Positions 1-64,000 of a stretch of DNA of 64,000 bases are shown piece by piece. How positions within the stretch are numbered: the stretch's first letter is position 1; each line of letters begins with the position of its first letter. Made by a program: the position numbers and the translations under genes. The stretch lies in sequence record OR449013; one strand, given 5' to 3'. This stretch comes from Escherichia phage Mangalyan. Under the pieces are notes generated by a model that made no database searches, had not been told where the DNA came from, and saw nothing but the letters and a program-made list of their open reading frames with translations.

Positions 1-841
1 CAACCAGCAAACCATACTTACCAGCTACATAGCTGAGATCTGCGCCACAAGCTTTCAGCATTTCTGCCATAATGCTTGCCGGAGCCTCGTCCATGTCAAA
101 CTCGCCATTAATGGTGTATCGGCGCTCACTGGTTCCGTCTGCGTTTTTTACCGCCTCGTCGCATATGTTAGCAGCCTCCTTGAAGGACTCCCAGTTGATG
201 GTTTCGTCAGGACATTTAAGGTACGTTCTTAAATAGTCTAGAATCACCAAGGCCGCGTTATTGGTATACACCTCTTTACTGATGCGAGGATCATAGCATT
301 TTTTACCAACCTTAACGAGTGTAACGTTTGGCAACCCAAAAGGAAACTTGTTAGGGTCAAACCTGAAGCTGGCACGTAGCCAACTGATCCCTCTACCTAT
401 CATGTCGGGTGACCATGATGGGCAGTGTGTACCCATGAAAGGATCAGATGTTTTTCTGTCGTTATGTAGCTCCCACGATACCAGATCTCCATACGAGGAA
501 ATAGGATTACCGTCGATAAGTATATCTTCTATACCTTCCAGAGGGTGATTGGCAAGAACAATAGCACAATGGAGGGTTCTGTCGCTATCCTGCTCCAAAA
601 ACGCAAGCAATCCGGATGTGCGTGTCTTCCCATACACTACAGAGCAGGGTGCAGCAGAAGATCTGAGAAGCTTTTGTCTATCTTGCTGACTTCTGTAAGA
701 TTTGTTGCCCTCAAAAATCTTATCCAGAGTTCTGGTGGTAACAGTGTTCAGGCTGTCAGCCAGAGCTGCCTTGGATGCGTTCCAGTCATAACTTGAAGAT
801 CTTGCAGAAGCAACGATGTTATCAATCATTGCAATTGGCAT
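1..841 (-). CDS. tail tip/hub protein, lambda gpJ-like central domain (5' part only; gene runs off the window start)
   Basis: Minus-strand frame open from ATG at 841-839 to position 1; start overlaps stop of upstream gene (TAATG). Translation carries NNAALVILDYL / WESFKEAANICDE / ERRYTINGEF, recalled as the gpJ-type host-specificity pattern. Plus-strand ORFs 348-1008 are shadows. Confidence 0.5.
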   Translation of the reverse strand, partial: MPIAMIDNIVASARSSSYDWNASKAALADSLNTVTTRTLDKIFEGNKSYRSQQDRQKLLRSSAAPCSVVYGKTRTSGLLAFLEQDSDRTLHCAIVLANHPLEGIEDILIDGNPISSYGDLVSWELHNDRKTSDPFMGTHCPSWSPDMIGRGISWLRASFRFDPNKFPFGLPNVTLVKVGKKCYDPRISKEVYTNNAALVILDYLRTYLKCPDETINWESFKEAANICDEAVKNADGTSERRYTINGEFDMDEAPASIMAEMLKACGADLSYVAGKYGLLV

Positions 842-1278
842 TAATACCTCCAGACATCAACAACTATAGAATCTTTCATGTCGAACATAAAGACCCCTTT
901 ATCACCTTTCGCCCAAATCTGGTTGTTCCAGAACACACCAGCGGTGAGCCCGTTCAGACCTTCGAAGATAACAATATCGCCACGCTGAACCTGTTTAGGA
1001 GTATCTAGTCGAGTCATAAAGAGATCAAAAATAGTAGGCAGGTGTGTGGTTTTGAAACGGAGCATGCACCATCTTTTGCTTTCCAACTCTGTTTTATATG
1101 TTCCTTCGAAGTTAGAAAGAAAATCTGTTCCGTATTGGGCATCAACACACTTAGCTGCAAAGGTGCAGCAATCGTGGAATCCCCATTCAAAAGGTATGGT
1201 GGCCTCTTCGTCAAACACTTTCCACAATCTTTCTTGCCAATCCACTAAACGAGGGTGTGTGCTCATTAAACCTCCCAA
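841..1278 (-). CDS. putative tail-associated NlpC/P60-like peptidase
   Basis: 145-aa ORF with HDCCTF Cys motif and later GDIVIF; lies between distal tail genes. Confidence 0.35.
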   Translation of the reverse strand: MGGLMSTHPRLVDWQERLWKVFDEEATIPFEWGFHDCCTFAAKCVDAQYGTDFLSNFEGTYKTELESKRWCMLRFKTTHLPTIFDLFMTRLDTPKQVQRGDIVIFEGLNGLTAGVFWNNQIWAKGDKGVFMFDMKDSIVVDVWRY

Positions 1279-1832
1279 ATGATCGGGCGGCTCGCCACCT
1301 GATCCACATATTTAAAAAATCTGTCATTATCGTTTCTTGAGCTGTGGCTTTCGTCCGTGTACCGATAAGGAAAACCTCTTAACCAACTGTTAAAGATGGA
1401 AGAGATGGATATGGACAAAGCGCTATTCTCACCTGTCTGAATAGCCATATCTGTTATAAGGCCGTCAAACAAGCCATTAGTTGTAACAGGCAGACCATTC
1501 TCCATAGCGGTAATGTACAACGTGGCACGACAACCAGAATACTCAGTCTTTAGCAGATCACCCACATACTTAGGATCAAACCCGTTCAATGTCGCTACCA
1601 CAGATCCGAAGTTGGTGGCATCTTTCTCAGACACAGCAGTTAACGTTGCTGATCCACCTATCCCTATAAAATGTTGCCCCTCAATTACTACAACACCAGT
1701 GCCTGAGCACACCCTGACAGTTCCTGTCGGTAGCTCCAGCTTTGCAGCAATTAAGATCTCAACACCATCAAGCTCCAGCTTTTCAAGAAATAAATTATCT
1801 AATGGCGCTCTGATCATCTTAGAAATCCTCAA
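1266..1832 (-). CDS. hypothetical distal tail/baseplate protein
   Basis: 188-aa ORF overlapping neighbours by a few nt in the late operon; no firm motif. Confidence 0.4.
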   Translation of the reverse strand: MRISKMIRAPLDNLFLEKLELDGVEILIAAKLELPTGTVRVCSGTGVVVIEGQHFIGIGGSATLTAVSEKDATNFGSVVATLNGFDPKYVGDLLKTEYSGCRATLYITAMENGLPVTTNGLFDGLITDMAIQTGENSALSISISSIFNSWLRGFPYRYTDESHSSRNDNDRFFKYVDQVASRPIIWEV

Positions 1833-2409
1833 AGAAGTTGATAACTATATTATCACCTTTTTGCATAGCATCGACTTTTTGCTTAATTTTATAAATATCT
1901 CTGATATGAAACCTACCCTTCGGGGATTGAGTTATTATCTTCATAGTGTCCCCTGCGGCAATAGGTTTTCTAAGTCTTGGAGATATGCTTATAACAGCAG
2001 ACCCAACACCATCGCTACGCACTGGAGCTGTTACCACTTTCAATTCATCATTGACAGATATTTTATCCCCAGCTCTAGCTATGTCTCTGTTTGGCTCCCA
2101 CCCAACCGTCTTCAAAAAATCGTCGTTACCAGTAGGCCCAAGGGCGATTGGCTCATTAGCTGTAACTGAGTGACCGTAAGTTTTAATAAGAAAGATGTTT
2201 CCATCTCTATACACCTGATCAACAAAGCTCTTAAGCTCCAGCAACTGTGACTCGCTGATATTGGAAACTGTCAAAGTGCCTTTCCAATTAGGTGTGGCAT
2301 AGGTTACTTTTTGCGTTTTACCTGTAAACGGACTTTTAAACGTAACAATATCTGCCAGCAGCTCCAATCTAATATCCGGAAGGTATCTAGGCCTTTCCCA
2401 TAAAAACAT
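1819..2409 (-). CDS. hypothetical distal tail/baseplate protein
   Basis: 196-aa ORF, translationally coupled to downstream gene. Confidence 0.4.
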   Translation of the reverse strand: MFLWERPRYLPDIRLELLADIVTFKSPFTGKTQKVTYATPNWKGTLTVSNISESQLLELKSFVDQVYRDGNIFLIKTYGHSVTANEPIALGPTGNDDFLKTVGWEPNRDIARAGDKISVNDELKVVTAPVRSDGVGSAVISISPRLRKPIAAGDTMKIITQSPKGRFHIRDIYKIKQKVDAMQKGDNIVINFFEDF

Positions 2410-2471
2410 TGTGCCTCCAGGTTAAACAATCATGATAGTTATTTTACCAGATTTTAAGTTAATACGCAATA

Positions 2472-2501
2472 CAAACAAAAAGCCCCCGCCGAAGCGAGGG
2501 C
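2472..2501 (-). terminator. rho-independent terminator
   Basis: Minus-strand GCCCTCGC-TTCG-GCGGGGGC hairpin followed by a T-run, just 3' of the 2508-2840 gene. Confidence 0.6.
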
Positions 2502-2507
2502 AATACT

Positions 2508-2840
2508 TTAAAGTGCTTCCAAGGTGGATACTGATGGGTCGAACATGTTCAACCTTATCGGATCTACAACTTTTCCGCTTTTAGAGACGATGTTTTCTGC
2601 ATCCTCGTCCAGAGCCAGAACGTTAACATAAAACAATTCACTTTTCTCGCAAACCGGGTAGACAACCATGTTGCCAAATTCATCTTCGGCCTCATAAGTG
2701 TCTCCAGTCTCTGTGTAAATGAACCCGACAACCTCTACAAGAAGGGTGTTTTGCAACACCTCATTCTCGTAAAAGCCGATTTCGTCCATGAAACCGTTAA
2801 AATCCTCCCTGTCAGTAAACCCAAGGGTAAAAGTATTCAT
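2508..2840 (-). CDS. hypothetical acidic protein (possible fibre assembly factor)
   Basis: 110-aa acidic ORF immediately 3' of the 1479-aa fibre gene. Confidence 0.4.
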   Translation of the reverse strand: MNTFTLGFTDREDFNGFMDEIGFYENEVLQNTLLVEVVGFIYTETGDTYEAEDEFGNMVVYPVCEKSELFYVNVLALDEDAENIVSKSGKVVDPIRLNMFDPSVSTLEAL

Positions 2841-5800
2841 TATTCAACACTCTCCATCATAAGCTGGGTGTCTGTCAGTGCAGAGTTCCAAACTCTTATG
2901 TCCTTAATATGACCAAATAAGTGTCTTTCACCTGTCGCCGTTTGACCACCAATGCGGATGAAAGCGCCTCCTGCTAGGAATTCCCAAGAAGACTGCGTTT
3001 CCGTGCTCACCAGTCCGTTAGCAAAAGAGCAGGTTTTACCGTCATCTTTTATCCTGAACCCAATTTTCAATTTACGGGCTTTAGCCATCTCGTAAACACG
3101 TCTGTTTGACCCTCCAATATCACAGTATGGATAACCGTCCTTCGCAATATTTGTTGCAGAGCCAAACCCCATGATAAATGCAGCACCGGATTGATGACCC
3201 TCTGTATCAATAACCCTAGGGGCTGCGTTAGGAGCTTTGCCCCAGCCTCTCCAGTTGGCATCAACCGTAGCGGCGATAGTGAATGGTCTGGGCGCTAGGT
3301 TATCCGTCATTGGGAATTTACAAAGATCTGCCGCCCTGGTTACAGGTGAAGACCCTGTAGGGATAAACGAGGACTCACAAGATCCCAACTCAAACTGAGG
3401 TATTGCAACGTCAACCCAATCCCCTACGGCATGTTGAGAACTCTCCGGCGGGGCAATCTGGAACTGGCAACCGATATTCCTGTCAGAGGACACTGCCTCA
3501 AACGTAGCAACAACCCTTATCCAAGCAGGTCCGGCTGTTTGCCATCTCTCAGCTTTTACTTTAATTCTCCCCGCTGCAACACCTGTTGTTTTAACTTCAA
3601 GTGTTGACAGGTTAACATAAGCATCACCTTGAAATGTTGTGGTGGATCCGTCGTACATGTCGAATCTTATACGTAATCTCCGGTTCGCTTTACCTCCCCT
3701 TGCAATAATAGACCCAGTACAGAATTTCTCAGCACCTGTTACATCGGCACCTCTGGTGGCTGGAACTGTAGCAAGGTTTAACGCTGTTGTTTCCACACCG
3801 GATGCAGTGTTTACTGTAAATCTTGCACCTTTTGTGCCGTTGGTGTTTGTCACAGTACCACCAACAGTAATCTGTTGACTGGCTCCCCATTTACTAGGGT
3901 CTTCACTGTTAAGCATTAGGTTTGTCCTTTGCCCTTCAATAAGCAGACCATCTCTTTCAAAACGTGGTTGGTTTGCTTGTGCAACAGCCATAACACCACG
4001 CTTAGTGAAATAGGTTGCTGTAGAAGGTCTGGAGAAGACCATCTCACCTTCACCCAGTGCAGGTTTTAGGTTAGAGGTTAAAGGCAACCACAAGTCAGGC
4101 ATAACTGGAGCGGTGGTGTTTTCTGGGAAGCTTGTTCTCTTCCAAGGGCTCCAAGCCATTCCGCTGCCAAGGTTATTGTAATACCTTTCCCATGTTCCAC
4201 CAAGATACATTTTATATATCTGGATACAACCTGTTCCTTCGTTAGCGGAGTTTCTAAGAACGATCAGCGTACCAGCCATCTGCTGCCCTGGTGGGTAATT
4301 TCTTTCCGCTGTGGCGTTGGCATTTGCCTCTTGATGGTAAATCCCTTCACGATCTGCCTTGTAGTCGTTAAGGTCATTAGTTCCCAACCCTTGACCACGG
4401 TGCTGAATAACTTTGTTCCACGCTCTGTGGTTTCCCTGCTCTATGGAACGAGTGTACAGCTGATCTAAACGACCTGCCATCTGGAAAGCGTAGTTTCCAG
4501 AAAATGCCACAGACAACCCACCAACAACCATCGATCCTTCAGGTCCGTTGACATTGCCTGCCATTATTTTAGAAGGGTTGTTATTCCCGAACTGGTTGTT
4601 CCAGTCTGCACCTGTGTGGCATACAAAACCACCTGGTGCTGAGAAAGTACCATCCTTGTTGAAGTTGTAGAATCTATGAGCTGTGCCTACAACATCGCGA
4701 ACAATAACTTGACCCGCTTCCGGAGTAGATCTGAACTCTGCCTGACCTTTGAGACCAGCACCATTACCGCATTTAGAGGTAAACGTACCGTTAGTCAGAT
4801 CCTCTGTCCCATCGGATGCACACTGGAATCCTGCATTAGAGAATAACGCCTTTCTAGGACTGCCGTAGCACAAATAGTCAAGACCGTCTGCCCATAGCTC
4901 GACTTTTGGCATATTCATTTTGCTCATCACAGCATAGCGTTCAGCAGAACCTATATAGTGCCACTGTGTGCCGCCACCAGTGTAGAATCCTGAAGTACCT
5001 TTGAAGTCAACAATAGGTCTGGTATTGGTGTTGTTATCTCCAAGAATAGCAAGATTCAAATCTGCTGATTGAAGAGGTGCAACGAACTTAACCCCATCCT
5101 GATTGTTTGTTACAGAGCCGACTTGATAATCTTGCTCTCTGGTAAACACTTCGACAACATTTCTACTTGCGTATATGCTGACAGGGAAAGCACGAGCCTC
5201 TGCATAGAAAGCAACATACTCTTGTTTACCCCTTGTTGGAGCAACCATCCCAAGAAGTGCTTTTTCATTCTGGTAGAAATTTACTACCCCGTAGAAAGAG
5301 TCTCCCCTGTCCGTCCAGCCGCCAGTTCTATAGTGACACTGCAGGGTGGCACAGTTCATAGGGTCATTTCCAGATGAAGACCTGGTGACTATAGTAATAT
5401 CTGTACCTGTCGAATGGGCGTAATACGGATCTGTTCTAACGATGATTGGGTAGTATTTCCCATCTTCCATTCCTGCAGTTCTTGGCAGTGTTAAGAAGTC
5501 TTTTACACCTGCTGCTATAGGAACTTTGAACAGATTCTGAGCATCTGCTAAAGTTGTAGCCCCGGTGCCACCTGCGGCTTGAGGTAGAGGTTCCCACTTG
5601 GCCTTCCGGTTGTTATAAACACCCCATTCCAGAGTGCCGTTACCGGATTCGTCCATCTCACCATCCCAGATAACCATCTTGGCGGCTTTCTTGGACCCCC
5701 AGAAGCCTCTTTCTGCTCCTGAACTACGAATCCACTCTCCAAGTCCCCAGTTTGTCAGCTGACCAGTAAGATCCCCAACCTGCATGTATTTAGGACAGTC

Positions 5801-7279
5801 TAACACGCCGTCTTCGCGGAAACCTAAATATCTATGGGTTTCAGATCCTTTTGCACCTTTGTGCAGGTGGATTGTCAACCAAGCCTTATTGTCGTTTCTT
5901 ACCTCAGAGTAGATCCTATATCCATGCTCAAGGACACCGTCAGCGCTGTATTTGTCCCCGTTAACAATACCTGATGCTGACTTAACATCAGCAGAACTTT
6001 GAGACAGGTAAAGGTGCCCGAAGGTAGGGGAGTTTCTAGACCCGAGACCGATGTGCGATCTAAAGGTATCATCGTTACGAGGTCTGACCATTGGCTGCCA
6101 TGCAGTCCACTGGTTTGTGTTGGCCTGATAGGTTCTCAAATACCAAACATCCACGTTAGAGAATGGATAGTATTCCTGACGACAACCTGTACCGCCGTTA
6201 GCATTGTTCTGCCAAACAATCAAGTGACCAGCACCAGAACCTGCAGGGTAACCATTTGCCTCAGTTGCATAAGCAGTCATCGGCTGGTAGTATACACCAT
6301 CCTGATTACCAGTCAAGTTATTGATATTGAAATTTGACTCAAGAGCTGCACGTTGCTTATAGAAAGCCCCTAAGTTAATGCGTGCACCTGCGGCATCTCT
6401 GGCCCCCGTACCGCCTTGCTCTATAGCAAGAGGCTGCCACGAGGCTGTTTGTTGGTTCCACATGCCCCAACGGCCTGTTGCGTCAAGCTGCAAGTACCCT
6501 GCCGTGTTTAAATCATCTCCAGCACGGATAACTGTTCTTGTTGGGTTGTTTGCCTCCAGGCGTTTAAATTCATCACGAAGTGCTATTCTTTTTGTTGTTG
6601 CTACACCGTTGGTTACTGCGATGGTATACATGGCTCCGGATGTAGCGCCACGGAAAATACCATCAACAGTTGTAGTATCACGACGAGATACCACACCGTT
6701 CAGAAATTTTTCACCAGCTGCTACAGAAGGGTAGTTGGTGGTTCTTCCCTCTTCAATAACTGCAGGACCCACAAAGTTATCAAGGTGAATAACATCACCT
6801 ACAGTGTGCACCGTACCAAAATCTACACGCTGTGCAAGTGCTTTAGCATCGTTAGCTGTCTGAACAGTAACATCCATTACATCCTGGACAGACTGCCCTT
6901 CGGCTGTCATGATCATAGATGCGCCAATGGTAGATTCCAGCTCCTCCCTTAGGGACGGGTCAGTATATACCATCCATGCAGCGTCAGTAATCCCACCATC
7001 GGAGTACGGTGAAGATAGTGCAGGAACAGTGTGTGGAAATTCGCCTTTCCAACGCAGGTAGAGATCTTCCTCTTCGAAATAGGCAAAATCCATTGGGCCG
7101 TTTAACTTACCACCTTCCTTAAAGGAGATTACATGAGAAACAGTCCCATCCACATGGACAACATCGCCAATTTTTACACGACGGGTCAGGTCTGGTTGTT
7201 GAACAACCAGGTAATCATCCTCTGTCACTGCGGTAGTGGCAGGAAGAGATTCAATTCTGACAACTTTAATATCAGCCAT
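2840..7279 (-). CDS. tail fibre / tailspike protein (1479 aa)
   Basis: Very long ORF with AGGAGAAA SD; N-terminal ~100 aa shares a domain with the 222-aa protein at 9914-10582 (DDYLVVQQPDLTRRVKIGDVV vs DDFLVVNQTDGTRKAKIDDVV); Gly/Thr/Asn-rich body typical of fibres. Confidence 0.65.
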   Translation of the reverse strand: MADIKVVRIESLPATTAVTEDDYLVVQQPDLTRRVKIGDVVHVDGTVSHVISFKEGGKLNGPMDFAYFEEEDLYLRWKGEFPHTVPALSSPYSDGGITDAAWMVYTDPSLREELESTIGASMIMTAEGQSVQDVMDVTVQTANDAKALAQRVDFGTVHTVGDVIHLDNFVGPAVIEEGRTTNYPSVAAGEKFLNGVVSRRDTTTVDGIFRGATSGAMYTIAVTNGVATTKRIALRDEFKRLEANNPTRTVIRAGDDLNTAGYLQLDATGRWGMWNQQTASWQPLAIEQGGTGARDAAGARINLGAFYKQRAALESNFNINNLTGNQDGVYYQPMTAYATEANGYPAGSGAGHLIVWQNNANGGTGCRQEYYPFSNVDVWYLRTYQANTNQWTAWQPMVRPRNDDTFRSHIGLGSRNSPTFGHLYLSQSSADVKSASGIVNGDKYSADGVLEHGYRIYSEVRNDNKAWLTIHLHKGAKGSETHRYLGFREDGVLDCPKYMQVGDLTGQLTNWGLGEWIRSSGAERGFWGSKKAAKMVIWDGEMDESGNGTLEWGVYNNRKAKWEPLPQAAGGTGATTLADAQNLFKVPIAAGVKDFLTLPRTAGMEDGKYYPIIVRTDPYYAHSTGTDITIVTRSSSGNDPMNCATLQCHYRTGGWTDRGDSFYGVVNFYQNEKALLGMVAPTRGKQEYVAFYAEARAFPVSIYASRNVVEVFTREQDYQVGSVTNNQDGVKFVAPLQSADLNLAILGDNNTNTRPIVDFKGTSGFYTGGGTQWHYIGSAERYAVMSKMNMPKVELWADGLDYLCYGSPRKALFSNAGFQCASDGTEDLTNGTFTSKCGNGAGLKGQAEFRSTPEAGQVIVRDVVGTAHRFYNFNKDGTFSAPGGFVCHTGADWNNQFGNNNPSKIMAGNVNGPEGSMVVGGLSVAFSGNYAFQMAGRLDQLYTRSIEQGNHRAWNKVIQHRGQGLGTNDLNDYKADREGIYHQEANANATAERNYPPGQQMAGTLIVLRNSANEGTGCIQIYKMYLGGTWERYYNNLGSGMAWSPWKRTSFPENTTAPVMPDLWLPLTSNLKPALGEGEMVFSRPSTATYFTKRGVMAVAQANQPRFERDGLLIEGQRTNLMLNSEDPSKWGASQQITVGGTVTNTNGTKGARFTVNTASGVETTALNLATVPATRGADVTGAEKFCTGSIIARGGKANRRLRIRFDMYDGSTTTFQGDAYVNLSTLEVKTTGVAAGRIKVKAERWQTAGPAWIRVVATFEAVSSDRNIGCQFQIAPPESSQHAVGDWVDVAIPQFELGSCESSFIPTGSSPVTRAADLCKFPMTDNLAPRPFTIAATVDANWRGWGKAPNAAPRVIDTEGHQSGAAFIMGFGSATNIAKDGYPYCDIGGSNRRVYEMAKARKLKIGFRIKDDGKTCSFANGLVSTETQSSWEFLAGGAFIRIGGQTATGERHLFGHIKDIRVWNSALTDTQLMMESVE

Positions 7280-7314
7280 TCTTTCTCCTGAAAGGGGGCA
7301 AACAGCCCCCTATG

Positions 7315-9912
7315 TTAAAGGTACAATCCACGGTATTGAGCATAAAGGCCCAGACCGCGAAGGATTTCGCCAGAGTGATAGCCCACCGGATCAGAAACTG
7401 CCCAGCAGCCGTTTAAAACATTATCCCCATTGATGAAGTGGTGCTTTTGCAGTAGCTTCATACAGGCTTCTACAACAATGTCTATTTGAGGTATTGTCTC
7501 TGAATACCCGCACAGACCTAGCCAGCAGCAACCTGCAAGCCATTCACCTACCACCCACATCCTGTCCCCTCTGTCTTGATAAGAATATCCCCCAGAGGTG
7601 TTAAAGTCTGTAGGCAGATTTCCTGAATGAGATGACTGGAATCTGTTGAGGAACCATGCCCATTTCTGGCAGAACAGGAACAGTCTTTCATCAACAGGTT
7701 CTTTATGTTTCTTGAGCTCATATATTGTGCGGCACGCAGCAACAAAAGATCTTGACTGGAGCTTAGAGTTATCTACCATCTCCCACCAACCAGTCAACCC
7801 TTCATTACCTCTCTGCCATACATAACGCGAGGCAACTGGACCCTCTGTCTTAAATGTATTATTATACCAGACTTGAGCGTCATACAGAAATCCTATTGTA
7901 TTTGACAATCTATGGCGATCTATGTTTTCTGCACCCATGCAGTATACTGCTGGGTATTGCATGCCAGGGTATGGCCAATTTGGCTTTTCCTCTAAGAGAT
8001 AGTTTTCCTTATCTATCACCTTTCCGGCAGGGAACACACCTGGTGTGTGCCTGTATGCACCTTGCTTGTAGTTTCTGACATAGCAATCACCAACCTTAGC
8101 GGTTGATTCTGTCTTGCTTGCCATCCATACGCTAAACCATATTAGATAAGCATCCCTATCTGCAATATAGAACTGCGGCAGCGTGTTTACGCAGTACAGA
8201 TCAAACAAGCCATTACCTATCTGCCTGTCGCTTAGGCTGAAATCTACAGAGGTGAGCCCCTTAGGATTAGCAAAGAAAGGTTTAATCTCTTCTTCGGTGT
8301 GATGAGGTTGTGTCGGATCTAGTTTGAAATCTCCTAGAGTAAGAGTTTCTGTTATCCATTGTCCATTAGTGGCATATAGATCAGCATACCATAACCACCT
8401 GTCTTTGTCAAGAAATTTGACCCTTACCATCTCATCATCTGATCGATAAGTTACTGAGTTTAAAGAAATCTCTCTTCCAAAATTGAAAGTTACTTTGCCT
8501 CTTGCTATATTACAACGGGTGAAGTTGTCAGAGTGGTTGTAAATGTCAGTAGCGTACTGCATACTAACACTGGCACCACCGCTCACGGCAATGTTTTCCT
8601 CTTTAGGTAAAAGGTACGGATTACCGTCTTTACCAACTACCTCTACGAAATCAGTAACCTTGGCAACTATTTCTGTTACCTCTGCCCCTCCAAAAGGAAC
8701 CCCTATCCTGTACTGTTTTTTGTTATTGTTGCCATCATTAAGGATGAAATGTGGCTGGAACAGAACCCCTTCTCCTCCGAAATTCATAACAATTTCAGCA
8801 TCTCTGCCTATTTTGTATGTAGTCCCTTTTTGAATTATTTCGCAAGGCTGGCGTGCGTTCATTCTAAAGTTGATATACCCGTCACTGTCTCTGCTCATGA
8901 CAGGAACTGTTCCTGCAACAAGACAAGTACCGTCTGTAAACGGTGCCTTAATCAACGTGGTCTTTCTAAACAGCTTGTCGTAGGCGTTTATATCACTGAA
9001 ATTAAGCAACTTGTTGTAAGACTGTTTAAATGCGGTGTAATACTTTTCCTCACCTGTCAGGGTGTAGAGTTGATAACAAGCGTCACACCACATTTCTTCC
9101 CCGTCCAACTCTGGGGCCTGATTATCTGCAACCACGTTTATAGGATTTACAATTACAGGGGATCCAGCAGGTATCACCGATCCGCCCTGCTCTTGAGGTA
9201 ATCTTACACAATAGGTCACCTTGTGACTGCCTGTAACACCCTTATCTTGTAATTGGATTGTGCCGAACTCTACAGACGTATGACCACTGTCGGCTATGCT
9301 ACCGTTAGCCCAATAGCGGTTACCATCCCATGCTATGTACCACTCAACCCACCAACTTAATCCGGATGTTGTCCAATCTGGGTTAGCATCTGTGCCACCG
9401 TAAACATCAGAGTCTACAGTGTTTCTTCCTAACACACCGTTATACGCTTGGAATGCCTTGTCCAGGTATTCCCCCCATGTCGGAGATCCAGCTGGGATTT
9501 TTCCTCTACCGTTGGTAAAAGACACCACCACATCTTTAAACCCACCGTGTGATGGAACCCCATCTGTGGATAGAGGGTAGTGGGACAATCTTTGCATTTT
9601 ACTTTCTACGGCATATGCACCCAGAAGATGACTATTGTAAGCTTCCCAAGCATCTTTTGCCCTATCCAGATAGAAATCGCTTTTCGATGCCCTATATGCT
9701 TCAATGTATCCCAGAATCAACACAGCTTGGGACTCATGCATTGCCCAATCATTATTTATCTTATTACCTGCCCACCCTGCAGCTATAAGACCATCAGGGT
9801 TTACTAGCTTATTTTGTGTAGGGGTGTTGGTAATACCTGTGTTGTTATCGAGGCACTTCCTGTGCCCCTCAATCATCTGAAATACGTTATCAATGTTGTG
9901 TTGAATACGCAT
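7315..9912 (-). CDS. tail fibre / tailspike protein (865 aa), possible glycan-degrading domain
   Basis: Long ORF starting 1 nt after the stop of the 222-aa anchor-domain protein; Trp/Tyr-rich composition typical of carbohydrate-active spikes. Enzymatic activity is inference. Confidence 0.5.
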   Translation of the reverse strand: MRIQHNIDNVFQMIEGHRKCLDNNTGITNTPTQNKLVNPDGLIAAGWAGNKINNDWAMHESQAVLILGYIEAYRASKSDFYLDRAKDAWEAYNSHLLGAYAVESKMQRLSHYPLSTDGVPSHGGFKDVVVSFTNGRGKIPAGSPTWGEYLDKAFQAYNGVLGRNTVDSDVYGGTDANPDWTTSGLSWWVEWYIAWDGNRYWANGSIADSGHTSVEFGTIQLQDKGVTGSHKVTYCVRLPQEQGGSVIPAGSPVIVNPINVVADNQAPELDGEEMWCDACYQLYTLTGEEKYYTAFKQSYNKLLNFSDINAYDKLFRKTTLIKAPFTDGTCLVAGTVPVMSRDSDGYINFRMNARQPCEIIQKGTTYKIGRDAEIVMNFGGEGVLFQPHFILNDGNNNKKQYRIGVPFGGAEVTEIVAKVTDFVEVVGKDGNPYLLPKEENIAVSGGASVSMQYATDIYNHSDNFTRCNIARGKVTFNFGREISLNSVTYRSDDEMVRVKFLDKDRWLWYADLYATNGQWITETLTLGDFKLDPTQPHHTEEEIKPFFANPKGLTSVDFSLSDRQIGNGLFDLYCVNTLPQFYIADRDAYLIWFSVWMASKTESTAKVGDCYVRNYKQGAYRHTPGVFPAGKVIDKENYLLEEKPNWPYPGMQYPAVYCMGAENIDRHRLSNTIGFLYDAQVWYNNTFKTEGPVASRYVWQRGNEGLTGWWEMVDNSKLQSRSFVAACRTIYELKKHKEPVDERLFLFCQKWAWFLNRFQSSHSGNLPTDFNTSGGYSYQDRGDRMWVVGEWLAGCCWLGLCGYSETIPQIDIVVEACMKLLQKHHFINGDNVLNGCWAVSDPVGYHSGEILRGLGLYAQYRGLYL

Positions 9913-9913
9913 C

Positions 9914-10582
9914 TTAGATAGCTCCTGCGATAATCAGTGCCCCGTACCAAGTTAACCCGTTGTCGTAGGTTTCCAACTTGAAAATGTCTGTTGCACCAGC
10001 TGTAAATGTTAGGATAGGATCTCTTCCGTAGGACCATTTAACATTACCAGGCCAATAGACTTTGTTGCCGCCAGAGGTCTGAGTAATGCATACGGTTATA
10101 GTTCTCGCCACCCCTTCAAGACCTTCTGTTTGATTTTCAAAAGAGATTGTGGTATTTGAAGTTAGTCGAACCTTAAAGGTATCCGCAACTTCAAGATCCA
10201 TATCAAGCTTACCACCGATAGATCCGTAATCAACTATTCTGCCAGAAGAAGTTGCAGCAAGCTCACCAAAAACAGACCAGGCATTTGCAGACACACCCCC
10301 AGCACCCTCTACAGTGGAGTCTGGGAGGATTATTTTAGGATAATCCCCGTTCCACGTGTAGTAGCGCTTAGTTTCTGGATCATAAGCAAAGTCCTTCTTG
10401 CTCTTAAGATAACCACCCTCTGTGAAATAGACTATTTTAGTAATGCTGAGATCGTTGACAACATCATCAATCTTAGCCTTTCTTGTCCCATCAGTCTGGT
10501 TGACAACCAAGAAGTCATCACTCAGGACTGTTTCTGCATCTTCAAGATCTGGAATTGGTATTGTAGGATAAGCTACAGCCAT
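9914..10582 (-). CDS. tail fibre protein with shared N-terminal anchor domain
   Basis: 222-aa ORF; N-terminus is homologous to the N-terminus of the 1479-aa fibre (DFAY, AWSVF/AWMVY blocks). Confidence 0.5.
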   Translation of the reverse strand: MAVAYPTIPIPDLEDAETVLSDDFLVVNQTDGTRKAKIDDVVNDLSITKIVYFTEGGYLKSKKDFAYDPETKRYYTWNGDYPKIILPDSTVEGAGGVSANAWSVFGELAATSSGRIVDYGSIGGKLDMDLEVADTFKVRLTSNTTISFENQTEGLEGVARTITVCITQTSGGNKVYWPGNVKWSYGRDPILTFTAGATDIFKLETYDNGLTWYGALIIAGAI

Positions 10583-10591
10583 GATTTCTCC

Positions 10592-11308
10592 TTAGTTAAC
10601 ATCGATAGCACGACCAGACTGGTTGGCAATAGCCTCATCATTGGAGGTAGCAATAACACCAGAGTATTCGCGCTCATCTGGAGCAAGAGTCCAGGTATTG
10701 CGGTTAATGGTTTGTTCTGCCTCAGTCATCAGCAGATCTTTATCCTGAGTCAACAGAGAGCCTACAGGGATCGGGTTTTCCATCTCAGGACCAGCATACT
10801 GGTTCCACCATGTGGCATCTCCGGTTCTAGGCAATCTGAAGTTGATCAGGTAGTACAGTTTATTAGCCCACTTAATCCAACCTTCATCATCACAGAGAGA
10901 GGTTGTCCCAGAATCAGGCTGTGGGTAGGTAAACTGATCAAGACCTACAAAAGCCAGCCTTACAATCTCGTTCTCTTTGGTAACAACCTCAAAGAACGCT
11001 TGGTATGTTCTCGATCTTCGATCCATGGTAGACTGGAAGTTTACGATGTTTAGCACATCCGGCTCTTGTCTTGCCACTTCCATAATCTTGTTATCAAGAA
11101 CAGTCTTCATGACCTTCTTACTGAGAAAGTCCATATAAGGGAAGCCAAACAACTCGTCAAAGTACCAGCTCCCCTTCCACGTATTAAACCTCATCCACAA
11201 GCGCTGGCGTAGACTTACCTGGTTTGAATCTATCAACTCAAGACCTTTGTCTATCGCCAAATCGCCTGTCTGTGGGTCCATCAATATATCACTATAAAGC
11301 GTAGCCAT
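10592..11308 (-). CDS. hypothetical baseplate protein
   Basis: 238-aa ORF in baseplate region. Confidence 0.4.
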   Translation of the reverse strand: MATLYSDILMDPQTGDLAIDKGLELIDSNQVSLRQRLWMRFNTWKGSWYFDELFGFPYMDFLSKKVMKTVLDNKIMEVARQEPDVLNIVNFQSTMDRRSRTYQAFFEVVTKENEIVRLAFVGLDQFTYPQPDSGTTSLCDDEGWIKWANKLYYLINFRLPRTGDATWWNQYAGPEMENPIPVGSLLTQDKDLLMTEAEQTINRNTWTLAPDEREYSGVIATSNDEAIANQSGRAIDVN

Positions 11309-11320
11309 GAAAGCCCTCTA

Positions 11321-11998
11321 TTAGTGCGGTCCACTTGTCTCGCCATCAGGGCAAGAGTGGGTATGACCTTTATATTCTGCATAGAATGAATCCAAATCCA
11401 CGCCAGCAGCAGTTATAATTCTACCAGATGGGTCTATTGTAGCACCATTCATTCTGATATTCCCATCCACAGCAGCTCGCAAATTGGCAGCCCCGTTAGT
11501 GAAAGAAAACTCCCCGCTGCTGTCGCACCGTAATGTCCCACCAGGTGTTTGAAGCTCAAAATCGCCAGAAGGTGTCAGTTTAAAATAAACCCTATCATTC
11601 CATAACTCTACGTTATCAGGATCGATCTGTAAGGCGTTTGAGTCTGAATGAACAGAGGTGATTGCCCACCCTGGAAACAGGCCGTGAGTTTGTTGATCGT
11701 CGTTATTGTTTTCATTTCTCTCTGAAAACTGCAATCCTACAACATCTCCAGCCTTAATAGGGAGTGTTAACCTTGCCTTTCCGCTGTTTGCAGACATCAC
11801 CTGAATTGGAACGTCATAGATAAGAGGGTATCTCTCCACATCTCCGTCATCAAACGTAGTTTCAGCTATTGGCTGCACGGCTGCAGAAGGTATACTGTAG
11901 TCTACACTGACAACTCTGGCCCTGATACTGGTGTGGTAGTCCCTCATTATTTTTTCTATAAAAGATCTTACAGCAGCATCTTTCCTATTTATTGCCAT
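11321..11998 (-). CDS. putative baseplate central spike (gpV/gp5-like)
   Basis: 225-aa ORF ending in GHTHSCPDGETSGPH, a C-terminal HxH apex motif as in spike proteins. Confidence 0.4.
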   Translation of the reverse strand: MAINRKDAAVRSFIEKIMRDYHTSIRARVVSVDYSIPSAAVQPIAETTFDDGDVERYPLIYDVPIQVMSANSGKARLTLPIKAGDVVGLQFSERNENNNDDQQTHGLFPGWAITSVHSDSNALQIDPDNVELWNDRVYFKLTPSGDFELQTPGGTLRCDSSGEFSFTNGAANLRAAVDGNIRMNGATIDPSGRIITAAGVDLDSFYAEYKGHTHSCPDGETSGPH

Positions 11999-13002
11999 TA
12001 TACCTCCTCAGTTTTGTCAACAACTCCACCCACTGTTTCCCCAAGGCCAAGCTCTGTAGTGTAATCACCACCTTCTATGGTGCCCTTATGATGCACCGTG
12101 ATCACCTTATAGAAGCCTGTATATTGCTTGCTTTTAAGATAAATAGTGGACTCTGGGAGGATAGCTCCGTTAAGGCATGTGGTTACAGTAAGGCCAACAT
12201 CCTCTCTCGGGTTTTTCTTTTTCTTTTTAGATGTCGAACCACCTTTGGCAGCAGCTTTAGCTTTTCGTTTTTTAGCAGGTTCTGGGTTTTTAGGGGTAGG
12301 AGATCCGTGCATCCCAGACTCTGCACTTATTTCAAACACAGAGTCCTTGAACCTTTTTCCAACCTTGGTCCAATACAAAGCCCCATCCTGAACGCTAAAT
12401 GTTGAGTTGGTCAGCCTTGCAAACCTGCGGAGGTTCTCTGCAGTGTTTCCAGAGAAAGCCATAGAGTATTGCAAAGTCTGGTTTCCAAAACCAACAACCC
12501 TACCTTTTGGCAAGTTCATATCCTTCAGTAAGTCATTAAGCACAGAGTTCAGAGGTGTGCCTTTCTGATAAGATCTTGTGCTTTGGCACTTAATGATGTT
12601 CTCAGTACCATCCCCAAAGATGAACTTAGTTTTTCTGGTCGGACCTTCCCATCTGTCTTCAACAAACTCCACAGTTCCGGAGAATATCAACTGGTTCTCA
12701 TTATCATAGCCAGCTTCAAACATAACTGCAAGGGCATCAGCCTGATGCATATCCAAATAGTTAACTGTATCGTCAGACAGGTTGTAAACTGTCACATAAC
12801 CTTTGTTTGGCTCTTTGGTATTGTCCTTTTGTATGTCAAACTCTATATTGGCAGCACCAGTGTCTGAGCTAACTTCATAAACTCCGGAATCACTCTCCCC
12901 TTTCTTTTCAACAGATTTTGGGATATTGGTTTTTGATTTACCGCCATGTTCTACAGGACGACCAAACAATAATCGCCATGTTCTACGTCTGTACTCTGCC
13001 AT
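11998..13002 (-). CDS. hypothetical baseplate/tail protein with Lys-rich segment
   Basis: 334-aa ORF with internal KKRKAKAAAKGGSTSKKKKK tract. Confidence 0.4.
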   Translation of the reverse strand: MAEYRRRTWRLLFGRPVEHGGKSKTNIPKSVEKKGESDSGVYEVSSDTGAANIEFDIQKDNTKEPNKGYVTVYNLSDDTVNYLDMHQADALAVMFEAGYDNENQLIFSGTVEFVEDRWEGPTRKTKFIFGDGTENIIKCQSTRSYQKGTPLNSVLNDLLKDMNLPKGRVVGFGNQTLQYSMAFSGNTAENLRRFARLTNSTFSVQDGALYWTKVGKRFKDSVFEISAESGMHGSPTPKNPEPAKKRKAKAAAKGGSTSKKKKKNPREDVGLTVTTCLNGAILPESTIYLKSKQYTGFYKVITVHHKGTIEGGDYTTELGLGETVGGVVDKTEEV

Positions 13003-13382
13003 TATTCTAACCCTTGCTGTTCCTTGTAAAGATCAACCGGGGTGCCGTATACAAGTTGTAGCTCAGATCTCGCCCCAAGGTTATATCTTCCAACCCTACC
13101 CCAATATTGATCGTCTTTAAACGACAGCGCCATCAGTCTACCTTTCGGTAAATCATCTCTGTAATGCAGTCCGTCTAAAATATCTTGACAAGCTGTTACT
13201 TTTCTGGTTACTAAAGGGCTGTCACCTACTGGACCAAGAGATAACCACCAGGACTCATCCCTCTCATTCCATTGCATACGCATTTCATACGTTTCATTGT
13301 CTAAAACAACACGCATGGTTTGATCAGGAAAGCCGTCAATGTCCCACACAAAGGTGATTATGCACCAATCTTTAAGCTCCAT
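13002..13382 (-). CDS. hypothetical tail protein
   Basis: 126-aa ORF translationally coupled to neighbours. Confidence 0.4.
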   Translation of the reverse strand: MELKDWCIITFVWDIDGFPDQTMRVVLDNETYEMRMQWNERDESWWLSLGPVGDSPLVTRKVTACQDILDGLHYRDDLPKGRLMALSFKDDQYWGRVGRYNLGARSELQLVYGTPVDLYKEQQGLE

Positions 13383-13393
13383 TATACTCTCCC

Positions 13394-14278
13394 TTATTTC
13401 CCGTTAACTTTGTCGTAGTTTCCCTGCTCAGATGGGACTATGGTAGAAGGTCTTCCATATTCCTGATAATACCAATCCGCAGCCGATTGGGTAACACCGT
13501 TTTCATCTGTCCACATCATGGATTTGTATGGCTGCCACTCTTCTGCAGCATTTGTGGATGCAGTGTCTGCGAATGCTCCTGTGTCCCTCTTGTTACCTAC
13601 GTTACTACCATTCTTACAGTCGTTGACAGCACCTTTTTGTTGGGTCTTGCCTACTTTCTTAGGATTGCTGTATACAGTTGCATTAACAACCTTATTCAAG
13701 TAGAATGTGCGGAACTCTGTAAGTTCTACATCAAACACCATTGCAGCGCCTTCACCAACAGACTTGCTGGCAGAAAGACTGGTTATGATGTAGTTCTCAA
13801 GAAGTTTCTCCTCGGTAACCAAAGAAACCAACTGTCGCTTATTGATAATCTCAGTCAAAGCCTCCAATGCAGCGCCTGGTCGCATAGATGCTGCAGGGTT
13901 TTTAGAGTCAGTATTCCTATCAATGTAGTTTTGCTCATAAATTATATGTGGGGATGTATTTACCCTACCAGTAAAAGAAAATACACCATCTTTAATTACA
14001 GCGTGGTCTGACAGGGTAGATTTATCTTCCACCGCAAAATCAGTCTTATCAACAGAATGTTTGAAAGAGTAGTTCTCAATCTGATCGAAGATGATGGCAA
14101 GATCGTTGGTAAAGTTTTTACCCTTCATCTCCGTATTGCGACCACCATAGTTAAGACCGCTGACAAACATAGTGTACTTTACATCGCTTTCAGTTTGCTG
14201 CTCTGCCTTTTCAGCCTTTGGAGATTTAACCTCTTGAGGCTTGTACAGGTCTTTTTCATCAACTATATTGCTTGGCAT
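13394..14278 (-). CDS. hypothetical tail protein
   Basis: Track ORF 13394-14305; internal ATG at 14278 preferred because it follows a GGAGAGG SD. Confidence 0.4.
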   Translation of the reverse strand: MPSNIVDEKDLYKPQEVKSPKAEKAEQQTESDVKYTMFVSGLNYGGRNTEMKGKNFTNDLAIIFDQIENYSFKHSVDKTDFAVEDKSTLSDHAVIKDGVFSFTGRVNTSPHIIYEQNYIDRNTDSKNPAASMRPGAALEALTEIINKRQLVSLVTEEKLLENYIITSLSASKSVGEGAAMVFDVELTEFRTFYLNKVVNATVYSNPKKVGKTQQKGAVNDCKNGSNVGNKRDTGAFADTASTNAAEEWQPYKSMMWTDENGVTQSAADWYYQEYGRPSTIVPSEQGNYDKVNGK

Positions 14279-14346
14279 AACCTCTCCAGGACACTCCGAT
14301 ACCATCTAGATATTGTATCATAAAATAGCCGTTTTTACAACACCGA

Positions 14347-14371
14347 TAAAATAAAGGGGGCCGGAGCCCCC
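14347..14371 (-). terminator. rho-independent terminator
   Basis: GGGGGCTCCGGCCCCC hairpin then T-run on minus strand, 3' of the tape measure gene. Confidence 0.6.
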
Positions 14372-14382
14372 TGCACAGTTTA

Positions 14383-16719
14383 TTACCAAAGGTCGGTAGA
14401 CATGAAGTTGATATCTTTATTGTTCTCCCACTCAAGTTTTGCATCAAATATTTTGTTAAACTCACCCTCATCTATTGAAATCGTGATTTTCCCATCACTG
14501 ATCTCTAAAGGTAGCATTTCCATAGTCCTTAATTGAGAAGCAAAACCAGGGCCACCTGGCAACGGAAGAGTCCCTCCCGGTAAGGTGTCCAAAGGATTAA
14601 CAAATCCGTTACCTCCCGATATGATATCTTTGCGAATCATATCGCTGATAGTATCCAGCTGCTGATTTCTTTCACTTAGGGGGTTGTAACGGTCATTAAA
14701 TAATTCCCCGGCGCTTAGTATTGTACCGATAATGCCCAGCTTACCGAGCAGACCAACTTTGCCACCAGGTGTCTTGAGGCCACCTCCACCTTTTCCTGCC
14801 GGAGCTCCACCACCAGACCCTTCTGTAGTAGCGGCACCCGCTGCTCCAGCTGCACCCCTTAGAGAGTTAAGGAATTTAAAGGTTTTTACAAGCATGGATG
14901 CCATGACAAAACCTTTTGTTAGGGCGTTGACTACCAGCATGATGGCAGCAGCAAACCCTGCCCATTTAGCATAACTAAAGGTGTCATGAAGCTCTTCAGA
15001 ATATTCCTTCGTCTTAGCTGTTATGAATCCCCATTTAATCCCCCATTCAAGGAAAAACATGCGGATCTTGACTATAGTGTTGTTTAGTTCACCAACTACC
15101 CAGTTAAGACCTCTCACAAACCCGCTAACAAAATCACCAGAGGCATCCCACACAAATTGCAAAGTCTCACCTGTGCGGATCAGTGTATAATAGAACTCTG
15201 TTAGTTCGTCAGACCAACGGGTGAACAGTTTCTGACGAGTCAGTTCGATAAAGGTTTTCAGTCTGTTTTCTGCCAGCACGTTAGACTTCTGCATTCTTTC
15301 ATAACCAGCTGCAGATGCCTCGTTCATGTACTTAGCCACATACTTCATGATCTTGGCTGTTTTAACCTCACCTTTCTTCATCATGTCCATGAACTGATCC
15401 ATGGAGAGTTCAGAAAGACCAAAAGCCTCTTTGGTGGCCTTGATAAAAGGTTCGTATGCACCAGGCAATGCTTCAGCAAGTTGTTGCTTCAGTTCTTCGG
15501 ACATTACTTGCCCTTTACCGAGCATTTGCTGGATTGCCATAATACCGCGCTGGTATTTTACCTCATCGGCACCATAAGCAGCAGCATACTGGGAGTATGC
15601 AGAAAACAGCTCATGCACTTCCTGATTTGTCATCTGGTTTTTGGCGTTTACCGACATCTGGGCGTAACCTTGAAGACCAGATTTGAGATCAAAACCAAGA
15701 CGCATAGCCTCTTGCTGGACAAACGCAACCTCACTGTTGGCTTTGTTTGGATCTCCAGTAACAGCAGTAAGAGCAGCACTTGCCCCCTCCATCATGTGAC
15801 CGGATCTGTTAACCGCAGCAAATCCAGAAAAAGCTGTATACGCAGCTGTTGCATTAATAACAGATCTACGTAAGTCTCTCATGGCATCGCCTAGTGTAAG
15901 CGTTTGGCTGGTGGCGCTTTTAAACCCAGACTGCAGCGCTGACAGGTGGGCGTTAAAGGTTGACTTTTTCATCTCCCCGCGAGCAAACCTAGACTCTAAC
16001 TCTGAGTATCCTGGCAAGCTTCTACGGAATCCGGCCCCATACTTGGCAGAAAGTCTTATCGCGGAGTTGTAGAGGTGGGTTCTTCTTGCCTCACGATCCG
16101 ACATAAGCCTATTATCCATACCAGCTTTACTGTCTCTTCTTAGCTGTCTATGATAACGATTCATAGCGGCTGTCTGAGCTTTCACAAGGTTAGGGTCGGA
16201 AGCCACACCACCCATATTAGGGTTACCGGGAATATATTTGAAAGCTTTGGCATTAGCCAAAACTCTTGCCTTAGGTGCCTTATAACCGCCGTAAGATACT
16301 GGTGCAGATTTGGCAGCCTTTTTGGCCTCTTTAGCTTGCTGCTGGTAGAACTTACGCATCCTAGCCATTTCTGGATTTTTAGCGGTAAGATTACCTACAG
16401 CTTGTTTACGTCTCGCATTCTCCCTACGTTCTATTGCAGCCCTTACTGCAGCCTCTTTCTTGGCCTGTGCTACGCTCTCCCTGTGCAGCTTGGCATTTGC
16501 CTGAGATTGCTGTCTGGCAACCCGCTGCATTGTCTGCTGGGTTTTAACAGCTACCGCCTGCCATCTGCTCATGGGGTTGGCTGAGTTAAAATCTTCGCCC
16601 AGTTTCCTGAACTCCCTCCCAATACTGCGAATTTTCTCTACAGCTTTTTTGTAGGAGGAGTTCTCTATCTCAAAGCCAATCTTGTTGACTGTTGTGGCAA
16701 CTATTTTGTTTGTAGCCAT
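14383..16719 (-). CDS. tail tape measure protein (778 aa)
   Basis: Long ORF directly 3' of the chaperone pair; Ala/Gln/Lys-rich N-terminal helical region and Gly-rich segment; GAGGAA SD. Confidence 0.7.
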   Translation of the reverse strand: MATNKIVATTVNKIGFEIENSSYKKAVEKIRSIGREFRKLGEDFNSANPMSRWQAVAVKTQQTMQRVARQQSQANAKLHRESVAQAKKEAAVRAAIERRENARRKQAVGNLTAKNPEMARMRKFYQQQAKEAKKAAKSAPVSYGGYKAPKARVLANAKAFKYIPGNPNMGGVASDPNLVKAQTAAMNRYHRQLRRDSKAGMDNRLMSDREARRTHLYNSAIRLSAKYGAGFRRSLPGYSELESRFARGEMKKSTFNAHLSALQSGFKSATSQTLTLGDAMRDLRRSVINATAAYTAFSGFAAVNRSGHMMEGASAALTAVTGDPNKANSEVAFVQQEAMRLGFDLKSGLQGYAQMSVNAKNQMTNQEVHELFSAYSQYAAAYGADEVKYQRGIMAIQQMLGKGQVMSEELKQQLAEALPGAYEPFIKATKEAFGLSELSMDQFMDMMKKGEVKTAKIMKYVAKYMNEASAAGYERMQKSNVLAENRLKTFIELTRQKLFTRWSDELTEFYYTLIRTGETLQFVWDASGDFVSGFVRGLNWVVGELNNTIVKIRMFFLEWGIKWGFITAKTKEYSEELHDTFSYAKWAGFAAAIMLVVNALTKGFVMASMLVKTFKFLNSLRGAAGAAGAATTEGSGGGAPAGKGGGGLKTPGGKVGLLGKLGIIGTILSAGELFNDRYNPLSERNQQLDTISDMIRKDIISGGNGFVNPLDTLPGGTLPLPGGPGFASQLRTMEMLPLEISDGKITISIDEGEFNKIFDAKLEWENNKDINFMSTDLW

Positions 16720-16737
16720 GGTTTCCTCATAATAAAA

Positions 16738-16769
16738 AGGGCCAGATCCCAGAAAAGGAATCCGGCCCT
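16738..16769 (-). terminator. terminator-like hairpin between chaperone and tape measure genes
   Basis: Imperfect 12-bp stem (AGGGCCGGATTCC / GGATCTGGCCCT) followed by TTTTTATTATG on minus strand, immediately 5' of the tape measure SD. Confidence 0.4.
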
Positions 16770-16773
16770 TAGA

Positions 16774-17022
16774 TTATCCTCTCCTGCGCTTAGCTTTCGC
16801 AGCAGCTGCGGCAGCCTTCTGCTCCCGCTCCATTTCCCTGTTTTGGACGGTATCTAGGAATTCTTCGATATCAAGATACTCACAGAGCTTCAGGAAATAC
16901 GCCATATCTGCAAGATTTAGCGATTCAAAATTTTCCCCTTTGAAATTCTTGAGCACCCTGCACCAAAGAAAGTCGAACCAGTTGAGTGAACTGTTCTTGG
17001 CTGCCCACTCACTGGCCCTCAC
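16774..17022 (-). CDS. tail assembly chaperone, putative frameshift-extension ORF
   Basis: 82-aa ORF in the -1 frame relative to 17034-17507; that frame is open across the upstream stop. Slippery site not identified. Confidence 0.4.
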   Translation of the reverse strand: MRASEWAAKNSSLNWFDFLWCRVLKNFKGENFESLNLADMAYFLKLCEYLDIEEFLDTVQNREMEREQKAAAAAAKAKRRRG

Positions 17023-17033
17023 AACAACCTTGC

Positions 17034-17507
17034 TTATTCCTGCTCTTCCGGAGTCTGATCCAGGTTGTTCACCTGCTGAATCATACCCATCTGCTGTAAC
17101 ATCTCCAGAAGGCTTCCTAAACCGTCTTGTGTGAAAAAACAGCCGTAGTTAACCTCCAGAACCTTACCTGCCAGCTTAATCATCTCCAGCAGATGCCCTG
17201 CAAACACAACATCCGGGTTAAGCTTATCCACACCATCTACGGTAATATCTTCGAACAAGATTTTAAATAGCTCTTCAATAGAGGTATCATCAAGTTCTTG
17301 GAACAGGTAAGCCAGAGCTGTAGGAAGGACCTCTGCCATATTCTGACCACCAGAGATAATAGATCCACCGATAGCACCTAGCGGGACAGCCACAATCTTA
17401 CCGATTTTAGGCATGTTTTTCATTGCTTTCATCGGTCCCCAGTGGGTGATCACAAAGTTGTGCCCTGCTAAATCAATCTCTGTTGTAGGTCTAAAGTTTA
17501 TAGCCAT
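17034..17507 (-). CDS. tail assembly chaperone
   Basis: 157-aa acidic ORF between tube-like gene and tape measure gene. Confidence 0.5.
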   Translation of the reverse strand: MAINFRPTTEIDLAGHNFVITHWGPMKAMKNMPKIGKIVAVPLGAIGGSIISGGQNMAEVLPTALAYLFQELDDTSIEELFKILFEDITVDGVDKLNPDVVFAGHLLEMIKLAGKVLEVNYGCFFTQDGLGSLLEMLQQMGMIQQVNNLDQTPEEQE

Positions 17508-17550
17508 TTTATAGCATCCTTATTAGTCATGTTGTGCACCATATTTGTGT

Positions 17551-17579
17551 ATTTTACCATGATTATGGTGCATTGTCAA
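17551..17579 (-). promoter_or_regulatory. sigma70-like promoter (TTGACA-17-TAAAAT)
   Basis: Minus-strand TTGACA at 17579-17574 and TAAAAT at 17556-17551, upstream of the chaperone gene. Confidence 0.5.
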
Positions 17580-17620
17580 TTTAACCTTTCAAGCAATTCA
17601 AGAACGTGTGTCAAAACCAT

Positions 17621-17652
17621 AAAAGCAAAAAGCCCCACCCGAAGGTGAGGCT
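17621..17652 (-). terminator. rho-independent terminator
   Basis: AGCCTCACC-TTCG-GGTGGGGCT hairpin plus T-run on minus strand, 3' of the tube-like gene. Confidence 0.6.
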
Positions 17653-17669
17653 TATGCTAAAGTGTGCCC

Positions 17670-18143
17670 TTAGATAATACCTGCAAGACCTGCTAGGCCA
17701 GTAAGAGCACCAGTGATGTTATCACGGTTGAGCCATGCATCCAGAATACCGATATCCCAGTCCAGTTGACCTACTTCGGTTCCGTAAGTCAGGTCAGGCT
17801 GTTTCTGGATCCAACCGATTGTGGAAATACCAGGACCCTGGCTACCTTCCAGCAGAACCGGGAAGAATACCAGACCAGTAATCGATGCCTGTTTCTGCCA
17901 GTCAGAAAGGTAAGCGTTCCATACAGAAGTGTTCTGCAAAGATACAGTCATAACACCAGATTGGTTACGAGACAGGGCCGCAGACATTTCGCCATCCACA
18001 CCAACGTGAGGGTAGATGTTGTCTTCGTTTCTTGAAACAACGATCTTGGTGTCAGCAGCGAAGCCAGTGACACGCTGCTGCATCAGGTACAGTTTGACCT
18101 TTTTAGGATCATAAGCATAAGGAGTTAAAATTTGAGTTTCCAT
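17670..18143 (-). CDS. putative tail tube protein
   Basis: 157-aa ORF directly 3' of the sheath-like gene. Confidence 0.45.
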   Translation of the reverse strand: METQILTPYAYDPKKVKLYLMQQRVTGFAADTKIVVSRNEDNIYPHVGVDGEMSAALSRNQSGVMTVSLQNTSVWNAYLSDWQKQASITGLVFFPVLLEGSQGPGISTIGWIQKQPDLTYGTEVGQLDWDIGILDAWLNRDNITGALTGLAGLAGII

Positions 18144-18153
18144 CTAGTCTTCC

Positions 18154-19530
18154 TTATTCAGTCATTGCAACAGCATTGGTGGATTTAGAACCAACTTTGT
18201 CCAGAAGGACGTTGATCCGGATACGAACGAAGTGCAGGGCGTTGTTATACACCAGTTCTACTTTCACACCTTCCAGAACACGAGCAGCCAACTGATTGGT
18301 TGGAATCTCTGCACGTTTAGGAACTGTGATGATCGGGTCGTAGAACACATTGTTGTCTTCGTCAAAACCTGTCAGGATCGCACCATTCTTAATGCCAGTG
18401 TTGATTGGGTTGTTCATCAGGACAGACTTGATAACCGGAAGATCATCATCAGACATCTTCATGCTTAAACCCATGTTGGAGCGACGATGCATGTACCCAA
18501 ACATAGATTCTTCAGATCTGAACTTGATCCAGTGTGCAAAACGAATAGCGTCTGCATACTGACCTGAAGCACACTTACCTTCCCAGAAAGCACCAACACC
18601 GTTAATCATTCTGTAGAAGTTAACGTGGTTTTCCCAAATAGCCATACGCTGAGTTAAAGTCAGAGACGGTGCAATCACACCTGGCATCTGTTTTAAGTGC
18701 AAGCTGTCGCCGTAAGACGGATCGTTGGATGCCATAGCACCTATGATACCACCCTCCGGGAAGTCCTTATCTGCACGAGGATCGTACATGCCGACACTGT
18801 CATATTGTGCAGCTTTCAGTTTGGTGGCGATGTTATTATCTTTACCCGTCACATCTTCTGCAGTAGAGTAGACATGCAGCTTGTAGTTAGCCTGAGCCCA
18901 CTTAGCACATGCTTCAATGTCGGTGTGGTCTTCATGGCACAGGAAGTACCAATTGTCACGCTCAGCATTGATCTTATCAACTACTGTAGAAGGTTTTTCA
19001 GCATTGGCGATATTTTTGATTGTATAGTTACCAGTATGGTAACCAACAGTACAGTCACCAGTGATGGTGAGAACACCTTCAGAAGCCTCTACAGTGATAT
19101 CGTCCAAGTTATCATCTGCTTCGATTTTAGTCTTCATTGACTCTGCAATCTGAGTTGCAGCTGTTCCACCAGAGATAGGGACTATCAAAGAGGTATTGTA
19201 GCTACCTTTTGCAATAGTCATTACGACATCGGTATCAGCTGCGGCAGCAATACCTTTAAAATCTACAGTGGTCTTTTCTTTGGCCTGTCTGCCGATCATA
19301 ACGTATTGTGGAGGGAATACACCACCAAAAGCTTTTGCTGCAAACTCATACGCTGCAGAGCCTTGTGCGAAACCATCTTCCACCATCTGATCCAGCTCTG
19401 CATATACGCGAGCTCGCTCAGTAAAGTTGTTGTGGATAGCGATGAACAGGGGAGTTTCGAAACCTACAGTGTCAATAGGCTGGGTTCCGAGGTTAACTGT
19501 AACATCTACCACTTTATCTAAATATGGCAT
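18154..19530 (-). CDS. tail sheath-like protein (458 aa)
   Basis: ATG with AGAGGAAA SD; size and C-terminal G-x-G...W-x-G pattern resemble contractile sheath proteins. Could instead be a large tube protein. Confidence 0.45.
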   Translation of the reverse strand: MPYLDKVVDVTVNLGTQPIDTVGFETPLFIAIHNNFTERARVYAELDQMVEDGFAQGSAAYEFAAKAFGGVFPPQYVMIGRQAKEKTTVDFKGIAAAADTDVVMTIAKGSYNTSLIVPISGGTAATQIAESMKTKIEADDNLDDITVEASEGVLTITGDCTVGYHTGNYTIKNIANAEKPSTVVDKINAERDNWYFLCHEDHTDIEACAKWAQANYKLHVYSTAEDVTGKDNNIATKLKAAQYDSVGMYDPRADKDFPEGGIIGAMASNDPSYGDSLHLKQMPGVIAPSLTLTQRMAIWENHVNFYRMINGVGAFWEGKCASGQYADAIRFAHWIKFRSEESMFGYMHRRSNMGLSMKMSDDDLPVIKSVLMNNPINTGIKNGAILTGFDEDNNVFYDPIITVPKRAEIPTNQLAARVLEGVKVELVYNNALHFVRIRINVLLDKVGSKSTNAVAMTE

Positions 19531-19602
19531 TTGTTTCCTCTTAATATCTGTGCACGGATATCAAACACGCAGTGTAATCATTACACTACACAATTATAAC
19601 GA

Positions 19603-20154
19603 TTACTGACCACTGTCTGTAACCGCTTTACCAGAATTGGGTGAAGGGAAGTGTGTGGTTATTTCAGCCTTAATTCCCTGAAGATCCTCAAAAGCCCCAA
19701 TGTCTGTTTCAACAAACCTTACGTTAAATGTCAGCATCACAGTGGCTCTATTTTCATACGTCTGCTTATTCAACGGCACTCTTTGAGGTGAGATTGTTGA
19801 ATTGTTAGAGTAGGCAAAGCACGATCCCAGAGGGAAATACTTGTCATAAAACATTGGAAGGTTTATTGCTTGCAATACTCTGCTAAGTGCAGCATATGCC
19901 CTGCCACGATAAGCTGTTAACAGATAAGTAACAGTGTAGCTGTGGGTGACGTAAGCATTACCCTCCGCATCTTGAAACTCATTATCTTCCCAAGTGGTGG
20001 GATTGATCGCCAAGGTTTGTAAAAGCACAAACTCACCTTCCGGCTTCGGTATGGTAGAGCTTTCTGCCAGAACTACAGTTCTTCCTGTGGCAACCTTGAC
20101 AAGCTTAGCAATGGTTGTTTCAAGATCAGAAAAAACTTTTTCGAAAGCTTCCAT
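19603..20154 (-). CDS. hypothetical head-tail joining/tail completion protein
   Basis: 183-aa ORF between head and tail modules. Confidence 0.4.
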   Translation of the reverse strand: MEAFEKVFSDLETTIAKLVKVATGRTVVLAESSTIPKPEGEFVLLQTLAINPTTWEDNEFQDAEGNAYVTHSYTVTYLLTAYRGRAYAALSRVLQAINLPMFYDKYFPLGSCFAYSNNSTISPQRVPLNKQTYENRATVMLTFNVRFVETDIGAFEDLQGIKAEITTHFPSPNSGKAVTDSGQ

Positions 20155-20579
20155 CAGTCTTCTCCTTCAGGCTCTTCTACCACAAAAAATCTATATCTCC
20201 CACCACCAGAGGTAACATATGCATCGCATTTTAAAACGGTAAACCATTTCAAGTCACCACGGATGTCAGGCAGCTGAATTTGGTCAGCCATTGCATATGT
20301 TCCTTCGTCCGGACTATACAACTTGGTTGAGGAGTACACTGTAAAAGCCTCGTACTGTCTGTCACCTTCTGGATTTATTTGAGAGGAGTAATCTTTAGCT
20401 GCCCTTCCTGTCAACGGCTGCACAACACACTCTAAGACATCAAACTCTTCATACTCGAGCTCTAACCCCTCGTTGACAAAAGGACCACCAACTGTTTTGT
20501 TATACACTCTGTGGCGACCTTTGAATGTTTTACGAGGTATTAGTCTGTTCTTTCCTATCAGCTTATAACCTGCTGCCAC
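20154..20579 (-). CDS. hypothetical head-tail protein
   Basis: 141-aa ORF, start overlaps upstream stop. Confidence 0.4.
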   Translation of the reverse strand: MAAGYKLIGKNRLIPRKTFKGRHRVYNKTVGGPFVNEGLELEYEEFDVLECVVQPLTGRAAKDYSSQINPEGDRQYEAFTVYSSTKLYSPDEGTYAMADQIQLPDIRGDLKWFTVLKCDAYVTSGGGRYRFFVVEEPEGED

Positions 20580-20594
20580 TCAACCCCCTTATTT

Positions 20595-21065
20595 TTACTG
20601 TCCGATTTTAAAGGTTGCAGATTCAAGCAGCACATCGTAATGCCGCATAGCCTCGTTGAAGCCCTTTTCTTGTGCCCACTGCTCACTAACAGTAGGATTA
20701 CTAAACTGACCAGCCTCAATAACAAACTGGATAGCTTTGGCCCCTGTGTCCCCCATCTGCTTAAGAATAGCCTCTGCACTTGATCCTCTAGCCATAGCTC
20801 TCAACAATTTTTCTGTCAAGGTCTGTAGTTGAGTGCTGTGAAATGCAAAGGCTGTCTCCATGAAATTGCGAACAGGCAGCCCGTTCCAACCGAAGTTGTG
20901 AATGGCTGCCAATGTTGCCATATTTAAGCCTGACGGGTGAGGTTCGTCATAAAAGCCGTAGGTTATTGTTTTACTTTCAAGTCTCACAAGTTCTTTGTAG
21001 AAGCTATCTAAACGCTTTAGGTTGAACCTTGTTTGACATTTAACCTTTAGCATTATATCCCTCAC
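20595..21065 (-). CDS. hypothetical head-tail protein
   Basis: 156-aa ORF. Confidence 0.4.
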   Translation of the reverse strand: MRDIMLKVKCQTRFNLKRLDSFYKELVRLESKTITYGFYDEPHPSGLNMATLAAIHNFGWNGLPVRNFMETAFAFHSTQLQTLTEKLLRAMARGSSAEAILKQMGDTGAKAIQFVIEAGQFSNPTVSEQWAQEKGFNEAMRHYDVLLESATFKIGQ

Positions 21066-21106
21066 TAATGTATTTTACCACAAAGATACATCAAAAGCAA
21101 CAATTT

Positions 21107-21727
21107 TTAAAAACTGCGTTTGCGTCTTGGGTGGCGAGGAGGTTGGTTATTTAGACCACTGATAGGTGTAATACCCTGGACATCGAACGGCCCGTTGCTG
21201 TTTTCATTAAATTTAACCCGAATTCCTTCATCTACACGAACACCACCAATGATAATCATTCTGCTGTAAGCATCTAGCTCAGAATCTACATAGTCAGGGT
21301 GTGCCAGCAGCCAATCAAGGAAATCTTTCCATTGGGCGTAGGAAGATCCACCACGAATCTCTATGGTCTCATCACCTATTTTTTCCAGACGGGAAGTTAT
21401 ACTTGCATTACCGCTGGAAACTTCCTGCATCATCAGCCATCGCACAAGCTGCACAAGCACATTGTACTTAAGCAGTGGTAGCTTATCAGGGTCTGCCGGA
21501 TAATTTAGTTTCAGCTTCTCCATATCAAGGAATGTTTTAATTACCTCATCAGGGAGTGTTTCCTCATCAACATTGCCAAGCAATAACCTCATAATATCAA
21601 TAAGAGGTTGGTCTGGATCAGGTTCCGGAGGTACAGGATCTTCTTTTGGTGGCTCTTCTGGGGTATCGACTACACCATCATGGTTAGGCGGGGACGGGAT
21701 AATATCTTCATCTTCATACCATGCCAT
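21107..21727 (-). CDS. hypothetical virion protein
   Basis: Track ORF 21107-21784; ATG at 21727 preferred (GAGGT SD). Confidence 0.4.
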   Translation of the reverse strand: MAWYEDEDIIPSPPNHDGVVDTPEEPPKEDPVPPEPDPDQPLIDIMRLLLGNVDEETLPDEVIKTFLDMEKLKLNYPADPDKLPLLKYNVLVQLVRWLMMQEVSSGNASITSRLEKIGDETIEIRGGSSYAQWKDFLDWLLAHPDYVDSELDAYSRMIIIGGVRVDEGIRVKFNENSNGPFDVQGITPISGLNNQPPRHPRRKRSF

Positions 21728-21751
21728 TTGAAAATACCTCGTAAAAATAAA

Positions 21752-21776
21752 GCCCCATTCCTGATTTGGAAGGGGC
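21752..21776 (-). terminator. terminator-like hairpin
   Basis: GGCCCCTTCC / GGAATGGGGCT hairpin followed by a T-rich run on minus strand, just 5' of the SD of the 21727 gene. Confidence 0.4.
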
Positions 21777-21786
21777 CTTAACAAAA

Positions 21787-22605
21787 TTATGCCAGTGCAG
21801 CCTCAAAATCTTTCATCATATTTTGGAAAGTTTTTGCCTTACTTAAGGTAACACCGTGCTCTTTAGCGAAGGTTTGGAGTGCATCTTTTGAACCACTTTT
21901 GTCATCTTCGTTGTTAAGAGCTGCGGCCTGTTTAAGGATTTCATCCTTATTCTCAACAGCTGCAGATGCGAAAGAGGCTACAGCCACATCTTGTGGATCT
22001 GCTACAGGACCTTCACCGTCACCCTCTCCAGGCGGCTCAGGCTCTGGTTCAGGCTCAGGTTCAGGTGCTACTGTAGAAGTCAAACCCAGATTTATAACCT
22101 GAGAACGTTTCTTAGGCCACTCAATGGTGAAAGTTTGGGTATCTTCTTCATAAACAATGTTGCATTGCTCATCGTTTATGGTCACTTTTTTAGGCATTCC
22201 TGCAGGGTCCCATAGATGGCCCTCTGCCACGGAAACCTTGAAAGCAGCATCTACCTCTTTAAACACTGAAGGGGTAAGTGTAATGTTGACATCACCACTT
22301 TGAAGTGTTAAAGTGCTTTCATCAAGGTTCTCTGTGAAGAACAGAAGAATAACACCCATACGGATAGTTGAGATACCAGTATCAATTGGCAGGCCTGTGT
22401 GTTTTGCAATCTTCTCGAAGAAGTCTACAATCGTTCTGCATGGATAGTGAACACTTCCAATAACGAACTCTGTTGGTGGCAGCAGGGCTGATAAACCAAC
22501 ATTGATTTCTGGATTGTATTGTGCTAAAAATTGATAAAAACTTAACTGATTGTTGAAAACTCTTAATAGAGGATCATACTCGACTGGATATACAACTCTA
22601 TTCAC
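21787..22605 (-). CDS. hypothetical virion protein with PEPEPEPEPEP linker
   Basis: 272-aa ORF; internal (PE)n linker. Confidence 0.4.
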   Translation of the reverse strand: MNRVVYPVEYDPLLRVFNNQLSFYQFLAQYNPEINVGLSALLPPTEFVIGSVHYPCRTIVDFFEKIAKHTGLPIDTGISTIRMGVILLFFTENLDESTLTLQSGDVNITLTPSVFKEVDAAFKVSVAEGHLWDPAGMPKKVTINDEQCNIVYEEDTQTFTIEWPKKRSQVINLGLTSTVAPEPEPEPEPEPPGEGDGEGPVADPQDVAVASFASAAVENKDEILKQAAALNNEDDKSGSKDALQTFAKEHGVTLSKAKTFQNMMKDFEAALA

Positions 22606-22638
22606 GGGACACTCCTGTTAAACCCTAATAAATAAAAA

Positions 22639-22662
22639 GGGGAGGGGGAGAACCCCCTCCCC
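22639..22662 (-). terminator. rho-independent terminator
   Basis: GGGGAGGGGG-TTCT-CCCCCTCCCC hairpin then TTTTTATTTATT on minus strand, 3' of the capsid gene. Confidence 0.65.
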
Positions 22663-22686
22663 ATATGGGATGAATCACCTTAGTGA

Positions 22687-23691
22687 TTAGTCACCACCTT
22701 TCAGAGTTGCTTTAACAACCAGCTCTGGACGGGTGTTAACTGCCAGCATAGAGGTTTCAGATTCGATTTTCTGTTCTCTCAGGTAGGCAGAGTGTTTATA
22801 CCACATATACAGCTCTTGAGCTGGGGTATTTGCATCTTCCACAGTGTCAGCCGGGGCAAAGTGCAGCTGGAACATCTGATCGATACCCATAGGCATCAGG
22901 CGAGCCTCACCGTCCGGAATGTTGCCAGAAATATCTTCGATAAAGGTCATACCCTTGTGTTCAAACACACGGTAAATGCTTTGTTCGCCACCTGCACCCA
23001 GACGACGACGCAGCGGTTCCTGAGAAGAGCTGTAGTAGGTGTAGGCCAGCTCTACCAGTGGGTGATGAACCAGTGCAGAGAAGAATTTCGGAGAGCACAG
23101 CGCGATGATGTTATAAGCACCAGCGTTGTCACCAGCCTGCAGAGCAATGTGCAGACGTGCATCTTCGATTACTTCCATCGGGTCCTGTGCTGCATTTTTA
23201 GGATCGATTTCGATAGATTTCTGAGAAACGCCCCACAGCGTGTAATAGTCATACTGGCAAGTTTTGTCACCAGGTGCATAGGATTTACCCAGAATTGCAG
23301 AAAAAAGAGCTTTTTCACGCAGGGTTTCGTGGCTCAGACGAATACGACGAACTACACGAGTAACCACGTCTTGCACAGTTTTCGGTGCATCTGGGGTGAA
23401 GTAGCGACGAAAGTTCTGAACGTCCGCAGCAGTAATGCCCTTATCCAGCGGGAAGAACGGGATGTTCAGGTTTTTGATCTGTGCACGTTCGCTATCGACG
23501 TAGTTACGTTCACCACCACGACGGCGAGCGGCGATATCACCAACCACTTCATCAACACGTTCGATCTGTGCGATTGTTGAGGTGCCGAGATGGGTTTCAA
23601 ACAGATCCATACCAGTGATCAGGCGATATTGGCGCGGAACCAGTTCAAGAGTAGCACCTAAATCAACAATACCAAAATCATCTTTACGCAT
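22687..23691 (-). CDS. major capsid protein (lambda gpE-like)
   Basis: ATG at 23691 with GGAGAA SD (track starts at an upstream TTG, 23703); sequence style matches E-type capsid proteins; flanked by decoration and scaffold genes. Confidence 0.75.
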   Translation of the reverse strand: MRKDDFGIVDLGATLELVPRQYRLITGMDLFETHLGTSTIAQIERVDEVVGDIAARRRGGERNYVDSERAQIKNLNIPFFPLDKGITAADVQNFRRYFTPDAPKTVQDVVTRVVRRIRLSHETLREKALFSAILGKSYAPGDKTCQYDYYTLWGVSQKSIEIDPKNAAQDPMEVIEDARLHIALQAGDNAGAYNIIALCSPKFFSALVHHPLVELAYTYYSSSQEPLRRRLGAGGEQSIYRVFEHKGMTFIEDISGNIPDGEARLMPMGIDQMFQLHFAPADTVEDANTPAQELYMWYKHSAYLREQKIESETSMLAVNTRPELVVKATLKGGD

Positions 23692-23737
23692 TATTTTCTC
23701 CAAATAACTTTAAAATTTGTTTCCCAAAGATCTAGGA

Positions 23738-24112
23738 TTATTCCTGAACTTTGTTGCCTTTGGCTTCGAGAGCTTCCAGAACTGCAGCAGGTGCAGCTTC
23801 GCCGCTGGCTACTTTCAGGTGTTTTTTAGCGAAAGTAACGCCACGAACAGCAACGACTAATTTGTATTTCTGACCCACAGTCAGAGGCTCTGCCAGATTA
23901 ACTTTGCCAGCAGAGTCCGGCAGAAGTGCACGGTCAACCAGAACACCAAATGTGTCTGTGCCATCTTTGTTAGCCAGAGTGCCAGTTTTGGTAACTACTG
24001 CGCCAGCAACGTGATCAGCAGTAAGGGTAATTTCAATCTCTTTAAAGTTGAAACCTGCATCGCTTGCATCTACTTTGCCGAGCACGATATCAGAATATTG
24101 AGTGGTGATCAT
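23738..24112 (-). CDS. head decoration protein (gpD-like)
   Basis: 124-aa Ala/Gly/Val-rich ORF immediately upstream of the capsid gene. Confidence 0.55.
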   Translation of the reverse strand: MITTQYSDIVLGKVDASDAGFNFKEIEITLTADHVAGAVVTKTGTLANKDGTDTFGVLVDRALLPDSAGKVNLAEPLTVGQKYKLVVAVRGVTFAKKHLKVASGEAAPAAVLEALEAKGNKVQE

Positions 24113-24133
24113 TATTTTCCCCTATTAAGCAGA

Positions 24134-25114
24134 TTATTTATTAGATTCTTTACGTGCACGAGCCAGAGCTTTAGCGACGTTTTCAGCAATAATATCTTCA
24201 GCAGATTTAGCAATGTCATCTACTACGACATCACCATCTTTGCCTTGCTCGGTGGTTGCGAACTCTTCTTTAGCTTTTTCAACTTTAGCTTCCAGTTCAG
24301 CAATACGAGCTTGAGCTTTTTCCAGCAATTCAACAACAGGAGCGTTAGCTTTATCCAGCATGAATTCGACCAGAGATGCGTGGTCTTCTTCAGTGGTGAA
24401 GCTTAACGCCTGAGCTTTTTCCAGCATTTTAGCTTTTTCAACTTCTACCTGAGCCTTGATGATTTCTTCAGCTTTTTCATTGGTAGCTTTCAGTTCTTCG
24501 AACTGTTTCAGCAGGTCCAGGTACTCTTGAGACTTGGTTACGTCTTCCACCGGATTCTCCTCGGTATTTGCGGATTTATCAACATTGTCCACAGCGTCTG
24601 TAACAACTTCTTCTGTGGTTTCCTGCGCCGCTTTAATAAGTTTCCCTTCTTCATCGAAGAGATCAGCGGTCATCTGCTCAAAAACTTGTTGGGTTTTCAA
24701 CAGAGTGTATTGGTCAACAATACTTAAATCTTTACCTTCTTTAGCAGCTTTGTGAATGGTTACGTTATCACAACGTTCTTCTAACCACTGCACACAAGCC
24801 TCTGCATCAGCCTGTGCCCACTCCCAATCTGGGTGTTCTTTTGCCCAAGCTTCTTCCTCAATCTCGAACCCAAGCAGGTGAGCCAGTGCCTTAGCATCGT
24901 CATACCACATATCGAAAAAACGACGCAGGTATTCTTCAAAACTGAGCTCCACAGTAACTTGGCGAAGTGCCTTAACAATATCGTCTGTTAACTGCTCAGG
25001 CTTAAGATCGCTCTTCATTAAAAGAGATACAGGCCGATTGTTAGCGCTATAGCCTTGCGCCTTATGGCACAGGGCAATACCCTTCTCTTTAATAGTGATT
25101 GTTTTTTCAGACAT
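24134..25114 (-). CDS. putative scaffolding protein
   Basis: 326-aa Glu/Lys/Ala-rich helical ORF between portal and capsid genes. Confidence 0.5.
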   Translation of the reverse strand: MSEKTITIKEKGIALCHKAQGYSANNRPVSLLMKSDLKPEQLTDDIVKALRQVTVELSFEEYLRRFFDMWYDDAKALAHLLGFEIEEEAWAKEHPDWEWAQADAEACVQWLEERCDNVTIHKAAKEGKDLSIVDQYTLLKTQQVFEQMTADLFDEEGKLIKAAQETTEEVVTDAVDNVDKSANTEENPVEDVTKSQEYLDLLKQFEELKATNEKAEEIIKAQVEVEKAKMLEKAQALSFTTEEDHASLVEFMLDKANAPVVELLEKAQARIAELEAKVEKAKEEFATTEQGKDGDVVVDDIAKSAEDIIAENVAKALARARKESNK

Positions 25115-25545
25115 TATTCATTGCCCTCTTCTACAACACTGATCCCGAAATTTACATTGGTAATTTCGCCCGTCTCTTCATCAACATTACCTGTTGCCTG
25201 AATGCTTAGGCCACCAACAATGCCAGCCTTCTTAGCTTCCCATAATTCAGGATTATTGTATTTAACTTTAGCAACCCAAGAGCCAGCCTTGATGACCTGC
25301 TCAGTACCAATTACTACAACATCAAACTCTTCTTGAATCCACGTCTTTTCAATAGTGAAAGCATCTGTAGAGGTCAAGTGGAAAAGGTTTTCAGAAACTA
25401 GGCCTGCGGCGTATGCTGCGTCCCAATTATCTTTAGCCTTTTTGATGGTGTCTTTACTCATCCACTCACCGTGAGCGTCTTTAGTGTCCGGTTCGTAGAT
25501 GATTTCGTAGGAAATCATTTCTTCCTGTGGCATCTTATTCCCCAT
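25114..25545 (-). CDS. hypothetical head morphogenesis protein (possible small prohead protease)
   Basis: Track ORF 25114-25689 overlaps the portal 3' end; internal ATG 25545/25533 preferred. Confidence 0.3.
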   Translation of the reverse strand: MGNKMPQEEMISYEIIYEPDTKDAHGEWMSKDTIKKAKDNWDAAYAAGLVSENLFHLTSTDAFTIEKTWIQEEFDVVVIGTEQVIKAGSWVAKVKYNNPELWEAKKAGIVGGLSIQATGNVDEETGEITNVNFGISVVEEGNE

Positions 25546-25600
25546 GTGGATTATTTTATCACGCCAAAGGAGGTTTTGCAACCCCCTGTGTTGATAATTT

Positions 25601-27157
25601 TTAATTTTCCATGTTGGATATGGAATTATCTCTGGTTGATGACATCTTAGAAGTGCCGTTGCCAGTGGATCCTGCAGCCATTCCATCACCAGCCCTGCTG
25701 ATATCCTGGCCCAAGAGCTTCATCAGCTCTTCTTGATCCATGTCCTCGTCAAATCTTTCATCAAACCCACCTACTTCAAGAATCTTATTAATTACTGCAG
25801 GAGTTTTTGGCAAGTAACCTACAGCACCGATCCTCTGGACAAACTTGGAGAAGCTCTCCATGTCCACCTCTTCAATCAGGCCAGGTTTCAGTTTAGGCAT
25901 ATCATCATCTTCAAGGATGATACCATTCAATGCCAGAAGCTGTGGAATAAGATCTTTATTGAAGGCCTCAGTGATAATATCTATATCACGCTGAACAAAA
26001 TGACCATGGATAGACTGTTTTGACTCAGACAGAGAGAAGGATCCGACGTTATCGTTACCGAGGTTAATAAAGCCAGCACCGAAACGGTCAAGAATCGCCT
26101 TCTTACGGGCATCAATCAAATCTTTAGTGGAATACTGCTTGCCCATACCGTCAACCCCCTTCAGGGTCATGGAGTAAAGCTCTTTACCAGACTTATCTCT
26201 ATCAGACGGAAGTATAAAGAAACTTTGCTCCCCACTATGGGCGTTTGCTGCGTCAAGCATAAGATCTGCAACCATTCTCCCTTCCATTGAATTCGGGTCA
26301 ATACTGGCCTTGTTCAAAATATTGGAAGGAATTTTCAGCTCAAGCACACCACCAAGGTCTTTGGAACAGCCAACAACCTCAAGGTTTTCAATCAAAACTT
26401 TCTCACGGAAAGATCTGTAGCAACCTATCATCGGTGACACACCTGCAGGGTTAGATTCTGTTCCTGACAGAGTCATGAGCATAAGCTTTTTAGCAGGGAT
26501 GAAAATTTCAGGCTCATTAAAGCCTTTTGAAGGCATTGCAGCGAGAGGACCAGCCCAGCGTGCATTCTGCGTGTTTAGAAATGCATTAGGTGATTGATAA
26601 ATACCTGTCAGTGTTCTACTATTCTTGTCAAAGACAAACGGCTCTGATCTGGACAAACTGGCCTGTGGTCGGAACGCAATCTTATCAATAAGAAGCATCC
26701 CGGCGTATTTACCTTCTTTCTCTCTGCGGTATACTTTCTCAAACAGTGAAAAACCATACTCGTTAAAGGTAGCTGCGCTTCTTGCAATATCTCGAAGAGT
26801 TTGTTGGTTTGCCAAATTACGCAAAGAATACTCTATAAGCTCGGCAGCTTTCTTAGAGTCTTCACTTTTAACATTATAAAGGATCTTAAAATCATTAAAT
26901 GCTTTCGTGATGAAAACATATTTTGTATCTAAGGCAGTAGCAACTGTGGAATCACATTTCATAGTCTCCACTGTGGCAATCAGTTGAGGCCAACGCAATT
27001 CCTCAACCATCATAGATTGTGATTCTGCCATAATTTGGGAAAGTGCGCCAGAACCGATCTCACTCATACGAACATTATGAGTTGGTGCGCCTGCGTTCCC
27101 AGATTTATTCACAGTTTTGGCTGTGGCGTTGTGTTTCCTGCGGTTCTTTTTGGACAC
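25601..27157 (-). CDS. portal protein
   Basis: 518-aa ORF directly 3' of the terminase; start appears to be GTG. Confidence 0.7.
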   Translation of the reverse strand: MSKKNRRKHNATAKTVNKSGNAGAPTHNVRMSEIGSGALSQIMAESQSMMVEELRWPQLIATVETMKCDSTVATALDTKYVFITKAFNDFKILYNVKSEDSKKAAELIEYSLRNLANQQTLRDIARSAATFNEYGFSLFEKVYRREKEGKYAGMLLIDKIAFRPQASLSRSEPFVFDKNSRTLTGIYQSPNAFLNTQNARWAGPLAAMPSKGFNEPEIFIPAKKLMLMTLSGTESNPAGVSPMIGCYRSFREKVLIENLEVVGCSKDLGGVLELKIPSNILNKASIDPNSMEGRMVADLMLDAANAHSGEQSFFILPSDRDKSGKELYSMTLKGVDGMGKQYSTKDLIDARKKAILDRFGAGFINLGNDNVGSFSLSESKQSIHGHFVQRDIDIITEAFNKDLIPQLLALNGIILEDDDMPKLKPGLIEEVDMESFSKFVQRIGAVGYLPKTPAVINKILEVGGFDERFDEDMDQEELMKLLGQDISRAGDGMAAGSTGNGTSKMSSTRDNSISNMEN

Positions 27158-27180
27158 AAGCTTTACCCCTCAAAACAGTA

Positions 27181-27207
27181 TAACAAAATAGCCCTCGTCA
27201 GAGGGCT
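27181..27207 (-). terminator. terminator-like hairpin
   Basis: AGCCCTC-TGAC-GAGGGCT hairpin plus U-rich tail between terminase and portal genes. Confidence 0.35.
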
Positions 27208-27257
27208 AGTATCTCCAATTACTTTATTGTACCACATCTAATTAAGATTGGCAACAC

Positions 27258-28379
27258 TTAGATAAAACGCTTAAACATAGAAGGTGATGAGATTGATGGA
27301 ATCACACAAGGAAGTGCTACCTCCTCTTTCTCCAGGAAATTAATCGCAGAAGCTACACAGTCGGCCCAGTCGTCTTTTCTGTTAAATGTTGATCTTTCCC
27401 CGTTGAATTTTTCAAGTTCAGTCAGAAATGCTTCCAAAGTATCAGGATGGAAACTGGATTTTACAATCCTCACCATTCCTTGTTGGGCAAGATTGGCAAA
27501 AGGTGAGAACCTTGTCAGTTTAGATTTGTTGGAAGGCATTGGGTCTTCTTCAACCCTAAACCCTTCGGCGAGCAAGGATCTGGAGGAGGTTAAGAACTCA
27601 CTCTTACCTGCCTGACCGGGGTCCACAGAGAATACGATTATACAATCATCACCATCAAACTGCGCCTGTTTCCTGATGATCACATCTCGTTCACCAGCCT
27701 TTTTACAAAACTTACCTTCCAGACCTGTGGAATACCTCCCGTCATCCACGTTCTCAGGACAATAATCACCGGACAGGTAATAAAAGCCGTCACTATCTTT
27801 ACTTACCTTAACACTGGCGGTAAAGTCAGGAAATTTATTACCGGAAGTTCTCTCGGTTCCTGCCTTATCCCATGCTCTGCAAGATACTGATCCAAGGGGT
27901 ACTCTATCGGCATCACGAAGGAAAGATCTTTGAAAATAGTTTGCACCCTCAGGCTTTGCAAACCAGTTACCATGGAGAAGCTGAGCTTTTTCCAGCTCTG
28001 GTAGACCTTCGAGGAAAGCAAGGTATTCTGGGTTGTCTCTCAAACAGACAGGATTATCGAATATTGTTGCGCCTATGAACGAGAATGACAACGGTCTTGG
28101 CTTGATCTCTACACCCAGTCCGTTAACCGTGGTGTATTTCTCTATCAACTCTTCCTTAGAGTCTCCCCAAATAAATTCACCGTCGCGTCGGATAAAATAT
28201 CTTTTCTTACCGCATTTCTCAGGATCTGGATACCCTTCATCGTCCAACCACCATCTAACCAGTTTGGCAAGCATGTGTTCTGAATCGGGGTTACAGCTGA
28301 TAACCATTCTTGATGGATACTTTGACTGAGATCGCAGACGAGACATCAGATAGTCTATCTGCTCCCATTCGAATTGTGT
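27258..28379 (-). CDS. terminase large subunit, exon 2 (nuclease domain)
   Basis: Frame continues terminase reading after the predicted intron; Asp-rich nuclease-domain motifs. Exon 5' boundary (28379) is predicted, not proven. Confidence 0.75.
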   Translation of the reverse strand, partial: TQFEWEQIDYLMSRLRSQSKYPSRMVISCNPDSEHMLAKLVRWWLDDEGYPDPEKCGKKRYFIRRDGEFIWGDSKEELIEKYTTVNGLGVEIKPRPLSFSFIGATIFDNPVCLRDNPEYLAFLEGLPELEKAQLLHGNWFAKPEGANYFQRSFLRDADRVPLGSVSCRAWDKAGTERTSGNKFPDFTASVKVSKDSDGFYYLSGDYCPENVDDGRYSTGLEGKFCKKAGERDVIIRKQAQFDGDDCIIVFSVDPGQAGKSEFLTSSRSLLAEGFRVEEDPMPSNKSKLTRFSPFANLAQQGMVRIVKSSFHPDTLEAFLTELEKFNGERSTFNRKDDWADCVASAINFLEKEEVALPCVIPSISSPSMFKRFI

Positions 28380-28698
28380 CGTTTATGTTCGGGCAAGGTC
28401 GCTAGTCTTGCCCCGCCATTTTCAGGCAGCTGCATGTCTCCATGCAGACCAGACTATATCTTATAAGCGACAAAAACCGCTTACCCTCCCGTTTCGAATC
28501 GCTTGATTCTACGTCTCTCGACTAGTCGTTGAACGTTCATCCTCTCGGATGCTTCGCTGCGGATTATCTAAATTAACACACTGTTACCATACCTTCGATC
28601 TCTCTTCGAAGCCTCTATAATGTTACCATGACAGGTTGGTGGTGTCAATAATAAAGATTTCCCCGCAATTAGGGAGGTTTTACGAGAGCTACAAATTA
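28380..28698 (-). ncRNA. group I intron (ORF-less) in terminase large subunit gene
   Basis: Minus-strand P (AATTGCGGGGAAA, 28656-28671), Q (AATCCGCAGC, 28551-28565), R (GTTCAACGACTAGTC, 28520-28534), S (AAGATATAGTCTGG, 28449-28462); P1 pairing exon GAGGGU with intron GCUCUC; in-frame TAA right after exon 1. Confidence 0.8.
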
Positions 28699-29124
28699 AC
28701 CCTCATCGAAGCAAACCATGGTGTACTCAAGCCCTTGGTGGTTAAGCTTATCTTGTACATACTCCATGTGGCAGTATTTTACAACAGCCCCCTTTTTGCT
28801 TCTATCCCACTTGCCAGTGTTCGGATCAAACCGTGGAAAAATGAACTTATGATCCTTCTCTCTGAACTTTGGCTTAATGTTTTCAGGCAGATCACTATAA
28901 ATAGCTACTGCTTTAGGCCATAGTCCACCCTCACCTTCCAACTGTGGGGTTGTTCTTCGGAACATAACCACAGAGCTGTGGGGGTCATCAATAATTTTAA
29001 GCGGCATCAACTGCAAGAGGAACGACTTGCCAGACCCAGCTGCACCGCCGATTACCAAAATATCTGCATCGTTTTCGAGGATCATCTTCTGCTTTTCAGA
29101 ACACGGTCCGTAAATCTTAGACAT
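28699..29124 (-). CDS. terminase large subunit, exon 1 (ATPase domain)
   Basis: Walker A GGAAGSGKS and Walker B VCFDEG; ORF terminates in intron. Confidence 0.8.
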
Positions 29125-29411
29125 TAACCTCTCTCCTTTGGAAAAAGTGTTCTAATATAGTCTTGCAAAATGATCAATTTAGCTCTATCATTGCTACAAG
29201 ACAGATTATTGTCCCTCATAATGCCAGAGTTCACCGCATCTGGCGCACCTTTCTTCAAAGGCATAGCTTTAGCAGGTGGTTTCATGGCACCTTCTGGTGG
29301 TTTAACAATCAACCTTCCTACATCCGGAGGGTCAATCTTGTATTCTCTCTCAACGCTGGTTGCACACCCACATAATAACAAGCACGCAATAAACAGTGTA
29401 GCAACTCTCAT
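29124..29411 (-). CDS. putative o-spanin (outer-membrane lipoprotein)
   Basis: 95-aa ORF with signal peptide and Cys-rich lipobox-like LLLCGC; overlaps neighbours (ATGA). Confidence 0.5.
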   Translation of the reverse strand: MRVATLFIACLLLCGCATSVEREYKIDPPDVGRLIVKPPEGAMKPPAKAMPLKKGAPDAVNSGIMRDNNLSCSNDRAKLIILQDYIRTLFPKERG

Positions 29412-29806
29412 CGATCCTCCTGATTGATACTCTCATTATAAATATCTATAAGCTGATCAGGGAGTGTTGACTTATTACCTTCAGGTGATTGGAGGTAGAT
29501 AATCTGCTTTTCTCTACCTTCCCTCTCAGCTATATTTAATTTATCCTGCAGATCAGAAAGAGATTTTTCAAGGTTTTTAACCTCCTCTGCGTGGCCCATT
29601 TTAATTTTGTCTGCCTGCTTTTGTTGCTGATCAAGGATCCGTTCCCACTTTAACTCTGTTGCTGACACACCCTCTTGGTAGGCATCATTAAGCTTAGAGT
29701 TAAACCAATACACGGCCCCAAGATAAGCTGTACCTATAGCCGCTGCAAAAACTAAACCTTTTATGATCCCTCTATACCTACTCAGCCATGTTAAACCTGA
29801 AATCAT
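29408..29806 (-). CDS. putative i-spanin
   Basis: 132-aa ORF with N-terminal transmembrane segment then charged coiled-coil region; coupled to the lipoprotein gene. Confidence 0.5.
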   Translation of the reverse strand: MISGLTWLSRYRGIIKGLVFAAAIGTAYLGAVYWFNSKLNDAYQEGVSATELKWERILDQQQKQADKIKMGHAEEVKNLEKSLSDLQDKLNIAEREGREKQIIYLQSPEGNKSTLPDQLIDIYNESINQEDR

Positions 29807-29823
29807 TTTAAGGCTCCAGAAAC

Positions 29824-29858
29824 GAAAAAACCCCGCAGCTATACAGCTAACGGGGCGG
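29824..29858 (-). terminator. rho-independent terminator
   Basis: CCCCG...CGGGG hairpin with palindromic loop followed by TTTTTTCGTTT on minus strand. Confidence 0.55.
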
Positions 29859-29911
29859 GTTAAAATTGAGTAACCTAAATAGATCGAAACTAACTAAAAG
29901 GAGACTAATAC

Positions 29912-30181
29912 TTATCGAGGCACTCGGTGGATGATTCTAACAGTAACTGCATTTTCATTCATCAAGTATGCATCTACATCTCTGTAAATATAAAACTTCT
30001 GCTCACTATCAACAACACAAGCTACCGCCCCTTCAGAGTTGTCTTCAAAAAAGACCACCACTGCATCGCAGCTGAGTTCATGATATGACTCTCGAAGATT
30101 TACAGCCAGAGGATTGAAATCGTCACGAAAATCTACGGTATGGGTTGGATTTACACGCTCTACAATTTTAAGTGTATACAT
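29912..30181 (-). CDS. hypothetical protein
   Basis: 89-aa ORF. Confidence 0.4.
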   Translation of the reverse strand: MYTLKIVERVNPTHTVDFRDDFNPLAVNLRESYHELSCDAVVVFFEDNSEGAVACVVDSEQKFYIYRDVDAYLMNENAVTVRIIHRVPR

Positions 30182-30227
30182 TTTAAAGGTTCCTTTTGTT
30201 TATATATGTTTAAAGTATAACTGAAAG

Positions 30228-30304
30228 TGGTCTCCACGGAGTGATTCGAACACTCGACCTCCTGATCCCAAATCAGGCGCTCTACCAAGCTGAGCTACGC
30301 GGAG
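30228..30304 (-). tRNA. tRNA-Pro (anticodon TGG)
   Basis: Cloverleaf folded by hand on minus strand: acceptor CTCCGCG/CGTGGAG, anticodon loop TTTGGGA, T-loop GTTCGAATC, encoded CCA. Confidence 0.8.
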
Positions 30305-30315
30305 TATTTACTATT

Positions 30316-30390
30316 TGGTGGCCCTGGGTGGAATTGAACCACCGTCTGGCGATTATGAGTCGCTTGCTTGAACCTTCCAGCTACAGGGCC
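30316..30390 (-). tRNA. tRNA-Met/fMet/Ile2 (anticodon CAT)
   Basis: Acceptor GGCCCTG/CAGGGCC, anticodon loop CTCATAA, T-loop TTCAATT, CCA encoded. Confidence 0.8.
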
Positions 30391-30391
30391 T

Positions 30392-30467
30392 TGGTGCTAA
30401 TGGCAGGACTTGAACCTGCAACCTATTGATTACAAATCAATTGCACTACCAATTGTGCTACATCAGC
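30392..30467 (-). tRNA. tRNA-Thr (anticodon TGT)
   Basis: Acceptor GCTGATG/CATTAGC, anticodon stem ATTGA/TCAAT with loop TTTGTAA, T-loop TTCAAGT, CCA encoded. Confidence 0.8.
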
Positions 30468-30472
30468 AAAAA

Positions 30473-30571
30473 GGTGCTAGGTGATGGAATCGAACCATCT
30501 ATGTATTCAACGACTACCTCGTCTATTTTCAGGATTAAAAATCCTCGCCCTTGCCAAAGGGCTTACCTAGC
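30473..30571 (-). ncRNA. atypical 99-nt tRNA-like gene (Lys-type UUU anticodon loop, ~30-nt variable region)
   Basis: Acceptor GCTAGGT/ACCTAGC, D-arm GCCC-TTTGGCAA-GGGC, anticodon loop TTTTTAA, canonical T-arm GATGG-TTCGATT-CCATC, but ~30 nt lie between anticodon stem and T-stem. Confidence 0.45.
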
Positions 30572-30669
30572 TCAGTATGTTGACCATGTTGCTAGTCGGC
30601 GATGACGACTGTAACATTTGATAATCCGGTTCTGCTTCCGGCTTTCGCTTAATTACAAGGTCAACAATG

Positions 30670-30760
30670 TGGCGGAGAGTAATGGAATCGAACCATCATC
30701 GAGTCATCCTCAATGGGACGGTTTTCAAGACCGCTTGAGCACCATTGCTCCCTACTCTCC
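30670..30760 (-). tRNA. tRNA-Ser (anticodon TGA), class II
   Basis: Acceptor GGAGAGT/ACTCTCC, anticodon loop CTTGAAA, long variable arm, T-loop GGTTCGATTCC, CCA encoded. Confidence 0.8.
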
Positions 30761-30874
30761 TTTATAAATTATACTGATAATGACACTGATTTTCGAGCAG
30801 TTAGTGACTAGTATAAACGACGATAAATATCAATGCCATTATCTGTATTATTTATGCATCTAAAAATATAAATT

Positions 30875-30961
30875 TGGTGGGGAGTGGTGGAGTCGAACCA
30901 CCCGAGTCGCAATGACAATAGATTTACAGTCTACACCGCTACCTCTACGGGATAACTCCCC
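30875..30961 (-). tRNA. tRNA-Tyr (anticodon GTA), class II
   Basis: Acceptor GGGGAGT/ACTCCCC, anticodon stem GTAGA/TCTAT with loop CTGTAAA, long variable arm, T-loop GGTTCGACTCC. Confidence 0.8.
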
Positions 30962-30965
30962 AATT

Positions 30966-31040
30966 TGGCACCCCGTACTGGACTCGAACCAGTGTCAACG
31001 GCTTAGAAGGCCGCTGCTTTATCCACTAAGCTAACAGGGC
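30966..31040 (-). tRNA. tRNA-Arg (anticodon TCT)
   Basis: Acceptor GCCCTGT/ACGGGGT, anticodon stem GCGGC/GCCGT with loop CTTCTAA, T-loop GGTTCGAGTCC. Confidence 0.8.
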
Positions 31041-31098
31041 ACTGGGTGGCTTTCTTTTACACCTTAGCCGCCAGAAAAGGTGGGAGACCATGTTTACA

Positions 31099-31127
31099 AT
31101 ATTACACTGTTAAGCAAAGTTTGTCAA
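31099..31127 (-). promoter_or_regulatory. sigma70-like promoter upstream of tRNA cluster (TTGACA-17-TAATAT)
   Basis: Minus-strand TTGACA (31127-31122) and TAATAT (31104-31099), ~55 nt upstream of tRNA-Arg. Confidence 0.5.
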
Positions 31128-31136
31128 GAAAATATT

Positions 31137-31475
31137 TTAGCTATTGCTAACAGGCTGTATTTCTGTAGTAAATGGCATAAAAGGTGCTGGTTTTTCAGCC
31201 TCTTCTACTACCACCTCTTCCTCTTCACCAAACATCTCATCATATTCTTCCTGCATTCGGTCTGCCTTATCAAGAACATACTCTGCAATGCTTTGACGAA
31301 TATTTTGTTTGGTTTTCGGGTCCAACATCAGCTCTCTTAAAACTTTGTGAGCTTCTGGAACCATCGCTATAAAAGATTCCTTCATATCAAGGATGTTCTT
31401 CTCTAGCTGAATGGCGTTGGACTCCTCTTTCAGAGGTCTGCCTCTACGGCGACGCTTTTTAGTTGTATCCGCCAT
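31137..31475 (-). CDS. hypothetical basic DNA-binding protein (possible small terminase subunit or regulator)
   Basis: ATG at 31475 with GGAGGAAA SD (track ORF extends spuriously to 31595); N-terminal KKRRRRGRP basic tract, acidic C-terminus. Confidence 0.4.
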   Translation of the reverse strand: MADTTKKRRRRGRPLKEESNAIQLEKNILDMKESFIAMVPEAHKVLRELMLDPKTKQNIRQSIAEYVLDKADRMQEEYDEMFGEEEEVVVEEAEKPAPFMPFTTEIQPVSNS

Positions 31476-31486
31476 GTTTCCTCCAT

Positions 31487-31498
31487 TATCACGTGATA
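31487..31498. promoter_or_regulatory. perfect 12-bp palindrome TATCACGTGATA between promoter -10 and SD (candidate operator)
   Basis: Palindrome sits between the -10 element and the SD of the 31475 gene. Confidence 0.4.
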
Positions 31499-31503
31499 GG
31501 TGG

Positions 31504-31532
31504 ATTTTATCATAGCAAATACTGATTGTCAA
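31504..31532 (-). promoter_or_regulatory. sigma70-like promoter (TTGACA-17-TAAAAT)
   Basis: Minus-strand TTGACA (31532-31527) and TAAAAT (31509-31504) upstream of the 31475 gene. Confidence 0.5.
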
Positions 31533-31534
31533 GT

Positions 31535-31760
31535 TCGCCGCAGGGTGGTATTCCCTGCGACTTGTCCAGCGTCCTGGACCAGCAAGACCAAACAAGTGGG
31601 TTACCAGAGGCCTATTACCCGCGCTTCGGCTCGACCTTGTTACAGGTTGGCTGGGGTCACATCGTCATGTGCTGGCTGCCCCTACCATTTTAAGTGTGGT
31701 GCACTATCAAGCCCTCTAAGGGGAACTCAGCCTTCTCCGAACCCTGTTTCAAAGCATCCG
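31535..31760. other. GC-rich ORF-free island A (candidate structured RNA or regulatory element)
   Basis: Visibly GC-rich versus flanks; hairpins such as GCAGGG-TGGTATT-CCCTGC; only shadow ORFs. Confidence 0.3.
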
Positions 31761-31821
31761 GAGATAAAGCCATCAAATTCATCTTTAAATTGGATATTCA
31801 TCATGATACACGAAAACAACC

Positions 31822-32064
31822 TCATTGTAAAGCACAAATAAATAAAACATACTTAATTTGTTTGTTATCAGGCTCAGGGTAGAAGTAGAAGATCTTGCTA
31901 TCACCGATCTGAACACCACCATCCCAACAGCATAGCCCATAACCTGTATTCATACAAGCTAAGTCGTTGGCAAAATCTATTGCATCATCCAGTGCACGAA
32001 ATTCACCTTCATCTTCTAAATAATCCTCATTCATGGAACGAAAAACGAGCTTAACCTTAAACAT
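31822..32064 (-). CDS. hypothetical protein
   Basis: 80-aa ORF. Confidence 0.35.
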   Translation of the reverse strand: MFKVKLVFRSMNEDYLEDEGEFRALDDAIDFANDLACMNTGYGLCCWDGGVQIGDSKIFYFYPEPDNKQIKYVLFICALQ

Positions 32065-32140
32065 AGCATTACCTGTAGACCTCGTAAGTTAAAATTGCAT
32101 CACATCATATTGCAGATCTTATCAGGTAACACTATTTTTG

Positions 32141-32329
32141 TCAACAGATTCCGGCCTTATCCTTCCTGTCTGCGTATTCTTTAATCGCAACCTCATCTGC
32201 ATTAGTGACCAGGTCTTCAAAGTAACTCTCAAGCTCCTCGTCAATGTCAGGAGACCAGCTCTTTTTCCTGTCAGTGTGAATTGCAGACTTGTTGAACTTA
32301 TTACAGTTCTTTGCTACCGGGTTGTTCAT
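32141..32329 (-). CDS. hypothetical protein
   Basis: 62-aa ORF, coupled to upstream gene. Confidence 0.3.
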   Translation of the reverse strand: MNNPVAKNCNKFNKSAIHTDRKKSWSPDIDEELESYFEDLVTNADEVAIKEYADRKDKAGIC

Positions 32330-32339
32330 TAAGCGCTCC

Positions 32340-32918
32340 TCAGCGTTCGTAGTAGATTTTATTTAACATTACCTCATCTTTTGCAGAAAGAATACCGAGA
32401 TATGCATCACCGAATCTACCTGCAACAACCTCTGCATGATACATCACTTCGTTAATATCGTCAAGAGTGATAACTGGATGACCGTATCTCTCTGAGTATT
32501 GTCTCAGAGTGCGATGTAGAGAGTCATCATCATAGGCAGACTTTTTAATATCACAAACACGACGAATAGCCTTGATGTCGAAAAACCCTGTACGATACCA
32601 ACCAAGAAAAAGGTTTCGTGCAGTGTCAACATCCACATCAATACCATCAAGAACCTTATCTACAAGATAGCTGTCATCCTTTGGACCTGCTTCCTTAGTG
32701 CGAATGTAGTTGCCATCTTTTCCAGGTGACAGCTCCTTCTCATCACCAACCTGCATGCCATCATTTGGCGGTGTTAACCACTTATCCGGATGCTTACGAT
32801 CACGAGCGTTAGAATGATTACGCTGGAAACCGGGCTTCCACTTGAAAGTTTTCTCCATCTGTTCTTCATTCTGATAACGTTTTGCAATCTTTTCACGGTC
32901 ATCTTTGCGTGAACCCAT
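32340..32918 (-). CDS. hypothetical protein
   Basis: 192-aa ORF with GAGGAGG SD. Confidence 0.45.
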   Translation of the reverse strand: MGSRKDDREKIAKRYQNEEQMEKTFKWKPGFQRNHSNARDRKHPDKWLTPPNDGMQVGDEKELSPGKDGNYIRTKEAGPKDDSYLVDKVLDGIDVDVDTARNLFLGWYRTGFFDIKAIRRVCDIKKSAYDDDSLHRTLRQYSERYGHPVITLDDINEVMYHAEVVAGRFGDAYLGILSAKDEVMLNKIYYER

Positions 32919-33039
32919 AGCTGCCTCCTCTTCAAGTTATAGAAAAACTCACTGTATCGCTTTGTAACGAGCTTTTCTATCAAACTGGTGCGATTGCATT
33001 ACCTGGTATAGTTTATATAGCTGTGGAGCGATTTAGGGG

Positions 33040-33290
33040 CCTTCTTGTCAGTTTCCACACATAAACTTCATCCAAGCTCGCGCGGGAGACTCTCAACCGA
33101 CTCCTTACGGCGCTGGCAAGCTTTCGTCGGTGGTCCACATCAGTGCTCGGCCTTTGGCCTGCGCTATAGCTTCGCTCCCACACATGTTAACAGACCTGCA
33201 TGTGTGCACTTCTGTTATTGTGTGCACCAAGGAGGCCCGGCATCTCGCCCCTCGTAGGCGAGTGCCAATGAAGGGCCGACACTGCCCATA
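33040..33290. other. GC-rich ORF-free island B (candidate structured RNA or regulatory element)
   Basis: Visibly GC-rich versus the adjacent AT-rich segment; several hairpins (e.g. CTCGCC-CCTCGTA-GGCGAG at ~33244-33262); only a low-complexity shadow ORF. Confidence 0.3.
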
Positions 33291-33300
33291 GTAAGTAATA

Positions 33301-33420
33301 AATTTAAAACATGGTACTTAGGATCTAGTATATTCTACATAAGTTAAGTATATGTACTTAGTACCATAAGTACTAGATCTTTTATTTTTTTATTATTTAG
33401 TTATTTTAGTTATATTCTTT
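33301..33420. promoter_or_regulatory. AT-rich segment with inverted repeats (candidate DNA unwinding element or promoter region)
   Basis: Inverted repeat GATCTAGTA (33322-33330) / TACTAGATC (33371-33379), repeated GTACTTAG motifs, poly-T/A tracts. Confidence 0.4.
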
Positions 33421-33423
33421 ATG

Positions 33424-33505
33424 TGTCCGTATCACGGACAGTTAGTGTCCGTATTACGGGCAGATGTGTCCGCGTGACGGACAGTAGTGTCCGTATCACG
33501 GACAG
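33424..33505. repeat. four tandem 17-bp palindromes (TGTCCGT-N3-ACGGACA) at 21-22-bp spacing
   Basis: Copies at 33424-33440, 33446-33462, 33467-33483, 33489-33505 (first and fourth identical); a degenerate fifth follows. Confidence 0.75.
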
Positions 33506-33579
33506 TTAATAGTATCCGTTCCATGGCGAACATAAAACATACGAATCCTTATAGTATAGATATTTAAGTTTTTACTGGT

Positions 33580-33930
33580 CTAACCAGTTGTTGACATCCG
33601 AATAACTTCTTCTGGTGGCAAAACTTTGGAAAATGTGCATCTTTTACCTCTCCCTTGTGTGGATGTTTCAACCACTCCTGCACATTCTAAAGTTTTAACG
33701 CACGCTGCTGCTTTTGTTTTCTTTATCCCAACATCTGCTGCAATTTTCCTTGTGCTTGGTGTGAAGCGTGAATTTCCTCCAAGCTTATACCAGTTGTGCA
33801 GGTAGCAGTATACGATCTTGTCATACAAGTCAAGAACAACAACCTCCCCAGTTGTGTCATTCAAAACTTTTGACATAGATAGTATTTCAAGGGGGACTTT
33901 AAGATATAGCAGCTTATCCCCATCTTTCAT
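33580..33930 (-). CDS. hypothetical DNA-binding protein (candidate binder of the adjacent palindromic repeats)
   Basis: 116-aa ORF with AGGAG SD; helix-turn-helix-like segment TPSTRKIAADVGIKKTKAAACVKTLECAGVV; repeats lie ~75 bp 3' of its stop. Binding is inference. Confidence 0.4.
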   Translation of the reverse strand: MKDGDKLLYLKVPLEILSMSKVLNDTTGEVVVLDLYDKIVYCYLHNWYKLGGNSRFTPSTRKIAADVGIKKTKAAACVKTLECAGVVETSTQGRGKRCTFSKVLPPEEVIRMSTTG

Positions 33931-33977
33931 ATCTCCTGATTCTCCTTGTGTGGCAATTTTCTTTAAAATAGCAGGGA

Positions 33978-34532
33978 TTACTCCCTACTGTCAATATCAA
34001 AACTCATTGCAATACGGTATGCCTCCTCTAATGGTAAGAGTCTCCCCCACACATCCCAACCGACATCAAGCTGCCTGCCAAACAACTGTTGTGTGGTTCC
34101 GTGAGCATGACCGAACAGTTGGACTGATCCGTGAGGCTTTCTGTTCCACTTTGCAAACTGGTAATGGCTCATACAGATCAAATTCTTGTTGTGGCGAAGC
34201 TCGTAATAATCTACAACCTCATGACCGAACTCTTTCATAATTCTGACAGTCGTCCTTGTGTCATGGTTGCCACGAACAAGAATAATATGTCCGTTCAACA
34301 TATTTAGAATATCTGGAAGTAAGTTGTTGATATTCTTATCATTAGTGCACGCAATATCTCCCAAGTGGAACACAGTGTCTGCAGGTGACACAACAGAGTT
34401 CCACTTGGCGATGATTCCCGCATTCATACTGTCAAGATTGTGATCATACTGAGATCTGTGTTTTTGACATGAATCAAACTCCATGACCCGCTGATGGAGA
34501 AAGTGTGTGTCGCTTGTTACAAAGTATTTCAT
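33978..34532 (-). CDS. calcineurin-like metallophosphoesterase (putative polynucleotide 3'-phosphatase)
   Basis: ATG at 34532 with GAGGA SD (track ORF starts upstream); motifs SDTHF, GDI, GNHD; starts 7 nt after the kinase stop. Confidence 0.6.
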   Translation of the reverse strand: MKYFVTSDTHFLHQRVMEFDSCQKHRSQYDHNLDSMNAGIIAKWNSVVSPADTVFHLGDIACTNDKNINNLLPDILNMLNGHIILVRGNHDTRTTVRIMKEFGHEVVDYYELRHNKNLICMSHYQFAKWNRKPHGSVQLFGHAHGTTQQLFGRQLDVGWDVWGRLLPLEEAYRIAMSFDIDSRE

Positions 34533-34539
34533 ACATTCC

Positions 34540-34950
34540 TCATTTAAGTTTAATGCAGTTTTTAAGCTGGCGTTCCATACGATCCACAACCTTGTCTGGA
34601 ACATCATGAATGCTTTTATTACCGTGGCGGTTTTCAACCACGATCACGGTATAACTATACCCATGACTGATTGCCATGTCAACATATTCCTGCACATGTT
34701 TTTCTTTTGTAAACGTATTACTTACCACGATACGGTCGTATCCCATACGCATCATATCTTCTACGTTATCTTTGCACCATTTTGCTGCGAGTGTTACTTT
34801 ACTTGCATCCCAGTTGTAATTGCCGTCATCGTCATACCAGAACATGTCGTTCTCAAAATGTGGATACAGACCCTCTAAAGATAGCGCATTTGCCAGTGTT
34901 GATTTGCCAGACCCTGGTAGACCACGCACGATATATAGCATTTTAGACAT
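34540..34950 (-). CDS. polynucleotide 5'-kinase-like P-loop protein
   Basis: ATG at 34950 with GGAGGG SD; P-loop GLPGSGKST resembles the T4 Pnk kinase domain. Confidence 0.6.
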   Translation of the reverse strand: MSKMLYIVRGLPGSGKSTLANALSLEGLYPHFENDMFWYDDDGNYNWDASKVTLAAKWCKDNVEDMMRMGYDRIVVSNTFTKEKHVQEYVDMAISHGYSYTVIVVENRHGNKSIHDVPDKVVDRMERQLKNCIKLK

Positions 34951-34978
34951 AGTGACCCTCCGTTTTAATTTCAACGGT

Positions 34979-35007
34979 AGTATACCTGACTGTTTTGTTA
35001 ATTTCAA
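34979..35007 (-). promoter_or_regulatory. sigma70-like promoter (TTGAAA-17-TATACT) for kinase/phosphatase operon
   Basis: Minus-strand elements in the divergent intergenic region. Confidence 0.45.
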
Positions 35008-35071
35008 GTGTTGACACTAGGTTATTTGTGTGGCAGGATAGACTGACAAAATGACAAATGAGGAACGTATA

Positions 35072-35986
35072 ATGAAGTATTTTAATGCAGACGACCTAGT
35101 TGACAAAGGTCTTGTAACCAGTAGGTATTACCCAGATCTCGGGCTAAAGATCTATAAATATGCCAGAAAAGTATTCTACAACAATCTGTGGCATTTGTCT
35201 CCGCGTTTACTGGAGTGCCGAGGTATTGTTGTTGGCAATGAGGGGAATGTTGTGGCATGGCCTTTCACAAAAGTATTCAACTTAGGAGAAAACTCCACCA
35301 ACCTACCGGACAGTAAACTTGTTACTGCGGTAGAGAAAAAGAACGGATTCCTCGGTGTGGTATCATCTCATAAAGGTGACCTATTGTTCTCAACAACCGG
35401 GTCTCTTGATTCTCCATATTGTAACCTTGCAAAGGAAACCATCCAAGAGCAATGTGGTAATTTAGATCTTATCAAGAAGGTTATGGGCAATGAAAACATG
35501 ACATTCATGTTTGAAATTTGTCACCCTTCAGATCCGCATATTGTTCAAGAAGACCATGGCGCATATTTGATAGGTTGCAGATATAATGATTCTGGAATAA
35601 TGCTACCAGAAGCAGCTTTAGATGGGATTGCCAAATACCTTGGTGCAAAACGTCCTCACACTGTGCGTGAAATTCCGTTCAGCTATGCAAAAGAGTTAGC
35701 TGCAGAAACAAGAGGTGAAGGATATATGATTCGTAAGCCTTACTACCCTTATGATCTGCAGTTGAAGATCAAGTCTCCATACTATCTGGCACGAAAGGCC
35801 GTAATGAGGGGTAAAGCTTGGAAGATTTGGGATGATGATATCTTTAAACGTGTTGACGAAGAGTTTTACGGCATGGTAAACTTCATTCGTAACAACTACA
35901 CAGAGGATGTATGGAACTGCCTCCTGGAGCAGGAACGCCGTGAGATACTTGACTGCTATTTCCACAACGAGGACTATATGCAATGA
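35072..35986 (+). CDS. putative RNA ligase (nucleotidyltransferase)
   Basis: Motif I EKKNGF (K-x-N-G), motif IV EGYMIR, motif V LKIKSP; second ATG 35072 preferred (GAGG SD) over track start 35051. Confidence 0.55.
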   Translation: MKYFNADDLVDKGLVTSRYYPDLGLKIYKYARKVFYNNLWHLSPRLLECRGIVVGNEGNVVAWPFTKVFNLGENSTNLPDSKLVTAVEKKNGFLGVVSSHKGDLLFSTTGSLDSPYCNLAKETIQEQCGNLDLIKKVMGNENMTFMFEICHPSDPHIVQEDHGAYLIGCRYNDSGIMLPEAALDGIAKYLGAKRPHTVREIPFSYAKELAAETRGEGYMIRKPYYPYDLQLKIKSPYYLARKAVMRGKAWKIWDDDIFKRVDEEFYGMVNFIRNNYTEDVWNCLLEQERREILDCYFHNEDYMQ

Positions 35987-36333
35987 AGAAGTTGATTGTG
36001 TGGCTGGATGACTTGAGAGATCCGTCAAATTACGGGCTCCAAGACGCTGTTTGGCTAAAGAATTCCTCCGAGTTTATAGATTTTATTAACGATAATAGAA
36101 AGCTCTACAGACGCGTTTCTGAGTGGCACATGGACAACGACCTTGGAGAGTTGTTCGAAGGGTACGATTGCCTATCTATGTTGGAGGAAAAATTTGTATT
36201 TGGTAAGCCCCCTGTAGTTGACAACGTGAAGATTTTCGTGCATACTTCTAACCCATCAGCGGCTCGTAAATTCATGCTTGCAGCTGACTCGTTTAAAAAG
36301 TTTGGAATAGAGATTAAACAAAACATCTACTGA
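35983..36333 (+). CDS. hypothetical protein coupled to RNA ligase and Sir2-like genes
   Basis: 116-aa ORF whose ATG overlaps the ligase stop. Confidence 0.45.
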   Translation: MKKLIVWLDDLRDPSNYGLQDAVWLKNSSEFIDFINDNRKLYRRVSEWHMDNDLGELFEGYDCLSMLEEKFVFGKPPVVDNVKIFVHTSNPSAARKFMLAADSFKKFGIEIKQNIY

Positions 36334-36341
36334 GGACACTT

Positions 36342-37103
36342 ATGCGACGACTGATTATTATCTCCGGTGCTGGTTTGAGCGCTGAATCTGGTATTCCCAC
36401 TTTCCGATCTGGTAGCACTGCAATGTGGGAGAATTTCAGCATCGATGAGGTGTGCAACATCCACACCTTTGCCAAGAACTACTACAAGGTGCATGACTTT
36501 TACAATGCACGTCGTGTAGCTCTAGGCGGTGTTGAGCCTAACCTTGCACATCTTCGGATCGCTGAGTGGTATTCCCGCTGGTCTGGTCGTGTGATCAACC
36601 TTACCACCAATGTAGATGATTTGCTGGAGCGTGCTGGTGTAAAACATGAAGATATTTTACATGTTCACGGGTATTTGCCAGAAATAGTCTATGAGGACGA
36701 TGAAGGAAGTGACGTCATTAAGGACATTGGATACTCTGAGGTAGATGCAGGAAAGTATACCTGGGTTAAACCTAATGTGGTGTTCTTCGGAGAAGTAGCT
36801 CCGAAGTATACAGACATGTATGACCTGTTGACTTCTCTTACAAGCAATGATATGGTTATCCTTGTAGGGTGTTCCAACACAGTTATCAATTTTAACTGGG
36901 AGCTATTCCCTGCCTGCAATAAGGGCACCAAACTGCTGATCGTTAACAAATACGACTCACAGCATCTAGAGGAGAATGGCATTTCACGTAGTGATATTTA
37001 CCAGTACGAGGATCGCGGCATCCCGGTTTGGTTTAACGGGGCGGTTGACGCTTTCTCTGATAAAACATTCATTGAGACCGTAGAAAACTTTATGGAACTT
37101 TAA
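36342..37103 (+). CDS. Sir2-family NAD-dependent protein (sirtuin-like, lacks Zn-ribbon cysteines)
   Basis: Rossmann motif ISGAGLSAESGIPTFR, TTNVDDL, catalytic HVHG, VVFFGE; no CxxC...CxxC zinc module. Confidence 0.7.
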   Translation: MRRLIIISGAGLSAESGIPTFRSGSTAMWENFSIDEVCNIHTFAKNYYKVHDFYNARRVALGGVEPNLAHLRIAEWYSRWSGRVINLTTNVDDLLERAGVKHEDILHVHGYLPEIVYEDDEGSDVIKDIGYSEVDAGKYTWVKPNVVFFGEVAPKYTDMYDLLTSLTSNDMVILVGCSNTVINFNWELFPACNKGTKLLIVNKYDSQHLEENGISRSDIYQYEDRGIPVWFNGAVDAFSDKTFIETVENFMEL

Positions 37104-37116
37104 AAGGAGACCTTTA

Positions 37117-37830
37117 ATGCTGAATACTAAACTGATCGACAACCTGGAAAAACTGTCTCAGCCTGAAAACTACCTTTGGTCTGCCAACTGGGTGGAAAAC
37201 TGGAACCGTGTGGCAGCTAAAGTGAAAAAATCATACACACCATTCGAATTACAGCTTAGCTTCATTGAGGAAGAGTTCAATGAGGTTTTGGAAGAGCTGG
37301 AGAAAGGTGATGGTGGAGATCACCTGCTAAAAGAGGCCTGCGATCTTCACGTTGTCACAAGTTATGCCGCTTATCTTGTTAATGATAATCACGAAAAGTG
37401 GTCAAACCTGTTTGATAATCCACGAGGTCTTAAGTTCAAGATCGGTGAGTTCTATGATACACTGATCGCTGCGAAAAACACATCCAAGCAAAGAGCGTCA
37501 GCTTACCGCTTAGCGGAGTTGTCAACAGCTTTGCTGTTCCAGCTTCGCGGCGATGTGTGTGGGATGATGCGGAAGGTTCTCAAATCTAATGACAGCAAGT
37601 TTGCACGGATCAACCATCTACGATATTCTCACGGTGCCAGTGCAGATATGTCTACTGAATTGCTCATAGAGTTAGAGATTGAAGATCTTGAGCGTCGTTT
37701 TGGTGGTCGCTACGAAGGTTTCGTTGCTAAAGAGGAGTTCTACAACGGTAATAAAGTTATTATATTCCTTGACAGTAAAGGTAAGATTATGAAGCCTTCG
37801 AGCTTCAAGGATGTAACAGAGTATATTTAA
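37117..37830 (+). CDS. MazG-like nucleoside triphosphate pyrophosphohydrolase domain protein
   Basis: EEEFNEVLEELEKGDGGDHLLKEACDL acidic metal-binding helix pair; extra C-terminal domain of unknown function. Confidence 0.45.
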   Translation: MLNTKLIDNLEKLSQPENYLWSANWVENWNRVAAKVKKSYTPFELQLSFIEEEFNEVLEELEKGDGGDHLLKEACDLHVVTSYAAYLVNDNHEKWSNLFDNPRGLKFKIGEFYDTLIAAKNTSKQRASAYRLAELSTALLFQLRGDVCGMMRKVLKSNDSKFARINHLRYSHGASADMSTELLIELEIEDLERRFGGRYEGFVAKEEFYNGNKVIIFLDSKGKIMKPSSFKDVTEYI

Positions 37831-37836
37831 CAACAT

Positions 37837-37862
37837 AGCCGGGATTACCCGGCTTTACTTAT
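37837..37862 (+). terminator. terminator-like hairpin
   Basis: AGCCGGG-ATTA-CCCGGCT followed by TTTACTTATT. Confidence 0.35.
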
Positions 37863-37892
37863 TATGGAAAGTATGCAGTGAGGTAGTTAGTT

Positions 37893-38201
37893 ATGTACAA
37901 GCATTCCAGAGATCTTGAAAAAGATGCTGTGTTTGGCGACCAGATGAAGGAGCTGATCAAACTTATAGGTAGAATGGAAGATAAGTTTGACACTAAAATC
38001 TACATCGATAGCAAGATCTTCAACCACAAAATATGGACAAATGTGTGTGTTGGGCTACATGGTGATAAAGATATTGTAAATTTGGTTGTAATAAAGTTCA
38101 TAGTGTGGCAGAATAGGACTATACGTTATTCCGATCCACACTTACTTGTTTATCCTATAAAAGACCTACTACAGAAGGAGGACTGCAATGCCGTTATTTA
38201 A
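37893..38201 (+). CDS. hypothetical protein
   Basis: 102-aa ORF. Confidence 0.4.
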   Translation: MYKHSRDLEKDAVFGDQMKELIKLIGRMEDKFDTKIYIDSKIFNHKIWTNVCVGLHGDKDIVNLVVIKFIVWQNRTIRYSDPHLLVYPIKDLLQKEDCNAVI

Positions 38202-38457
38202 TCTTGCTAAACCTGTAGAAGCACACCAGTTTGATGGAAGCTCTTCATCAGTATCTGATCTGCAACGGTGGATTGATACAGGTGTGTTTACATCGTCACC
38301 TGTTCGGACCAGAGATATTCGTCGCATGTGTGAGCTTGTTGAGCCGTTTGGTAACCTTGTCCTGTACCAGGGAGATTGGCTAGTTGACTTTATGGGAGAC
38401 TGGTTGGTAATGAGTAAAGAAGAGATGTTTAAAATTTTTAAGGAAGAGGCCGAGTAA
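38188..38457 (+). CDS. hypothetical protein
   Basis: 89-aa ORF with AGGAGG SD. Confidence 0.4.
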   Translation: MPLFNLAKPVEAHQFDGSSSSVSDLQRWIDTGVFTSSPVRTRDIRRMCELVEPFGNLVLYQGDWLVDFMGDWLVMSKEEMFKIFKEEAE

Positions 38458-39740
38458 TGCATCAAATCAAAACAACACTGTACGCACTGAACAAAGATGG
38501 CAGCTACCAACAGTGGAAAGTATTCACTGATGGCGAAAAGGTTATCGTAGAGTTTGGCAAGCTTGACGGTAAATTGCAGTACAAAGAGACGGTATGCACA
38601 CCTAAGAACGTAGGTCGTGCCAATGAGACTACAGCTGAGCAACAGGCCGAGCTTGAGGCTATCAGCAAGTGGGAAAAACAAGTCCGTCTGGGGTATGTTG
38701 AAAACATGGAAGATTGCGAGCAGGGTGTTGATCTTTTACCCATGCTGGTGCATGACTACCTGAAGCGTGGCAAGGCACTTAAACTACCTTGCTGGATCTT
38801 GCGTAAGTTAGATGGCCTTCGTCTGCTTGTTGTTTTCCAAAATGGTGAGCCTAAATTTATTTCCCGTGGTAATAAGTCCTACCCTATTCAAGGAAAGCTT
38901 TTAGAGCAACTTCGTTCTTTCCATTCTACCACTGGGATTAAACAACTTGATGGGGAACTATACATTCATGGTCTTCCTTTGCAGAAAATAGTGTCTCTTG
39001 CTAAACGGTGGCGCACACAGGAAGAGATTCAGGCCGAGATCGATAAAGACTATGAGGCAGATAAAAAACGCCGTCATGCCGCAATTAAGTCCGGCTTATC
39101 AACATACAAAAACTTCAACAAGGTAGATATTCCTGTCGATGTTGAGCCTGTTCGTGATGATTTGCGTTACGGTGGGTACTGTAGCTACGATCTGGAGTAT
39201 CACATTTTTGATATTCCTAGCGACAAGGTGTGGTGGGATCCCGAAACAGAGTCTGGACGCTGCAAGGATCTTATGGATGCAGAGGATACCGTTACCACTC
39301 TGATGCTTGACCATATCAAGGTTGTTGACGCAGAGCTTGCGTACACAGTTGATCATTGCGAAGAATCTGTTGGTATATTCATGTCCGAAGGATATGAAGG
39401 TACCATTATGCGTAACTTCTGTGGTAAATATGAGTACGGTCAGAGAACATCTGAAGCATTGAAATGGAAAAAGTTCAACGACGCAGAGGTGAAAGTTATT
39501 GACGTTGAGAAAGATAAGAATGATGAAGGTGTTCTTATCTGTGTTGACAAGGAAGGTATTGTTGTTAAAATGAAGATGAAAGGTACGCACGAGGAGCGTA
39601 GCTATGACAGAATGCAGGAAATGATCGGCAAGTTTGTCACCTTCAAATATCAAGCAAGGACAGAAGACAACAACTACCAATTCCCTGTCGGTATCTGCGT
39701 CCGAAATGTTAACCCAGACACTTGGGAGGTGCTGGAATAA
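38457..39740 (+). CDS. ATP-dependent DNA ligase
   Basis: Motif I LRKLDGLR (KxDG), motif IV EGTIMR, motif V LKWKKF; 427 aa. Confidence 0.7.
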   Translation: MHQIKTTLYALNKDGSYQQWKVFTDGEKVIVEFGKLDGKLQYKETVCTPKNVGRANETTAEQQAELEAISKWEKQVRLGYVENMEDCEQGVDLLPMLVHDYLKRGKALKLPCWILRKLDGLRLLVVFQNGEPKFISRGNKSYPIQGKLLEQLRSFHSTTGIKQLDGELYIHGLPLQKIVSLAKRWRTQEEIQAEIDKDYEADKKRRHAAIKSGLSTYKNFNKVDIPVDVEPVRDDLRYGGYCSYDLEYHIFDIPSDKVWWDPETESGRCKDLMDAEDTVTTLMLDHIKVVDAELAYTVDHCEESVGIFMSEGYEGTIMRNFCGKYEYGQRTSEALKWKKFNDAEVKVIDVEKDKNDEGVLICVDKEGIVVKMKMKGTHEERSYDRMQEMIGKFVTFKYQARTEDNNYQFPVGICVRNVNPDTWEVLE

Positions 39741-39882
39741 TTTAGGTATGTTTAGTAGCCAATTGAATAAGTGTTTTCAATTTGCACCTACATATGCCCT
39801 GATGTATGAACTGTGCAACCTAGCCACACCACACAGTGGTGCTGATCGGGGCTCGTTATGAGTGAACTGGAGAGTATGAAAA

Positions 39883-40353
39883 ATGAAACTTGATAAAAAT
39901 GTTCAACGAAAGGCTTTCTTGGATATGATCGCATATTCGGAAGGCACAGATAATGGTAGACAACCTACCAAGGATCGGGGATACGATGTCATAGTCGGAG
40001 GCAAGCTGTTCAGCGATTACAGCAAGCATCCCGGTGTTTACGTTAAGCTAAATGCTAAACTTACCTCCTCCGCTGCTGGGCGTTACCAGGTTTTGGAGAA
40101 GTTTGCTAAACACTACATGGAACAGTTAGGATTGCCAGATTTTGGCCCTGCCAGTCAGGACAAGATTGCGTTGCAACTGATCCGTGAGTGCAAGGCTCTC
40201 GCCGACATTGACGAAGGGCGTATCCACGAGGCTATCCATAAATGCCGTTCCCGCTGGGCTTCGTTGCCTGGTGCTGGATATGGTCAGCATGAACAGAAGA
40301 TTGAGAAGTTGATCGAGGTGTTTAAAAAGGCAGGCGGTGTTGTCCTTGATTGA
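39883..40353 (+). CDS. endolysin, lambda R-like lytic transglycosylase
   Basis: Near-collinear similarity recalled to lambda R (KAFLDMIAYSEGTDNGRQ..., GYDVIVGG, SAAGRYQ, WASLPGAGYGQHE). Confidence 0.8.
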   Translation: MKLDKNVQRKAFLDMIAYSEGTDNGRQPTKDRGYDVIVGGKLFSDYSKHPGVYVKLNAKLTSSAAGRYQVLEKFAKHYMEQLGLPDFGPASQDKIALQLIRECKALADIDEGRIHEAIHKCRSRWASLPGAGYGQHEQKIEKLIEVFKKAGGVVLD

Positions 40354-40356
40354 TCA

Positions 40357-40385
40357 TTGACATAACCACACGGACGTGGTATTGT
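40357..40385 (+). promoter_or_regulatory. sigma70-like promoter (TTGACA-17-TATTGT)
   Basis: Upstream of the 40417 gene. Confidence 0.5.
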
Positions 40386-40416
40386 TACCTCATAAAATGT
40401 TTAGGAGGGTTTAACC

Positions 40417-40623
40417 ATGAAAGACTTTCTGTTGGCAATTTTGTTCATGGCAGCATGTCTGGCCTGTGGTGTCGTGTTTGCAGGTGAAACAGCGTATCTT
40501 GTCGATGTATATCGGGACAATGGTAAACGTATTTGCCTTTATGAGACAAGTCAAGGTGAGCTCTACGAGCTTGTGAAACAAGGCGAGGCTGGATCTTGTC
40601 CTCGCACCCATTTCTTTGAGTGA
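40417..40623 (+). CDS. small secreted/membrane protein next to endolysin (possible lysis accessory)
   Basis: 68-aa ORF with hydrophobic N-terminus FLLAILFMAACLACGVVFAG; AGGAGGG SD. Confidence 0.4.
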   Translation: MKDFLLAILFMAACLACGVVFAGETAYLVDVYRDNGKRICLYETSQGELYELVKQGEAGSCPRTHFFE

Positions 40624-40632
40624 GGAGAATAC

Positions 40633-41097
40633 GTGGAAGACGGACGTTTAATGAAGTCTGAACGCAGGCTTATTGTGCAACTGATCCCAGAAACAGCTTG
40701 GTATAATAACCTCCGAAACGCTGTGAAGAAGAGTGAGTGGGATAAGATCCGCAAGAAGTGCTATAGAGAAGCCAACTACACCTGTGAGGTGTGCGGCGGT
40801 AAAGGCAGCAAACACCCAGTGGAGTGTCATGAACTTTACACTTTCGAAGAGGGAGTGATCCGGCTTGTCGGACTGATAGCGTTGTGCCCAGATTGTCACA
40901 CATCGGTGCATCCTGGGTTAGCAAATATCCGTGGAAAGTATGCTCAGGCAGTTAGTCAGTTAGCTAAGGTGAATAAGATCACCAAGGGTATGGCAGAGGC
41001 CTATTACCGAGACTGCTTTGCAGAGTGGCGTGAGCTTAGTAAAGTTCCAGAATGGAAGACTGACTTTTCGTGGATAGAGGGTTACCTTGATGGCTAA
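40633..41097 (+). CDS. HNH-family nuclease-like protein
   Basis: CEVCGG...ECHE...CPDCH...H zinc/HNH-like arrangement. Confidence 0.4.
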   Translation: MEDGRLMKSERRLIVQLIPETAWYNNLRNAVKKSEWDKIRKKCYREANYTCEVCGGKGSKHPVECHELYTFEEGVIRLVGLIALCPDCHTSVHPGLANIRGKYAQAVSQLAKVNKITKGMAEAYYRDCFAEWRELSKVPEWKTDFSWIEGYLDG

Positions 41098-41380
41098 GAA
41101 ACCTGTAAAAGAGAAATTCGATAAGACAGCTTTTGTATTCGATACACCTCTGGACGATATCATCAGAGGTATGCAAGCCTTGTATCGGAAGGCTGAATCT
41201 GAGCAGTTGTCTGAATCAGAACTTTACTGGCTTGGTTGGTGGGAGTTAAACCTGCCTAAAGCTGAAAGTTCTTGTCTGAGAACTGTTAAAACGTGCGCCC
41301 AAGAAAACGCTGCACTTGGAATCTACCACAAAAGGAAAAGATCAACAAAAAGCTCTCCAAGAAAGACTAAAAAGTCTTGA
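41087..41380 (+). CDS. hypothetical protein
   Basis: 97-aa ORF with basic C-terminus. Confidence 0.35.
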   Translation: MMAKKPVKEKFDKTAFVFDTPLDDIIRGMQALYRKAESEQLSESELYWLGWWELNLPKAESSCLRTVKTCAQENAALGIYHKRKRSTKSSPRKTKKS

Positions 41381-41406
41381 CAAAAGTGTTATTAATCTGA
41401 TATTAT
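41377..41406 (+). promoter_or_regulatory. sigma70-like promoter (TTGACAAA-N-TATTATCGG family)
   Basis: TTGACA 41377-41382, TATTAT 41401-41406, upstream of the 41440 gene. Confidence 0.55.
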
Positions 41407-41439
41407 CGGTCAGATATCTATAAACTAGGAGAACTAGAT

Positions 41440-41748
41440 ATGCTTAAAATTTTTATTATTGAAGATAAAGATATTGTCCAGTTGTATGCAAACGAGAATC
41501 ATAAAGGTATGATTCTGAAGAAGGCAAGCAACCTTCATGAAAACACAATTCAACCTGGCGATGTAATTAAGATCTGTGGTTATATGATACCAGACTCCTT
41601 GATGAAAATAACCCACCACTGGGGGTCTAATCCGTTCCTTTTTGAAAAGTATTGGGATGTTGAGTCACTTATTGCAGAGAGTGATGATGCATTCCATTAC
41701 AGCATCCAACCATCTTGCAGAATAACTAACAGGAGGGTCTTTGAGTAG
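41440..41748 (+). CDS. hypothetical protein
   Basis: 102-aa ORF with AGGAG SD. Confidence 0.4.
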   Translation: MLKIFIIEDKDIVQLYANENHKGMILKKASNLHENTIQPGDVIKICGYMIPDSLMKITHHWGSNPFLFEKYWDVESLIAESDDAFHYSIQPSCRITNRRVFE

Positions 41749-42880
41749 AGAATATCCACTTATTGAGTCCATAGATTGTCTGGCTGATCTTCTTGAACCT
41801 GACGCTATAGTTTATTATGACTTCGATCAGGTTGCATATCAAGCTGCAGCAAGTTGTGAAAAAAGGACAATTGAGGTAACACACAAAGCCTCCGGACGTA
41901 AGAAGATGTTTAAAACACGAACAGAGTTCTGGGGGCGGCAGAAGAACACCGTTGGTGGTTGGTTAAAAGCTGAGAATACCAACCGTGAAGCTGCATGTAA
42001 AAAGGCTGGCAAGGAGTTTATTCCGTGGACACGAGAAGATTTCGATGTCTTGGATATCCAAACCCCAGATCCTGTAGAGAACTGCTTGCACACAATTAAG
42101 TGTAAAGCTAATGCAGTCCTTAATTATCTCGGTATTCCGGAAGATCGGTGCGTTGGGGTGCTGGGAGGCACAGGTAACTTCAGACTAGATCTCCCAATGC
42201 CGGAAAGATATAAAGCCAACCGTAACAATACTCTTCGACCACTGCTGCTTGGAGATGCAAGGCAGTATCTCCAAAAGCAGTATAATGCTCAAGTGATCAA
42301 CGGTATCGAGGCTGACGACTGGTTAGCTATCCAGCAATTTGAAGGTTGGAACCACTACCAAAAAACAGGTAAGTTCAACAAGTTTATTATCTCTATTGAT
42401 AAGGACCAAAGAACACTACCGGGGCTTGTGTTCGATCCCATGCGAAATGATAAGGGAGATTTTGTAAGGGAAACCCCTATGCTGATCGATAACGGTATGG
42501 GTAACATCTTCATGAAGCCTAATGGAGAGGTTGGTGGTTACGGAATGCTGTTCTTCGGATACCAAATGCTGTGTGGTGACTCTGCTGACAACATCAAGCC
42601 GTATCAAGGACTTATCGGTAAGGGTAAGTTCGGGGATGCCTCAGCATTCTACCTACTGTCTCAGTGCAGCACTCCAAAGGAGATGTGGGCGGCTATTATT
42701 GATCAGTACAAGAAGTGGTTCCCGAAAGGTGTTGTTAAGTATACTGACTTCAATGGTATTGATCGTAGAATTTCCGTAGGTCAGTGGATGAGTATAATTT
42801 TTGACTGTTTGTATATGAAGCGAACATTCAATGATCGAACAAAACTTGTTAACGTTCTTAGAAATGTTGGAGCAATTTGA
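41741..42880 (+). CDS. 5'-3' exonuclease / flap endonuclease-like protein
   Basis: GIEADDWLA matches the G-x-EADD motif of FEN/Pol I 5'-nucleases. Confidence 0.55.
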   Translation: MSREYPLIESIDCLADLLEPDAIVYYDFDQVAYQAAASCEKRTIEVTHKASGRKKMFKTRTEFWGRQKNTVGGWLKAENTNREAACKKAGKEFIPWTREDFDVLDIQTPDPVENCLHTIKCKANAVLNYLGIPEDRCVGVLGGTGNFRLDLPMPERYKANRNNTLRPLLLGDARQYLQKQYNAQVINGIEADDWLAIQQFEGWNHYQKTGKFNKFIISIDKDQRTLPGLVFDPMRNDKGDFVRETPMLIDNGMGNIFMKPNGEVGGYGMLFFGYQMLCGDSADNIKPYQGLIGKGKFGDASAFYLLSQCSTPKEMWAAIIDQYKKWFPKGVVKYTDFNGIDRRISVGQWMSIIFDCLYMKRTFNDRTKLVNVLRNVGAI

Positions 42881-43212
42881 TGACTAAAAATTCTGTAGAT
42901 AATGCAATTATGGAAGCTGTTTTTGAGGATGATCATACAACAGGGACCATTAAAACAAAAAATACATTTATTGTTGCCACAGGTATGTGGCGGTTGTATG
43001 AAGATGACACTATTTCATACATCCTGTACACAGATGATTACGCAGATGACCGTGTATGGTCTGCTGTTTTAAAAGAGGATTGTGAGTTGATTGAGGGCGA
43101 GCGGTTATGCATGTTCACCAGTGTGGAAACAGATGTTAAGCTTTGCTCTCTCGTCTTGTTCAAAGATAAGGCTTATGCTCCTGATGAAGGAGAGGAGGAT
43201 GAGGAAGCATGA
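42877..43212 (+). CDS. hypothetical acidic protein
   Basis: 111-aa ORF. Confidence 0.4.
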   Translation: MMTKNSVDNAIMEAVFEDDHTTGTIKTKNTFIVATGMWRLYEDDTISYILYTDDYADDRVWSAVLKEDCELIEGERLCMFTSVETDVKLCSLVLFKDKAYAPDEGEEDEEA

Positions 43213-43838
43213 GAGAGCGTCTATTATCCATAGACCAGTCGTTGACACACACAGCTTGCGTTGTATGGGACGATGGAAAGCCTGTTCATAAGGTTGTGTT
43301 ACGAACTCAAAGCTCATCTGCAAAAGAGAAGAAACCAGGGACGGTTTCTTTTGCAACAGCTGCTGAGCGTATTGACTGGATCTGCAAACAGGTCAGATAT
43401 TATATCCACACGCATCACGTTGACACCGTGGTTATGGAAGGGCTTTCCTTTGGATCACGCGGGGATGCCACACGTGAACTGGCTGGGTTGTTTTACGGTC
43501 TTGAAATTATGCTTTGGGATGCCTTAGCTGATTGTGAAAATGACGGCCTGTTTAAGGTCCACACAGTGACACCAACAACTGCCAAAAAGTTTGCTCGTAG
43601 TCATCTTCCTGAAGAACTTGCTTTTGAGGAGAAGAAAAAGCTTGACAAAAAGACAGGTAAAGAGCATACTGTGAAGAAACCTGTTACAATGGATAAAAAG
43701 TTGATGGTTAAGGCCTGCGAAGTATCTGAACCTGGGTTCCTAGACGGGATCAATTTGGTACAAGGTAAGGCCGATCTCGCAGATGCTTATTGGATAGGCA
43801 GGGCTCATCTGGAGGGATTATCGCAAAGCGTAAAATAA
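43209..43838 (+). CDS. RuvC-like Holliday junction resolvase
   Basis: N-terminal LSIDQSL...CVVWDDG and C-terminal ADLADAYWIG resemble RuvC-fold catalytic motifs. Confidence 0.55.
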   Translation: MRERLLSIDQSLTHTACVVWDDGKPVHKVVLRTQSSSAKEKKPGTVSFATAAERIDWICKQVRYYIHTHHVDTVVMEGLSFGSRGDATRELAGLFYGLEIMLWDALADCENDGLFKVHTVTPTTAKKFARSHLPEELAFEEKKKLDKKTGKEHTVKKPVTMDKKLMVKACEVSEPGFLDGINLVQGKADLADAYWIGRAHLEGLSQSVK

Positions 43839-44395
43839 GAAAGAAAGCTGTCAAAGCCCCAGTTCATAACGGGTGGTTAAAAGATTCTAAGGACATAGCC
43901 AACTTTCGAAAAGAATTGTCAGAGGAGCAGGATGGTCTTGATCCGATCTTGTGCGAGCCACTTCGTAAGCCTTGTTTAGATCATGATCATCTGACTGGTC
44001 GTTGCAGGGGTGTTTTGTCTCAATGCACTAATACCTTTGAGGGGTATGTGCTTAAATACTGGATGAAATACTGTAACGAGTATACAGATTGCAGTTTATC
44101 AGAGGCGTTGCGCCGGATGGCTGACTATTTGGAGAAAGACTACAGCGACTTCCCGCTCCACAAAAACTACAGAGATGATATGACAAAGTTCTTGAGGAGA
44201 TGCTCTAAAGCTACGATTATTGCACGAGCAGAATCAGATCTCAATCTTGTCATTAATCCAGAGTGCACCAAGCATGAGGCTATTGAGCTCTACATGCAGG
44301 AGTTTATAAAGAAAACTGAGGAGAGAGATTTCTATGGGGATGAAAAAGGTATTCAATCCTTGCGACTCAGTCCTGATCAGGATGAAATACCGTAA
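43790..44395 (+). CDS. endonuclease VII-like (HNH) protein
   Basis: CLDHDHLTGRCRGVLSQCTN matches the Endonuclease_7 zinc/HNH signature; start uncertain (overlaps upstream gene). Confidence 0.55.
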   Translation: MDRQGSSGGIIAKRKIRKKAVKAPVHNGWLKDSKDIANFRKELSEEQDGLDPILCEPLRKPCLDHDHLTGRCRGVLSQCTNTFEGYVLKYWMKYCNEYTDCSLSEALRRMADYLEKDYSDFPLHKNYRDDMTKFLRRCSKATIIARAESDLNLVINPECTKHEAIELYMQEFIKKTEERDFYGDEKGIQSLRLSPDQDEIP

Positions 44396-44555
44396 CTGGA
44401 AAGGTGTTGTTGCAGATCGCTGCGTTACTGAGCCTAATTTATGGTTTGGCTCTACAGAGTATCATAAAGAAGAGCAGTGGTTGATGCGTGCCTTCGATGT
44501 AGACAAGGGCGAATATCGTGACTTCGCTTTAAAAGACATTCTTCAGTTTTACTAA
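44334..44555 (+). CDS. hypothetical protein
   Basis: 73-aa ORF with GAGGAGAG SD. Confidence 0.35.
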   Translation: MGMKKVFNPCDSVLIRMKYRNWKGVVADRCVTEPNLWFGSTEYHKEEQWLMRAFDVDKGEYRDFALKDILQFY

Positions 44556-44567
44556 GGAATCTTAACG

Positions 44568-45551
44568 ATGATGACAAAGTTAACTCTTGAGCAAATTTTA
44601 ACACTAAAGCAACAAGGATACACTAATAGACAAATTGCTCGTGAATTTTTAGGCCGTGAGTCACGTGAGAGCTGGATCCGACTACAGCTTAAACGTGCAC
44701 AAGAGAATATGTCAGAGATTGTAGGAGAAGCAACGGAGCGCTTCCTTGAAGAGCACAAAGGTGCTAAAGTTTGGGTGTATGATACAGAGACATCCCCAAC
44801 AAACGGCTGGTTCTTTGGGCACTATAAGACCAACATTCAAACCTGTGGTATTGAAGTTATGCCCTATATGCTAACTTTCGCAGGTAAGTGGTTAGACAGC
44901 TCTAGTGTGGTTGACTGCGCTCTTCCAGATTACAAAATGTGGGATGAGGATATTCACAATGATCTCGAATTGATTCAGGATTTGTGGTATTATCTGGATA
45001 AATGCGATGTCGCAGTAGCCCACAATTCAGGTTTTGACTGCGGGTGGGCCAACCAACGATTTGCATTTCACGGGTTGCCTCCAACAAGCCCCTACAAAGA
45101 GGTTGACACCCTTAAAATGATCAAGAAGGCATTCCGTTTGAATGCAAACACTTTAGAGTATGCATGCAAATACTTCCAACTGGCCCGACAGAAACTGATT
45201 GACCACACATTTGAAATGTGGATCAAGTGTGTCCATGGCGATCTTGAGGCATTTAAACAGATGCGGGAGTATAATGTTGGTGATATCCTGTCTCTGGAAG
45301 GCTTGTATTTGCTGGCTCGCCCGTTTGCTAAGCAGCACCCAAACATGTCATTGTACTACCAGGACGAGGAGCCAAAGGTTCGTTGCCCACGCTGTGGTGG
45401 AGAACACCTTCACGAGGAAGAAGCTTTGGCGTATACTCAGCTGAGTGCATTTAAAACATACCGCTGCGAAGGTTGTGGATCTGTTGTTCGTGATCGTAAC
45501 AACATCCGTACCAGAGAAGAGATGAAAAACACCCTGATTCAGATAATCTAA
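44568..45551 (+). CDS. DnaQ-like 3'-5' exonuclease with N-terminal HTH and C-terminal zinc ribbon
   Basis: Exo motifs VYDTETS, HNSGFD, YNVGD; HTH-like TNRQIAREF; CPRCGG...CEGCG. Confidence 0.5.
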   Translation: MMTKLTLEQILTLKQQGYTNRQIAREFLGRESRESWIRLQLKRAQENMSEIVGEATERFLEEHKGAKVWVYDTETSPTNGWFFGHYKTNIQTCGIEVMPYMLTFAGKWLDSSSVVDCALPDYKMWDEDIHNDLELIQDLWYYLDKCDVAVAHNSGFDCGWANQRFAFHGLPPTSPYKEVDTLKMIKKAFRLNANTLEYACKYFQLARQKLIDHTFEMWIKCVHGDLEAFKQMREYNVGDILSLEGLYLLARPFAKQHPNMSLYYQDEEPKVRCPRCGGEHLHEEEALAYTQLSAFKTYRCEGCGSVVRDRNNIRTREEMKNTLIQII

Positions 45552-45558
45552 CAAGTAG

Positions 45559-45587
45559 AGGGAGGCTTGCGCCTCCCTTTTCCTTTT
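45559..45587 (+). terminator. rho-independent terminator
   Basis: AGGGAGGC-TTGC-GCCTCCCT hairpin followed by TTTTCCTTTT. Confidence 0.6.
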
Positions 45588-45596
45588 GGAGGCACT

Positions 45597-46415
45597 TTGA
45601 GCAAGAAAGAGTCTAACGACAAGTATTACACAAACCCAGGGTATGCAGAATATCTTGTTGGTAAAGTAAAAGATAAGTATGGGAATTGTGCATACGTTGA
45701 GCCTTCTGCTGGAAGAGGTTCTTTTTCAAAACTATTTTCAGAGATACTGTCGTACGATTTAGTACCAGATCCTGAATTTGAAGGACCAACACCGTGCATT
45801 CAGGCAAACTTCTTGGAGATGCACCCCAAGGCAGATGTCTTCATAGGTAACCCACCATTTGGCAAGAATTCATCTTTAGCTTGCAAATTCTTTAACCATT
45901 GTGCATCATTGCTAGAGCTTGGCGGGGCTATAGCCTTCATCTTGCCACGGACATTTGAAAAAATATTTTTTTCAAACAAACTGGACATGTCTATGCACCT
46001 TGTCTACAGCGAAAGGTGCCCTAAGAACTCGTTTTTACTTAATGGCAAACCTTATGACGTGCCATGTGTTTTCCAAATTTGGGAGAAAAAGGCGTGCAAT
46101 AGGGATCCTGTAGAGATTGGAGAGAATAAGTTATTTTCTTTTAGCACACCGGATGACTACGACTTCTGTGTAAGACGTGTTGGGTATAACGCTGGAAAAG
46201 TATTGGGTGATGATGATCCAAAATCTGAAGAATCTACATATTTCATAAAATCTTTAGTTGACGGTGTTGACAGAGTGTTTGCTGAATGCTATTCTTCTTT
46301 TCAAGAAGAAGCAGGTAAGACTGCTGGAATGAAGAGTATAGGCAAGAAAGAACTACAATACATTTTGGAGACCCGGTATGATCAAAAGCATAGACTTGAC
46401 CAAAGAACTTGCTGA
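45597..46415 (+). CDS. N6-adenine DNA methyltransferase
   Basis: Motif I EPSAGRGSF and motif IV NPPF; TTG start at 45597 after GGAGG preferred over track start inside the terminator hairpin. Confidence 0.6.
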   Translation: MSKKESNDKYYTNPGYAEYLVGKVKDKYGNCAYVEPSAGRGSFSKLFSEILSYDLVPDPEFEGPTPCIQANFLEMHPKADVFIGNPPFGKNSSLACKFFNHCASLLELGGAIAFILPRTFEKIFFSNKLDMSMHLVYSERCPKNSFLLNGKPYDVPCVFQIWEKKACNRDPVEIGENKLFSFSTPDDYDFCVRRVGYNAGKVLGDDDPKSEESTYFIKSLVDGVDRVFAECYSSFQEEAGKTAGMKSIGKKELQYILETRYDQKHRLDQRTC

Positions 46416-46836
46416 TGCAAAAGCTTTTGGTGAGACAGCGGTACAAAGAGGCCAGGCTATGGGACTGGCACTACCTTTCGTCTTAAAAGAGCACTTTACA
46501 GATTTTCAACTTATCAAGGGTGATAAGGGAATTCTTATCCTGGAGCATAAGTTGAGTAAGAAACGCTATAAAGTTGTTTTTAATTCTAAAGCTCCAACAA
46601 AACTGGGATTCAGAACTTACAATCTTAACCCATCCTACACTAAGGGTGTAGGAAGAGTAGAACAACAGCATTTCAGTGCTAGAGCTTCTTTAGCCCCCTT
46701 GATGCTAAATTTTTCAGGGGTGGCTTTAGGATACCTTGACAAGAAAAGAGTTCTTCATGTCCGTTTCACAGACTTTGTAACGCTTTTAGCTAACAATGAG
46801 GTAGATGAAAAGGGACGTGTAAAAACAAACTTCTAA
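46378..46836 (+). CDS. hypothetical protein
   Basis: 152-aa ORF. Confidence 0.4.
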   Translation: MIKSIDLTKELADAKAFGETAVQRGQAMGLALPFVLKEHFTDFQLIKGDKGILILEHKLSKKRYKVVFNSKAPTKLGFRTYNLNPSYTKGVGRVEQQHFSARASLAPLMLNFSGVALGYLDKKRVLHVRFTDFVTLLANNEVDEKGRVKTNF

Positions 46837-46851
46837 TAACGCATAGTATGA

Positions 46852-47055
46852 TTGGAGACCGCAATGACACTAAAGTTAACAGTTCCAGACAGCTTTTCAG
46901 AAAACTTTATCCCAGAAATGATGGATAAGATGCGATCATTGCTTGATCAGATTGAAGAGGCTGTTTGGGAAGACGATGCTGTAGTGGCTAACGAGCTGGT
47001 AGATAAGTGTAAAAGTATTATTGATGCAGTTGAAGAATACCACGGAGGTTTTTGA
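46852..47055 (+). CDS. hypothetical acidic protein
   Basis: 67-aa ORF. Confidence 0.35.
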   Translation: METAMTLKLTVPDSFSENFIPEMMDKMRSLLDQIEEAVWEDDAVVANELVDKCKSIIDAVEEYHGGF

Positions 47056-47669
47056 TGGATATTATTGTTCTTAACGCCCCACCTAGTAGTGGTAAGGATC
47101 ACATTGCAGATCTCTTGTTGGAAGCTATTCCTAACTCACACCATCGTGAGGTTAAGGAGATGCTCTTCAGCGTGGCAATTAAGGCAGCTGGTGTAACTCC
47201 TCAACTCTGGAATGCACTTTATGACCGCCACTACAAAGAAGAGCCTTGCCCTTTCTTAATGATAGACGGTAAGCATGTTTCTCCGCGAGAGTGGATGATC
47301 CATTGTAGTGAAAATCTGATTAAACCTATCTTTGGTGAAGATGCTTTCGGTAAGGCCGCAGTCACATCCTTGAAGAAAGATTTCCCTAAAGGTAAAGGGG
47401 TTGTTGTTTACTCCGATGGTGGATTCAAAGAGGAGCTGGCATGCCTTAGTGAGTACGCATACAGCACAGGTGGAGATCTGTTGTTGTTCCGTATTCACCG
47501 TGTCGGATATGACTGGGGAAATGATTCCAGAACCTATCTAAGTCTGGAAAAGAACGGAATAAAAGGGATTGAGTTCGATGTTGTAAACCCTGAAGGTGCA
47601 CCTTGGGAGTGTGCATCGGAGATTGTGTGCAAGTATATTGATGCTAAAGAGGCCCAAGAAGAATGTTAA
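47052..47669 (+). CDS. P-loop nucleotide kinase (dNMP kinase-like)
   Basis: N-terminal P-loop NAPPSSGKDHIA resembling phage deoxynucleotide monophosphate kinases. Confidence 0.5.
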   Translation: MMDIIVLNAPPSSGKDHIADLLLEAIPNSHHREVKEMLFSVAIKAAGVTPQLWNALYDRHYKEEPCPFLMIDGKHVSPREWMIHCSENLIKPIFGEDAFGKAAVTSLKKDFPKGKGVVVYSDGGFKEELACLSEYAYSTGGDLLLFRIHRVGYDWGNDSRTYLSLEKNGIKGIEFDVVNPEGAPWECASEIVCKYIDAKEAQEEC

Positions 47670-48256
47670 TCGGAATTGATGTAGATTTGACACTGGTAGA
47701 TTCAGGAACAGCATGGTGGGAGTGGTTGGAGCGTTTGTATGGTCCAGCCAGTAAGACAGTCGCTAAACCTTCTAATGGACTGATGTATTACGATCTGTCA
47801 AAGTATTGGCCTGATCGCCCCAAAGAAAACATCATAGGGCCTTTTGATTTCTGGAGTGACCCATTCCTCTACGACTTTCTTAAGCCTGAAGAGGGGGCTA
47901 TTGAGGTTATGAAAGATTTGGTGGCTCGTGGTCACAAGCTTGCATTTATCTCGGTATGCAAGAAAGGTCACCTTGCATCTAAATCAAGGTTCTTAAAGCG
48001 TTGGACCAGTGATTTTATGGATCTGGACGATCACACCCAGGGTCACGGCTTCTACGCCACACATTTCAAAGGAAATGTGGCTGTAGATGTTATAATTGAC
48101 GACAGGCATGAATACCTTAACCAATTCGCTTCACGACCTGAAGTTATTAAAATCCTAAAAGATACGCCTTATGAGCAATTCGAGGAGTTAAAGGTCAGTG
48201 TTGACTATACCGCCAATAGCTGGTATAAAATAGGAAAGTTTTTAGAAGGTATTTGA
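47663..48256 (+). CDS. HAD-superfamily phosphatase (putative nucleotidase)
   Basis: Motif I IGIDVDLTLVD (DxDxT). Confidence 0.45.
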   Translation: MLIGIDVDLTLVDSGTAWWEWLERLYGPASKTVAKPSNGLMYYDLSKYWPDRPKENIIGPFDFWSDPFLYDFLKPEEGAIEVMKDLVARGHKLAFISVCKKGHLASKSRFLKRWTSDFMDLDDHTQGHGFYATHFKGNVAVDVIIDDRHEYLNQFASRPEVIKILKDTPYEQFEELKVSVDYTANSWYKIGKFLEGI

Positions 48257-48257
48257 A

Positions 48258-48458
48258 ATGGGCAGATGTTCTAAAGGTGGCGATCCTGTAGTCAGATACG
48301 GTGACTGGCTGGAGGTATATGATCTGGGAGGTAAGCTAGTGTATGCCTCCAGGATCACCCAAGACATGTGCTCTGATATGTTTAACAGATACCTTGCATT
48401 TAAGGCCAACATAAACCCAGACGAAATTTCCAAAATTAAAACAAGGAGAGCTAAATAA
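48258..48458 (+). CDS. hypothetical protein
   Basis: 66-aa ORF. Confidence 0.35.
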   Translation: MGRCSKGGDPVVRYGDWLEVYDLGGKLVYASRITQDMCSDMFNRYLAFKANINPDEISKIKTRRAK

Positions 48459-49441
48459 TGCTAAAACTGTGCACTGCAAAGATCATTGCTGACAGCATTT
48501 CCGAGAAAGGTAAGCGTATCACCACTTTTGAGCTAGAGTATCCTCGAATTATTCACTCAGAGCTTATGACGCACCGAGTGTTCAGCCGAAACGCCATGTC
48601 TTCCCGTGCAGTTCCTGTCGGCAAGATGCTGCAGCAGATTGTGGAGAATCCGGCAATGCCAGTTCGCTTCGGTGTAAATAAGCGAGGTATGGAAGATGGT
48701 GGAGAACACGATCAAAAGATCCGTGTAGAGTACACTGACATGGAGCTAACCCCTGAAGAGTTTTGGAAAGAAGCTGCAAAAAACGCCGCTTGGCATGCAG
48801 AGAAGTTCGCCCTTGCTGGTTACCATAAACAAGTATGTAACCGCTTAGTGGAGCCGTTTCAGCGCATGAAAACAGTTGTAACAAGCACAGAGTGGAATAA
48901 TTTTTTCCATCTCCGTTGCTGGCACGATGCGGATCCTACGATTCAGATGTTGGCTAATTGTATGTGGGAAGCTCTTGTGAATAGCACTCCTGAAATCCTT
49001 AAACCATGGCAATGGCACACTCCATATGTAGAGCACGTTTATTTGGACGGAGAGTTTAACTACGCTGTACGTGACACAGAAGGAAAGCTCTGCATTCTCG
49101 ATACTAAAGAAGCTCTGTCTATCAGTGCTAGTTGCTGTGCACAAGTATCTTATCGAAATATTGACAGCACGTTTGAAAAGGCAGACAGTGTGGCTAAAAA
49201 ATTGATTGGTGGGGATCGTATCCATGCAAGCCCTTACGAGCACCAGGCAACACCTATGGATCACGATAACGCAATGGAACGTTTAAACTACTACCTGTCT
49301 TCATGTGAAATCACACAAGACAGCTGTGTTTGGCAGGAAGGTGTAACCCATCAAGACCGTGATGGTAAATTCTGGTCTGCCAACTTTTGTGGGTGGGTTC
49401 AGCACAGACAACTGCTTAATAACCACTTCGTGAAAGGTTAA
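48458..49441 (+). CDS. thyX: flavin-dependent thymidylate synthase ThyX-like
   Basis: HRVFSRNAMSSR matches the ThyX RHR...S...S-R signature region. Confidence 0.65.
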   Translation: MLKLCTAKIIADSISEKGKRITTFELEYPRIIHSELMTHRVFSRNAMSSRAVPVGKMLQQIVENPAMPVRFGVNKRGMEDGGEHDQKIRVEYTDMELTPEEFWKEAAKNAAWHAEKFALAGYHKQVCNRLVEPFQRMKTVVTSTEWNNFFHLRCWHDADPTIQMLANCMWEALVNSTPEILKPWQWHTPYVEHVYLDGEFNYAVRDTEGKLCILDTKEALSISASCCAQVSYRNIDSTFEKADSVAKKLIGGDRIHASPYEHQATPMDHDNAMERLNYYLSSCEITQDSCVWQEGVTHQDRDGKFWSANFCGWVQHRQLLNNHFVKG

Positions 49442-49470
49442 TCCTATCACAGCGATAGGTAACTTTTGTG

Positions 49471-49499
49471 TTGACTAATAGTATCAGATAATCTATAAT
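49471..49499 (+). promoter_or_regulatory. sigma70-like promoter (TTGACT-17-TATAAT)
   Basis: Consensus-like elements upstream of the 49528 gene. Confidence 0.55.
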
Positions 49500-49527
49500 A
49501 ATGGCTCACTTTGTTGGTGAGCCAGAA

Positions 49528-50001
49528 ATGGAGACAGATATGAGTAATGTTATGATTCCTAAAAAGACATTTATTTCAGTTACTTTAGATTTCCTAGCTA
49601 CCGTCCCTGGGTTTAACGTTCGCACACGAAACGGTCTCCGAGCTGCACTCTTTGCCGTAGGGTTTGATTTAAAAAGTATTGATGTTCTTCGTGGAAAAAA
49701 CGTTCGATGCAAAAATAAGCCAACACATTATCGAAAGGCAGATGTATTTGCTGGTGTTATGCGTGCAGACTTTAGATACCCGCAAATGTATAACGGTGTA
49801 GATATTTTAGATGTGGATAAAGCACCTGGTGAGGCAATGCTTGTTCAAGATCTCCCGTATGATATCCCAGTAGAGGATCGTGTTAATGTAAGAAAGTATA
49901 CAAAACAATCTGAAAAGGCTGAAGATATTCATATTGTTGATGAACCTTTCAATTTTGAAGATCTGCATCGCCTGGAAAAATTATTCGGTATTGAAAGCTA
50001 A
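49528..50001 (+). CDS. hypothetical protein
   Basis: Track ORF 49501-50001 starts 2 nt after the -10 element, so the internal ATG 49528 is preferred. Confidence 0.35.
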   Translation: METDMSNVMIPKKTFISVTLDFLATVPGFNVRTRNGLRAALFAVGFDLKSIDVLRGKNVRCKNKPTHYRKADVFAGVMRADFRYPQMYNGVDILDVDKAPGEAMLVQDLPYDIPVEDRVNVRKYTKQSEKAEDIHIVDEPFNFEDLHRLEKLFGIES

Positions 50002-50011
50002 GGTGGTGAAG

Positions 50012-50242
50012 ATGAGCCATAACTCCAAGTGGAAGGATCTTGGTTTTGCAAGTCGGGCAGAGTATGTTGGTTGGCTTTGGTTCAACGGCCTGACAAACGA
50101 TATTAAAATGTATGATGATGTTTATTATGACGAGTATACAGGTAAAATTATAAATATCTCTGTAGAAGAGGATACCTTTATCCAGCAAGATACTGATACC
50201 TGCCTTGATAAATACGTTAATGAAGTGGAGGAAGCAAATTGA
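50012..50242 (+). CDS. hypothetical protein
   Basis: ATG 50012 with AAGGTGG SD (track ORF starts upstream at 49934). Confidence 0.35.
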   Translation: MSHNSKWKDLGFASRAEYVGWLWFNGLTNDIKMYDDVYYDEYTGKIINISVEEDTFIQQDTDTCLDKYVNEVEEAN

Positions 50243-52554
50243 TCACCAAGGTAATTAAAAGCAACGGATGTGAGGTAGCATTCGATCCAGAACGTTTAAA
50301 TAAGGCAGCTATTTTCGGTGACGACGGTAACGGCAATTGGTCACATATTGCACTGGATGCATACAAACGACTGTATGATGGATGTACAACCAAAGAAGTT
50401 AACCAAGCTATCATAGACTCCTGTGTTAGCCGTAAAGACGAAGCACATTCCCGTATGGCTGGTCGTGTTCTTATTGGTCAGATTTATAAAGAGGCTTTTG
50501 GAGGGTTTACAAAGATCCCTTCCTTACCATCATTTTACAATACCATGGTTGAGAAAGGGTATTGGGAGGATATGGGCTATAGCTTTACCGAGCTAAACAC
50601 TTTAGACGCTGTTATTGACCACAGTAAAGATCTCGGTTATGGCTATGCAGTCCTTAAACAGTTTCGCGACAAATACGGGATCAAGGATACTCTTAAAGAC
50701 ACCTTGTTTGAATCTCCCCAGATGATGTTTATGGGGATAGCAATGGCTGTCATGAAGAATATGCCGAAAGAACGTCGTATCAACGATGTTGTAAAATTAT
50801 ACACTTATCTGTCCGACTTAAAGATCAATGCCCCGACACCGTACTTAAACGGGCTGCGCACAGGTAAGACAGGGTATGCATCTTGTTGTGTAATAAAAGC
50901 TGACGATACAGCAAAATCTATTGGTGTGGCACGTGAAGTTGCGTACACAATGACGGTTAACCAAGCAGGTATCGGCTACTATTTATCATCAAGATCTGCA
51001 GGCGATGGTGTTCGTGGTAACACTATTAAACACATGGGTAAGATTCCATATTATCGAGGTATTGATGCTGGGGTTAAGGAGAACAGACAACAATCACGTG
51101 GCGGTTCTGCAACAGTATCATTTCTTGCACTAGACCCGCAGATTGATGAGCTAATCCGTTTGAGAAACCCTATGACTGTTGCTTCAAAAAGAATCAACAC
51201 CATGGACTACTCCATCGGTATTAATAGGTCGTTTATCAACCGTGTGGCTAAGAATTTGGATTGGATGCTTGTTTCTTATAAGCACGCGCCTCAACTGCAT
51301 GAGGGTATCTTCACCATGTCTATGGAGGAGTTTGATGCAGAGGTTGATCGTATTGCTAAAGATGACAGTATTCCTAAAACATGGATCCGGGCCAGAGATC
51401 TTGCTGTTGAACTGATCACGCAGCGTACTGAGGTGGGAAGGCTGTATGTATACTGGACAGATGAGATGAATAGACATACACCTTTTAAAGATGTGATCTA
51501 TTCAAGTAACCTGTGTGCAGAAATAGCCCTCCCGACAAAAGGCTATTCAGATATGCGTAATATCTTCAAGTACGATGCTGATGATGGAGAGGTTGCATTG
51601 TGCTTCCTGTCATCTCTTGTAGCTGGGAGGGTTACTCCAGAGGAGTATGAGGATGTTGCATACTATACGGTGCTTATGATTGACAATGTTATGGAAATCA
51701 TGACATATCCGTATGAAAATATGGAAAGCACAGTTAAAAAACGCAGATCCATCGGGGTTGGCCTTACCAATGTTGCACATTTTATTGCCAGCCACAAGGT
51801 TACTTACGGATCTCCTGAAAGTAAACAGCTCGTTCACGATCTTGCAGAACTTCACAGCTACAGCTTGCATAAGGCAAGTTTACGGTTGGCAAAAGAGCGT
51901 GGTGTCTGCGAGTGGATGCATAAAACAAAATATCCAGAAGGTTGGTTACCAATCGACACCTATAACAAAGAGGTCGATAGCGTGGTGAAAGATCCTTCTC
52001 TTAAACAGGATTGGGAAGGGTTACGTAAAGAAATCATTGAAAATGGTGGGCTACGTAATAGCGTTCTTGAAGCATATATGCCTAATGAAAGCTCTTCGCT
52101 GGCAACAAACACCACTAACGGGGTCTATCCTGTCCGTGAGCACATTATCTTTAAAAAGTCGCCACAAGGGCAGGTGCTGTTTATCGTTCCTGACTATGAT
52201 GAGTTGAAAGAGTATTACACTTCGGCTTGGGACGTTGATACTAACGACATGATCGATATGTATGCTGTGATTCAAAAATTCACAGGTCAGGCAATCAGCG
52301 CGGATTTGTACATAGACTACACCAAGTTGAAAGATGGTAAAATTTCAATGAAGGAGCAGCTAGGGTACCTTATCCGTGCCACTAAATTCGGAATGAAGAC
52401 ATGGTATTATTTAAACTCTAGGGTTGGTGCTGGCGACTCCTTGGCAGAGGAACTTCATGCCAAGAAACAGGCTGAAGATGAAACCAGAAAGAACTATCCT
52501 TTGAATGCAGATAGTTCAGTTGAAGATCAGTATTGCGAAAGTTGTGCACTATAA
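50239..52554 (+). CDS. nrdA: ribonucleotide reductase class Ia large subunit
   Basis: ATP-cone VIKSNGCEVAFDPERL at N-terminus, 771 aa, followed by nrdB; TTG start. Confidence 0.85.
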   Translation: MITKVIKSNGCEVAFDPERLNKAAIFGDDGNGNWSHIALDAYKRLYDGCTTKEVNQAIIDSCVSRKDEAHSRMAGRVLIGQIYKEAFGGFTKIPSLPSFYNTMVEKGYWEDMGYSFTELNTLDAVIDHSKDLGYGYAVLKQFRDKYGIKDTLKDTLFESPQMMFMGIAMAVMKNMPKERRINDVVKLYTYLSDLKINAPTPYLNGLRTGKTGYASCCVIKADDTAKSIGVAREVAYTMTVNQAGIGYYLSSRSAGDGVRGNTIKHMGKIPYYRGIDAGVKENRQQSRGGSATVSFLALDPQIDELIRLRNPMTVASKRINTMDYSIGINRSFINRVAKNLDWMLVSYKHAPQLHEGIFTMSMEEFDAEVDRIAKDDSIPKTWIRARDLAVELITQRTEVGRLYVYWTDEMNRHTPFKDVIYSSNLCAEIALPTKGYSDMRNIFKYDADDGEVALCFLSSLVAGRVTPEEYEDVAYYTVLMIDNVMEIMTYPYENMESTVKKRRSIGVGLTNVAHFIASHKVTYGSPESKQLVHDLAELHSYSLHKASLRLAKERGVCEWMHKTKYPEGWLPIDTYNKEVDSVVKDPSLKQDWEGLRKEIIENGGLRNSVLEAYMPNESSSLATNTTNGVYPVREHIIFKKSPQGQVLFIVPDYDELKEYYTSAWDVDTNDMIDMYAVIQKFTGQAISADLYIDYTKLKDGKISMKEQLGYLIRATKFGMKTWYYLNSRVGAGDSLAEELHAKKQAEDETRKNYPLNADSSVEDQYCESCAL

Positions 52555-52561
52555 TTTTAAA

Positions 52562-52580
52562 GGGGCTTCGGCCCCATTTT
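52562..52580 (+). terminator. intergenic hairpin (attenuator-like) between nrdA and nrdB
   Basis: GGGGC-TTCG-GCCCC followed by ATTTTA. Confidence 0.45.
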
Positions 52581-52593
52581 AGAGGTTAGAATA

Positions 52594-53682
52594 ATGGCTG
52601 TATTTAATGCTGAGAACACCGCTCATAAAACTGGTGACTATCCGCTGTTTCTAGGACAGCAAATGGGTATGTACGACTCTATCAACAAAAAATATCCACA
52701 ACTGTTTGAACTATACAAAAAACAAAAAGAACAAGACTGGGCAGAGGATGAAGTGGATTTGTCGCAATCTATTTCAGATTTTGTAACATGCTCAAAGTCA
52801 ACTTATGACGTGATGGTGCAGACCTTGATGTGGCAATGGGAGGCTGATAGCGTTGCGGCAAGATCTATCATTTGTCTGTTTTCACCATTTATCACCAATA
52901 GTGAGCTTTTCACTCTATTGATGAAACAGTCAGAGATTGAAGTTCTTCACGCACTAACTTACTCAGAGATTGTTAGACAATGCCTCCCCAATGCCCGTGA
53001 GATTATAGAAGAGATTCAGGAAAACCAAAACGTTCTGAGCAGATCCGGCGTTATTGTCAAATACATGCAAGAGCTTGAGGTTATTGGTGCAAAATACCGA
53101 CTGGATCCTTCTAGTGTTGAAGAAGATGTTGTGCGGAAATGCATTCTTAGAGCGCTTTTTGCACTTTTAGCTCTGGAAAGTATTGAGTTTATTGCAAGTT
53201 TTGCATGCACTTTCGCAGTAGCTGAGCAGGGTATCTTTGTTCAGGTGGCGCAGCTTGTTCAAAAAATCATGCTTGACGAAATGCTACATTCGAAAGGTGA
53301 TTTTGCCATCATTGATATCCTGCTTAATGATCCCGCATGGGAGAAAAGCTTCCTTGAGATAAAAGGGGAGTTAAAAGAGATTCTTGATGAAGTACGAACC
53401 AAAGAGTACGGTTGGAGTGACTATATTTTCAGCGAAGGAAGAGCGATTATAGGTCTTAACTCACCGTTGCTTAAAGAATGGGTTGACTATAACTGCTCAC
53501 CGATTTATGATTACTACGACATCGACAAAGACTTTGTGCCGCCAACAAAGGACCCTCTACCGTTTATGCAGGTGTGGATGAAACCTTCATTGCAACAGAC
53601 GGCGAACCAAGAAATGTCGAACACTGACTACCGCGTCAACACAACTGTTAACGACGCTGAAGAAGAAATTTGGGAGTTTTAA
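52594..53682 (+). CDS. nrdB: ribonucleotide reductase small subunit
   Basis: 362 aa, di-iron R2-type pattern (EIEVLHALTYSEIV), directly after nrdA. Confidence 0.8.
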   Translation: MAVFNAENTAHKTGDYPLFLGQQMGMYDSINKKYPQLFELYKKQKEQDWAEDEVDLSQSISDFVTCSKSTYDVMVQTLMWQWEADSVAARSIICLFSPFITNSELFTLLMKQSEIEVLHALTYSEIVRQCLPNAREIIEEIQENQNVLSRSGVIVKYMQELEVIGAKYRLDPSSVEEDVVRKCILRALFALLALESIEFIASFACTFAVAEQGIFVQVAQLVQKIMLDEMLHSKGDFAIIDILLNDPAWEKSFLEIKGELKEILDEVRTKEYGWSDYIFSEGRAIIGLNSPLLKEWVDYNCSPIYDYYDIDKDFVPPTKDPLPFMQVWMKPSLQQTANQEMSNTDYRVNTTVNDAEEEIWEF

Positions 53683-53685
53683 TAC

Positions 53686-53964
53686 ATGAGCTGTGAAAAA
53701 TCTTTTTTCTTTATTATTTACGGTAAAGATAACTGCCCACATTGTGTAAGAGCAAAAGAATTTGCAGTCAGTAAGGGTCTGCCTTTTGTATATAAGACAC
53801 TTGGCGAGGGTTACACAAAAGAAGAGCTTATTGAGAAGTGCAGTCCAATCGTACCCAGAACGTTGCCGCAGATCTTCTTAGAAAGTAATCTTGAAAGTGT
53901 CCATATAGGCGGTGCCGACGATTTCATCTCTTTTGTTAAGAATGGTTTTGGAGAGAAAAAGTGA
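53686..53964 (+). CDS. glutaredoxin (NrdH/Grx-like)
   Basis: CPHC redox motif near N-terminus; 92 aa; between nrdB and nrdD. Confidence 0.7.
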   Translation: MSCEKSFFFIIYGKDNCPHCVRAKEFAVSKGLPFVYKTLGEGYTKEELIEKCSPIVPRTLPQIFLESNLESVHIGGADDFISFVKNGFGEKK

Positions 53965-54821
53965 AAGTTGTAAAACGGGACGGTAGAGAAGAGGTCTATA
54001 ACGGAATTAAGGTGATCAAGGCGGCAGAGTCCGCCTTACTTGAGTCTGGACATACTGAAGAAGAAGCTTACCGGATCGCCTGCGCGGTTAATGAAGTTGT
54101 TGCTAACACTCTACCAACCGACCAGTGCACGATCTCTGTAAAAAATATCCATATCCTTGTTGAAGACGCTCTTATGGATATGGGTTTAAAATGTGCAGCC
54201 AGAGAATACATCCAGTATAGGCAGACAAGAGATAATAATAGAGAGGCAGGTGGAAAACTGCTTGCAGATATTAGTGGCTTCTTGGATCGCACTTGTGATG
54301 AATTTACAAAAGAAAACGCAAATAAGCCTACCAATCATGTACACACTCATCGTGACCTGCTTGCAGGCATCCTTAGCAAACACCTTGCATCAACACAGAT
54401 CCTGCCAGACCGTGTCTCAGAAGAGCACAATAGAGGCTTCATCCATGTGCATGATCTTGACTACTTGATCAGTCCGTTAACAAACTGTTGTTTGGTAAAT
54501 TATCCAGATATGTTGGAAAACGGATTCAACATTGGTAACGCCCATGTCAGTAAGCCGAAGTCAATAGGGGTTGCAACAACAATCCTTAGCCAAATCTCTA
54601 GTGCAGTAGCTAGTGCTCAATATGGTGGTCAGACTATGAGCCATATTGATCATTATCTGGCACAGTATGCTGAAGCGACCTATGAGAAGAACCTTAAATT
54701 TTGCCAGGAACATTGGTTGCCAGATGCTGAGACTGTTGCAATGCAAATGACAGATAAAGACGTATTTGACAGCATGCAGACTTTGCTCTATCAAATCAAT
54801 ACGTTAACTTCTGTCAACGGT
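53961..54821 (+). CDS. nrdD: anaerobic ribonucleoside-triphosphate reductase, exon 1
   Basis: ATP-cone VVKRDGREEVYNGIKV; ORF ends with TAA at the first intron codon. Confidence 0.8.
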
Positions 54822-54975
54822 TAACAAACTGGCCGTTGTAAAACTCTCCTAACCTCATAAGAGGGGTCGGTAAATCCGGCTAACGGGGAACGCTAAGGCG
54901 AAAGCTATGCCAATCCCGTGACTAGTTCTTACAGGAGTTGGAACGGTTGTAACGACTAACGAAAGGCAGAGATGC

Positions 54976-55004
54976 TTGACAAACATTTCTGAACCAAGTA
55001 GTGT
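54976..55004 (+). promoter_or_regulatory. promoter-like element inside intron upstream of homing endonuclease ORF (TTGACA-17-TAGTGT)
   Basis: TTGACAAA motif as in other phage promoters here; weak -10. Confidence 0.35.
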
Positions 55005-55045
55005 AGGGGTTAGTTGAAATACTAACTTCGAAATGGAGAGGCTCT

Positions 55046-55579
55046 ATGAAAAAGATCATTCTTAATGGTGAAGAATCAAACTATGTGATTGATGAGGTTG
55101 GAAACGTATACGGAAAACGTGGAATGCTACACCCAATATTGTGGGGAGGTTATGGAAAAGGTAAAAAGCATGTTAAACGCCGTTATATGTACTCTTTCAA
55201 CCACAAAGGTAAAAAGATTCGAATCCAAACCTCAAGGATTGTTGCCTTGTATTGTTTGCCGGATGTCCCAGAAGACCCTGAAAACTGGGAAGTGAATCAT
55301 AAAGATGGCAATACATTGAATGATCATCCGTCTAACCTAGAGTGGGTTTTGCCGGAAGATAATAAGAGACATGCTTTCCGAACAGGACTTTGTCCAGGTA
55401 AGTGCTATAGGAAAGTGCAGGCATACAAAGGGAAAACCTTGGTGGGTGAATATCCTTCACTCTATGCCTGTGCAAAAGCCTTAAATTTGAACGTAGGTAA
55501 CGTTCATAGGGCTATCGAAGGAAATGCCGAAGGTAAGCATCTCACAATAAAGGGTTATTATCTTATTGAAGTAGAGTAA
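55046..55579 (+). CDS. HNH homing endonuclease (intron-encoded)
   Basis: VNHKDGNTLNDHPSNLEWV...EDNKRH HNH motif; GGAGAGG SD; stop abuts the intron S element. Confidence 0.7.
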   Translation: MKKIILNGEESNYVIDEVGNVYGKRGMLHPILWGGYGKGKKHVKRRYMYSFNHKGKKIRIQTSRIVALYCLPDVPEDPENWEVNHKDGNTLNDHPSNLEWVLPEDNKRHAFRTGLCPGKCYRKVQAYKGKTLVGEYPSLYACAKALNLNVGNVHRAIEGNAEGKHLTIKGYYLIEVE

Positions 55580-55639
55580 GAGATAGTCTGGCCCTGTGGA
55601 AACACAGGGAGGAGACAGCAGACTCCATTCATCACATTG

Positions 55640-56881
55640 AGTTTAGGACTGGATACCTCGGTCTTTGGTAGAATGATTACCAAAAACTACTTGAAAGTCC
55701 ACAAAATGGGTCTTGGTGAAGAACGTATTACACCTGTATTCCCTAAAGTGCTGTTCTTCCTGGAAGAGGGTGTTAACATGAACCCTGGGGATCCTAACTA
55801 TGATTTGAAACGATTAGCTCTGGAATGCTGTGCAGAACGTATCTACCCTGACTTCGTATCTGTACCACTAAATAGAAAAGTGACAGGCTCGACAGATGGC
55901 AAAGTAACGAGCATGGGTTGCCGGAGTTTTCTTAGCAAATATAATGACTTGGAAACAGGTGAGGAAAAATACCTTGGCAGATTCAACTTGGGTGTTGTTA
56001 GCCTTAACCTGCCAATGATTGCGGCAAAAGCTAAGACGGAAGGTGTTGATTTCTTTGCAGTTCTTGACGAATACTTGGATCTTGCATACGAGGCTCACCT
56101 TGTAAGGGTTAACCGTCTAAAAGGAACAAAGGCAGGGCAGAACCCCATCATGTGGTGTGAAGGCGCTCTTGCTCGCCTGGATCCTGAAGAAAGTATTGAT
56201 AAACTCTTCTATGACGGGTACGCTTCCATCAGCATTGGGTATATTGGTGTGTATGAAACCTGTCAGATTTTGGGCAGAGAGGGTGACAAGGCTTTAGCTC
56301 TTGGAATCCTTCAGCACATGAGAGATGCTTGTGAGCGATACAAGAAGGAAAGTAGACTAGCGTTTAGCTTGTACGGCACCCCTTCTGAGAGTCTATGCTA
56401 TAAAGCTGCAACCTGTCTGGATCGTGAATATCCTGAAGTGTTGAAGCACGAGCATGAATATCTCACCAACAGTTTCCATCAGCCAGTATGGATCAATAGC
56501 TCTCCTTTTGATAAGTGGGCGTATGAGGAAGGTTTTGCTATGATCTCCTCTGGTGGCAACATCGGATATGTAGAGACACCGAATCTGAAAAACAACTTAG
56601 ATGCTTTAGAGGCTCTTGTTGACTTCGGGTATAAACACATTATGTATTTTGGTATTAACCAACCTGTGGATAAATGTCTCAAGTGTGGTTTCTCTGGGGA
56701 GTTCAGTGCAACAGCTAAAGGCTTTGTATGCCCAGAGTGTGGAAACCATGAAGAGGGAACGATCAGTGTGATCAGACGTGTGTCTGGATACCTTTCCAGT
56801 CCTAACTCCCGTCCTTATAATAAAGGTAAGCAAGCGGAAGTTATCGAGCGAGTTAAGCACTATGGAAGTTGTAGTTGCTGA
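55640..56881 (+). CDS. nrdD: anaerobic ribonucleoside-triphosphate reductase, exon 2
   Basis: Glycyl-radical motif RVSGYL and zinc ribbon CLKCGF...CPECG; predicted 3' splice site after G at 55639 (P10 AGUUU / AAACU). Confidence 0.8.
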   Translation, partial: SLGLDTSVFGRMITKNYLKVHKMGLGEERITPVFPKVLFFLEEGVNMNPGDPNYDLKRLALECCAERIYPDFVSVPLNRKVTGSTDGKVTSMGCRSFLSKYNDLETGEEKYLGRFNLGVVSLNLPMIAAKAKTEGVDFFAVLDEYLDLAYEAHLVRVNRLKGTKAGQNPIMWCEGALARLDPEESIDKLFYDGYASISIGYIGVYETCQILGREGDKALALGILQHMRDACERYKKESRLAFSLYGTPSESLCYKAATCLDREYPEVLKHEHEYLTNSFHQPVWINSSPFDKWAYEEGFAMISSGGNIGYVETPNLKNNLDALEALVDFGYKHIMYFGINQPVDKCLKCGFSGEFSATAKGFVCPECGNHEEGTISVIRRVSGYLSSPNSRPYNKGKQAEVIERVKHYGSCSC

Positions 56882-56945
56882 TACTTGACAAAAGCCACAA
56901 GGATGTGGCACCATACAGATGTTTAGGGAAGTTAGGAAACAAGAG

Positions 56946-58079
56946 ATGGCTAAATTATCGACAGAAGAGTTTATAGAGAAGGCGAAAATCATTCACGGTT
57001 ATAAATACAATTACAAGAAAACAGTGTACGTGGATTGCTATGCGAAGGTTTGCATTACCTGTCAAATCCATGGAGATTTTATGCAAGCACCTTGTCAACA
57101 CTTGCAAGGTCGTGGTTGTCCTTTTTGTGCAAAACTTTCTCGTGCTACAAAGTGTAATAAAGGTCTTAAATTTGTAGAAAGAGCCAAAGAAATCCATGGA
57201 GATAACTATGACTACTCTCTCGTATACTACAAGACTTGCAAAGATAAAGTAGAAATAATCTGCAATACTTGTGGAAATCACTTTACACAGACACCTGACA
57301 ATCATATAAATTTGAAAAGAGGTTGTCCAGTTTGCAAGGGGTCAAGAATCTCACAAAGCAAAACCAAACCTCATGAAAAGTGGGTTGAGGACATAGAGAA
57401 GAAAAATACTTATATTGAAATATTAGAAGAGATCACCACTGGGTGGAATAAAGTATTATGTCGTTGCAAAGTTTGCAACCACGAATGGTCAGCTACGCCT
57501 GTTATCCTTAAGCGTGGTCACGGCTGCCCCGGATGTGGCGGATCTATGAAAAAGACCACTGAAGAGTTTATCCAGGACGCTGTGGCTATCCACGGGAACA
57601 AGTATGATTACTCTAAAGTGAGGTATGTGAATTCACACATCAAGGTTACAATTGTTTGCACAGATCATGGAGATTTCTGTCAATCCCCTACCCAGCATTT
57701 AGGAGGGGGAGGGTGTCCTAAATGCACCAAAAGAGGATTTTTATCCCACGATTGTGGTAAACTTTACATTATGGTTGATGATCCGGAAGTGCCTACATTT
57801 ATGAAAATAGGTGTCAGTCATAATGAAAGTAAGCGAAGAGACCAGATACTTAAAAGTGCACAAAGATCTGGAGCTGGTATCTGCGATCTGTACATAGTGA
57901 AAACGTTGGAAGGATCAACTGAAAACATGCTGGCTGTAGAAAAATCTATGCACAAAGCCTTCAGTAAATATAAAATAAACTTCCCTGTAAAATTTGATGG
58001 TAGCACCGAATTCTTCTACTACAGGCCTGAGGTGTTCAGCACAGTGGAAGCAGCGTACAAAGAGATCTGCGGTAAATGA
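56946..58079 (+). CDS. zinc-ribbon repeat protein with C-terminal T5orf172/GIY-YIG-like domain (putative freestanding homing endonuclease)
   Basis: Three repeats of HG-x-Y-x-Y...C-x-HG-F...GCP-x-C and C-terminal KLYIMVDDP...MKIGVS; located between nrdD and nrdG. Confidence 0.4.
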   Translation: MAKLSTEEFIEKAKIIHGYKYNYKKTVYVDCYAKVCITCQIHGDFMQAPCQHLQGRGCPFCAKLSRATKCNKGLKFVERAKEIHGDNYDYSLVYYKTCKDKVEIICNTCGNHFTQTPDNHINLKRGCPVCKGSRISQSKTKPHEKWVEDIEKKNTYIEILEEITTGWNKVLCRCKVCNHEWSATPVILKRGHGCPGCGGSMKKTTEEFIQDAVAIHGNKYDYSKVRYVNSHIKVTIVCTDHGDFCQSPTQHLGGGGCPKCTKRGFLSHDCGKLYIMVDDPEVPTFMKIGVSHNESKRRDQILKSAQRSGAGICDLYIVKTLEGSTENMLAVEKSMHKAFSKYKINFPVKFDGSTEFFYYRPEVFSTVEAAYKEICGK

Positions 58080-58131
58080 TCGTAGAAAGATACACATATC
58101 TTAAACATGCTATAAACTAAGGAGGTACAGT

Positions 58132-58248
58132 ATGTCTACAGGCATTTATAAAATTTGCAAGTGTGGTTGTCGTTGCAATCTTCGTTGGTGCAAGGCACTG
58201 GACGATTTTATTTGGCATTGTCCTGAATGCGATGCAGAGTACTTATAA
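58132..58248 (+). CDS. 38-aa cysteine-rich micro-protein (MSTGIYKICKCGCRCNLRWCKALDDFIWHCPECDAEYL)
   Basis: ATG preceded by AAGGAGG; 8 Cys in 38 aa; below track size cutoff. Confidence 0.4.
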   Translation: MSTGIYKICKCGCRCNLRWCKALDDFIWHCPECDAEYL

Positions 58249-58263
58249 GCATAAGGGGTCGAA

Positions 58264-58368
58264 ATGCGGAAATCTATCAAGAAAATCAAGATAAAATTGT
58301 TAGCACTGAAGCGTAAGTATAAAAAGTTATACGGCTTCATCAAATGGACTTTTATAAGTTTATCTTGA
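58264..58368 (+). CDS. 34-aa basic micro-ORF (MRKSIKKIKIKLLALKRKYKKLYGFIKWTFISLS)
   Basis: ATG with AAGGGG SD; may be non-coding. Confidence 0.25.
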   Translation: MRKSIKKIKIKLLALKRKYKKLYGFIKWTFISLS

Positions 58369-58399
58369 ATAGAAGCACACCACAGAAGAGAGGTTCCTT

Positions 58400-58636
58400 A
58401 TGGTAGGTGTCTGTGTAAAAGCTAACAGATGGTTTACATTCGGCAAGGATTACGAAATTATCTTTCATTCGGACAGAGCCACAACAGTAGAAAGCGATGA
58501 TGGGTGCTACTGGTTCGTTAGTTACCAGGGTGATGGGTATTATAGATCTACTGATTCCAGAGGGGAAGAAGCTGTTTTCTTAGATAGAGCTTATTGTGGG
58601 CCTGAATATCCCTACCTCAAAGAGGGTAAGGAATGA
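58400..58636 (+). CDS. hypothetical protein
   Basis: 78-aa ORF; stop overlaps nrdG start. Confidence 0.4.
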   Translation: MVGVCVKANRWFTFGKDYEIIFHSDRATTVESDDGCYWFVSYQGDGYYRSTDSRGEEAVFLDRAYCGPEYPYLKEGKE

Positions 58637-59106
58637 ATGTTGTTAATATTATAGAGTGTAGCATGGTTGACGGCCCAGGCATTAGGACAACGGTGTTCTG
58701 TTCTGGTTGTCCACATCACTGCGTTGGTTGCCAAAACAAAAGTGTTTGGTCACCCGCTAAAGGGGAACCGTTAACAAATGACACAATTGAGAGTATACTT
58801 CACTCTATAGAGCCGAAACATATTACTGGCGTTACATTATGCGGTGGCGAACCTTTAGCGCCTTACAATATCGATGGTATGTACTCGATCATTCTCGCTA
58901 TCCGTGAACGCTTCGGCAACACAAAAACTATCTGGGTGTACACAGGGTATTTGTTTGAAGAAGTCCCAGGTTATATTAAAGATAGTGTCGATTACATTAT
59001 GGATGGTAAGTACGAAAAAGATAACCCCACCAAAAAACCATTCAGAGGTAGTGATAACCAAAGAATGTTTAAAAAAGTATCAGGCGGTTGGGTTCAGGTA
59101 GACTAG
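58633..59106 (+). CDS. nrdG: anaerobic ribonucleotide reductase activating protein (radical SAM)
   Basis: CSGCPHHCVGC cluster motif; 157 aa. Confidence 0.8.
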   Translation: MNVVNIIECSMVDGPGIRTTVFCSGCPHHCVGCQNKSVWSPAKGEPLTNDTIESILHSIEPKHITGVTLCGGEPLAPYNIDGMYSIILAIRERFGNTKTIWVYTGYLFEEVPGYIKDSVDYIMDGKYEKDNPTKKPFRGSDNQRMFKKVSGGWVQVD

Positions 59107-59109
59107 CTG

Positions 59110-59139
59110 TTGACAAAGCTTTGTTTAGATAGGTATAAT
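59110..59139 (+). promoter_or_regulatory. strong sigma70-like promoter (TTGACA-18-TATAAT)
   Basis: TTGACAAAGC...TATAATTATCG, immediately upstream of the 59171 micro-ORF. Confidence 0.6.
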
Positions 59140-59170
59140 TATCGTAAAATGAAAGCAGAGGAGGTGCCAA

Positions 59171-59284
59171 ATGGCTAAAAAAGCCTTGAAGAAGGCGTAC
59201 AAAAAAGAAATTGCGCTTGAGCTCAAGAAAAAACACAAGCGTGAAAAGAAACATCATGAGGATGAAGAGGAGCTGCAACAGTGA
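59171..59284 (+). CDS. 37-aa highly basic micro-protein (MAKKALKKAYKKEIALELKKKHKREKKHHEDEEELQQ)
   Basis: ATG with AGAGGAGG SD directly downstream of the strongest promoter; stop overlaps next gene GTG start. Confidence 0.35.
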   Translation: MAKKALKKAYKKEIALELKKKHKREKKHHEDEEELQQ

Positions 59285-59631
59285 CACAAGAACGTATCGA
59301 TTTGGCTAATAAGTTTGTAGATCTCATTTTGCCACGGTTAGTTACTCAACATGCAGACGCTATTTCTACTAATCTTGATGGCTTACGCCTAATGCTGAAT
59401 CGCACAGATGACCCTCGCATTCGGGCTGATTTAGAAGCCTCTGCCAACAAACTGGAAAAGTTCTTGCAAGTAGATACGCAAGAAGCCTTACACAAGATTA
59501 TGGTGGAAGGTTTCTCTAAAGAATTTACCATTAAAGAGCTTAAGGAGCTGATCCACCAAGAAGAGATGAATATCCGAGTTCAGGCTGTTGCAAGCAGCAT
59601 GGAAGCGGCTATTGAAAAACTGTTGCAGTAA
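59281..59631 (+). CDS. hypothetical protein
   Basis: 116-aa ORF, GTG start. Confidence 0.4.
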   Translation: MTQERIDLANKFVDLILPRLVTQHADAISTNLDGLRLMLNRTDDPRIRADLEASANKLEKFLQVDTQEALHKIMVEGFSKEFTIKELKELIHQEEMNIRVQAVASSMEAAIEKLLQ

Positions 59632-59669
59632 AAGTACTTGGCACATCTCAATCTGAAAGGAGTCCCAAC

Positions 59670-60458
59670 ATGGGTCGAGCTAAAGAAACAAAACGCATGC
59701 GTGATGAAGCTAGAGAGGCTCGCAAATCTGATCGCCTGCGCAAGGCTGCTGAGAAATTTGCTGACGAAAGAGAGCACACCGCTCCAGCTCTCCGACCAAT
59801 GAATAAGAAGCAGCAAAAGTATCTTGATTATCTAGGGTCACGTAAGATTATCATTGTAAACGGTGTGTTTGGATCCGGTAAGACATTCATGGCATCTGCA
59901 TATGCAGGTGATCTTCTGCGTAAGAACGAGATTGATAAGATCATTGTTGCACGTCCTTACGTTCAGACAGGAAAGACTTCAGGATTTAAACCTGGAAATG
60001 CAATGCAGAAACTGTGGCCCTATCTTCGAAGCATGATGGACACGATTTGTCGTCGTGTTGGCAAAGGTGCTTTTGCCGCAATGCTGGGAGACGGTCAGAA
60101 CAGTCGTATCGAGATTTGTGAAGTTGAAAGCATTCGTGGTCGTAGTTTCGATGAGCGATGCTTTGTCCTGATTGACGAGGCACAGCAAACTAACCCTGAA
60201 GAAATGTTGTCAATTATCACAAGGATCTCTGATCAGGCCACCCTTGTAATCATGGGCGATAATAGCCAACGTGACATCCCTGGTAAATCTGGACTTGCAT
60301 GGGTGACGGATTTCTTTACTCGTCATCCAGATCCTGAGGTTGGAATGATCAGCTTTGATAGTCCAGACGATGTCGTTCGTTCCGGATTGGGTCGTCAGAT
60401 TGCACTCAATCTTATTGAGGATCGTGCAAATCATATTTGGACCCCTGTTTCCGAGTAA
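59670..60458 (+). CDS. phoH: PhoH-like ATPase
   Basis: Walker A GVFGSGKT, Walker B LIDEAQ; 262 aa. Confidence 0.8.
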   Translation: MGRAKETKRMRDEAREARKSDRLRKAAEKFADEREHTAPALRPMNKKQQKYLDYLGSRKIIIVNGVFGSGKTFMASAYAGDLLRKNEIDKIIVARPYVQTGKTSGFKPGNAMQKLWPYLRSMMDTICRRVGKGAFAAMLGDGQNSRIEICEVESIRGRSFDERCFVLIDEAQQTNPEEMLSIITRISDQATLVIMGDNSQRDIPGKSGLAWVTDFFTRHPDPEVGMISFDSPDDVVRSGLGRQIALNLIEDRANHIWTPVSE

Positions 60459-60502
60459 CACAGAAGGGTGGTTATTCCACCCTTAGATATCTAAAACAGT
60501 TG

Positions 60503-60531
60503 TTGACAAACAGGTAAGCTTTAGATATTAT
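60503..60531 (+). promoter_or_regulatory. sigma70-like promoter (TTGACA-17-TATTAT)
   Basis: TTGACAAAC...TATTATTATCGG upstream of the 60557 gene. Confidence 0.6.
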
Positions 60532-60556
60532 TATCGGACAAGGAGAAGGAGATAGT

Positions 60557-60868
60557 ATGGCTACAGTACAAGAGAAACTGAATAAAATATACTGCCTGTT
60601 TGTCTATAACGGCGAGACAATTCTGGCATATAAAGGATCCAAGAATGTATGGATCAAGGACAGTGGTGGTAATATAATCAACTTAGCGTTGCTACGTGAG
60701 CGCCGACACAGATTCTTTATCGAGTCTCGGATTATTGAAAGCAGCACCTGCTACAGAACAGGCGATAAAGTAATTGTTGACAATGATACGTGGTATGTGG
60801 TAGACTGGCAATCACTGAGCTGTGATGCTTCTGACAATCGTAAGTACTCTATAGTGATTGCTAAATAA
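60557..60868 (+). CDS. hypothetical protein
   Basis: 103-aa ORF with AAGGAGAAGGAG SD. Confidence 0.4.
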   Translation: MATVQEKLNKIYCLFVYNGETILAYKGSKNVWIKDSGGNIINLALLRERRHRFFIESRIIESSTCYRTGDKVIVDNDTWYVVDWQSLSCDASDNRKYSIVIAK

Positions 60869-60928
60869 AGGTAAATGTGAATCAGGTTTAAATAAATAGC
60901 TTTCAACTTCCAATATTAAGGATCTCTC

Positions 60929-61978
60929 ATGAATTTAACACCTCGCAGCACCATGGTACACGGCATGAAAGAAAAACAGAACGGTTTCGAACCTATGAGT
61001 AATAAAATGTTTGGTATGCCGGGGGGTATTATGGAAACATATAGCTACCCAACACCTGTTGTTGACCACGTTCTTTATATCGACGATTTGGAAGACTTAC
61101 AAGATCATATGTCTCGTCTGCAGACGATCCGTATGGCTCAGCCGGAAGAAAGCATTCGGGTGATCATCAATAGCCCAGGGGGCTGCGTGCACATTGCAAT
61201 GGCTTATTTGCAGGCATTCCGCGAGTCTCAGGCAAGCGTTGTTGCACACGCTGAAGGGATGTGCTGCTCGGCAGGAACAATCTTATGGCTGGGCTGCAAA
61301 GAACGAACTGTGGCTCCGGACACAGAATTTATGTTCCACTACTATCAAGGTGGCACCTATGGTAACGGTGTGAACATGAATACCCAGATCAACTACTGGA
61401 AGAAACGTTTTGAACGCCTGATCGAAAAATACTACGGTGGGGTGTTAACAGAAGATGAGATCGCATCCATCACAGCTGGCGGTGAAGTGTGGTTAGATGG
61501 AGAAGAACTGGCATCTAGAACTGGTGCTATCATTCTGGACGATGAAAACATTCAGCGCATTCAGAATGGACAGAAACCGAAAAAGCTTTTGGCAAAAAGT
61601 GATGAAGAAGGTGTGCTAGGCGAAGCAGGCCTGCCAGAGATTCACCAATGCACATCTCTGGACGAGCTGGTTCATGCTGTTGAGTCTGCAAAAGCAAATG
61701 GTATGAAAGATGATGTTCACACTGTGTTCCTGAATCTGCAGATGGAAAGTGGCGAGACCGTCCGGATCGCCCTGGGTGAAATTACTTCAGAAGATCTGCA
61801 GCGATTCTCTGTCGTCGAACTTCAGGATATTCTGTCTCAATTGAAGACTACTCTGAACGGCGGTGAAGAGGTTAAGGTGAAAGACAAGACCCGCAAGCGT
61901 CTGATGGACAATATCATTAAAACAGCAAAAGAGCTCAATGAAAAAATCCTGGGTGCAGGAATTGTCGAAGAAGCTTAA
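60929..61978 (+). CDS. ClpP-like serine protease (S14 family) with C-terminal extension
   Basis: INSPGGCV, catalytic-Ser context MCCSAGT and His context MFHYY match the ClpP family; ~130-aa helical C-terminal extension. Confidence 0.6.
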   Translation: MNLTPRSTMVHGMKEKQNGFEPMSNKMFGMPGGIMETYSYPTPVVDHVLYIDDLEDLQDHMSRLQTIRMAQPEESIRVIINSPGGCVHIAMAYLQAFRESQASVVAHAEGMCCSAGTILWLGCKERTVAPDTEFMFHYYQGGTYGNGVNMNTQINYWKKRFERLIEKYYGGVLTEDEIASITAGGEVWLDGEELASRTGAIILDDENIQRIQNGQKPKKLLAKSDEEGVLGEAGLPEIHQCTSLDELVHAVESAKANGMKDDVHTVFLNLQMESGETVRIALGEITSEDLQRFSVVELQDILSQLKTTLNGGEEVKVKDKTRKRLMDNIIKTAKELNEKILGAGIVEEA

Positions 61979-61991
61979 ACATTAATTCTAA

Positions 61992-62013
61992 AGCCCTCTT
62001 CGGAGGGCTTTTA
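61992..62013 (+). terminator. rho-independent terminator
   Basis: AGCCCTC-TTCG-GAGGGCT followed by TTTTAT. Confidence 0.6.
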
Positions 62014-62029
62014 TGATCTGGAGATTTGC

Positions 62030-62563
62030 ATGACTTGTGCTAGAAAACCTGATGAACAACGTAACGCCTACGATGAGTATGTGACACCGGAGTGGTGTGC
62101 AGAAGGGCTGTATGACCTTATTCCGTTCCCAGAAGACTGGACCTACTTAGAGCCTTGCAGGAATAGTGCCTCAGGTGTGTTCTACTCCCGTATGCCGTTA
62201 GGATCTGCATGGGGAGAAATACAAGAAGGTGTTGACTATCTGAATACAGAATACAACCATGTTGACTGTATTATCACCAACCCACCATACAGCCTGGCTC
62301 GTGAGTTTGTAGACAAGGCGTTGAAAGATGCTGACGTAGTTATTATGCTTTTGCGTCTTAATTTTCTGGAAAGCAAAGCCAGATTTGAATGGTGGCTTGA
62401 TAATGCACCTACTACTGTGATCACAATATCTAAGCGTCCATCATTTCAATCAAACGGCAGAACTGACGGGCAAGCATATGCATATTTTGTGTGGGATAAG
62501 AAAAACCGTTTAGACTTGCCGCCGTTTATGTGGTTGGCACCCCCAGAGGTAGACCTGAAATGA
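62030..62563 (+). CDS. small N6-adenine DNA methyltransferase (phage Dam-like)
   Basis: Catalytic motif IITNPPYS; N-terminal YDEYVTPEW; 177 aa. Confidence 0.6.
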   Translation: MTCARKPDEQRNAYDEYVTPEWCAEGLYDLIPFPEDWTYLEPCRNSASGVFYSRMPLGSAWGEIQEGVDYLNTEYNHVDCIITNPPYSLAREFVDKALKDADVVIMLLRLNFLESKARFEWWLDNAPTTVITISKRPSFQSNGRTDGQAYAYFVWDKKNRLDLPPFMWLAPPEVDLK

Positions 62564-62844
62564 AAATGAGTGCTAAGGACAAATTACACCAGCTAGCGCT
62601 AAAACGCCCTGTAACGCTCCCTGACGAGCTTAACTCCATTTATGATGCGATTGTAGGGGAGATACAAAATAAAGCGTTAGCAGGCTTTCTGGGGTGCGGA
62701 TTTTCGATAAATCTACCCTCGCATCTCTCAGATTACTTCCCGCACATTGTTGGAGATTTAAGGGCAGGAGGTCTGCAGGTAGATGTTGTTGGCATCTCCC
62801 CAGAGAAAAATAATACGGTTGCCTACTTGACAGTAACCTGGTAG
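62560..62844 (+). CDS. hypothetical protein
   Basis: ATG 62560 overlapping the methyltransferase stop (ATGA) with GAGGT SD. Confidence 0.35.
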   Translation: MKMSAKDKLHQLALKRPVTLPDELNSIYDAIVGEIQNKALAGFLGCGFSINLPSHLSDYFPHIVGDLRAGGLQVDVVGISPEKNNTVAYLTVTW

Positions 62845-62880
62845 TTGTGTATTGTTGTTTTCAACAAGAGGGGGTCATTT

Positions 62881-63120
62881 ATGTACAAGTCATTTTCAAT
62901 CTACTCAAGACAGGCGAAACACTACACAGAGATCCTGATCACTCAGAAAAAATCTGTGGAAGGTGAGTGGGAATATCACCATAAAATGTTGCGTCCAGAC
63001 TGGGTTTTTGATAGACTTATTGCTATGATCCCTCTCGGAGAAGTATACCCTCTGACAGCCCATCGCGATGCTTGGGATTTAATTGATTACATAGATTCAT
63101 TTAAGGAGCCTAGATTATGA
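62881..63120 (+). CDS. hypothetical protein
   Basis: ATG 62881 with AGAGGGGG SD. Confidence 0.35.
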   Translation: MYKSFSIYSRQAKHYTEILITQKKSVEGEWEYHHKMLRPDWVFDRLIAMIPLGEVYPLTAHRDAWDLIDYIDSFKEPRL

Positions 63121-63515
63121 AGATTGAGATTACTAAAGAAGGTAAGAAAGTGTCCGGCAACTATGCAACAGTAATTCGGGATTTAATGTTTGAAGCCACC
63201 AAGATCGGTACATCTAAAGTTGGTCAAACTGTTAGTGTGAAAAGTAATATCTCCACAGGAGAGAAGGTATTCATTGTGGTCAAAGGGCAGGATCCCGTGG
63301 AAGGAACAGTGGGCCGAGGTGGCTACCTGTGCATTTCTGAAGAGCCGCGTATGTTAGTGGCTGACGCTACTATGGGTGGGAAACGTGTGTGCGAGGCGGA
63401 TGAGGTAATGATTATCCAACCTGTTGATCCAGATGACCCAGCAACTTGGGTGGTAGGAAATGAAATCTTCTCTTTAGAAGAGTTATCCTTCCCAGCACCG
63501 CGCTCTGTTCAGTAA
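63117..63515 (+). CDS. hypothetical protein
   Basis: 132-aa ORF coupled to upstream gene. Confidence 0.4.
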   Translation: MKIEITKEGKKVSGNYATVIRDLMFEATKIGTSKVGQTVSVKSNISTGEKVFIVVKGQDPVEGTVGRGGYLCISEEPRMLVADATMGGKRVCEADEVMIIQPVDPDDPATWVVGNEIFSLEELSFPAPRSVQ

Positions 63516-63554
63516 TAATTTATCTTACCAGGGACGGTAGAAGCAGGAGGTAGC

Positions 63555-63788
63555 ATGAAAGTTAAATTTCTTACAGATTTAGGGTACCCTTCCTTGGTTG
63601 ACTGCGTTGGTAAAATTGTGGAAGCAAAACGGCTATCTGCAAACGAGAATGTTGTCCTGGTTAAGGGAAAGGATTTACTAGCTGCAGGTGCAGAGTCTGG
63701 CAGGATCTCTCCTGACTATACATATTACCTATCTTTAAGTAATCTGCCAGAACGAGGCGGCAAAGGCCTTGAAGTTGTGGAGGAGTGA
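63555..63788 (+). CDS. hypothetical protein
   Basis: 77-aa ORF with AGGAGG SD. Confidence 0.4.
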   Translation: MKVKFLTDLGYPSLVDCVGKIVEAKRLSANENVVLVKGKDLLAAGAESGRISPDYTYYLSLSNLPERGGKGLEVVEE

Positions 63789-63794
63789 CAGGTA

Positions 63795-64000
63795 TGCTTC
63801 TTATTAACTGGGAAGACCTCTATGGGGACAAAGACCCTGTTGCGTTTGTTGATCGTAGATGGAGATATACTGAAGAACAACTGGCTGCAAAAAATTTAAC
63901 TGCGAAACGCAGAAAGATTATCCAGTGCAAGTACAAATACGCACAGTTTGCTGCAAAAGTGTCTCCACAAATCGAGAGCTTTGTACTTAAATTGTATGAC
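63795..64000 (+). CDS. hypothetical protein (5' part; runs off window end)
   Basis: ATG at 63795 after GGAGGAG; frame open to the window end. Confidence 0.35.

What the first reader, a model, noticed from the sequence alone, without database searches (positions are those of the whole stretch)
56946..58079. Triple zinc-ribbon repeat protein with T5orf172/GIY-YIG-like tail inserted between nrdD and nrdG
Three tandem ~95-aa modules each contain an HG-x-Y-x-Y...C-x-HG-F...GCP-x-C pattern, followed by a C-terminal segment resembling the GIY-YIG-related T5orf172 domain. It separates nrdD from its activase nrdG, a typical location for freestanding homing endonucleases, but the repeated zinc-ribbon DNA-binding array is unusual.
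Basis: partly seen in the sequence, partly recalled or inferred. Interest (0 to 1): 0.45.

Follow-up and report, generated by a model that had tools for sequence, protein, structure and literature searches.

The report
Free-standing T5orf172 homing-endonuclease gene beside nrdD
This is an ordinary selfish nuclease gene: four zinc-finger DNA-binding modules joined to a GIY-YIG-type T5orf172 nuclease domain, sitting just after nrdD in an rV5-like E. coli phage, of a kind already described in the literature and annotated in related phages.

Summary
The ORF is real (56946-58079, + strand, 377 aa; an in-frame ATG at 56919 would give 386 aa). The window is a Vequintavirus, an rV5-like coliphage.

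- **Anatomy:** the protein has four, not three, homologous zinc modules of about 60-70 aa (DUF4379/DUF723/CapR-type treble clefs), followed by a T5orf172 domain.
- **Mobility:** compared with rV5, a 1204-bp cassette (56911-58114) replaces 16 bp, 29 bp after the nrdD stop codon. 92 of 119 related phage records have the uninterrupted empty site. About 26 carry a diverged allele at the same junctions, while the backbone stays 95-99% identical.
- **This allele:** it is a mosaic of two three-module alleles.

The homing-endonuclease reading is therefore supported by genomic signature only; no cleavage or homing was tested. The claim that the zinc-finger array is unusual is not supported. There are 1877 database homologues, matches in 1108 phage records, and a 2023 paper that describes this exact architecture. 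Relatives are already annotated "putative homing endonuclease" or "GIY-YIG nuclease family protein". Interest is low.

The parts
56946..58079 (+). CDS of the T5orf172-type homing-endonuclease-like gene (377 aa plus stop; the alternative in-frame start at 56919 gives 386 aa)
   Evidence: ORF list. Pfam DUF4379 plus T5orf172. PHROG 681 'endonuclease', E 4e-73. P0001 is 99% identical and 377 aa.
56958..57131 (+). Zinc module 1 (aa 14-71): helix, HGYKYNY, then CxxH...CxxC
   Evidence: Module alignment. AF2 gives a helix plus beta-hairpins at pLDDT about 90.
57159..57338 (+). Zinc module 2 (aa 81-140): HGDNYDYS, then CxxC...CxxC
   Evidence: On its own it scores DUF4379 25.8 bits (cut-off 24.5) and DUF723 at E 0.005.
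57366..57542 (+). Zinc module 3 (aa 150-208): variant without HGxxYDY; W..C..C.HEW...GCPGC
   Evidence: On its own it scores DUF4379 27.3 bits (cut-off 24.5) and the CapR homology domain at E 0.0012.
57552..57734 (+). Zinc module 4 (aa 212-272): HGNKYDYS, then CxxH...CxxC. Among the sequenced alleles compared, only JEP1 shares it.
57756..58034 (+). T5orf172 (GIY-YIG superfamily) nuclease domain, aa 280-372. Invariant residues are Y283, K296, G298, R306, E341 and E364 (386-aa numbering).
56911..58114 (+). The whole cassette: 1204 bp that replace 16 bp of rV5 (TATTGTTGGCACAGTG)
   Evidence: blastn against rV5. Junction sequences.
56894..56909 (+). Conserved hairpin GCCACAAGGATGTGGC at the left junction, present in both occupied and empty genomes, preceded by TTGACA
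55619..56881 (+). nrdD exon 2, bracketed by the intron-borne HNH gene on the left and the T5orf172 gene on the right
   Evidence: Pfam NRDD plus Gly_radical. Splice junction inferred from rV5.

Best explanation
This is a free-standing homing-endonuclease gene (HEG) of the T5orf172 branch of the GIY-YIG nuclease superfamily. The proposed mechanism is inferred by analogy with T4 Seg/Mob genes and with I-TevI, as follows.

1. The four N-terminal treble-clef zinc modules bind an extended DNA site, arranged like beads on a string.
2. The tethered C-terminal GIY-YIG-like domain cuts nearby in the nrdD-nrdG intergenic region of a co-infecting vequintavirus that lacks the gene.
3. Recombinational repair from the HEG-bearing genome copies the cassette, and some flanking DNA, into the empty site.
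4. The carrier genome is spared because the 16-18 bp found at empty sites is replaced by the cassette.

The window's allele arose by recombination between two three-module alleles. This added a fourth module and may have changed target specificity.

**Shown here:** domain composition, fold, conservation of the catalytic-position residues, presence/absence at one fixed site, allele mosaicism.

**Inferred:** DNA binding, cleavage, the target site and homing itself.
For: 1. **Domains.** DUF4379 zinc fingers and T5orf172 both score above the Pfam cut-offs. PHROG 681 'endonuclease' scores E 4e-73.
3. **Catalytic-position residues.** In 377-aa numbering, Y274 (GIY-like 'LYI'), K287-I-G289 (YIG-like), R297, E332 and E355 are invariant in 39 homologues. 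The same residues are invariant across 7 locus alleles.
4. **Clean indel against rV5.** 1204 bp replace 16 bp.
5. **Same junctions in five alleles.** Every allele with the standard nrdD 3' end (window, WalterGehring, nom, JEP1, phiWec189) has the left junction ...GGATGTGGCA|, and six alleles including navn have the right junction |AACTA(A)AGGAGG. Five empty genomes carry a 16-18 bp filler instead.
6. **Sporadic occupancy.** 92 of 119 records have the uninterrupted empty junction. 26 vequintavirus records match the nuclease-domain DNA, 24 of them over nearly the whole query.
7. **Alleles far more diverged than the backbone.** HEG DNA is 70-92% identical with only partial coverage, while the ORF at 59281-59631 is 98-99% identical.
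8. **Mosaic allele.** The window resembles WalterGehring/nom at 56882-57361 and 57782-58021, and JEP1 at 57362-57781 and 58022-58133.
9. **Same allele in another flank.** The 99%-identical allele P0001 sits at the same site in 138.8-kb metagenome contigs whose downstream flank is the short variant.
10. **Literature.** T5orf172 HEGs with repeated CapR/DUF723/DUF4379 zinc fingers, often beside nrd genes, are described in PMC10448857. The T5orf172 protein Odn is reported there as a nuclease whose activity depends on the conserved Glu, and the Odn paper itself describes the E180A mutant and robust double-stranded cleavage (PMC8263062). [quoted passage not shown]
Against: - No cleavage, binding or homing was tested, and no target site could be derived.
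- Homing by T5orf172 genes had not been experimentally verified for the ICP1 genes as of the 2023 paper.
- The second motif is KIG rather than YIG. Position R+4 in helix 1 (I301) is neither His nor Tyr, as was also reported for Odn.
- Residue equivalence to I-TevI rests on motif order and secondary structure, not on a residue-level structural alignment.
- No extended co-conversion tract that segregates with the HEG was seen in the immediate flanks.
Confidence: 0.8

Rival explanations
1. It is a weaponised nuclease like ICP1 Odn. The zinc-finger array would direct the T5orf172 nuclease against a competitor, such as a phage satellite or a rival phage or plasmid, rather than against an empty allele of its own locus.
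For: The best-characterised T5orf172 nuclease, Odn, works this way (PMC8263062). Domain swapping between HEGs and conflict genes is documented (PMC10448857). The nuclease-position residues are intact.
Against: - Odn's targeting domain is a RepA_N copied from its target. Here the array is the generic HEG zinc-finger type.
- The fixed-site presence/absence pattern, with several diverged alleles in an otherwise 95-99% identical backbone, is the signature of a homing element.
- No E. coli satellite target is known for it.
Confidence: 0.08
2. It is a domesticated or dual-function DNA-binding regulator, like CapR or I-TevI autorepression. It would bind near the TTGACA/hairpin region at its left junction and control transcription into the small ORF and nrdG, with nuclease activity lost or secondary.
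For: Module 3 weakly matches the CapR homology domain (E 0.0012), and CapR is a repressor derived from such HEGs. The cassette sits on a promoter-like TTGACA-18 nt-CATATT element of the empty site and removes its second hexamer; this is my reading of the sequence, and the scanner run on the window listed nothing at that position.
Against: CapR lacks the nuclease domain. Here the T5orf172 domain is complete, with invariant Y/R/E. 92 of 119 relatives manage without the gene. No operator-like repeats were identified.
Confidence: 0.06
3. It is an ancestral, non-mobile accessory gene of vequintaviruses that has simply been deleted many times.
For: Presence/absence alone cannot distinguish gain from loss.
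Against: - The five empty sites read share a conserved 16-18 bp filler rather than ragged deletion scars, and 92 records hold the junction uninterrupted.
- Alleles differ by up to about 57% at the protein level (P0070) and differ in module number, inside a 95-99% identical backbone.
- The same allele occurs with different downstream flanks.
- The window allele is a recombinant of two others.
Confidence: 0.05

Closest known systems
T5orf172-family putative HEGs with repeated CapR/DUF723/DUF4379 zinc fingers (Vibrio phage ICP1 and other phages; Barth et al. 2023, PMC10448857)
   Same: N-terminal array of related treble-clef zinc modules plus a C-terminal T5orf172 domain. Free-standing, next to essential genes including nrd genes. 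Repeats serve as recombination substrates that add or remove modules. Paired with a second HEG around a cargo segment ('HEG island').
   Different: A different phage lineage (Vequintavirus of E. coli). This particular allele has four modules and is a mosaic of two three-module alleles. ICP1 matches are only about 29% identical over part of the protein.
Allelic genes at the same locus in other vequintaviruses: WalterGehring bas51_0186 'putative homing endonuclease', SophiaRose_117 'putative GIY-YIG nuclease family protein', nom_106, JEP1_174, inoa_68
   Same: Same insertion site and junctions, same T5orf172 domain; 48-87% aa identity for the six aligned alleles.
   Different: The six aligned alleles have three modules (310-333 aa). 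SophiaRose has a 386-aa allele; it is probably the P0070 cluster (386 aa, 43% identical), but I did not align it or count its modules. No GenBank phage record matched the cassette query (56882-58400) over its full length at >=99% identity; the best was WalterGehring at 81% coverage and 91.9%. A 99%-identical copy exists in metagenome contigs.
T4 free-standing GIY-YIG HEGs (SegA-G), I-TevI, and T4 mobE between nrdA and nrdB
   Different: The domain order is reversed: the nuclease is C-terminal here and N-terminal in I-TevI/Seg. The DNA-binding part is a zinc-finger array rather than NUMOD/HTH modules. The motif is KIG instead of YIG, and there is no His/Tyr at R+4 in helix 1. MobE is an HNH enzyme.
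ICP1 Odn (Gp88), a T5orf172 nuclease (PMC8263062)
   Same: T5orf172 domain with conserved Arg and Glu and without the helix-1 His/Tyr. It provides the experimental precedent that this domain cuts DNA.
   Different: Odn uses a RepA_N targeting domain and attacks a satellite's replication origin. It is not at a polymorphic homing site.

Membership tests
Pfam T5orf172 (PF10544) | Whole-protein score above Pfam's gathering cut-off | tested here: met
   24.9 bits against a cut-off of 20; aa 282-372 cover profile positions 3-92 of 101. The related MUG113 model scores 21.5, just under its cut-off of 22.3.
GIY-YIG nuclease superfamily | Three-stranded sheet with flanking helices (beta1-beta2-alpha1-beta3-alpha2 fold) | tested here: met
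GIY-YIG nuclease superfamily | Conserved Tyr in strand 1, and Arg (helix 1) and Glu (helix 2) at the catalytic positions | tested here: met
   Y274, R297 and E332 (377-aa numbering) are invariant in 39 homologues. Their equivalence to I-TevI catalytic residues is inferred from motif order and secondary structure, not from a residue-level superposition.
GIY-YIG nuclease superfamily | Canonical second-motif Tyr ('YIG') and a His/Tyr in helix 1 | tested here: not met
   The motif is K287-I-G289, and position R+4 is Ile. The missing helix-1 His/Tyr was also reported for Odn, which is described as an active nuclease. This argues against a canonical GIY-YIG (PF01541) assignment, not against superfamily membership.
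GIY-YIG nuclease superfamily | Metal-dependent DNA cleavage | not testable with these tools
   Needs biochemistry.
DUF4379 / DUF723 / CapR treble-clef zinc-finger modules | Profile match, and a four-ligand Cys/His pattern in each module | tested here: met
   DUF4379 scores E 2e-12 with 3 stretches. Modules 2 and 3 pass the cut-off on their own. DUF723 (E 0.005) and CapR (E 0.0012) match below their cut-offs, and module 1 is recognised only through its 57% identity to module 4. Precomputed Pfam hits for P0001 list DUF723 twice. Zinc binding itself was not tested.
Free-standing homing endonuclease gene | Sporadic presence/absence at one fixed site among closely related genomes, with sharp junctions | tested here: met
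   92 of 119 records have the uninterrupted empty junction, and about 26 are occupied. The junctions are identical across alleles.
Free-standing homing endonuclease gene | The element is more diverged than, or incongruent with, the flanking backbone (horizontal spread) | tested here: met
   HEG DNA is 70-92% identical against 98-99% for the backbone. The allele is a mosaic. The same allele sits in a different flank context.
Free-standing homing endonuclease gene | The enzyme cleaves the HEG-less allele near the insertion site, and the carrier allele is resistant | not testable with these tools
   The only indirect point is that the 16-18 bp filler of empty sites is missing from occupied sites.
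Free-standing homing endonuclease gene | Super-Mendelian inheritance in mixed infection | not testable with these tools
   Needs phage crosses. This had not been verified for the ICP1 T5orf172 genes as of the 2023 paper.

The most novel reading that the evidence does not exclude
The window's allele is a recent natural recombinant: WalterGehring-type modules 1-2, JEP1-type modules 3-4, then a largely WalterGehring/nom-type nuclease domain. The recombination raised the zinc-finger count from three to four. If each module reads a few base pairs, this allele should recognise a longer or shifted target than either parent. It would then be a ready-made series (three-module parent A, three-module parent B, four-module hybrid, all at one locus in culturable E. 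coli phages). That series could give the first experimental demonstration of homing by a T5orf172 gene and show how module shuffling retargets it.
Probability: 0.3. Interest if true: 0.4.

Novelty: already known. Interest (0 to 1): 0.15.

Why it matters
It matters little for discovery. The gene class, its repeated zinc-finger architecture, its liking for nrd gene neighbourhoods and its module shuffling are published (PMC10448857), and alleles at this locus are already annotated as putative homing endonucleases.

Its modest value is practical:
- It shows that the nrdD-nrdG stretch of vequintaviruses is a hot spot for mobile nuclease genes, so differences there should not be read as functional divergence of the reductase genes.
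- The allele series in easily grown E. coli phages could be used to test whether T5orf172 genes really home.

Tried and rejected
- **PDB sequence search.** The whole protein gave nothing useful; the only hit was 2k53 at E 0.1.
- **NCBIfam.** No meaningful match.
- **Paralogues in the window.** tblastn of the protein against the 64-kb window found none.
- **Promoter/terminator scan and RNA fold at the left junction.** No convincing expression signals. The hairpin at 56894-56909 is no more stable than shuffled sequence (z -0.3) and looks like a terminator only on the minus strand.
- **Flanking polymorphisms.** I looked for ones that segregate with HEG presence (a co-conversion tract). Beyond one extra A in AACTA(A)GGAGG, none was seen in the sequences examined.
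- **A frame error of mine.** The scans of '58133-58249' were one base out of frame and should be ignored. The small ORF is 58132-58248 and has no Pfam match.
- **Reading considered and rejected: the array is unusual or new.** The homologue counts and the literature contradict it.
- **Reading considered and rejected: the gene interrupts an nrdD-nrdG operon junction directly.** Two small ORFs lie between it and nrdG.

Full report
**Identity of the window.** The stretch 53600-59700 matches 123 phage records at 90-99% identity, nearly all of them Escherichia phages of the genus Vequintavirus (rV5-like). The local gene order is nrdB, glutaredoxin, nrdD, the gene in question, small ORFs, nrdG, PhoH, then a ClpP-like protease.

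**The observation.**
- A single ORF runs from 56919 to 58079 on the + strand (386 aa).
It has an SD-like GGAAACAAGAG upstream. The 99%-identical public protein P0001 is 377 aa. Phage nom is annotated from that Met.
- Pfam finds DUF4379 ('probable treble clef zinc finger', E 2e-12, three stretches) and T5orf172 (24.9 bits against a cut-off of 20, aa 282-372).
- PHROGs places the protein in family 681 'endonuclease' (E 4e-73). Its N-terminal half also matches family 559, labelled 'HNH endonuclease'. Matches confined to this N-terminal region also fall on phage genes annotated as HNH endonucleases.
There are four modules of about 60-70 aa, at aa 14-71, 81-140, 150-208 and 212-272. Each is predicted as a helix followed by short beta-hairpins.
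- Modules 1, 2 and 4 carry HGxxY(D/N)Y; module 3 does not. From the sequence, the predicted zinc ligands are CxxH...CxxC in modules 1 and 4, and CxxC...CxxC in modules 2 and 3.
- Scanned separately, modules 2 and 3 pass the DUF4379 cut-off. Module 2 also touches DUF723 (E 0.005) and module 3 the CapR homology domain (E 0.0012). Module 4 is a weak DUF4379 hit. Module 1 has no hit on its own but is 57% identical to module 4.

**The nuclease domain.**
- An AlphaFold2 model built on 39 homologues is confident (mean pLDDT 89.4; pTM 0.49, as expected for beads on a string).
- The C-terminal domain has the order strand, strand, helix, strand, helix.
- Foldseek with the whole chain was uninformative.
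- Across the 39 homologues, the invariant residues are Y274, K287, G289, R297, E332 and E355 in 377-aa numbering; add 9 for the 386-aa form. The same residues are invariant among seven alleles of this locus.
- By motif order they correspond to the GIY Tyr, the (Y)IG motif, and the catalytic Arg and Glu of I-TevI. This is inferred, not superposed.
- The second motif is KIG, and there is no His/Tyr four residues after the Arg. The missing helix-1 His/Tyr was also reported for ICP1 Odn (PMC8263062). Barth et al. report that Odn's nuclease activity depends on the conserved Glu.

**Is it an insertion?**
- Against rV5, window 56911-58114 (1204 bp) replaces 16 bp, starting 29 bp after the nrdD stop codon.
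- In WalterGehring, nom, JEP1, phiWec189 and the window, the left junction is ...GCCACAAGGATGTGGCA|. In these and in navn the right junction is |AACTA(A)AGGAGG, the ribosome-binding site of a conserved 38-aa ORF.
- Five empty genomes (rV5, JES2013, ime, slur16, HdK5) carry TATTGTTGGCACAGTG or TATTATTGACACACAGTG there instead.
- A 141-bp probe across the empty junction is uninterrupted in 92 of 119 records.
- The nuclease-domain DNA is found in 26 vequintavirus records and in two lambdoid phages, mEp021 and mEp013.
- The alleles are far more diverged than their surroundings. HEG DNA is 70-92% identical with partial coverage, against 98-99% for the ORF at 59281-59631. Protein identities are 48-87% among the seven aligned alleles, with different module sets.
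- WalterGehring and nom have modules 1-2-3, JEP1 has 2-3-4, and the window has 1-2-3-4. SophiaRose has a separate 386-aa allele.
- In 60-nt steps, the window is 91-98% identical to WalterGehring/nom over 56882-57361 and 93-100% over 57782-58021. It is 91-98% identical to JEP1 over 57362-57781, and 88-96% over 58022-58133. It is therefore a recombinant of two three-module alleles.
- The same four-module allele (P0001) lies at the same site in 138.8-kb gut-metagenome contigs whose downstream flank is the short variant, in which the small ORF abuts nrdG.

**Interpretation.**
- Everything computable fits a free-standing homing-endonuclease gene: a modular DNA-binding part, a nuclease part with intact catalytic-position residues, a fixed polymorphic site next to a conserved essential gene, allele divergence out of step with the backbone, and recombination inside the repeats.
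- What is not shown is DNA binding, cleavage, the target, and homing itself.
- The literature gives precedents for two of the parts. The legend of CapR's gel-shift figure shows wild-type and quadruple Cys-to-Ser mutant protein tested on a probe containing its binding site (PMC8096241). Odn is a T5orf172 protein with reported double-stranded cleavage (PMC8263062).
- Barth et al. 2023 state that homing by the ICP1 T5orf172 genes 'has not been experimentally verified' (PMC10448857).

**Comparison with what is known.**
- Barth et al. 2023 (PMC10448857) describe T5orf172 HEGs enriched in several phage lineages.
- They found that 87% of the 229 surveyed carry CapR, DUF723 or DUF4379 zinc-finger domains (the paper also prints 'DUF4397'), often repeated, which they describe as 'beads on a string'.
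- They also describe in-frame repeat recombination and domain swapping between HEGs. They report HEGs clustering near essential genes, with nrdA/B/D among the neighbouring genes in their figures, and pairs of HEGs bracketing cargo as 'HEG islands'.
- The present gene fits all of these points, including the last. Together with the HNH gene in the nrdD intron, it brackets nrdD exon 2.
- The protein database holds 1877 homologues at E <= 0.001, many with longer arrays (500-670 aa) and other C-terminal domains. NCBI names close relatives 'GIY-YIG nuclease family protein'.
- tblastn finds matches in 1108 phage records from Vibrio, Escherichia, Salmonella, Klebsiella, Staphylococcus and other phages.
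- WalterGehring's allele is annotated 'putative homing endonuclease'.

**Rivals.**
- *An Odn-like weapon against a satellite or competitor.* This is possible in principle. However, the targeting part is the generic HEG array, and the population pattern is that of a homing element.
- *A CapR/I-TevI-like regulator.* The cassette sits on a promoter-like TTGACA-18 nt-CATATT element of the empty site, and module 3 resembles CapR. But the nuclease domain is intact, and 92 of 119 relatives lack the gene.
- *Ancestral gene with repeated loss.* The conserved filler at the empty sites read, the allele divergence and the mosaicism all contradict it.

**Verdict.** It is an ordinary member of a described class, and its interest is low. 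The only mildly new point is the four-module mosaic allele, which could serve as material for testing homing and retargeting in E. coli phages.

Noticed in passing
window 54822-55618 (ORF 55046-55579): nrdD is split by a 797-nt group I intron that rV5 lacks. Exon 1 ends ...CAACGGU, which can pair with intron GGCCGUUG (54832-54839) to give a U-G pair at the 5' splice site. The intron ends in G. The rejoined exons read VNG|QTP, as in rV5. Rfam Intron_gpI scores only 27.7 bits (cut-off 50, E 4e-4). The intron carries an HNH_3 / I-HmuI-NUMOD-like ORF of 177 aa. WalterGehring annotates the same join.
   Followed up: partly
window 58132-58248: A 38-aa Cys-rich ORF (MSTGIYKICKCGCRCNLRWCKALDDFIWHCPECDAEYL) with a strong AAGGAGG ribosome-binding site lies directly 3' of the HEG site in every vequintavirus locus read here. 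It has no Pfam match. The rV5 annotation 'gp109' (87773-88000) covers this region in what looks like the wrong frame. In phages with the short flank the ORF overlaps the nrdG start, which suggests translational coupling and perhaps a role with the anaerobic reductase.
   Followed up: partly
window 58249-58632, and nrdG 58633-59106: A segment of about 390 bp holding a 78-aa ORF (58400-58636; PHROG 3249, unknown function; labelled 'minor capsid protein' in rV5) is absent from nom, JEP1, navn, phiWec189 and SophiaRose. Its absence co-varies with a second, strongly diverged nrdG allele, of which only about 23% is alignable at the DNA level. The nrdD-nrdG stretch as a whole is a mosaic hot spot.
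   Followed up: partly
window 28062/28063: The rV5 terminase-large-subunit interruption (rV5 58832-59810, containing HNH endonuclease gp066; the CDS is annotated as a three-part join) is absent from the window. HEG and intron content therefore differs in both directions between the two phages.
   Followed up: no
window 2504-4472 and 38480-39817: Two stretches do not align with rV5 by megablast even though the flanks are 95-98% identical. One lies at the position of the gp041 tail-fibre gene: 1969 bp against 1011 bp in rV5. The other covers the ATP-dependent DNA ligase gene: 1338 bp against 1302 bp. These look like allele replacements rather than insertions.
   Followed up: no
L006 (phage navn) 4900-5523: In navn, a further ORF just after PhoH (navn_89) shares short DNA similarity with the HGxKYDYS zinc-module region of the window's gene. 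Vequintaviruses may therefore carry paralogous zinc-finger HEGs at other sites. No paralogue was found in this window by tblastn.
   Followed up: no
phage records MH706966.1 (mEp021) and PP180002.1 (mEp013): Two lambdoid E. coli phages carry DNA about 70% identical to the T5orf172-domain part of this gene. This hints at exchange of the nuclease module between unrelated coliphage lineages.
   Followed up: no

What the first reader, a model, noticed from the sequence alone, without database searches (positions are those of the whole stretch)
58132..58248. Cysteine-rich 38-aa micro-protein with strong ribosome-binding site
An unannotated small ORF with an AAGGAGG SD encodes MSTGIYKICKCGCRCNLRWCKALDDFIWHCPECDAEYL (8 Cys, probable zinc knuckle). 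It falls below the ORF-track size cutoff. Small zinc-binding phage proteins often act as host-takeover or anti-defence factors.
Basis: seen in the sequence. Interest (0 to 1): 0.45.

Follow-up and report, generated by a model that had tools for sequence, protein, structure and literature searches.

The report
Conserved zinc-ribbon microprotein in phage nrd operon
The 38-codon reading frame is a real gene under purifying selection, encoding a cysteine-rich, probably zinc-binding mini-protein between the two anaerobic ribonucleotide reductase genes of rV5-like E. coli phages; other phage genomes already list it as a hypothetical protein and its function is untested.

Summary
The ORF (58132-58248, +) and its AAGGAGG ribosome-binding site are there, but the peptide has 7 cysteines, not 8. 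The window is an rV5-like Vequintavirus.

**It is a real gene.**
- Among homologues, variable sites fall 8/2/19 on codon positions 1/2/3.
- pN/pS is 0.08 in this frame, 0.19 in the antisense frame that shares its wobble position, and 1.3-2.9 in the other four.
- Every Cys codon varies only TGC/TGT, and every copy keeps an SD and the same stop position.

**It is not new.** An identical protein is in GenBank. The family is phrog_20137, mislabelled "ribonucleotide reductase". The rV5 reference annotates the wrong frame.

**Distribution.**
- All ~119 Vequintavirus-type records carry it, always just downstream of nrdD.
- In most lineages its stop overlaps the nrdG start.
- An uncultured relative has a 54-aa form.
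- One SP6-like podovirus, with no nrd gene within 3 kb either side, also has a copy.
- Nothing else turned up among 1.84 billion representative proteins.

**Fold.** No significant sequence or fold match exists. Weak matches and low-confidence models point to a zinc ribbon with three extra invariant Cys.

**Function.** My best guess is an accessory partner of the class III RNR on the NrdD side. An incidental host-directed small gene is nearly as likely. Nothing supports anti-defence. Interest is modest.

The parts
58119..58125 (+). Shine-Dalgarno sequence AAGGAGG, 6 nt upstream of the ATG
   Evidence: Read directly. Every homologue has an AGGAG/GGAGG-type SD 6-9 nt before its ATG.
58132..58248 (+). 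Small gene: 38 aa, 7 Cys, member of phrog_20137. Probably a zinc-ribbon microprotein.
   Evidence: ORF seen. phrog_20137 matches at E = 2.3e-31 over the full length. pN/pS is 0.081 in this frame, 0.19 in antisense frame -1 (which shares the wobble position) and 1.3-2.9 in the other four frames. Six Cys are invariant and one nearly so across 36 variants.
53961..56881 (+). nrdD (class III RNR large subunit). It is interrupted by a 797-nt insertion at 54821-55617 that carries an HNH homing endonuclease ORF (55046-55579).
   Evidence: ORFs. blastn against the uninterrupted rV5 nrdD places the insertion. Rfam RF00028 group I intron matches at 27.7 bits, below the gathering score. HNH_3 Pfam hit.
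56911..58114 (+). Free-standing homing-endonuclease cassette (ORF 56919-58079; DUF4379 zinc fingers plus a T5orf172 domain). It sits between nrdD and the small gene, is absent from rV5, and ends 17 nt before the small gene's ATG, leaving the SD intact.
   Evidence: Pfam and PHROG hits. rV5-versus-window blastn. The same cassette is present in WalterGehring and SophiaRose.
58264..58368 (+). 34-aa, very basic ORF (rV5 gp110 equivalent). It belongs to the ~385-nt block that separates the small gene from nrdG in the rV5-type arrangement only.
   Evidence: Absent in FFH2, SophiaRose, L005, L009, L011 and L015.
58400..58636 (+). 78-aa ORF (phrog_3249, unknown function). Its stop overlaps the nrdG ATG. 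It belongs to the same rV5-type block.
58633..59106 (+). nrdG (radical-SAM activase of class III RNR), rV5-type allele
   Evidence: ORF. tblastn and annotation. It is only about 50% identical to the FFH2-type and L005-type alleles.
59110..59139 (+). Perfect sigma-70 consensus promoter (TTGACA-18-TATAAT) just after nrdG. It marks the next transcription unit, so the small gene probably sits inside the nrd transcript.
   Evidence: The same site is annotated as promoter P118 in rV5. No comparable promoter lies just upstream of the small gene.

Best explanation
The ORF is a real, translated gene for a 38-aa metal-binding microprotein with a probable zinc-ribbon fold. One Cys4 site would be built from the N-terminal Cys cluster and the C-terminal WxCPxC knuckle. 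Three further invariant Cys may form a second site.

It is expressed from its own strong SD within the phage nucleotide-metabolism operon (nrdA-nrdB-grx-nrdD-X-...-nrdG). My inference for how it works: it acts by binding a protein partner in the anaerobic (class III) ribonucleotide reductase system. The partner is more likely on the NrdD side, because the gene is inherited together with nrdD. Its ancestral arrangement is translationally coupled to nrdG. On this reading it modulates or stabilises formation or maintenance of active NrdD under low oxygen.

Shown here: coding status, purifying selection, conservation, synteny and operon position.
Inferred, not shown: metal binding, the fold, and above all the RNR partner.
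For: **Coding**
- Variable sites by codon position are 8/2/19 (chi2 15.4, p 4.6e-4). In 14 of 22 variable codons the changes are purely synonymous, and all Cys codons vary only TGC/TGT.
- pN/pS is 0.081 in this frame, 0.19 in the wobble-sharing antisense frame, and 1.3-2.9 in the others.
- dS is saturated while dN is 0.03-0.12.
- The indels are 3, 6 and 39 nt, all in frame.
- The SD and the stop position are conserved in every lineage.

**Core gene**
- About 119 Vequintavirus-type records carry it, against 118 that carry this nrdD. 120 of 121 tblastn hits are full length.

**Synteny with nrdD and nrdG**
- rV5, WalterGehring, SophiaRose, FFH2 and the metagenomic lineages L005/L011/L015 all have nrdD-(HEG)-X-nrdG.
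- In the latter lineages, and in L009 by sequence, there is an ATGA stop/start overlap with the downstream ATG, which is nrdG wherever genes are called.

**Travels with nrdD**
- The NrdD C-terminus is 83-99% identical and the X core about 85-100%, while the NrdG alleles are only about 50% identical.

**Zinc ribbon**
- C9, C11, C13, C15, C30, C33, P31 and W28 are invariant.
- The AF2 MSA model gives a three-stranded sheet.
- All weak neighbours are zinc ribbons or other small zinc domains.

**Operon**
- No promoter-like site lies just upstream, and a consensus promoter follows nrdG.
Against: - The partner is pure inference from gene order.
- The SP6-like podovirus ACG-C91 carries an intact copy between a gp24-like gene and a ligase-like gene, with no nrd gene annotated within 3 kb either side. 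SP6-like phages are not known to carry RNR genes (my own knowledge). That copy would have to act on host NrdD/NrdG or on something else.
- Other phage NrdD-NrdG pairs lack it: phi92-like SF1-1 with 66% NrdD identity, T4, and a Jiaodavirus. It is therefore not a general RNR component.
- The nrdD-nrdG gap is a hotspot for homing endonucleases and unrelated small ORFs in several phages, so position alone is weak evidence.
- The structure models are low confidence (pLDDT 71 and 64), and no fold or sequence match is significant.
- The window's form has CxC instead of the canonical CxxC first knuckle.
- One metagenomic contig encodes a deletion fusion that destroys the C-terminal knuckle (P0005).
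Confidence: 0.4

Rival explanations
1. It is an autonomous small accessory gene (a 'moron') whose product targets a host protein unrelated to RNR, for example in host takeover or counter-defence. Its place between nrdD and nrdG only reflects a permissive insertion hotspot.
For: - It moved as a precise ORF-sized unit into the unrelated podovirus ACG-C91, next to a ligase-like gene.
- The nrdD-nrdG interval holds homing endonucleases and unrelated small ORFs in T4, SUSP1, SarahDanielle and this window.
- It is absent from other phages that have NrdD and NrdG.
- The family is very narrow: only 3 true relatives among 1.84 billion representatives.
Against: - It stays exactly downstream of nrdD in lineages whose other neighbours differ. 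Examples are the three nrdG alleles, and L005, which has no Pfam-recognisable nrdAB or glutaredoxin in the ~2.3 kb upstream.
- Its stop overlaps the nrdG start in most lineages.
- No anti-defence or takeover family was matched. The anti-defence idea itself was not tested with any dedicated library.
Confidence: 0.3
2. It is a nucleic-acid-binding zinc-ribbon regulator, working like phage Mu Com. Com is a small zinc protein encoded immediately upstream of, and overlapping, the gene whose translation it controls. Here the controlled gene would be nrdG.
For: - ATGA overlap with the downstream gene in most lineages.
- A weak per-member Pfam match to Zn_ribbon_Com, E = 0.33, in 1 of 34 members.
- Zinc ribbons commonly bind RNA or DNA (general knowledge).
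Against: - The protein is almost invariant while the downstream gene and its start region are replaced: three roughly 50%-identical nrdG alleles, a 34-aa ORF in the rV5 type, and a ligase-like gene in ACG-C91. A sequence-specific target downstream is therefore unlikely.
- The Com match is insignificant.
- The 38-aa form has few basic residues outside K7, K10, R14, R18 and K21.
Confidence: 0.1
3. It is a redox or Fe-S microprotein. The seven Cys would bind iron (rubredoxin-like Fe(Cys)4 or a small Fe-S cluster) or cycle as thiols. The protein would serve as electron donor, reductant or metal donor for NrdG or NrdD.
For: - Seven conserved Cys in 38 aa, three more than a Cys4 ribbon needs.
- It is located in an operon with a glutaredoxin-like gene, the Zn- and radical-dependent NrdD and the [4Fe-4S] enzyme NrdG.
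- The WxCPxC knuckle resembles the second rubredoxin knuckle (my own knowledge).
Against: - No rubredoxin or ferredoxin family hit even at E = 10.
- No CxxCxxC-type cluster motif is present.
- Rubredoxin potentials are far too high to reduce a radical-SAM cluster (established biochemistry).
- The ACG-C91 copy lies in a region with no phage nrd genes.
Confidence: 0.1
4. The ORF is not the functional gene. Either it is a chance ORF, or the overlapping +1 frame annotated in the rV5 reference (gp109, 75 aa) or the antisense frame is the real one.
For: - RefSeq rV5 annotates gp109 in the +1 frame across this stretch.
- The antisense -1 frame is open in all homologues and has the second-lowest pN/pS, 0.19.
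Against: - The +1 frame has stop codons in ACG-C91, SophiaRose and L005, and its pN/pS is 1.28.
- The low ratio in the antisense -1 frame is expected because it shares the wobble position, and it is still more than twice that of the sense frame.
- The antisense frame has no conserved start or stop, and every neighbouring gene is on the + strand.
Confidence: 0.02

Closest known systems
PHROG family phrog_20137 and GenBank hypothetical proteins of Vequintavirus (e.g. AXU22564.1, bas51_0185, FG37_gp178)
   Same: It is the same protein family. The full-length match is E = 2.3e-31 over all 38 profile positions, and an identical sequence is in GenBank.
   Different: Nothing differs in sequence. The PHROG and RefSeq label 'ribonucleotide reductase' is a misnomer: the peptide has no NRDD or glycyl-radical domain. 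No member has been studied experimentally, as far as four literature searches show.
Stand-alone zinc-ribbon / CPxCG-type microproteins (Haloferax HVO_0758 mu-protein, Thermus ZifS PDB 8yoz, zinc ribbons of ribosomal eL43/L37ae and Rpb9)
   Same: - Comparable size class.
- Two Cys knuckles, with a (I)WxCPxC second knuckle identical to that of eL43.
- A predicted three-stranded sheet.
- These are the top, though insignificant, sequence and fold neighbours.
   Different: - No significant homology: all E-values exceed 0.04 by sequence and exceed 1 by Foldseek.
- Seven rather than four Cys.
- The first knuckle is CxC in the 38-aa form.
- It is phage-encoded and sits inside an RNR operon.
C-terminal Zn(Cys)4 ribbon of NrdD itself
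   Same: Both have a K-C-x-K-C-G ... C-P-E-C pattern and are encoded next to each other. In E. coli NrdD this Zn site is needed for glycyl-radical formation (my own knowledge of the literature).
   Different: BLASTP finds only the 6-7-residue knuckles (E = 0.1-0.14 in a two-sequence comparison). The spacing differs, 18 versus 14 residues. There is no glycyl-radical motif. It is not a duplicated NrdD fragment.
Phage Mu Com (zinc-ribbon translational activator of mom)
   Same: It is a small phage zinc-ribbon protein encoded directly upstream of, and overlapping, another gene.
   Different: The match is insignificant (E = 0.33, 1 of 34 members). The downstream gene is not constant across homologues.
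NrdR N-terminal zinc ribbon (repressor of nrd operons)
   Same: It is a zinc ribbon linked to RNR biology.
   Different: hhalign probability is 2.8% with only 7 aligned columns. There is no ATP-cone. Foldseek rank is 29 at E = 8.7.

Membership tests
phrog_20137 (Vequintavirus 38-aa protein family) | Full-length significant match to the family profile | tested here: met
   E = 2.3e-31, 108.6 bits, residues 1-38 on profile positions 1-38 of 38.
phrog_20137 (Vequintavirus 38-aa protein family) | Conserved genomic position downstream of nrdD in rV5-like phages | tested here: met
   About 119 Vequintavirus-type records carry the ORF, against 118 with this nrdD.
Zinc ribbon (Cys4) fold | Two zinc knuckles (CxxC ... 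CxxC) separated by a beta-hairpin | tested here: inconclusive
   The second knuckle, C30-P-E-C33, is canonical and invariant. The first is CxC in this protein and CxxC in the 41- and 54-aa variants. Four Cys within 7 residues allow alternative ligand sets.
Zinc ribbon (Cys4) fold | Three-stranded antiparallel sheet; structural similarity to solved zinc ribbons | tested here: inconclusive
   The AF2 MSA model gives strands 16-20, 25-30 and 35-37, but pLDDT is only 64. Foldseek top hits are Rpb9, ZifS and NUDIX zinc ribbons at rmsd about 1 A over 27-30 columns, but all have E > 1. The single-sequence model (pLDDT 71) instead resembles two-zinc FYVE/RING/PHD domains, also with E > 1.
Zinc ribbon (Cys4) fold | Stoichiometric Zn binding | not testable with these tools
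   Needs purified protein and metal analysis.
Class III ribonucleotide reductase NrdD (the label some records give this ORF) | NRDD catalytic barrel or glycyl-radical domain (RVxG motif) | tested here: not met
   No Pfam family at E <= 1 for the peptide, or at E <= 10 across 34 members. There is no RVxG motif in the sequence. The neighbouring true NrdD carries its own Zn ribbon and RVSGY motif.
Rubredoxin | CxxCG ... CPxCG knuckles around an aromatic core of about 50 aa, with a match to the rubredoxin profile | tested here: not met
   No rubredoxin family among the Pfam or NCBIfam matches even at E = 10. At 38 aa it is too short for the rubredoxin core.
Mu Com-type translational activator | Significant match to Zn_ribbon_Com; a specific RNA target at the start of the downstream gene | tested here: not met
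   Best E = 0.33, in 1 of 34 members. The downstream sequence is not conserved among homologues. RNA binding itself is not testable here.
   No library of anti-defence proteins was available. PHROGs, Pfam, NCBIfam and PDB gave no such match. A host target needs experiments.

The most novel reading that the evidence does not exclude
The microprotein is a previously unrecognised third, lineage-specific component of a phage class III ribonucleotide reductase system. It would be a 7-Cys metal-cluster partner of NrdD that assists or protects glycyl-radical activation, or supplies reducing equivalents. It could also act on the host enzyme, which would explain its survival in a podovirus that carries no nrd gene near it.
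Probability: 0.2. Interest if true: 0.6.

Novelty: new member of a known kind. Interest (0 to 1): 0.3.

Why it matters
If the RNR link is real, it would add a small metal-binding accessory factor to an enzyme system (NrdD/NrdG) that has long been treated as having two components. It would also give a handle on how gut phages keep dNTP synthesis running without oxygen.

As things stand, its value is mainly curatorial:
- It shows that a genus-wide core gene of rV5-like phages is mis-framed in the reference genome (rV5 gp109).
- It shows that the gene is mislabelled 'ribonucleotide reductase' in PHROGs and RefSeq.
- It supplies a cheap, well-defined candidate (38 aa, 7 Cys) for microprotein studies in the BASEL phage collection.

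Tried and rejected
Rerun with the 41-aa relative, it found only 7 near-identical clusters.
- A whole-library phmmer search gave 6 hits, of which 3 were repeat-protein artefacts (P0001, P0004, P0006).
- IMG/VR gave only 3 loci, one of them ACG-C91 itself.
- Pfam, NCBIfam and PDB sequence searches found nothing significant.
- Two AF2 models had low confidence, and two Foldseek PDB searches returned nothing with E below 1.
- Derivation from the NrdD zinc ribbon, or relationship to NrdR, was rejected.
- The rV5 gp109 frame and the antisense frame as the real gene were rejected.
- I looked for a general pattern of small Cys-rich ORFs beside nrdG in other phages. It is not general: SF1-1, T4 and a Jiaodavirus have none. 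SarahDanielle has an unrelated 84-aa CPFCGG...CNCC ORF.
- No copy in 5,426 complete E. coli genomes. The single 'plasmid' hit is a phage-sized record.
- Literature searches (Vequintavirus + transcriptome; nrdD + nrdG + zinc ribbon; rV5 + ribosome profiling) found nothing on this protein.
- The terminator-like hairpin inside the ORF (58185-58201) was set aside as chance: 6 sites found against 4.5 expected.

Full report
**1. Observation**

The sequence shows ATG at 58132 and TAA ending at 58248 on the + strand. It encodes MSTGIYKICKCGCRCNLRWCKALDDFIWHCPECDAEYL, 38 aa. AAGGAGG lies at 58119-58125, six bases before the ATG.

The peptide has seven cysteines (positions 9, 11, 13, 15, 20, 30, 33), not eight. 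It has the highest Cys fraction of all 335 ATG-ORFs of at least 30 aa in the window. Only two AAGGAGG sites in the window sit 4-9 nt before a start codon.

**2. Where the window comes from, and the gene's surroundings**

The region is 92-98% identical to rV5-like E. coli myoviruses of the genus Vequintavirus.

The local gene order runs as follows:
- nrdA (50239-52554)
- nrdB (52594-53682)
- a glutaredoxin-like gene (53686-53964)
- nrdD (53961-56881)
- a free-standing homing endonuclease (56919-58079)
- the small ORF
- a 34-aa ORF
- a 78-aa ORF
- nrdG (58633-59106)
- a perfect sigma-70 promoter (59110-59139)
- later, phoH

Comparison with rV5 defines two insertions. nrdD is interrupted at 54821-55617 by an element that carries an HNH endonuclease. 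The second endonuclease cassette occupies 56911-58114 and ends 17 nt before the small ORF's ATG, so the SD is untouched. The first insertion gives a sub-threshold group I intron match.

No promoter-like site lies just upstream of the small ORF. It is therefore most simply part of the nrd transcript. That is an inference.

**3. Is it a gene?**

Yes.

*Distribution.* tblastn finds it in 121 phage records, 120 at full length. 118 records carry this nrdD, so it is a genus-wide core gene. More divergent copies are:
- a 41-aa form in phage SophiaRose;
- a 54-aa form with a Lys/Glu-rich N-terminal extension, in roughly 133-137 kb metagenomic contigs;
- an unannotated copy in the unrelated SP6-like podovirus ACG-C91.

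*Conservation.* Across 36 variants, six Cys are invariant, as are K7, K10, G12, N16-L17-R18-W19, L23-D24-D25, W28, P31, E36 and Y37. C20 is nearly invariant.

*Substitution pattern.*
- In the ungapped 28-codon core of seven distinct DNA sequences, variable sites fall 8/2/19 on codon positions 1/2/3. This gives chi2 15.4, p 4.6e-4.
- 14 of 22 variable codons change only synonymously, and every Cys codon toggles TGC/TGT.
- Summed over 21 pairs, pN/pS is 0.081 in this frame. It is 0.19 in the antisense frame that shares the wobble position, and 1.3-2.9 in the other four frames.
- dS is saturated between lineages while dN stays at 0.03-0.12.

*Boundaries.* All copies have an AGGAG-type SD 6-9 nt before the ATG and end at the same ...EYL stop.

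*The competing annotation.* The +1 frame that RefSeq annotates in rV5 as gp109 (75 aa) has stop codons in three lineages and pN/pS of 1.28. That annotation is in the wrong frame.

**4. It is not new as a sequence**

The identical protein is in GenBank (AXU22564.1, phage Pr121LW). Its 90% cluster has 46 member sequences, several of them seen on tens to hundreds of contigs. It matches phrog_20137 end to end at E = 2.3e-31.

Records call it 'hypothetical protein', 'ribonucleotide reductase' or 'putative anaerobic ribonucleoside-triphosphate reductase'. The two latter names are unfounded. The peptide has no NRDD or glycyl-radical domain. The true NrdD next door has its own zinc ribbon and RVSGY motif.

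Four literature searches found nothing on it.

**5. How narrow the family is**

A full HMMER pass over 1.84 billion representative proteins gave only three true relatives:
- the 41-aa form;
- the 54-aa form;
- one deletion fusion, P0005.

The other three hits were repeat-protein artefacts. There is no copy in 5,426 complete E. coli genomes. The single 'plasmid' hit is a 137.5-kb phage-like record.

**6. What kind of protein**

No Pfam, NCBIfam or PDB sequence match is significant. The weak ones are all small zinc ribbons: eL43/L37ae (IWHCPKC), PolD DP2, LysW, the HVO_0758 mu-protein, YdjO, LITAF-like and Mu Com.

The structure evidence is weak:

| Model | pLDDT | Prediction | Top Foldseek neighbours (all E > 1) |
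|---|---|---|---|
| AlphaFold2, single sequence | 71 | short strands and a turn after CPEC | two-zinc FYVE/RING/PHD domains, FwdE ribbon |
| AlphaFold2, with alignment | 64 | three-stranded sheet | Rpb9, ZifS and NUDIX zinc ribbons, rmsd about 1 A over 27-30 columns |

I therefore call it a probable zinc ribbon, by inference only.

Two details deserve note. The first knuckle is CxC here and CxxC in the 41- and 54-aa forms. And three invariant Cys are surplus to a Cys4 site. A second metal site or a redox role is possible but untested. His29 is replaced by Tyr in several members, so it is not a required ligand.

**7. Context as the only functional clue**

*In favour of a link to the anaerobic RNR.*
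- In FFH2, SophiaRose, L005, L011 and L015 the small gene lies directly between nrdD and nrdG, with its stop overlapping the nrdG ATG (ATGA). L009 has the same ATGA junction by sequence.
- In the rV5 type, to which this window belongs, a ~385-nt block with two other ORFs and a different nrdG allele follows instead.
- NrdG occurs as three alleles only about 50% identical to one another. The NrdD C-terminus stays 83-99% identical and the small protein's core about 85-100%.
- So recombination breakpoints fall just 3' of the small gene, and it travels with nrdD.

*Against an obligatory RNR role.*
- Phage SF1-1, with 66% NrdD identity, joins nrdD directly to nrdG. T4 and a Jiaodavirus also lack the gene.
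- The nrdD-nrdG gap commonly harbours homing endonucleases and unrelated small ORFs.
- The ACG-C91 copy has no phage nrd gene within 3 kb on either side. It sits just before a ligase-like gene, with the same ATGAATAT junction as the FFH2-type nrdG start.

**8. Explanation and rivals**

| Explanation | Confidence | Main argument against |
|---|---|---|
| Co-expressed metal-binding microprotein that binds a partner in the class III RNR system, more likely NrdD, and modulates or stabilises its activation | 0.4 for the whole statement; about 0.9 for 'real gene', about 0.6 for zinc ribbon, about 0.3-0.35 for the RNR partner | partner inferred from gene order only |
| Incidental accessory gene with a host target outside RNR | 0.3 | stable position downstream of nrdD across lineages |
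| Com-like regulator of the downstream gene | 0.1 | downstream gene and start region are not constant |
| Fe/redox cofactor protein | 0.1 | no family hit, no cluster motif |
| Wrong-frame or chance ORF | 0.02 | stops and high pN/pS in other frames |

No direct homology to the NrdD zinc ribbon or to NrdR was found.

**9. Verdict**

The coding and zinc-binding reading is reasonable. The anti-defence and takeover suggestion has no support.

It is an uncharacterised member of the broad class of zinc-ribbon microproteins and is already in the databases. Interest is modest at 0.3. The one point that could raise it is a real role in anaerobic dNTP synthesis, which needs the experiments listed under next steps.

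Noticed in passing
window 54821-55617 (HNH ORF 55046-55579): nrdD is interrupted by a 797-nt insertion that is absent from rV5. It carries an HNH homing endonuclease and gives a sub-threshold group I intron match (RF00028, 27.7 bits against a gathering score of 50, E = 6e-4). The BASEL phage WalterGehring annotates its nrdD as a two-piece join with the same endonuclease inside.
   Followed up: partly
window 56911-58114 (ORF 56919-58079): A free-standing homing endonuclease (three DUF4379 treble-clef zinc fingers plus a T5orf172 domain) is inserted in the 62-nt nrdD/small-ORF spacer, where it replaces 16 nt of rV5 sequence. It is present in some Vequintaviruses (WalterGehring, SophiaRose, inoa) and absent in others (rV5, DrSchubert).
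   Followed up: partly
L001 (rV5, NC_011041.1) 3436-3663 = rv5_gp109: The reference rV5 annotation places a 75-aa CDS in the +1 frame over the small gene. That frame has stops in other lineages and pN/pS of 1.28, so the annotation looks wrong. Several RefSeq, PHROG and GenBank names for the 38-aa ORF ('ribonucleotide reductase') are also unfounded.
   Followed up: yes
window 58633-59106; L012 3501-3974; L005 6162-6635: Near-identical Vequintaviruses (nrdD 90-99% identical at DNA level) carry nrdG alleles that are only about 50% identical in protein: rV5 type, FFH2/SophiaRose type and L005 type. This is a module swap with its breakpoint immediately 3' of the small gene.
   Followed up: partly
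window 58264-58368 and 58400-58636: A 34-aa extremely basic ORF (MRKSIKKIKIKLLALKRKYKK...) and a 78-aa ORF (phrog_3249, labelled 'minor capsid protein' in some records without support) come together with the rV5-type nrdG allele only. Their functions are unknown.
   Followed up: no
L003 (phage ACG-C91, JN986844.1) 2999-3108: There is an unannotated, intact 36-aa copy of the small gene in an SP6-like podovirus. Its stop overlaps the ATG of a ligase-like gene (KRDG motif). The junction TTATGAATAT is the same as at the FFH2-type nrdG start, which suggests the copy was acquired from a Vequintavirus-type nrdD-X-nrdG locus.
   Followed up: partly
P0005 (ENA metagenome contig, 1473 bp): A 62-aa protein fuses residues 1-21 of the small protein in frame to the C-terminal part of the 78-aa ORF. 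It is either a natural deletion that destroys the second zinc knuckle or an assembly artefact.
   Followed up: no
GenBank MG0656xx records: Eighteen records named 'Campylobacter phage' are 92-97% identical in this protein to E. coli rV5-like phages and have the same genome size. They look like mislabelled or contaminating Vequintaviruses.
   Followed up: no
window 3729-3890, minus strand: This is the second most Cys-rich ORF in the window: 53 aa with 9 Cys (MGSQSTDYCWWYCDKHQRHKRCKIYSKHCIRCGNN...). I did not examine it, and it may be an antisense artefact of a + strand gene.
   Followed up: no
L014 (Hafnia phage SarahDanielle) 2496-2750: An unrelated 84-aa ORF with CPFCGG...CNCC motifs lies between nrdD and nrdG of a FelixO1-like phage. 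It is possibly another zinc-ribbon protein in the same gap, but other phages show no such pattern.
   Followed up: partly

What the first reader, a model, noticed from the sequence alone, without database searches (positions are those of the whole stretch)
59110..59284. Strongest consensus promoter in the window drives a 37-aa lysine-rich micro-ORF
TTGACA-18-TATAAT is followed by an AGAGGAGG SD and an ORF encoding MAKKALKKAYKKEIALELKKKHKREKKHHEDEEELQQ, a basic amphipathic helix with an acidic tail, whose stop overlaps the GTG start of the next gene. It could be a nucleic-acid or membrane-binding peptide, or a leader peptide coupling translation into the downstream gene.
Basis: seen in the sequence. 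Interest (0 to 1): 0.4.

Follow-up and report, generated by a model that had tools for sequence, protein, structure and literature searches.

The report
Conserved phage micro-protein gene with promoter
The promoter and 37-codon gene are real, but both are already annotated in coliphage rV5 (P118, ORF 118); the peptide is a conserved small phage protein of unknown function that is always encoded next to one partner gene, not a leader peptide or a membrane peptide.

Summary
The window is an rV5-like coliphage (Vequintavirus). All of it is already annotated in the rV5 GenBank record and paper (promoter P118, ORF 118, ORF 119) and catalogued as phrog_7670, with no function assigned and no experiment done.

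New here:
- The ORF is under purifying selection. Within the genus, 9 of 10 variable sites in codons 1-27 are synonymous. Across genera pN/pS is 0.2-0.5.
- The peptide family (about 36 clusters, 32-52 aa) spans Vequintavirinae.
- Its N-terminal 20-residue helix is about twice as conserved as the acidic four-helix partner gp119. In all nine lineages examined gp119 lies immediately downstream, overlapping the peptide gene in eight of them.
- The promoter hexamers are invariant in 11 Vequintaviruses, but the promoter is absent in other lineages.

The hydrophobic moment is low, so the peptide is unlikely to be membrane-active. No attenuator RNA was found. The most likely reading is a highly expressed micro-protein that works with gp119, but its target is unknown. 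This is an ordinary, already-annotated feature of modest interest.

The parts
59110..59139 (+). Sigma-70-type promoter (rV5 'P118'): TTGACA, an 18-nt spacer, TATAAT
   Evidence: It is the only 12/12 site in the window. Both hexamers are invariant in 11 Vequintavirus genomes, while 10 of 18 spacer positions vary. It is annotated as 'Sigma70-type promoter; P118' in DQ832317 and listed in rV5 Table S4 as found by visual inspection. It is absent upstream of the homologous gene in the L011 lineage, PVP-SE1, Hena1 and pEp01.
59140..59156 (+). Variable 5' leader between the -10 hexamer and the Shine-Dalgarno (inferred start site near 59146)
   Evidence: 14 of 17 columns vary among 11 genomes, and there are indels; LL12 lacks 8 nt. 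No Rfam match. The mRNA fold z-score is -1.5, not significant. The start site is inferred from its distance to the -10 hexamer and has not been mapped.
59157..59164 (+). Shine-Dalgarno AGAGGAGG for the micro-ORF, 6 nt before the ATG
   Evidence: Read. Only 2 of 15 columns from the SD to the ATG vary across 11 genomes.
59171..59284 (+). Micro-protein gene (rV5 ORF 118 / gp118; PVP-SE1 gene 144; phrog_7670), 37 aa, net charge +5
   Evidence: ORF listed. phrog_7670 matches at E = 1.8e-18. The gene is annotated as a CDS in the rV5, LL12 and Bas51 records among others. Variable sites fall at codon positions 1:2:3 in the ratio 2:3:13. Across genera pN/pS is 0.18-0.52. Homologues occur in Mydovirus, Seunavirus, Henunavirus and uncultured lineages. 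AF2 predicts a single helix with pLDDT about 90 for residues 1-20 only.
59267..59272 (+). Shine-Dalgarno (GAGGAG) of the downstream gene, lying within the Glu codons of the micro-ORF's acidic tail, 8 nt before the GTG
   Evidence: Read. The equivalent purine-rich stretch is present in relatives: GAGGGG in rV5-type genomes and GAGGAGGAG in L011.
59281..59631 (+). Partner gene (rV5 ORF 119; phrog_7650): 116-aa acidic all-helical protein with a GTG start overlapping the micro-ORF stop
   Evidence: ORF listed. phrog_7650 matches at E = 2.5e-57. The AF2 model has pLDDT 93.8 and four helices. The family is small: 67 clusters at 90% identity and 17 at 50% identity, with no Pfam domain. It lies directly downstream of the micro-ORF in all nine lineages examined.
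59670..60458 (+). PhoH-like ATPase gene, probably the last gene of the unit transcribed from P118
   Evidence: Pfam PhoH matches at E = 3.6e-47. The next promoter-like site is at 60503-60531. A GC hairpin follows the stop codon at 60464-60484. Membership of the same transcript is inferred.

Best explanation
ORF 59171-59284 is a genuine gene for a small protein. It is the gp118 (rV5) / gp144 (PVP-SE1) family, found across the phage subfamily Vequintavirinae.

The protein has three parts:
- a strongly conserved 20-residue N-terminal helix, M-[AS]-K-K-x-L-[KR]-K-A-Y-x-K-E-[LI]-A-[LM]-x-L-[KR];
- a Lys/Arg cluster;
- a lineage-specific, mostly acidic tail.

In rV5-like phages the gene is transcribed by unmodified host sigma-70 RNA polymerase from a genus-specific consensus promoter (P118). 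It is the first gene of a 118-119-phoH unit. It has a strong ribosome-binding site, so it is probably made in large amounts.

It is always encoded directly upstream of, and usually overlapping, the gene for a small acidic four-helix protein (gp119). The ribosome-binding site of gp119 lies inside the peptide's acidic tail. My inferred mechanism is that the two are made together in roughly fixed proportion and act together. The basic peptide would use its conserved helix and basic cluster to contact gp119 and/or a conserved polyanionic target, such as nucleic acid, the ribosome or another host component.

Shown: the gene is real, conserved and under selection; the promoter hexamers are conserved; the linkage to gp119 holds in every lineage examined.
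Inferred: actual transcription and translation, early timing, complex formation, and the target.
For: Coding:
- Within 11 Vequintaviruses, all 10 variable sites in codons 1-27 are at third positions, and 9 are synonymous. The codon-position profile is 2:3:13, the same as the adjacent nrdG.
- Window against L004 shows 6 synonymous and 0 non-synonymous changes in codons 2-20. Across genera pN/pS is 0.18-0.52, with synonymous sites near saturation.
- The one length variant in the Lys run is in frame (P0096).

Family:
- 36 clusters of 32-52 aa, all with the same N-terminal motif. phrog_7670 matches.

Linkage to gp119:
- In nine lineages the partner gene follows with an overlap of 1-11 nt, except PVP-SE1, where there is an 8-nt gap.
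- Charges are always complementary: peptide +5 to +7, partner -2 to -10.
- The peptide N-terminus averages 65% identity against 31% for the partner. It remains recognisable even where the partner scores only 47 bits against its own family profile.

Structure:
- AF2 gives a helix confident only over residues 1-20. The partner is a confident four-helix protein.

Promoter:
- 0 of 12 hexamer positions vary, against 24 of 35 spacer and UTR positions (p = 2.6e-5).
Against: - There is no experimental evidence of transcription, translation or interaction. P118 and ORF 118 in the rV5 paper are purely in silico calls.
- No complex prediction could be run.
- Overlapping junctions are common in this genome (15 of 39), so the overlap alone does not imply a complex.
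- The peptide is more conserved than gp119, which fits a conserved third-party target at least as well as gp119 binding.
- No homology to any characterised protein was found: Pfam, NCBIfam, PADLOC and PDB sequence searches all negative.
- The fold search of gp119 gave only generic helical bundles.
- Promoter strength cannot be read from hexamers; the spacer is a suboptimal 18 nt.
Confidence: 0.6

Rival explanations
1. Host-directed micro-protein acting on its own. The conserved N-terminal helix binds a conserved host component such as the ribosome, RNA polymerase, the nucleoid or a protease. gp119 would merely be a neighbour or a modulator.
For: The peptide N-terminus is about twice as conserved as gp119 (65% against 31% mean identity). 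It stays nearly unchanged where gp119 has diverged almost beyond recognition. Seven positions are invariant across 33 family members (M1, L6, K8, A9, K12, E13, A15). The consensus sigma-70 promoter and strong SD fit abundant early expression.
Against: No similarity to any known host-takeover protein or to any host protein. The strict gene adjacency with gp119 in all nine lineages would then be unexplained. No experimental data exist.
Confidence: 0.25
2. Leader or coupling ORF. The peptide has no function of its own, and its translation only delivers ribosomes to the weak GTG start of gene 119 or regulates it.
For: The TGA stop overlaps the GTG start, and the SD of gene 119 lies inside the micro-ORF. 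The junction is tight in 8 of 9 lineages. GTG is a weaker initiator than ATG (general knowledge).
Against: Selection acts on the amino-acid sequence of the N-terminal 20 residues, far from the junction. The C-terminal residues next to the downstream start are the variable ones. In most lineages the downstream start is ATG with its own SD. PVP-SE1 has an 8-nt gap. There is no attenuator-type RNA structure, no Rfam hit, and the UTR is hypervariable. Overlaps are the norm in this genome.
Confidence: 0.07
3. Membrane-active or antimicrobial-like cationic amphipathic peptide, for example a lysis accessory. This is suggested by the pair lying just upstream of the endolysin gene in Seunavirus, Mydovirus and Henunavirus.
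For: The peptide is cationic and helical. In four or more other lineages the order is peptide, partner, endolysin.
Against: The hydrophobic moment is 0.13-0.33 with mean hydrophobicity below zero, and the hydrophobic residues are spread around the helix. Neither protein has a transmembrane segment. In rV5-like phages the lysin is elsewhere (gp89), yet the pair is retained next to phoH.
Confidence: 0.03
4. The coding gene is on the opposite strand. The 72-aa hydrophobic ORF at 59069-59287 (minus strand) would be the real gene.
For: That frame is open and reads as a Phe/Leu-rich, membrane-like peptide.
Against: This is a composition artefact: Lys codons read as Phe/Leu on the antisense strand. 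The sense-synonymous changes between the window and L004 alter 8 antisense residues. The antisense ORF is cut short by stop codons in rV5 and L004. All surrounding genes are on the plus strand.
Confidence: 0.01

Closest known systems
Phage rV5 ORF 118 / promoter P118 (GenBank DQ832317; Kropinski et al. 2013, PMC3606486); PVP-SE1 gene 144; PHROG phrog_7670
   Same: It is the same gene and the same promoter. The peptide is 92% identical to rV5 gp118. The hexamers and spacing are identical. phrog_7670 matches at E = 1.8e-18.
   Different: Nothing of substance. The tail residues differ (EL against GV at positions 34-35; H against Y at 28), as does the 3' half of the spacer. The published annotation gives no function, lists 'no homologs', and has no experimental support. 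The cross-genus conservation and the pairing with gp119 are documented here.
Translationally coupled small-subunit and partner gene pairs in phages (overlapping stop/start, products in fixed proportion)
   Same: Overlapping stop and start, the downstream SD inside the upstream ORF, opposite net charges, and strict co-occurrence across lineages.
   Different: No interaction has been shown. Overlap is the default gene packing in this genome.
Bacterial leader peptides and arrest peptides (trpL, tnaC, secM, ermCL)
   Same: A short ORF upstream of, and coupled to, a downstream gene.
   Different: There are no alternative RNA hairpins or terminator, no run of regulatory codons, and conservation lies at the N-terminus rather than near the stop. 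The UTR is hypervariable.
Small helical phage-encoded modulators of host machinery, e.g. lambda CIII (FtsH inhibitor), T7 Gp2, and phage-encoded ribosome-associated small proteins (recalled from general knowledge, not tested)
   Same: Size class, a single conserved helix as the functional core, and expression from host-type promoters.
   Different: No sequence or profile similarity was detected to any of them or to any PDB entry. The target is unknown.

Membership tests
rV5 gp118 / phrog_7670 small-protein family | Significant profile match over the full length | tested here: met
   phrog_7670 matches at E = 1.8e-18 over residues 1-37. The family profile search returns 36 clusters, including a 37-aa cluster (P0093) that differs from the window peptide at 2 residues.
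rV5 gp118 / phrog_7670 small-protein family | N-terminal motif M-x-K-K-x-L-[KR]-K-A-Y-x-K-E-[LI]-A-x-x-L-[KR] followed by a basic cluster | tested here: met
   Alignment A6 has invariant M1, L6, K8, A9, K12, E13 and A15, and nearly invariant K3, Y10, L14, L18 and R/K19. The window sequence has all of them.
rV5 gp118 / phrog_7670 small-protein family | Position directly upstream of a phrog_7650 (gp119-like) gene, after the ribonucleotide reductase genes and before phoH | tested here: met
   The window order is nrdG, 118, 119, phoH. The same or an equivalent order occurs in nine lineages.
Sigma-70 (housekeeping) promoter | -35 TTGACA and -10 TATAAT hexamers with 16-18 nt spacing | tested here: met
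   12/12 match with an 18-nt spacer.
Sigma-70 (housekeeping) promoter | Evolutionary constraint on the hexamers relative to neighbouring non-coding bases | tested here: met
   0 of 12 hexamer positions vary against 24 of 35 elsewhere, Fisher p = 2.6e-5.
Sigma-70 (housekeeping) promoter | A mapped transcription start, or RNA polymerase binding | not testable with these tools
   No transcriptome or 5'-end data for any Vequintavirus were found in the literature searches.
Regulatory leader peptide / attenuator | Conserved alternative RNA structures or a terminator between the leader ORF and the regulated gene | tested here: not met
   The ORFs overlap, so there is no intervening RNA. No Rfam hit. 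The fold z-score is -1.5. The UTR is hypervariable.
Regulatory leader peptide / attenuator | Constraint concentrated on regulatory or arrest residues near the 3' end of the leader ORF | tested here: not met
   Conservation lies in residues 1-21. The tail comes in three unrelated lineage-specific types.
Cationic amphipathic membrane-active peptide | High helical hydrophobic moment with a contiguous hydrophobic face | tested here: not met
   The hydrophobic moment is 0.13-0.33, and the hydrophobic residues sit at 60-320 degrees around the helical wheel.
Virion (structural) protein | Detection in purified virions | tested here: inconclusive
   Of the six tryptic peptides searched, one from gp118 and five from gp119, none occurs in the rV5 virion MS supplement. 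A Lys-rich 4.5-kDa peptide is hard to detect after trypsin digestion.

The most novel reading that the evidence does not exclude
The gp118 family is a new class of phage host-takeover micro-protein. Its 20-residue helix, more conserved than its own partner, would dock onto a highly conserved enterobacterial machine such as the ribosome, RNA polymerase or the nucleoid. gp119 would act as its chaperone, neutraliser or co-effector, giving a two-component early effector shared by all Vequintavirinae.
Probability: 0.2. Interest if true: 0.55.

Novelty: already known. Interest (0 to 1): 0.25.

Why it matters
Practically, the result confirms that a 37-codon ORF which gene callers could easily drop is a real, selected gene. 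It should be kept in annotations of rV5-like therapeutic and typing phages. The 'strongest promoter' belongs to one genus rather than to the gene.

Scientifically, the result defines a compact two-gene module that runs through the whole subfamily: a basic micro-protein plus an acidic four-helix partner, always between the ribonucleotide reductase genes and phoH. Neither protein has a characterised relative. The peptide helix evolves more slowly than its partner. If it targets a host machine, it would be a small, synthesisable probe or inhibitor. If it only partners gp119, it is one more uncharacterised phage accessory protein.

Tried and rejected
- tblastn with the window peptide returned nothing because of low-complexity masking. 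The less repetitive Hena1 homologue worked.
It ran after reordering.
- Pfam, NCBIfam and PADLOC on the peptide family and on gp119 gave only sub-threshold noise.
- PDB sequence profiles gave nothing better than E = 0.04.
- An exhaustive HMM search of 1.84 billion representatives with the gp119 profile found 17 clusters. None was a fusion or a multidomain relative.
- Rfam at a permissive E-value, and RNA folding of the leader plus ORF, showed no RNA element.
- The 12-bp palindrome ACAAAGCTTTGT inside the promoter was considered as an operator. It is unique in the window and broken in L004 and ECP32/S127, so it is not selected.
- The antisense 72-aa ORF was rejected.
- A lysis-cassette role was considered because of the adjacent endolysin in other genera. 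It was rejected because neither protein has a membrane segment, and because rV5-like phages keep the pair although the lysin is elsewhere.
- Literature searches found no transcriptome, Ribo-seq or functional data for this gene.
- A co-fold of the two proteins was not possible with the tools.

Full report
**What the window is.** A 1.9-kb stretch around the finding is 96-97% identical to about 120 GenBank records of rV5-like coliphages, genus Vequintavirus, subfamily Vequintavirinae. The local gene order on the plus strand is nrdG (58633-59106), a 37-aa ORF (59171-59284), a 116-aa ORF (59281-59631), a PhoH-like ATPase (59670-60458), a 103-aa ORF and a ClpP-like protease.

**Checking the observation.** Everything described is in the sequence.
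- TTGACA is at 59110-59115, followed by an 18-nt spacer and TATAAT at 59134-59139.
- AGAGGAGG is at 59157-59164, with AGGAGG ending 6 nt before the ATG at 59171.
- The ORF encodes MAKKALKKAYKKEIALELKKKHKREKKHHEDEEELQQ.
- Its TGA overlaps the GTG start of the next ORF (GTGA, 59281-59284).

The perfect promoter pattern occurs once in the 64 kb, against 0.04 expected; 4 of 100 shuffles gave one or more. My own scan confirms it is the only 12/12 site. Seven others score 11/12, and several of those have the optimal 17-nt spacer and an extended -10 TG. 'Strongest' therefore holds for hexamer identity only.

**Already annotated.** The rV5 record DQ832317 carries 'Sigma70-type promoter; P118', ORF 118 (37 aa) and ORF 119 (116 aa) at the homologous positions. 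Other curated records (LL12, BASEL phage Bas51) also call the 37-aa CDS. The rV5 paper (PMC3606486) lists gene 118 as 37 aa, 4482 Da, pI 9.8, with no homologues. It lists P118 among promoters 'discovered using visual inspection', and neither was tested experimentally. PHROGs has a family for each protein, both of unknown function: phrog_7670 (E = 1.8e-18) and phrog_7650 (E = 2.5e-57).

**Is the micro-ORF a real gene?** Yes.

Within the genus, I aligned 11 Vequintavirus genomes. The ORF has 18 variable sites, distributed 2:3:13 over codon positions 1:2:3. The adjacent nrdG 3' end gives 2:1:13. In codons 1-27 all 10 variable sites are third positions, and 9 are synonymous. Between the window and an IMG/VR relative (L004) there are 6 synonymous and 0 non-synonymous changes in codons 2-20.

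Across genera, homologous peptides sit at the equivalent position in these lineages:

| Lineage | Peptide |
|---|---|
| Mydovirus (KB57, Mydo) | MSKKALRKAYTKELALELRGKKPKNKR... |
| Seunavirus (PVP-SE1 gene 144) | MSKKTLRKAYQKELALELRGKKRKNKR... |
| Henunavirus (Hena1) | MSKRTLRKAYQKELAMALRTTKRGRK... |
| Henunavirus (pEp_SNUABM_01) | MSKKALRKACQKELAMALRTKRGRKDR... |
| Uncultured L011 | MAKKLLKKLYKRELAMEHKKKRK... |
| Uncultured L021 | MSSKKFKKAYAKELALELRNKNKKKK... |
| Uncultured L022 (5' end cut by contig) | RKAYSKELALAQRGKKKKR... |
| Uncultured L023 | MSKKTLRKAYQKELALELRSGGKKRKEKR... |

Nucleotide identity over codons 2-20 falls to 46-58% across genera, while pN/pS stays at 0.18-0.52 with synonymous sites near saturation. 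A profile search of 5.8 billion proteins returns 36 clusters of 32-52 aa. In the 33-member alignment M1, L6, K8, A9, K12, E13 and A15 are invariant, and K3, Y10, L14, L18 and R/K19 are nearly so. The tails fall into three unrelated types...HEDEEELQQ...EDELMQLVADAAARGNY...EEDFGFVQQ..NQWGY.

The antisense 72-aa ORF is a composition artefact. Lys codons read as Phe/Leu on the other strand, and the sense-synonymous changes alter 8 antisense residues.

**The promoter.** In the 11 Vequintaviruses both hexamers and the 18-nt spacing are invariant. By contrast, 10 of 18 spacer positions and 14 of 17 leader positions vary, and the leader has indels. Fisher's exact test on 0/12 against 24/35 gives p = 2.6e-5. 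That is good evidence for a functional promoter in this genus.

The promoter is not a property of the gene family. In the L011 lineage only 32 nt without consensus hexamers separate nrdG from the ATG. In PVP-SE1 the ATG follows the nrdG stop directly. In Hena1 and pEp01 the gaps are 22-25 nt. KB57 has its own TTGACA-17-TATGAT.

The 12-bp palindrome ACAAAGCTTTGT within the promoter is unique in the window. It is broken in L004 and in ECP32/S127, so I do not treat it as an operator.

**Leader peptide or functional peptide?** The constraint is on the amino-acid sequence of the N-terminal 20 residues. The residues next to the downstream start are the variable ones. There is no Rfam match at E <= 1. 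The mRNA has no significant structure, with z = -1.5, and the 5' leader is hypervariable. Overlapping junctions are ordinary here: 15 of 39 junctions on this strand overlap, 8 of them by exactly 4 nt.

Translational coupling into gene 119 is plausible. Its GAGGAG lies in the Glu codons of the tail, 8 nt before the GTG. It cannot be the whole story, however.

**What kind of peptide?** AF2 with the family alignment gives one helix. It is confident (pLDDT about 90) only for residues 1-20, and 54-63 for the rest. The hydrophobic moment is low (0.13-0.33), mean hydrophobicity is negative, and the hydrophobic residues are spread around the wheel. It is therefore not a classical amphipathic membrane-binding helix. 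Net charge is +10 over residues 1-27 and -5 over the tail.

In all nine lineages examined the peptide gene is immediately upstream of the gp119 gene. The overlap is 1-11 nt in eight lineages, and PVP-SE1 has an 8-nt gap. The peptide's N-terminus averages 65% identity across lineages, against 31% for gp119. It is still obvious where gp119 scores only 47 bits against its own family profile.

In Seunavirus, Mydovirus, Henunavirus and two uncultured lineages the pair is followed by the endolysin gene and then phoH. In rV5-like phages the lysin is elsewhere (gp89), and the pair abuts phoH. Neither protein has a membrane segment, so a lysis role is unlikely. None of the six tryptic peptides searched (one from gp118, five from gp119) appears in the rV5 virion MS tables.

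**Most likely mechanism.**

Shown:
- a real, selected micro-protein gene;
- a selected sigma-70-type promoter in this genus;
- obligate adjacency to gp119.

Inferred:
- Host RNA polymerase transcribes 118-119-phoH from P118.
- The strong SD gives high peptide output.
- Ribosomes terminating at TGA reinitiate at the overlapping GTG, so the two products are made together.
- The basic peptide acts with the acidic gp119 and/or on a conserved polyanionic target through its helix and Lys/Arg cluster.

The relative conservation leaves open, and mildly favours, a third-party target. The function remains unknown, and no tool available here could test binding.

**Verdict.** It is partly wrong: the peptide is neither a mere leader nor a membrane-type amphipathic helix. 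The feature is already annotated and catalogued, so novelty is low. What this analysis adds is the evidence for selection, the subfamily-wide peptide-gp119 module, and the genus-specific origin of the promoter.

Noticed in passing
window 55046-56881: nrdD appears to be split. An HNH_3 endonuclease ORF (55046-55579) sits in front of a 414-aa ORF that covers only NRDD profile positions 163-562 plus the glycyl-radical domain. In rV5, nrdD is a single 707-aa CDS. The Rfam gathering scan found no group I intron.
   Followed up: partly
window 56919-58079: A 386-aa ORF with repeated DUF4379 treble-clef zinc fingers and a T5orf172 domain. It lies after nrdD, at a place where rV5 has only small ORFs. 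It is probably a mobile endonuclease-like insertion.
   Followed up: partly
window 60464-60531: A GC-rich hairpin AAGGGTGG-TTATT-CCACCCTT follows the phoH stop directly, without a T-run. After it comes an 11/12 promoter-like site, TTGACA-17-TATTAT, which is rV5 'P121'. It may mark the 3' end of the unit transcribed from P118.
   Followed up: no
window 59183-59196: A 5-bp hairpin GCCTT-GAAG-AAGGC lies inside codons 5-9 of the micro-ORF. On the minus strand it reads as a terminator-like site, because the Lys codons give a T-run. It is probably chance.
   Followed up: no
L010:2501-2587 (Salmonella phage NINP13076); P0103 (contig of phage GE_vB_MG size): In two large-genome Seunaviruses the micro-ORF is truncated after about 17-24 conserved codons by a large inserted block (PRPP synthetase, nicotinamide phosphoribosyltransferase, tRNAs, small ORFs). 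The first inserted gene starts 1 nt after the truncated ORF's stop. A second match elsewhere in the record was not located.
   Followed up: partly
L005 ~1270-1296; L023 ~680-705: Mydovirus-like lineages carry a conserved GC hairpin (CCTGCCGG...CCGGCGGG) between glutaredoxin and the micro-ORF's Shine-Dalgarno. KB57 also has its own TTGACA-17-TATGAT upstream.
   Followed up: no
GenBank MG0656xx records: Nineteen records named 'Campylobacter phage' (host C. jejuni) are 93-98% identical to E. coli rV5-like phages over this region. They are probably mislabelled or come from contaminating coliphages.
   Followed up: no
L011-L013 (Logan/ENA contigs of 44-126 kb): An uncultured lineage has the same gene order as rV5-like phages, but its gp119 is only 66% identical and it lacks P118. 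Nothing matches at that identity in the 50,697-record phage collection. One member protein is labelled as an Escherichia coli hypothetical protein in NCBI.
   Followed up: partly
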